Positions 1-6,325 of a stretch of DNA of 6,325 bases are shown here, one piece after another (position 1 is the first letter of the stretch; the number at the start of each line of letters is the position of its first letter). This DNA comes from a virus. Its lineage: Duplodnaviria > Heunggongvirae > Uroviricota > Caudoviricetes. The position numbers and the translations under genes were made by a program. The stretch is taken from IMG/VR virus record IMGVR_UViG_2579779052_000006; one strand, given 5' to 3'. Below the pieces are notes generated by a model. That model did not search any database. It saw nothing but the letters and a program-made list of their open reading frames with translations, and was not told where the DNA came from.

Positions 1-1131
1 TCAAATGACCAGTTTTTTCCATTCCTTACCGCGTGCGTCGTTGTAAATATCGGTCATTTTTTGATTCGAATGGCCTAGCAAAATTTTGGTATCAACCCCC
101 TGCTCTCTGAACAATCGCTCTGATAAAGATCTCTGCTCATGGAAAGAGGGAGGGGTGCCATTAGCACGCCAGTTGTAATCCACAGAATCCCGGGCTTTTT
201 TAAATGCAACGGTTAATGTTGCTGGCTTAACCATCCCGCCGCGCTTAGCTGTCCCTTTCGCGTGATGGTGGTGCAATAGCCACGGACTAAGAACGCAATC
301 GCGGCAGGATGACACTACATCATCCAGGGTGAGATTTAATTTATCGCAACGCAGAGCCAGAGGGATGGCAATCCGGGTTCCTGTTTTTTGCTGTTCGACA
401 TGAAGATAACCATCCCGGATATCCGAAAATTGCATTTTGCAAATATCTGAAAGGCGCTGGCCTGTCATCAGTGCCAGCAGCATACCGCGCTGTAAAAAGT
501 AACCATCCTTTTCCGCTGCGTTATAAATCATCATCCACTCATCAAAAGTCAGTCGCTGTCTTGATATCCGCACCTGCGGTTTTTTTGCCGATTCTGCAGG
601 GTTAAAGCCTGGCGGGACATCGCCCGTTTGCTGAGCTTCCCGGAAAACATCGATCAGTACTTTCCTGAAAATTTGTCCCATTCTGTTATGTCCTCTGGCC
701 TTGTACTCTTCCAGTACTGATACCACATCTTTTACGGTTATGGCATCTAACGGTCTGGTGCCAAAACGTTCATCAAATACCCTGAGAGGGGCCGCTTTCT
801 GTTTCAGCGTGTTGAGTTTGATCTCGCCGTTTTCATATCTTTCCTGTTGAATTTTTCTGTAATTATTCAGAAAAATGGTAACGGTTGATGAACCGCCGGT
901 ATCACTAATAATTTTCTCCTGCAGACTGAGCATTTGTTCCATTTGCTGCCGGGCAAGACGGCTGTTCGCTTCTGCTGCAATAGTTTCTGCCAGTTTCTGG
1001 TCAATACTGCCGAGACCGTGATTTTTGCCTGTTATGGGATGCCTGTAACGCCAGTAAACTTTGTTATTTCTTTTGTCAAAATACGGAGATAATCCCGGAA
1101 CATCGGTTTTATATTTTCGCGGGCGCGCCAT
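1..1131 (-). CDS. int: Lambda-family tyrosine integrase (site-specific recombinase), 376 aa, complete
   Basis: Full-length ORF with stop at 1..3. Translation aligns by eye along its length with phage lambda Int as I recall it; the C-terminal catalytic region carries the expected residues (TGQRLSD arginine, FHEQRSLSERL His-x-x-Arg, LLGHSNQKMTDIY with the tyrosine nucleophile, then DARGKEW). Start codon overlaps the 3' end of xis, as in lambda. Confidence 0.93.
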   Translation of the reverse strand: MARPRKYKTDVPGLSPYFDKRNNKVYWRYRHPITGKNHGLGSIDQKLAETIAAEANSRLARQQMEQMLSLQEKIISDTGGSSTVTIFLNNYRKIQQERYENGEIKLNTLKQKAAPLRVFDERFGTRPLDAITVKDVVSVLEEYKARGHNRMGQIFRKVLIDVFREAQQTGDVPPGFNPAESAKKPQVRISRQRLTFDEWMMIYNAAEKDGYFLQRGMLLALMTGQRLSDICKMQFSDIRDGYLHVEQQKTGTRIAIPLALRCDKLNLTLDDVVSSCRDCVLSPWLLHHHHAKGTAKRGGMVKPATLTVAFKKARDSVDYNWRANGTPPSFHEQRSLSERLFREQGVDTKILLGHSNQKMTDIYNDARGKEWKKLVI

Positions 1132-1357
1132 CTTCCAGTATCCTCTTCAAAGCAGGGTGATCTGTGGCGATCACCTCCGGCTTGTTTACCATTCCGACAA
1201 AGCGAGCTTGCGGATCCACTCGCCAGCGTCTCCCAACTTTTTTGGGGAGAGGAAATATCATTCCGGCTTTAGCGTATTTACTTAACGTACTCGGAGTAGG
1301 GACCGGTTCACTGAATTCCTCTTTTGCCCACTCAGTGAGCAGAATAAGTCTTGCCAT
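1109..1357 (-). CDS. xis: Excisionase (lambda Xis-like), 82 aa
   Basis: N-terminal region (LILLTEWAKEEF ... STLSKYAKAGMIFPLPKKVGRRWRV) parallels recalled lambda Xis (YLTLQEWNARQRR ... ETVRRWVRECRIFPPPVKDGRE). Sits immediately upstream of int on the same strand and overlaps it by 23 bp (1109..1131). No obvious Shine-Dalgarno before the ATG at 1357..1355. Confidence 0.85.
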   Translation of the reverse strand: MARLILLTEWAKEEFSEPVPTPSTLSKYAKAGMIFPLPKKVGRRWRVDPQARFVGMVNKPEVIATDHPALKRILEDGAPAKI

Positions 1358-1421
1358 GAGCGTCGTTCGCTAATCATGGTCGCCGCCACTATAGCTGGTG
1401 GGCAACGACCGGGGTTGAACA

Positions 1422-3896
1422 TTAAAAATCAGCCTGATTCGGGATCAGTTTTTGCCAGATAACTGAAACGTATTTTGCCTGGTAACGGGCGTCATCAAGT
1501 GCATTATGGCGCTCACCTTCGAATGGAATAGCCGTTCTGGCATCGAAGTCTATGGCTTTCCCCAGCTCAACGATTGTGCGTACATCGCGATCGTTGTAGT
1601 AACGCCATGGGCAGGGGATCCCCTGCCGTTCGTATGAACGGCGCAAAATCGTGTTGTCGAAGTTGGCTCCATTTCCCCAGACCTGAACAAAAAATTCGCC
1701 GGAGTTTTCGTCGATAAATTCCCGCAATTGCAGCAGTGCATCATCTAACGGGATTTCATCGGTCAGAATGGCAGATTGCGCCTCCCGTGATTGCTTAAGC
1801 CACCATTTAATGGTGCCACGATCAATGACTCCGCCAGCAGTATCCATATCGATGGTCTTACTAAATTCCGGCCCCATATCTCCGGTTTGCGGATCGAAAA
1901 ATATTGCACCTATTGAGATAAGCGGGGCATCGGGATTTTTTCCCATGGTTTCAAGGTCGATCATCATGTGGTGCCACATTCTGCTGGTGGATGTGATAAC
2001 GTGATGACCGTTCATCGCAATTAAGGGATCTGCCGTCTCGCCAGTTTCACTATCGCTGGCGTGATCCTGAGCGCTACCAGCATTCTCCTTGTGTGGATGT
2101 TCAGCGCCTTCCATTTCCTTCGGATCATTTTCCTGAACTTCAACCTGATTCTCTTCATCGAATGTTTCCTGGTATGTTGCGTCACCCATCACCGCGCCAC
2201 AATCAGGGCAGTTGCCGCCACCGCTTTGACCGCAGGCGGTGCAGACTTTTTCCACTTCCTGTTGCGCCACTGGTTCAGGCTGTTTCGTTTCTGGCTCGTT
2301 TTGTAACGCATTTGGGCTGTTTTGTTCCGCTTTCTGGCCGTTCTGTTCCGTTTCTTGCTGGTTCTGATTCACTGAATCGCGGGTTTCAATCCCCTTCACC
2401 CATTTCGGATCATTCGGGTCGCTAATCCCTGCAACAAATTCACCACGTGATACAGCAAGCAACTTATTGGCGTCAGGCTGGCTGATATTGGCTGCCTGCA
2501 TAATTTTGTTTACTTCGTCAGCGGTAACTTTTACCGGCTCTGGTTGTGCGATCGTGTCAGATGCACCAGTATTTTGTTGTGAACCTGAGTACGTGCCGTT
2601 TTTACGTGCGAAGTATTCCTCTTTTGTGATTTCCGTAGCTCCCAGGGCCAGTGCTTTTTCCAGACCAGAAAGTTTGTTTGCGCGACCGTATTTTTCGCCG
2701 TCCTTATCGGTGAAAAGGAAGTAGAACGGTCCCTCACGCTCTACAGATGGTTCGTCTTCCACTTCGCATTCGGTTTTTTCGTTGTCCGGCATTGCCGTTT
2801 CCACTGCATCAGTTTTTGGTACTGGTGACGGGAGAGTACCAGCTGTGCCCTGATTTGTTCCTTCGTCATCTTCAAACACGCCCTTGGTAGTCAGGTATTC
2901 AGTGATGTATTTGTTCAGTGCTACGGGATCTTTGTGAATGTCGATCGGACGCTCACGGACAAGGCCAAAAATAGTCTGACGGTCGTAGCGAACGGCATCG
3001 GGTTGTTTGCGCATTGATGCGGAAATGCGCTTCCAGTCTTCGCGATCTTTGTCGATAACTTCATTTTTTGCCCAGCGATGGATGCTGCCGTCAATGTTTC
3101 CGGTATCAATATCGCCAGGCCAGAGAGCGTAGGCCAGTTCTTCATCCAGCGTTTTCCATGTCTGCTTGTATTCGCGACAAATGGCGGCAGTGACTGGGTT
3201 GATTTTTCCTGCTGAGTTTTCAGTGTTCTGTTGATTGACTCTGGCGCTGGCGAGATCAACAACAGACGTGTATTTTCCAGTCTCTTTGCGCTCTGCGTCC
3301 TGCCGTTTTTTCCAGTTACGTAATTCAGCCTGAATTTCGGGCCATTTGGCACCCGGATTACATTTGTGTTTAACCCATCCGATAGCGAACAGTTTGCGTT
3401 CCGGATACATAGCGTTAATTTCAGGCGTTTTCATCAGTGCTTCAACGATATGCCCGTCAAAGGTAGCAACGTCTTCCTGCAGTAATTCCTGCGCGTCAAT
3501 CGCCATATCAACGGTGATGTTTTCACATGTACCGAACTTAACCAGGACCGCGTTCTGTACTTCAAGGGACAGCTTGTCAAAATTGACGTTCATCGGATCG
3601 GATTCTGGTTCGACCGGAATAAAGGAAGCGGATTCCTCATCCCAGCGGTTTTCCTGCATATATTCAGCATCCCAGGAATCGAGGGCAGGGCGGGGTATAC
3701 CGGGTTTATCCTCGCAAACAAGAAATTTATAAGCGCAGTCCTGAGCAGCCGGATAATGTTCCAGGAATTGCCAGTGAAATTTTGCGCGGGCGCGACGTTC
3801 ATCACCGGCTTCAATGGCAGTGGCTACAGCGACGGCACCTTCTTCCTTTATTGCCTGTTCGTCCGGAATGGCGGCGCAAATAAAGACTTTACTCAT
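1422..3896 (-). CDS. Large prophage exonuclease, 824 aa, with a C-terminal DnaQ-like DEDDh 3'-5' exonuclease domain; of the type usually annotated 'exodeoxyribonuclease VIII-like' (ExoD/YdfE-type) in lambdoid prophages
   Basis: Single 2.4-kb ORF with GAGG 11 nt upstream of the ATG at 3896..3894 and TAA stop at 1422..1424. The C-terminal ~190 aa carry the three DEDDh motifs: MMIDLETMG (Exo I, about 1950..1960), WGNGANFDNT (Exo II) and HNALDDARYQAKY (Exo III). A CxxC-x7-CxxC zinc-ribbon-like motif (CTACGQSGGGNCPDCG, about 2199..2243) and an acidic/Gln-rich linker precede it. The internal motif KLLAVSRGEFVAGISDPNDPKWVKG resembles, from memory, a conserved RecE-family segment. Position between the dicB module and xis matches the exo slot of Qin/DLP12-type prophages. 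Confidence 0.85.
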   Translation of the reverse strand: MSKVFICAAIPDEQAIKEEGAVAVATAIEAGDERRARAKFHWQFLEHYPAAQDCAYKFLVCEDKPGIPRPALDSWDAEYMQENRWDEESASFIPVEPESDPMNVNFDKLSLEVQNAVLVKFGTCENITVDMAIDAQELLQEDVATFDGHIVEALMKTPEINAMYPERKLFAIGWVKHKCNPGAKWPEIQAELRNWKKRQDAERKETGKYTSVVDLASARVNQQNTENSAGKINPVTAAICREYKQTWKTLDEELAYALWPGDIDTGNIDGSIHRWAKNEVIDKDREDWKRISASMRKQPDAVRYDRQTIFGLVRERPIDIHKDPVALNKYITEYLTTKGVFEDDEGTNQGTAGTLPSPVPKTDAVETAMPDNEKTECEVEDEPSVEREGPFYFLFTDKDGEKYGRANKLSGLEKALALGATEITKEEYFARKNGTYSGSQQNTGASDTIAQPEPVKVTADEVNKIMQAANISQPDANKLLAVSRGEFVAGISDPNDPKWVKGIETRDSVNQNQQETEQNGQKAEQNSPNALQNEPETKQPEPVAQQEVEKVCTACGQSGGGNCPDCGAVMGDATYQETFDEENQVEVQENDPKEMEGAEHPHKENAGSAQDHASDSETGETADPLIAMNGHHVITSTSRMWHHMMIDLETMGKNPDAPLISIGAIFFDPQTGDMGPEFSKTIDMDTAGGVIDRGTIKWWLKQSREAQSAILTDEIPLDDALLQLREFIDENSGEFFVQVWGNGANFDNTILRRSYERQGIPCPWRYYNDRDVRTIVELGKAIDFDARTAIPFEGERHNALDDARYQAKYVSVIWQKLIPNQADF

Positions 3897-3991
3897 TTTG
3901 TTTTAACCTCATTACAGATTTCAGGGTGAACGAATCCCTGCCATTGCTGGCATTTTTAATCCGTTGGTATGGTGTTAATATGGCTGGAGGG

Positions 3992-4180
3992 TTATCCAGC
4001 CGGTGTTTCGTTATTCAGGTACAGCGATACTTTTTTTAGCGGGAGGCATTCACCAGAAATTTTTTGCTCGTCTCTTGCCTGGAGGCAGGATTCTTTACTT
4101 GCATAAATTCCGGTAATCACATTCTGTGATTCACCCGTTATAAGAAAAACCGTCATCATCAGTGCAAATGCTGAAGTCAT
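3992..4180 (-). CDS. ydfD: YdfD-like small lysis protein, 62 aa, with N-terminal hydrophobic segment
   Basis: 62-aa ORF with hydrophobic N-terminus (MTSAFALMMTVFLITG), similar in length and composition to E. coli Qin YdfD (63 aa) as I recall it. GGAG sits 7 nt upstream of the ATG at 4180..4178, and the start overlaps the dicB stop (ATGA at 4177..4180), indicating translational coupling. Confidence 0.7.
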   Translation of the reverse strand: MTSAFALMMTVFLITGESQNVITGIYASKESCLQARDEQKISGECLPLKKVSLYLNNETPAG

Positions 4181-4365
4181 TGACGTTCTCCGAAAATACC
4201 AAGTTCAAGAAGAGCAATTCGGGAAAGTATGGAATTATCATTGAGCAGATAAGGCTCATATTTCCTCATATTAATGGCATCTTCAGTAAACTCCCGGTTA
4301 CTGAGCAGAACACCAATATCAAAACAACCTTCAGACGTATTAACGTTTGGTAATAACGTTTCCAT
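4177..4365 (-). CDS. dicB: DicB cell-division inhibitor (MinC-activating), 62 aa
   Basis: Translation METLLPNVNTSEGCFDIGV...FTEDAIN.RK... matches the recalled N-terminus of E. coli DicB (62 aa). GAGGA lies 7 nt upstream of the ATG at 4365..4363. Located directly downstream of the DicF sRNA on the same strand, as in the Qin dicB operon. Confidence 0.82.
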   Translation of the reverse strand: METLLPNVNTSEGCFDIGVLLSNREFTEDAINMRKYEPYLLNDNSILSRIALLELGIFGERQ

Positions 4366-4543
4366 TATCGCGTCCTCAACAATGAATTTTGTGATGCAGT
4401 GCCTGGTGCCTCCAGGTGACGTTAACCAGTTAACAATTAACGCCGGATTAGTTGATGCTCGTTACGCCCGTAAAATACCGCCTTACTGCTTTAACTGTTC
4501 CGCGTGCGCATAGCCGCATTCACCGCATCACAAAATTCACTTT

Positions 4544-4586
4544 AAAAAGGGCGGCAGAGCAGTCACGGAGTAAAACTGATACCGCC
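4544..4586 (-). terminator. Intrinsic terminator forming the DicF 3' end
   Basis: On the minus strand, GGCGG (4586..4582) can pair with CCGCC (4554..4550), followed by a TTTTT run (4548..4544). The exact stem register was not folded. Confidence 0.5.
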
Positions 4587-4601
4587 AAATGTCACCAGAA
4601 A
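4544..4601 (-). ncRNA. dicF: DicF small regulatory RNA (Hfq-dependent antisense sRNA that targets ftsZ and other mRNAs)
   Basis: Minus-strand sequence TTTCTGGTGACATTTGGCGGTATCAGTTTTACTCCGTGACTGCTCTGCCGCCCTTTTT is near-identical to the E. coli K-12 DicF sequence as I recall it, apparently differing by one base (GACATTTGG here, GACGTTTGG recalled). It ends in a GC-rich stem plus U5 and sits between the upstream operon genes and dicB. Confidence 0.8.
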
Positions 4602-4936
4602 ATTGATAACAGAGGGCGTTGTAGCGGGGTTGTCACTTAAGCGTATGGTCAACCTGACAACCCGGTGCATTTTCTGGAGCAATGGAGGAAACCCCAGCCA
4701 TACTTACCGCCGCGCCATTTCGCGGAGTGCCACAACCGGAAGCGCACGGTCGAACTAAATTTAACGACACCGTACAGAGAGACCAATTTCGCCGTGCGCT
4801 TTCGCGTTATGCCCTGACTTTTCAGGGACATATCCTTTCAGTAAGCTGTCAGTGCCGGATGCTCACCCGTGTCCGGCGCACGCACTCCACCTGACCCGTG
4901 GAGAACTCCTTAATTACCAACCCTCAGGAGGGTGAA

Positions 4937-5215
4937 ATGGATAAAAAGCAAATTGAGGCCCTGCAATCTATTATTGAAGAACAAGATGAAGCTATCAGGA
5001 TTCTTTCATATCGCACTGATATGATACTAAATATGCTTTCTGCATTAACGGCTGCGCTTGGTGGTACAAAAACAAACGTATACCGCGAAGTTGTTATTCA
5101 ACAGATAGATAAATTTGAAAAAACCATACCAGGTATTAATGCTCATCTTGCAGAACAAGAGAAAGACCATGCTCTTATGGCAATTTCTTCAGTAGCTCTC
5201 CCGAAAGTTGAGTAG
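4937..5215 (+). CDS. Hypothetical 92-aa protein, the only plus-strand gene, embedded antisense in the dicB-type operon
   Basis: Strong Shine-Dalgarno AGGAGGG (4926..4932) about 5 nt before the ATG at 4937; open frame to TAG at 5213..5215. The track ORF begins at an upstream GTG (4898) with no SD. The product (MDKKQIEALQSIIEEQDEAIRIL...) is predicted helical at the N-terminus and is not recognised. The region is AT-rich, where long open frames are less likely by chance. Confidence 0.45.
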   Translation: MDKKQIEALQSIIEEQDEAIRILSYRTDMILNMLSALTAALGGTKTNVYREVVIQQIDKFEKTIPGINAHLAEQEKDHALMAISSVALPKVE

Positions 5216-5588
5216 TTTTAATTGTTGTTTTGAAATAATCACTGCTTTCACATTTGAGTGATTTCATGGCAATCCAAATGCGGGCCTCTGTGCCTGCATT
5301 TGGTTCCAGTTGCTGTAGACGTTTTGCGTCTTCCAAAAGTAAGGCGATAATGTGTTTCAGCTTCTCATCATTTGCTTGATTCTTGTTTTCAGGCGAATTC
5401 TGTCCGCCGAATAGGCGCTTCTCTTCATACAGACCTATAAAGGCACGACGCACGTTACCGGATATAGTATCGATGGTTTCCTTTTCTACGGTACTCAGGT
5501 CAAGAGTCGCCAGTTGAGAGCGAACCACATTCGATGCCATTTCCTGGAATGGTACTGGTAAATCTTTAAATTCCATCGTCAACCTCAT
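5175..5588 (-). CDS. Hypothetical 137-aa protein, second gene of the operon
   Basis: ORF start ATG overlaps the stop of the upstream small gene (TGATG at 5588). An alternative start four codons in (MEFKDL..., ATG 5576..5574) has GAGG 6 nt upstream. Product not recognised; the N-terminal ~40 aa may correspond to a YdfB/YdaG-like small protein, which I cannot verify. The 3' end overlaps the convergent plus-strand ORF by 41 bp. Confidence 0.55.
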   Translation of the reverse strand: MRLTMEFKDLPVPFQEMASNVVRSQLATLDLSTVEKETIDTISGNVRRAFIGLYEEKRLFGGQNSPENKNQANDEKLKHIIALLLEDAKRLQQLEPNAGTEARIWIAMKSLKCESSDYFKTTIKTTQLSGELLKKLP

Positions 5589-5740
5589 CAGTCAGTGTTT
5601 CTGGTTAACCAGCGACGCGCGCCAGCTTCAGTTTTAAACGTTTTGCTTCTGGTATACGTCATCGCGGTGAACGTACCGTCCTGGTTGGGGAACACGCCAC
5701 ATACCAGAGATTCGCTGTTGCCAAGATCGATAGTATCCAT
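5588..5740 (-). CDS. Small YdfA/YdaF-like (DUF1391-type) prophage protein, 50 aa, first gene of the dicB-type operon
   Basis: Internal ATG at 5740..5738 with GAGG 5 nt upstream gives a 50-aa product (MDTIDLGNSESLVCGVFPNQDGTFTAMTYTRSKTFKTEAGARRWLTRNTD). This matches the size and, from memory, the sequence character of E. coli YdfA/YdaF (51 aa). The longest ORF instead starts at 5821 (77 aa), also with a GAGG 9 nt upstream, so the start is ambiguous. Confidence 0.6.
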   Translation of the reverse strand: MDTIDLGNSESLVCGVFPNQDGTFTAMTYTRSKTFKTEAGARRWLTRNTD

Positions 5741-5922
5741 GCTGACCTCATTTCCCCTTAACGCCGGGGTAGCGGAACAAAAACCTGCTGCATAGTTATT
5801 AAAGTTGAACCCTGCCGTCATGTTCTTACGCCTCGGGCTGGCTACTTAACCCCTGACCACTGCCTGGTAACTCGAAGTATTGCCCTGCATTCTGTGGGGC
5901 GGGGTGGGTTGGTATGAAAAGA

Positions 5923-5963
5923 AGGATACCCATAGGTATTTAAAAAGTAAATACCCATGGGTA
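5923..5963 (-). promoter_or_regulatory. Putative repressor-controlled promoter of the dicB-type operon: two tandem palindromic operator-like sites overlapping candidate -10 and -35 elements
   Basis: ATACCCATAGGTAT (5926..5939) and ATACCCATGGGTA (5951..5963; core TACCCATGGGTA is a perfect 12-bp palindrome) lie 25 bp centre to centre. On the minus strand a candidate -35 TTTACT (5951..5946) and -10 TATCCT (5928..5923) with a 17-bp spacer overlap the two sites. The region is upstream of the first operon gene. Hexamers are moderate matches only. Confidence 0.4.
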
Positions 5964-6007
5964 AATTTTTGCGGTGTCTTAACTGGTGACTAGTTGTTTG
6001 GTGAGCT

Positions 6008-6030
6008 GGTAATGACTCCAACTTATTGAT
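6008..6030. repeat. IS1 terminal inverted repeat (about 23 bp, the insB-proximal end)
   Basis: GGTAATGACTCCAACTTATTGAT matches the canonical IS1 terminal repeat. Confidence 0.8.
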
Positions 6031-6325
6031 AGTGTTTTATGTTCAGATAATGCCCGATGACTTTGTCATGCAGCTCCACCGATTTTGAGAACGACAGCGA
6101 CTTCCGTCCCAGCCGTGCCAGGTGCTGCCTCAGATTCAGGTTATGCCGCTCAATTCGCTGCGTATATCGCTTGCTGATTACGTGCAGCTTTCCCTTCAGG
6201 CGGGATTCATACAGCGGCCAGCCATCCGTCATCCATATCACCACGTCAAAGGGTGACAGCAGGCTCATAAGACGCCCCAGCGTCGCCATAGTGCGTTCAC
6301 CGAATACGTGCGCAACAACCGTCTT
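6023..6325 (-). CDS. insB: IS1 transposase InsB, C-terminal part (N-terminus lies beyond the window end)
   Basis: Translation ...[88 protein letters not shown] matches the recalled InsB C-terminus. The reading frame stays open to the window edge. Confidence 0.9.

Follow-up and report, generated by a model that had tools for sequence, protein, structure and literature searches.

The 824-aa protein encoded in the early-left region of a lambdoid prophage, within a 6,325-nt stretch of a Caudoviricetes record (IMGVR_UViG_2579779052_000006; hereafter the window), is best read as a 3'-5' exonuclease of DNA ends made from a repressed operon and not as a RecET-type recombinase, a reading to which sequence comparisons and structure models lead us to give a probability of roughly 60%. 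The protein appears to be a mosaic of three parts: a YdfE-type domain pair (aa 1–256), a RecE-homologous centre (aa about 262–627) and a DEDDh domain of the DexA/Rv2179c family (aa 643–814) that stands in the place of the PD-(D/E)XK 5'-3' nuclease of RecE, recT having presumably been lost along with that nuclease.

Gene neighbourhood and catalytic domain

The features of the window are as follows (all on the minus strand).

1..1131 (−): lambda-type integrase (Pfam Arm-DNA-bind_1 and Phage_integrase)
1109..1357 (−): excisionase (xis), directly downstream of the exonuclease gene (Pfam Exc and RefSeq annotation)
1422..3896 (−): whole ORF, 824 aa, ATG start; RecE-family scaffold with predicted C-terminal DEDDh exonuclease (ORF list)
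1455..1970 (−): predicted DEDDh 3'-5' exonuclease domain (PF16473, DexA/Rv2179c-like), aa 643–814, with D647, E649, D747, H797 and D802
2020..2467 (−): block in common with Rac RecE aa 456–591, here aa 477–626 (BLASTP and nucleotide match)
2199..2243 (−): zinc ribbon CxxC-x7-CxxC, aa 552–566, with C552, C555, C563 and C566 (motif; weak Pfam DZR match)
2592..2738 (−): conserved beta-hairpin/helix mini-domain 'GPFY...GRANK...EI', aa 387–435 (pLDDT about 81–88)
2868..3164 (−): helical domain with weak similarity to RecE aa about 278–360, here aa 245–343 (BLASTP; pLDDT about 76–91)
3285..3584 (−): helical domain, YdfE_C region, aa 105–204 (model pLDDT about 82–94)
3597..3896 (−): N-terminal alpha/beta domain, YdfE_N region, aa 1–100
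3992..4180 (−): DUF1482/ydfD-like gene, directly upstream of the exonuclease gene, same operon (Pfam DUF1482)
4177..4365 (−): dicB, cell-division inhibitor, same operon (Pfam DicB, E = 6e-37)
4549..4600 (−): DicF small RNA, same operon (Rfam RF00039: 77 bits, gathering score 48)

The ORF runs exactly as an earlier reading of the sequence alone (the sequence-only reading) had placed it, and its product is 100% identical to RefSeq WP_032280780.1, which carries the name '3'-5' exonuclease'. The gene occupies the same early-left position as Rac recE, beside xis and int, which bears out its proposed assignment to the recombination-exonuclease slot of lambdoid phages. In L001, ompW adjoins the prophage, indicating integration beside ompW, and the DUF1482 gene has the position that ydfD has in K-12. 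The best explanation of this arrangement is a Qin/PPompW-type lambdoid prophage in which the exonuclease gene is the last large gene of a repressor-controlled early-left (dicB/pL-type) operon. In Qin, transcription of dicB-ydfD-ydfE starts from the dicB promoter, on which DicA acts as a repressor (bioRxiv 10.1101/2024.09.21.614188).

A Pfam search matched aa 643–814 to PF16473 (Rv2179c-like 3'-5' exonuclease; E = 4.7e-66, 222.3 bits against a cut-off of 27) over profile positions 2–177 of 177, and the three motifs on which a DnaQ-type assignment had first been based are all present: IDLE at aa 646 (D647, E649), GNGANFD at aa 741 (D747) and HNALDDA at aa 797 (H797, D802). All 37 homologues compared (56–98% identity) conserve these five DEDDh residues without exception, and the residues align with D7, E9, D119, H186 and D191 of T4 DexA, itself a member of PF16473. 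The Fig. 5 legend of the DexA study lists D7, E12, D119, D191 and H186 (PMC12153337); we take E9 as the second catalytic residue because residue 12 of DexA is a glycine. When an AlphaFold model of aa 631–824 (pLDDT 88.3, pTM 0.85) was compared with the PDB by Foldseek, T4 DexA ranked first (8kel; E = 1.6e-12, TM 0.75), ahead of RNase T and Orn, and 8kel was also the sole PDB sequence match of the protein (E ≤ 1). The C-terminal domain (dN/dS 0.19) is thus supported, by profile, motifs and predicted fold, as a DnaQ/DEDDh 3'-5' exonuclease and not a PD-(D/E)XK nuclease of the RecE or lambda-Exo type. DexA (8kel/8ken) is likewise a phage-encoded 3'-5' DNase with the DEDDh residues; unlike the domain described here, to which it is about 25% identical, it is a standalone protein of 227 aa from a virulent phage and has extra loops. 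The 3'-5' polarity of the 824-aa protein, as well as its substrate (DNA or RNA), is inferred from family membership.

A RecE-type scaffold with exchanged modules

The internal likeness to RecE noticed in the sequence-only reading is real and is confined to aa 262–627, which correspond to RecE 278–592 (BLASTP, 6e-62) and are near-identical from about aa 478. At the DNA level the window and Rac are similar only at 2020–2467 (448 nt, 76%), and this similarity breaks off precisely at the boundary with the nuclease, placing a mosaic junction at the 3' end of this block. The block holds a conserved 'GEFVxGISDPNDPKWVKGI' motif, a Gln/Asn-rich linker (33% Q+N in aa 500–548), the zinc ribbon and an acidic linker (24% D+E in aa 573–640). 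The presence of the zinc ribbon and the acidic/Gln-rich linker had therefore been read correctly, but not their value as a distinguishing trait: the ribbon and acidic linker are RecE features, because both fall inside the RecE-like region, and they are common to Rac RecE almost residue for residue, with an identical cysteine pattern in RecE aa 517–531.

Outside this centre, the two proteins differ. K-12 RecE (b1350) matches PF12684, the PD-(D/E)XK family (4e-28), and also contains PF06630 (Exonuc_VIII) as its N-terminus; both were absent from the 824-aa protein in the Pfam search, the whole RecE catalytic region (RecE aa 606–866, about) being replaced by the DEDDh domain, with its opposite predicted polarity, and the N-terminus being of the YdfE type over 256 aa. 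The GPFY mini-domain is an additional element that appears as a gap in the RecE alignment and that K-12 RecE does not have, and a recT partner accompanies RecE only. The name 'exodeoxyribonuclease VIII', which survives in several phage GenBank records, is a mislabel, as had been suspected, because the protein scores 281 bits on the RecE equivalog NF007259 (NCBIfam) against a cut-off of 1269, with a partial match restricted to aa 448–627, and because it keeps the middle of RecE but joins it to a DexA-like 3'-5' nuclease without an annealing partner. RefSeq/PGAP has already corrected the name ('3'-5' exonuclease' or 'exonuclease'), and the Pfam annotation of the protein reads YdfE_N, YdfE_C and Rv2179c-like. 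The proposal that this is after all a RecE-type 5'-3' dsDNA exonuclease VIII in a RecET-like pathway can draw on those GenBank names, on the homologous centre and on the shared genomic slot, but it retains almost no probability and is refuted at the sequence level by the replaced catalytic region, the shortfall of about 1000 bits on the equivalog model and the missing recT.

The N-terminal part identifies the gene as an intact ydfE: aa 1–256 are 88% identical to the K-12 Qin pseudogene ydfE (b1577), both YdfE domains (PF27430 YdfE_N and PF27432 YdfE_C) are matched in precomputed Pfam data, and the neighbours are identical (dicF, dicB, ydfD, ydfE, int). In K-12, IS2 cuts the gene after residue 256, with loss of the nuclease and everything downstream, whereas the window gene is complete. 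Purifying selection acts on every folded block (dN/dS 0.04–0.19, against 0.4–0.9 in the linkers), including the helical domain at aa 245–343 (0.14), the zinc-ribbon segment at aa 546–572 (0.08) and the GPFY mini-domain (0.04), in which R387, G389, P390, F391, Y392, G404, R405, N407, K408, G419, E422, I423 and K432 are invariant among 40 sequences. Fold searches with models of the N-terminal 445 aa, including aa 1–100 and aa 105–204, gave no informative matches, and a 'targeting scaffold' role is for this reason proposed by analogy with RecE, the N-terminal region of which boosts linear–linear recombination, although its function is described as unknown (PMC11611040).

A survey of 252 representative relatives shows that two N-terminal types are combined with several C-terminal modules, namely DEDDh, RecE nuclease and, probably, a Rad52-like annealase. 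One representative (P0250) joins a RecE-type N-terminus (PF06630) to a DEDDh domain, two (P0251 and P0311; Pfam-confirmed) join a YdfE-type N-terminus to a RecE-type nuclease, and others place a C-terminus with recurrent weak Rad52_Rad22 matches behind a YdfE-type N-terminus.

The absence of a bet/recT-like gene up to the dicB module was upheld: neither the ORF list nor Pfam gave a candidate annealase ORF between the exonuclease gene and xis, or between it and the DUF1482/ydfD gene and dicB, and no recT lies in between because the excisionase gene follows immediately downstream. The same holds further afield. Queries for RecT, Bet, Erf, Gam, Abc2 and lambda Exo found none in 83 DEDDh-type loci (tblastn with a positive Rac control), and no annealase is present in the remainder of an identical prophage or listed in the annotations of the full PPompW prophage or the L001 prophage region.

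In outline, this class is already in print. DnaQ-like 3'-to-5' nucleases were reported among lambdoid Rec modules in 2025 (Genome Research, PMC12315714), with phage Tritos typifying a nuclease-only, Chi-rich module class devoid of anti-RecBCD functions; the main text of that paper is silent on the nuclease type assigned to Tritos, gives no biochemistry and does not describe a fusion to a RecE scaffold or combinatorial module exchange. Tritos itself encodes a homologue with 89% identity (TRITO_27), its gene order matches that of the window, and both loci have a nuclease gene in the early-left operon but lack SAP and anti-RecBCD genes. Chi sites (plus/minus strand) number 2/0 in the window, 7/4 in the 21 kb of the L001 prophage part and 7/0 in 22 kb of the Tritos segment, but only 3/1 in the 44 kb of a PPompW relative.

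Predicted activity and alternative roles

According to the preferred reading, derepression or induction would lead to synthesis of the protein alongside DicB, DicF and YdfD, and the DEDDh domain would remove 3'-end nucleotides by a two-metal mechanism. DNA 3' tails or duplex ends would be the likeliest substrate, because T4 DexA, the closest relative with a solved structure, degrades DNA and because the other modules borne by the scaffold are a dsDNA-end exonuclease and an annealase. The non-catalytic scaffold, which enhances end-to-end recombination in the case of RecE, may recruit the nuclease to a partner or to DNA ends; if so, the protein would work on its own, next to host RecBCD/RecA, as the nuclease of phages without anti-RecBCD functions, and not as half of a RecET/Red-type exonuclease–annealase pair. 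A role in promoting recombination is not obvious, because 3'-5' DNA exonucleases usually inhibit recombination (PMC12315714). Two further observations weigh against this reading: Rv2179c, which gives PF16473 its name, is by that name an exoribonuclease, and RNase T and Orn, which rank next among the structural matches, act mainly on RNA.

The DexA kinship also raises the possibility, which we consider unlikely, of superinfection exclusion of the HREX/EcD type, in which the lysogen would be protected because the DEDDh domain selectively digests the modified (5hmC-type) DNA of T-even phages that enter the cell. EcD, an E. coli DexA homologue carried, like the present domain, on a mobile element, digests T4 DNA and protects cells, and Escherichia is the commonest genus with DexA homologues (PMC12153337); the module considered here is itself prophage-borne and widespread in E. 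coli. A standalone EcD-like protein of 189 aa, which opens with the EcD_F primer sequence, is 39% identical to the DEDDh domain and has the same catalytic residues. The residues that define the EcD type differ, however. The EcD-like protein has A78 at the position of the tetramerisation residue D90 of DexA and, of the two 5hmC-recognition residues, keeps W152 and an acidic residue (E) at D169, whereas the 824-aa protein retains D90 as D and has Y at W152 and K at D169, the last assignment depending on the alignment because the column falls in a variable loop. EcD-like proteins are moreover standalone and found in a different element context. Nor does an exclusion function sit easily with a gene that closes a lytic operon under repressor control and has no sigma-70-like promoter directly upstream of its own ORF, with the complete absence of defence-system matches in PADLOC, or with a fused 640-aa RecE-type scaffold under purifying selection, which would be superfluous in a simple exclusion nuclease.

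A 3'-5' exoribonuclease of the Rv2179c/RNase T kind, which would trim RNA 3' ends (to process or turn over DicF and other operon RNAs, for example, or to break down host RNA at induction), seems to us distinctly unlikely. In its favour, PF16473 takes its name from an exoribonuclease (M. tuberculosis Rv2179c, a standalone protein that is not phage-borne and has the same DEDDh chemistry), many NCBI records use the name "3'-5' exoribonuclease", the model matches the structures of RNase T, Orn, REXO2 and ERI strongly, and the gene shares an operon with a processed sRNA, DicF. Against it, Rv2179c is more distant than the DNase DexA, being absent from the PDB sequence matches (E ≤ 1) and from the top 50 Foldseek matches; in sibling proteins an identical scaffold bears either a dsDNA exonuclease or what is probably an annealase, and the gene sits in a Rec-module slot.

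The suggestion of the sequence-only reading that the protein might serve host takeover or anti-defence has to be regarded as improbable; in such a role the nuclease would scavenge nucleotides or erase host or defence-generated DNA 3' ends (ssDNA tails, msDNA, RecA substrates) during lytic growth. Scavenging of host DNA is the classical role of DexA (PMC12153337), expression would be restricted to induction, and anti-RecBCD proteins of the Gam/Abc type are missing from these phages; yet host-DNA degradation is not known for temperate lambdoid phages, a co-occurring endonuclease is absent, and proteins with anti-defence functions tend to be small and made early rather than encoded by the last gene before xis.

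Prevalence and significance

The DEDDh module occurs in 4073 of the 5426 complete E. coli genomes (75%), in up to 7 copies per genome, and the ORF is intact (810–831 aa) in 71 of 80 viral loci. RecE nuclease is found in 32% of the complete genomes; the DEDDh module thus has four times as many copies and is present in more than twice as many genomes. The gene is accordingly among the commonest prophage genes of E. coli, although phage records still often describe it as RecE-type, and mining for "RecE" with recombineering in view would gather proteins of opposite predicted polarity that have no annealase. K-12, the model strain, keeps just the IS2-truncated stump ydfE, which is probably why the gene has been little studied.

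The swapping of modules on a common scaffold offers a concrete handle on the long-open role of the 600-aa non-catalytic part of RecE. More speculatively, and with a small probability, the RecE/YdfE scaffold may be a general platform for targeting DNA ends or partners onto which effectors have been swapped (5'-3' exonuclease with RecT; 3'-5' exonuclease alone; Rad52-like annealase with a Gam/Gp157-like partner), the DEDDh form being a 3'-tail-erasing nuclease that would tune or block host RecA/RecBCD–Chi processing or ssDNA-sensing defences at induction instead of promoting single-strand annealing. If this were true, the DEDDh form, which outnumbers the others in E. coli, would define a distinct strategy.

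An intact DEDDh active site in the C-terminal domain

The 824-aa protein is, with a probability of about 0.9, a DEDDh 3'–5' exonuclease and not a RecE-type enzyme. The sequence-only reading had taken this as its main interpretation, and both its observation and its interpretation proved correct, with a DEDDh domain at the C-terminus and no RecE catalytic domain. The ORF coordinates that it gave (1422–3896) were exact, and its quoted motifs were all found—IDLE at aa 646, GNGANFD at aa 741 and HNALDDA at aa 797—as was the CxxC-x7-CxxC pattern (C552, C555, C563 and C566). Pfam placed aa 643–814 in a nuclease family, PF16473 (Rv2179c-like 3'–5' exonuclease; E = 4.7e-66, 222 bits, cut-off 27), to which T4 DexA, a 3'–5' DNase (PMC12153337, 2025 NAR), also belongs. 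DexA was the only solved structure matched by sequence when the whole protein was searched against the PDB (8kel/8ken; E = 5.6e-6), and aa 1–640 matched nothing among PDB sequences. An AlphaFold model of aa 631–824 (pLDDT 88.3, pTM 0.85) had a DnaQ-like fold, with DexA as its best PDB match (Foldseek E = 1.6e-12, TM 0.75), ahead of RNase T, Orn and DnaQ domains.

The active site of the domain is intact. D647, E649, D747, H797 and D802 were invariant in 37 homologues (56–98% identity) and aligned with D7, E9, D119, H186 and D191 of DexA. The legend of Fig. 5 in the DexA study names D7, E12, D119, D191 and H186 (PMC12153337); we read the second residue as E9 because residue 12 of DexA is a glycine. 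Proteins of 180–190 aa that consist of the DEDDh domain only (P0060, P0063, P0076, P0077, P0079, P0082 and P0105; 57–86% identical) begin at the methionine equivalent to M645, and could be encoded by genes of their own or arise from internal starts in the long gene.

A RecE-family scaffold with exchangeable modules

The catalytic domain is fused to a conserved RecE-family scaffold. In BLASTP, residues 278–592 of K-12 RecE aligned only with aa 262–627 (39% identity overall), with near-identity from about aa 478, so that the region shared with Rac RecE is aa 262–627. At the nucleotide level, the sole similarity between the window and Rac DNA was at 2020–2467 (aa 477–626; 76%), and this match ended exactly at the start of the two nuclease domains. 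Neither the RecE nuclease domain (PF12684, aa 615–850) nor the N-terminal PF06630 domain had a counterpart according to Pfam, and the NCBIfam RecE equivalog model scored 281 bits against a cut-off of 1269. A RecE-type 5'–3' enzyme is ruled out by the absence of the RecE catalytic domain. The resemblance of an internal segment to RecE, as initially noted, holds for aa 262–627, but the zinc ribbon is not the peculiarity that it was taken for: it lies within the RecE-shared block and authentic RecE also has one, so that it does not set this protein apart. The linkers, acidic and Gln-rich, were likewise presented as traits of this protein and are RecE features within the same block.

Residues 1–256 share 88% identity with the protein encoded by ydfE of K-12, a pseudogene that IS2 cuts at this point. 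Given this identity and the Pfam domains precomputed for the identical protein (YdfE_N, YdfE_C and Rv2179c-like), the window gene is an intact ydfE. The function of the RecE N-terminal region is unknown according to a published review (PMC11611040). Because a homologue search with aa 1–480 gave only sequences of at least 99% identity, a profile of distant relatives was used instead. Modelling of aa 1–445 from 40 diverse sequences (mean pLDDT 76) gave four confident folded blocks with disordered linkers between them:

aa 1–100, alpha/beta
aa 105–204, helical
aa 245–343, helical
aa 387–435, beta-hairpin/helix mini-domain with an invariant GPFY...GRANK signature

Searching exhaustively with HMMER for relatives of aa 1–626 yielded 252 representative proteins, the modules of which were assigned by local BLAST against reference segments. 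N- and C-terminal modules combine freely among them:

YdfE-type N-terminus with DEDDh domain: the window protein
RecE-type N-terminus with DEDDh domain: P0250 (first 200 aa 100% identical to K-12 RecE)
YdfE-type N-terminus with RecE-type nuclease: P0251 and P0311 (PF12684 by Pfam)
RecE-type N-terminus with RecE nuclease: also present among the relatives

A large third class has the YdfE scaffold (approximately 780 aa) and occurs in prophages of Enterobacter, Klebsiella, Kosakonia and Citrobacter (for example, L096 6001–8370 and L098 5650–7986; proteins P0255, P0249, P0253 and P0390–P0484). Many of its members are named 'exodeoxyribonuclease VIII' in their records; Pfam found neither a DEDDh nor a RecE nuclease domain in them. 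The motif KKSLTDAxKKALSxLGF marks their conserved C-terminus, which gave recurrent weak Pfam matches to Rad52_Rad22 (17 of 40 sequences; best E = 0.0044) and matched nothing in the PDB by single sequence or by profile. The gene is followed by an overlapping Sipho_Gp157 or 'Mu Gam-like' gene. From the weak Pfam matches, which are the whole basis of the Rad52-like assignment, we tentatively regard this class as a putative annealase fusion that has been misnamed an exonuclease, and possibly the same as the nuclease-less 'RecE-2' proteins of PMC12315714. Another YdfE-scaffold variant (P0246, 702 aa, phrog_26058; L099 6001–8109) adjoins ompW in Enterobacter; its C-terminal approximately 250 aa matched no Pfam family, and the locus has no partner gene between it and xis/int.

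A prophage left arm without an annealase

The window is the left arm of a lambdoid prophage whose integration site adjoins ompW, and it contains the following features:

1–1131, minus strand, integrase
1109–1357, minus strand, excisionase
1422–3896, minus strand, 824-aa exonuclease ORF
3992–4180, minus strand, DUF1482/ydfD gene
4177–4365, minus strand, dicB
4549–4600, minus strand, DicF RNA
4898–5215, plus strand, and 5175–5588, minus strand, overlapping ORFs of 105 and 137 aa between DicF and DUF1391 (hypothetical proteins in RefSeq; zero Pfam matches)
5588–5821, minus strand, DUF1391/ydfA-like gene
6008–6325, end of an IS1 copy (terminal repeat GGTAATGACTCCAACTTATTGAT...; InsB fragment at 6023–6289)

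The genes stand in the order seen in Qin, a cryptic prophage of K-12 (ydfA, ydfB, ydfC, dicF, dicB, ydfD, ydfE, int). Compared with the IS-free allele in L001, a locus that holds a prophage with a 100% identical protein, IS1 is inserted inside the stop-codon region of a cI/DicA-like repressor gene. The exonuclease gene is the last large gene in the early-left operon, and annealase and Gam genes are absent. A promoter scan found no sigma-70-like site directly upstream of it, a weak negative; in Qin, transcription of ydfE starts at the dicB promoter, which DicA represses (bioRxiv 10.1101/2024.09.21.614188).

The sequence-only reading had noted no bet/recT-like annealase up to the dicB module, and the window indeed has no room for one. 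A wider survey agreed: none is listed in the identical prophage, annotated through to the lysis genes, or in a complete PPompW lambdoid prophage. RecT, lambda Bet, P22 Erf, lambda Exo, Gam and Abc2 were all absent by tblastn (Rac as positive control) from 83 DEDDh-type loci, comprising 80 from IMG/VR, L001, the phage Tritos and vB_EcoS-640R1. In these loci, 62 proteins have a YdfE-type and 20 a RecE-type N-terminus, and ydfD–dicB follows nearly all of the genes. Tritos, whose TRITO_27 is an 89% identical homologue in the same gene order, is the prototype of a module class described in PMC12315714, with a nuclease, without annealase, SSB or anti-RecBCD, and with Chi-rich genomes.

Chi octamers (GCTGGTGG) occur twice in the window, each time on the plus strand, at 1394 in the xis–exonuclease gap and at 1983 within the DEDDh coding region. 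Plus/minus counts were 7/4 in the 21-kb prophage part of L001 (15001–36007), 7/0 in a 22-kb Tritos segment and only 3/1 in 44 kb of a PPompW relative. Chi in the window, L001 and Tritos would fit the published tie between missing anti-RecBCD genes and Chi richness.

Predicted role, conservation and prevalence

As a tentative proposal for its biological role, the protein would be made on derepression along with DicB, DicF and YdfD, would degrade 3' ends, most probably of DNA, and would act as a solo nuclease beside host recombination functions and not in a RecET-type pair. DNA is the probable substrate, as the nearest relative of solved structure degrades DNA and this scaffold in its other forms bears DNA-end enzymes. 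PMC12315714 reports DnaQ-like 3'–5' nucleases in lambdoid Rec modules and adds that enzymes of this kind usually inhibit recombination.

An exclusion nuclease resembling HREX is an unlikely alternative. EcD, an E. coli homologue of DexA, degrades DNA that contains 5hmC and gives protection from T4 (PMC12153337). The EcD reverse-primer sequence had no matches in viral contigs, and the published EcD itself was not recovered; the forward-primer sequence led to a standalone EcD-like family (189–193 aa, starting MIDTETLGNGPDAA...; L103, L108, L118, L119, L121 and L124) with 39% identity to the DEDDh domain of the window protein. This family matches the published description of EcD (A78 at DexA D90, W152 kept, E at D169), although its C-terminal end departs from the reverse primer. 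By contrast, the window protein retains D at D90 and has Y at W152 and K at D169, which, on the criteria of that paper, excludes it from the HREX enzymes. It also matched no PADLOC defence model. The EcD-like genes lie on a different mobile element, beside a 326-aa gene and a 700–840-aa gene.

An exoribonuclease is slightly less plausible. RefSeq/PGAP names the protein '3'-5' exonuclease', 'exonuclease' or '3'-5' exoribonuclease', and 'exodeoxyribonuclease VIII' persists in several phage GenBank records. A part in host takeover or anti-defence is doubtful. Literature searches found nothing joining a DEDDh exonuclease with phage anti-defence, or exodeoxyribonuclease VIII with dicB in prophages. 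A genuine RecE enzyme can practically be dismissed, given the missing RecE catalytic domain.

Against the Tritos allele, dN/dS was 0.04–0.19 in every folded block (zinc ribbon, 0.08; DEDDh domain, 0.19) and 0.4–0.9 in the linkers. The ORF is intact (810–831 aa) in 71 of 80 related viral loci. Of 5426 complete E. coli genomes, 4073 contain DEDDh-module DNA (7461 places, up to 7 per genome) and 1736 contain DNA for the K-12-type RecE nuclease domain (1827 places). In L127 (1676–4143; PPompW_132418) and sister EHEC O26-type PPompW records, the annotation gives the orthologous exonuclease as a pseudogene with a frameshift, so that some resident prophages, at least, can do without this gene.

The architecture is real and conserved, and it is extremely widespread. 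Its novelty is moderate: databases already assign the domain and recent literature names both DnaQ-like nucleases and the nuclease-only module. What is added here is the precise mosaic junction, the identity of the gene as an intact ydfE, the free recombination of N- and C-terminal modules within the family and its prevalence.

Follow-up and report, generated by a model that had tools for sequence, protein, structure and literature searches.

Genes lying antisense within the early-left operon of lambdoid prophages have been described in several elements. The region between the repressor gene and N is a known moron mosaic site, and antisense placement is typical of morons (PMC7067206). In phage lambda, sieB (34482-35036) abuts N (35037-35438), in the Rac prophage sieB and the DUF1391 gene ydaF have 4 bp in common, and in e14, next to the repressor gene, ymfI and ymfJ form a convergent pair with a 63-bp 3' overlap. 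The K-12 pairs sieB-ydaF and ymfI-ymfJ both appear as convergent excludons in an RNA-seq list (PMC12288877), and sieB is expressed from the prophage (PMC10461980). In the SOS response, ymfJ is induced late with other early genes and ymfI weakly. The K-12 Qin operon (ydfA-ydfB-ydfC-dicF-dicB-ydfD) carries only the same-strand genes ydfA, ydfB, and ydfC before dicF, as the first-pass annotation of the DNA studied here had stated, and its DicF arises by processing of a transcript that initiates at dicBp, no internal promoter having been found.

Here, we analyzed a 6,325-nt stretch of DNA (IMG/VR record IMGVR_UViG_2579779052_000006; the window) from a Qin-like lambdoid Escherichia coli prophage, in which a plus-strand ORF encoding 92 aa (4937..5215; PGAP CDS WP_000358769.1; PHROG 18692) and its minus-strand partner, an early-left operon gene of 133 aa (5175..5576; PGAP CDS WP_001339605.1), are both genuine genes. 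Since lambda sieB-N, Rac sieB-ydaF, and e14 ymfI-ymfJ share the convergent arrangement, the layout is not new, and the antisense gene is a further example of a known lambdoid organization rather than the anomaly that the first-pass annotation had seen in it. The two ORFs overlap 3' to 3' by 41 bp (5175..5215, both strands), the same pair and overlap being present in the ORF list as had been reported. Both were called by PGAP in 124 to 127 complete E. coli genomes, both match PHROG families, and purifying selection was seen on both. The plus frame is open over 4898-5215 (105 aa from a GTG), with ATG 4937 yielding the 92-aa product, and the strong ribosome-binding site claimed for it, AGGAGGG, is present 5' of this ATG at 4926-4932.

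The early-left (dicB-type) operon, on the minus strand, begins with a YdfA-like DUF1391 gene (5588..5740; Pfam E 6.6e-27; 88% identity to K-12 YdfA), to which PGAP assigns 50 aa rather than the 77 aa of the maximal ORF, and includes the DicF sRNA (4549..4600; Rfam RF00039, 77 bits, above the gathering threshold of 48), dicB (4177-4365; Pfam DicB E 6.4e-37), and a ydfD-like DUF1482 gene (3992-4180; Pfam E 1.5e-14). On alignment to K-12 Qin, a cassette at approximately 4925..5587 substitutes for ydfB-ydfC, which supports the earlier view that this AT-rich stretch was acquired separately. The drop in base composition, originally judged by eye, was also recovered: windowed GC fell from 0.57 at 4701-4900 to 0.37-0.39 at 4901-5300, with overall values of 0.409 for the cassette, 0.373 for the plus ORF, and 0.476 for the window.

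The 92-aa ORF is a conserved gene and not a chance frame. It aligned to phrog_18692, a family of unknown function, over its entire length (E 8e-63, residues 1-92 on profile positions 1-92 of 92). Comparison with related prophages, the check on which its status had been made to depend, showed it to be conserved and under purifying selection, with a dN/dS of 0.08-0.25 at a dS of 0.67-0.89 against the Salmonella homologues. Between the window and Salmonella locus L004, 20, 11, and 32 differences fell at codon positions 1, 2, and 3, respectively; between L004 and L010, the corresponding counts were 9, 0, and 28. Protein length was constant (90-93 aa) in seven family members sharing 30-74% identity. 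The family is small (15 matches among 1.84 billion representatives), the plus ORF occurs in 127 of 5426 E. coli genomes, and enteropathogenic strain EPEC E2348/69, AR_0013, and CE10 are among the natural carriers of the family. A tblastn search of the family against 50,697 deposited phage genomes gave no match, hence it could reside mostly in defective prophages.

Family members were found in Salmonella RecET prophages, a P2-like prophage, lambdoid elements with CI/S24 repressors, and an integrase island, always one to three genes from a repressor or integrase gene and lying either antisense to the genes of the early operon or in convergent orientation to that repressor or integrase gene; in L019 and L020, genes for CI/S24-type repressors directly adjoin it. 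The 41-bp overlap recurs in Salmonella L004-L007 and L010, and also in the P2-like L016, there with an unrelated 214-aa gene as partner, and in all cases the partner stops opposite codons 80/81 of the plus ORF. Partners comprised the 133-aa mosaic, a 71-aa YmfJ-like protein, and a 214-aa HTH protein, or none was called. For homologues in Salmonella, P2-like, and other elements, no dicB was called and no DicF match was found, which argues against a role specific to dicF and dicB, one of the possibilities raised in the first-pass annotation.

The minus-strand partner is unremarkable as an early-left gene and combines, as a mosaic, a common N-module with a YmfJ-like core. Reading it from 5588 gives the 137-aa product previously described as TGATG-coupled to the YdfA-like gene. 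However, the gene most likely starts at ATG 5576, because GAGG lies 6 nt upstream of this codon, PGAP places the start there, and all PHROG profile alignments start from residue 5 of the longer product. The families aligned were phrog_1363 together with separate N-half and C-half families. The N-module spans aa 1-62 (nt 5391-5576) and the core aa 69-108 (nt 5253-5372). This core of ~40 aa, LKHVIALLLEDAKRLQQIEPNAGTEARI, is 75% identical to aa 2-41 of e14 YmfJ (E 3e-19), with a DNA similarity of 78% to ymfJ. The architecture of YmfJ itself is not matched: in the window protein, the 62-aa N-module precedes the core, and the tail at the C-terminus bears no relation to the one in YmfJ. The N-module was present in 1357 genomes and the C-module in 510, versus 127 for the plus ORF. 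BLASTP with permissive settings detected no match of the minus ORF to YdfB, YdfC, or YdaG, contrary to the idea that it might be a fused or extended form of one of these proteins. The sole E-value below 1 recorded for this ORF belonged to a weak alignment with RacC (32%), obtained against a tiny database. Its final 13 codons overlap the plus gene at its 3' end, and we considered whether this tail of the minus frame might travel with the plus gene as a peptide module. The conservation of the tail is instead explained by the C-terminal S-V/S-A-L-P motif of the plus protein, which is retained even in L017, where no partner overlaps.

The slot occupied by the plus gene (~4925-5167, plus strand) is swappable independently of the rest of the cassette, and the plus/minus pairing is not obligate. 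The slot was delimited by alignment to FORC_029, which carries an unrelated 57-aa plus ORF beside a minus gene that is 89% identical to that of the window. In O157:H7, the same leader is followed by a 77-aa plus ORF, and in K-12 the leader is present with no plus ORF behind it. All three alternative slot ORFs have 36-38% GC, and the unrelated slot ORFs retain a strong SD and ATG. The plus gene itself shows moron traits, namely a composition unlike that of its flanks and presence or absence among related prophages. To our knowledge, the sharing of one structured leader and SD by several unrelated ORFs has not been described for moron slots.

This leader (4853..4936, plus strand) was delineated by RNA folding, covariation, and a covariance model. 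Predicted pairing gives hairpin 1 (4853-4862 with 4869-4878), hairpin 2 (4885-4890 with 4898-4903), and an anti-SD box, CTCCT (4906-4910), that pairs with the SD core AGGAG (4926-4930). The leader is plus-strand specific: the plus-strand fold reached -38 kcal/mol (z -4.2), with 0 of 200 shuffles as stable, whereas the minus-strand fold (z -0.55) was no better than shuffled sequence, and three conserved G.U pairs are possible on the plus strand only. On the same pair of z values, we discarded the reading that the hairpins are a 3' element of the ydfABC RNA made from the minus strand. Across nine related sequences, the same from which the tested structure was derived, pairing was retained in 83.6% of cells compared with ~40% when partners were slid, and seven pairs had changed on both sides, a count reached by 3 of 500 shuffles. 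Covariance model R1 identified the leader upstream of every member of the 92-aa family and found none upstream of sieB (Rac, lambda) or ymfI, so that we dropped the idea of such leaders accompanying antisense morons in general. Rfam returned nothing for the leader region at E<=10. The leader was present in 3360 of 5426 complete E. coli genomes (about 62%), and ~3,200 leader-bearing genomes lacked the 92-aa ORF, so it may serve some purpose of its own, whether or not a plus ORF follows. Leader DNA was far better conserved than the ORF, hairpin 1 being nearly identical in L016 although the protein there is only 44% identical.

The first-pass annotation had reasoned that a gene in this orientation requires its own promoter. 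A candidate weak promoter, TTTTCA-17 nt-TAAGCT (4819..4847, plus strand; 7/12 match), precedes the leader, with 6 nt separating the end of its -10-like hexamer from hairpin 1. Four unrelated flank families have a TAnnnT hexamer at a distance of 6-8 nt upstream of this hairpin (TGtTATTAT in L016, TAAAAT in L010, TATTAA in L008, and TAAGCT in the window), and those of L016 and L010 are strong -10 elements. Plus-strand intrinsic terminators occur 20-35 nt past the stop of the family gene in L016 and L019, and in L019 a pL-like minus-strand promoter reads antisense through it. In the window, neither a promoter nor a terminator emerged on the plus strand from a strict sigma-70 scan, and a relaxed scan returned weak plus-strand candidates only, with no plus-strand intrinsic terminator past the ORF. 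Thus, a separate transcription unit is supported by the structured leader and by the strong -10 elements and terminators of distant relatives, but in the window itself the putative promoter is weak. We also looked upstream of the ORF for the LexA box expected of an SOS-controlled antirepressor and found none.

To infer the function of the 92-aa protein, we scrutinized sequence, profile, and structure databases. The protein is acidic and predicted to be soluble, and hydropathy analysis gave no transmembrane segment, the conserved central segment included (maximum KD19 0.9-1.2). Searches of Pfam, NCBIfam, and PADLOC with both proteins and all family members returned nothing above threshold, and a PDB profile search found no match. 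The AF2 model is a generic bundle of three helices (pLDDT 69), for which the best Foldseek match in the PDB was ribosomal protein bS20 at an E-value of 0.16 that is not meaningful. The literature on ymfI, ymfJ, sieB, and dicBF contained no description of the family or the leader. As sequence and fold searches gave no functional match, the argument for a defence or exclusion role is one of position, and by position the superinfection-exclusion or anti-defence module suggested in the first-pass annotation is our best guess. Accessory genes placed antisense next to prophage immunity regions, such as sieB and rexAB, have repeatedly proved to have exclusion or defence functions. Hence, the 92-aa family is a reasonable candidate for a new gene of this kind.

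Taken together, we think it probable that the plus gene is a moron in a swappable slot served by a leader unit, subject to excludon-like mutual exclusion with the early-left operon, and of accessory use in the lysogen. A conserved plus-strand unit would serve the slot, consisting of a weak promoter-like hexamer, the two-hairpin leader, and a CUCC box pairing with the SD of the gene. In the repressed prophage, the plus gene alone would be transcribed, with its translation presumably gated by the SD-sequestering leader. Once the early-left promoter fires, transcription toward dicF-dicB would run antisense through the plus gene, and the two programmes may be mutually exclusive through colliding transcription and the formation of dsRNA, in the manner of an excludon. 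The sequence shows 41 bp shared by the two ORFs, and by the K-12 data any operon transcript bound for dicF must traverse the plus gene, because the K-12 DicF precursor starts at dicBp without an internal promoter. The interference with the operon transcript anticipated in the first-pass annotation is therefore upheld, in that the plus gene must collide with the transcript yielding DicF. If functional, the leader would also be relevant to how the toxic DicF/DicB module is controlled, since the DicF precursor is transcribed across this slot. The protein would most likely act in superinfection exclusion or host protection, judging from its sieB-like position. The promoter, the exclusion mechanism, and the protein function are the putative elements of this account. 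A bolder version, in which the leader is a riboregulatory platform gating interchangeable antisense prophage cargo and the 92-aa family supplies a novel exclusion or defence protein of the lysogen, its expression shut down by early-left transcription converging on it at induction, is speculative and, as a whole, rather unlikely. Direct testing is possible because well-studied strains such as EPEC E2348/69 carry the family.

The protein could conversely regulate the lysis-lysogeny switch, for instance as an antirepressor or by modulating the early operon, and confer no benefit on the host. We regard this as unlikely yet worth weighing, since it would account for the constant nearness of the gene (1-3 genes) to a repressor or integrase gene; in every context it lies beside the immunity or integration module, adjoining CI/S24-type repressors in L019 and L020, and the protein is small, helical, and acidic, as are many protein-binding regulators. 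However, close prophages carry unrelated ORFs or none in the slot, which fits dispensable cargo better, the LexA box found upstream of many antirepressors is missing, and Pfam, NCBIfam, and PDB profile searches revealed no similarity to known regulators. Alternatively, the main role of the plus transcript might be that of an antisense RNA restraining leaky expression of the early-left operon, and hence of toxic DicF and DicB, the protein being secondary. Exclusion by prophage BTP1 is mediated by an antisense RNA (PMC7067206), the dicF precursor has to traverse the region in antisense, and the leader both outlasts the ORF in conservation (hairpin 1 of L016) and remains in K-12-type loci without it. 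We nevertheless consider this improbable, given clear purifying selection on the protein frame, the presence of the family where no dicB was called and no DicF found, and the strong SD and ATG kept by unrelated slot ORFs.

A dedicated two-gene module, either toxin/antitoxin or toxin/immunity, is very improbable. Its appeal lies in an overlap that is constant from E. coli to Salmonella and is seen again in a P2-like prophage, and in a weak NCBIfam match to a RelB-like protein (E 0.014). The latter scored 15.6 bits against a cut-off of 50, Pfam and PADLOC were negative, and the two halves of the minus gene outnumber the plus ORF (1357 and 510 genomes vs. 127). The toxin/antitoxin-like pair proposed in the first-pass annotation is unsupported because each ORF occurs without the other: three different partners (133-aa mosaic, 71-aa YmfJ-like, 214-aa HTH) accompany the plus ORF, or none is called, and in FORC_029 a minus gene of 89% identity lies beside an unrelated plus ORF. 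Finally, that the plus ORF is a chance antisense frame beside an ordinary operon gene, as its AT-rich DNA, lack of a known domain, and lack of a consensus promoter or terminator in the window could suggest, is scarcely credible and already contradicted by purifying selection, constant length down to 30% identity, independent presence in unrelated elements without an overlapping gene, and a strong SD with a conserved leader.

Among known systems, sieB of lambda, P22, and Rac resembles the plus gene in being an opposite-strand gene of the early-left operon near the immunity region and convergent with an early gene. Unlike Rac SieB, to which it has no sequence similarity by BLASTP, the 92-aa protein is acidic and has no transmembrane segment, whereas SieB (162 aa) has hydrophobic stretches on reading of its sequence, and neither Rac nor lambda has the structured leader ahead of sieB. 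The e14 pair shares the convergent 3' overlap and the place beside the repressor gene, and its YmfJ provides the closest counterpart to the minus partner (75% identity over 40 aa). In contrast, YmfI (113 aa) has no detectable similarity to the 92-aa protein, no leader precedes it, and the YmfJ core of the window is fused behind an extra N-module. As with the morons rexAB and bstA, the plus gene is AT-rich relative to its flanks, present or absent in close prophages, and located in a mosaic region near the repressor, antisense to lytic genes; it differs from them in having a candidate weak promoter only and no intrinsic terminator that we could find in the window. Compared with the K-12 Qin operon, the ydfA-like gene, dicF, dicB, and the ydfD-like gene are homologous and in the same order, as is the noncoding stretch between ydfC and dicF, but the 133-aa gene and the antisense 92-aa gene replace ydfB and ydfC. 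A leader hiding the SD ahead of unrelated AT-rich ORFs in different strains may be a new feature and may matter more than the protein itself. If functional, it would show prophages expressing and silencing interchangeable cargo from one regulatory platform.

An AT-rich cassette (approximately 4925-5587) replaces ydfB-ydfC in the window, as homology to the K-12 Qin prophage spanned ydfA, stopped at approximately 5587 and restarted at approximately 4924. The observation made in the first-pass annotation was confirmed, including two convergent ORFs, their 41-bp overlap (5175-5215) and an AGGAGGG ribosome-binding site (4926-4932) preceding the plus-strand ORF (4937-5215; 92 aa). The drop in base composition, then judged by eye, was real, with a GC content of 0.409 in the cassette and 0.373 in the plus ORF, versus 0.54 in the adjacent region (4601-4922) and 0.476 in the window. 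For the minus ORF (5175-5588), the reported frame stood, whereas its start at the TGATG-coupled ATG (5588; 137 aa) is less likely; translation most likely begins at ATG 5576, giving 133 aa, since GAGG lies 6 nt upstream, PGAP selected this start and PHROG matches began from residue 5. The accompanying interpretation was partly supported.

The plus ORF is a gene. It matched phrog_18692 end to end (E 8e-63) and was annotated by PGAP in carrier genomes. Among 5.8 billion clusters, a word-indexed search matched 22 proteins, all named matches being from E. coli or Salmonella, and an exhaustive profile search, covering 1.84 billion representatives, matched only 15, including four more distant full-length family members. 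Purifying selection, which the first-pass annotation had named as a discriminating feature, was evident, with dN/dS values of 0.17 to 0.25 against Salmonella homologs (72 to 74% identity) and 0.08 between two Salmonella versions (dS 0.67 to 0.89), and most differences falling at third codon positions (9/0/28 and 20/11/32 for positions 1/2/3). It is the plus frame that is constrained, because most of it (4937-5174) carries no other long overlapping frame. Length was held at 90 to 93 aa in all seven family members despite 30 to 74% identity, and the S-V/S-A-L-P C-terminal motif was kept in an integrase island (L017) in which it is free of any overlapping minus gene. We predict an acidic, soluble protein folded as a three-helix bundle (pLDDT 69); no transmembrane helix was found in it, and fold and family searches returned no informative match.

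Directly 5' of the plus ORF ATG lies a structured leader (4853-4936, plus strand) comprising three elements: hairpin 1 (GCCGGA...TCCGGC), hairpin 2, of which three versions, mutually compensatory, occur (CTCCAC/GTGGAG, CCACACG/CGTGTTGG and CCCAAC/GTTGGG), and a CUCC(A/U) box, paired with the Shine-Dalgarno (SD) sequence, (U/A)GGAG. Further copies were located in L002 (3045-3135, minus strand), a P2-like prophage (L016, 164-256) and O157:H7 (L021, 1501-1586). Across nine contexts, 83.6% of cells were paired versus approximately 40% with partners slid, and seven pairs were altered on both sides, a number matched in 3 of 500 shuffles. The structure is specific to the plus strand: three G.U pairs in helix 1 were conserved on the plus strand only, and plus-strand RNA folded at -38 kcal/mol (z -4.2; -5.4 for the P2-like copy), whereas minus-strand RNA (z -0.55) was no better than shuffled sequence. 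A covariance model placed the leader upstream of all family members, with weak, correctly placed matches in L017 and in a lambdoid prophage (L020), both outside its training set; it did not find the leader upstream of sieB or ymfI, and Rfam held no match. The leader occurred in 3360 of 5426 complete E. coli genomes, in up to five copies each, and lacked annotation in every sampled match.

The slot behind this leader is swappable. The window carries the 92-aa ORF, while O157:H7 Z866 carries a 77-aa ORF (L021 1587-1820, plus strand) behind an identical SD, and FORC_029 a 57-aa ORF (L012 2706-2879, plus strand); both share this leader and SD, are annotated as hypothetical proteins, are unrelated and are AT-rich, with all three alternative slot ORFs at 36 to 38% GC. 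K-12-type loci, including K-12 Qin, kept the leader with no ORF behind it. In the P2-like prophage, the leader sequence was far better conserved than the ORF that follows. What may be new is that one structured leader is common to the interchangeable cargo of this slot.

In four unrelated flank families, a TAnnnT hexamer preceded hairpin 1 by 6 to 8 nt. The version in the window (TAAGCT) is weak, and those of L016 (TGtTATTAT) and Salmonella L010 (TAAAAT) are strong; this suggests that transcripts start at the base of hairpin 1. The window, K-12 Qin, FORC_029 and Salmonella L004 all conserve a hairpin, GCCCTGACTTTTCAGGGA (4811-4829), that resembles a boxB-type stem-loop and overlaps the candidate -35 element of the plus promoter. 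Some Salmonella and E. coli prophages have an additional plus-strand gene upstream of the leader (L008 5361-5720, 119 aa; L013 1506-1826, called as 106 aa; 90% mutual identity), so in those phages the leader may receive plus-strand transcription that began farther upstream.

By homology, the DicF precursor of the window must traverse the plus gene in antisense. In a repressed prophage, the plus unit alone would be transcribed, with translation presumably gated by the SD-sequestering leader; once repression is lifted, convergent transcription of the early-left operon and the formation of dsRNA would turn the plus unit off in an excludon-like manner. We propose that the protein is expressed in the lysogen and may have an exclusion or protection role, on the sole ground that its position matches that of sieB.

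A toxin/antitoxin-like pair, as previously suggested, is not supported by the distribution of the two ORFs, whose pairing is not obligate. The plus ORF, carried by 127 of the 5426 genomes, was much rarer than the minus gene's N-module (1357) or YmfJ core (510). Overlap partners of the plus ORF were the 133-aa protein, a 71-aa protein, an unrelated 214-aa HTH protein, or none called. In FORC_029, the minus gene is 89% identical, tail included, and faces the unrelated 57-aa ORF, with breakpoints at the leader and approximately 7 nt past the minus gene's stop. All partners end at the same antisense stop, opposite plus-ORF codons 80/81, which explains the recurrent 41-bp overlap and argues against such a module. 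The only toxin-antitoxin hint, a RelB-like match, scored 15.6 bits (cut-off, 50).

Regulation of dicF-dicB, another role previously raised, was not supported as a specific function by the contexts of the family, which is not tied to these genes. Homologs occurred in Salmonella RecE/RecT/YdaE prophages, where no dicB was called and no DicF found, in the P2-like prophage, which encodes Cox, a C-type repressor and an integrase, in two lambdoids, where they directly adjoin CI/S24-type repressors (L019, L020), and in the integrase island, alongside a TacA-like gene and a restriction-modification system. In all contexts, the gene was near an immunity or integration module, and either on the strand opposite the early operon or repressor or convergent with the integrase. 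In L019, a strong minus-strand promoter (TTGACA-17-GATTAT with TG) with pL-like placement runs antisense through the family gene, and a plus-strand intrinsic terminator lies directly 3' of it; L016 also has a plus-strand terminator. In two Salmonella contigs, a 92-aa homolog diverges after approximately residue 74 and the minus partner is missing (L008 6200-6318), apparently a scar of deletion or recombination and not an independent form lacking a partner.

The minus ORF, previously considered a possible fused or extended homolog of YdfB, YdfC or YdaG, was unrelated to these proteins or to SieB in sequence comparison. It is a mosaic: residues 1 to 62 (N-module) recur in other proteins, such as a 135-aa O157:H7 protein (80% identity) and a 211-aa protein of strain PapRG-04-4, and residues 69 to 108 are the e14 YmfJ core (75% identity), the only part present in the 71-aa Salmonella partner. 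This build from shared modules marks an ordinary, modular early-left gene. The best-conserved YmfJ-core peptide, PNAGTEARIW, is encoded by an inverted repeat with a 12-bp stem (CCAAATGCGGGC...GCCTGCATTTGG; 5274-5303), approximately 60 nt 3' of the plus ORF stop; the surrounding 61 nt (5270-5330) fold at -23.9 kcal/mol on the plus strand. This repeat could pause or stabilise the plus transcript, or be coincidental.

The window corresponds to the left arm of an E. coli lambdoid prophage resembling Qin and Rac; in intact relatives it adjoins ompW. On the minus strand it encodes an integrase (1-1131), an excisionase (1109-1357), an 824-aa exonuclease with an Rv2179c-like C-terminal domain (1422-3896), a ydfD-like DUF1482 gene (3992-4180), dicB (4177-4365), DicF RNA (4549-4600; Rfam, 77 bits) and the ydfA-like DUF1391 gene (5588-5740), its size now corrected to the 50-aa version. 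The 'exonuclease' occupies the RecE position; its 3'-5' exoribonuclease-type domain spans aa 643 to 814, and the Exonuc_VIII domain present in Salmonella relatives is absent. An IS1 end (6008-6325) joins at 6007/6008. In intact relatives (AR_0013 and E2348/69), this position falls within the stop codon of a 139-aa repressor-like gene, hence this prophage copy may have an altered repressor C-terminus; the remainder falls outside the window. Between the ydfA-like and repressor-like genes, a palindrome with a 16-bp stem (TACCCATGGGTA...TACCTATGGGTA; 5927-5963) was terminator-like in a scan; it bears a closer resemblance to a pair of operator half-sites belonging to the early-left promoter. ParE/Phd, RelE/ParE and HigB toxin-antitoxin genes occupy varied points of the immunity/early-left regions of related prophages (L008 4032-4594; L012 3794-4275; L023 2404-3068), underlining the mosaic nature of this region.

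An antisense gene within this operon, initially viewed as anomalous, matches the architecture of lambda, Rac and e14. In lambda, sieB (plus strand, 34482-35036) abuts N (minus strand, 35037-35438) within the pL operon; in Rac, sieB (plus) and the DUF1391 gene ydaF (minus) overlap by 4 bp; and in e14, ymfI (plus) and ymfJ (minus) overlap by 63 bp beside the repressor. Convergent excludons identified by ExcludonFinder in K-12 RNA-seq include ymfI-ymfJ and sieB-ydaF (PMC12288877), and during the SOS response ymfJ is induced late alongside other e14 early genes, and ymfI weakly (PMC11002266). Owen et al. described the repressor-to-N region as a mosaic hotspot for accessory loci, typically placed antisense (PMC7067206). 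The plus ORF belongs to a well-known kind of feature, the accessory gene placed antisense within the early-left operon.
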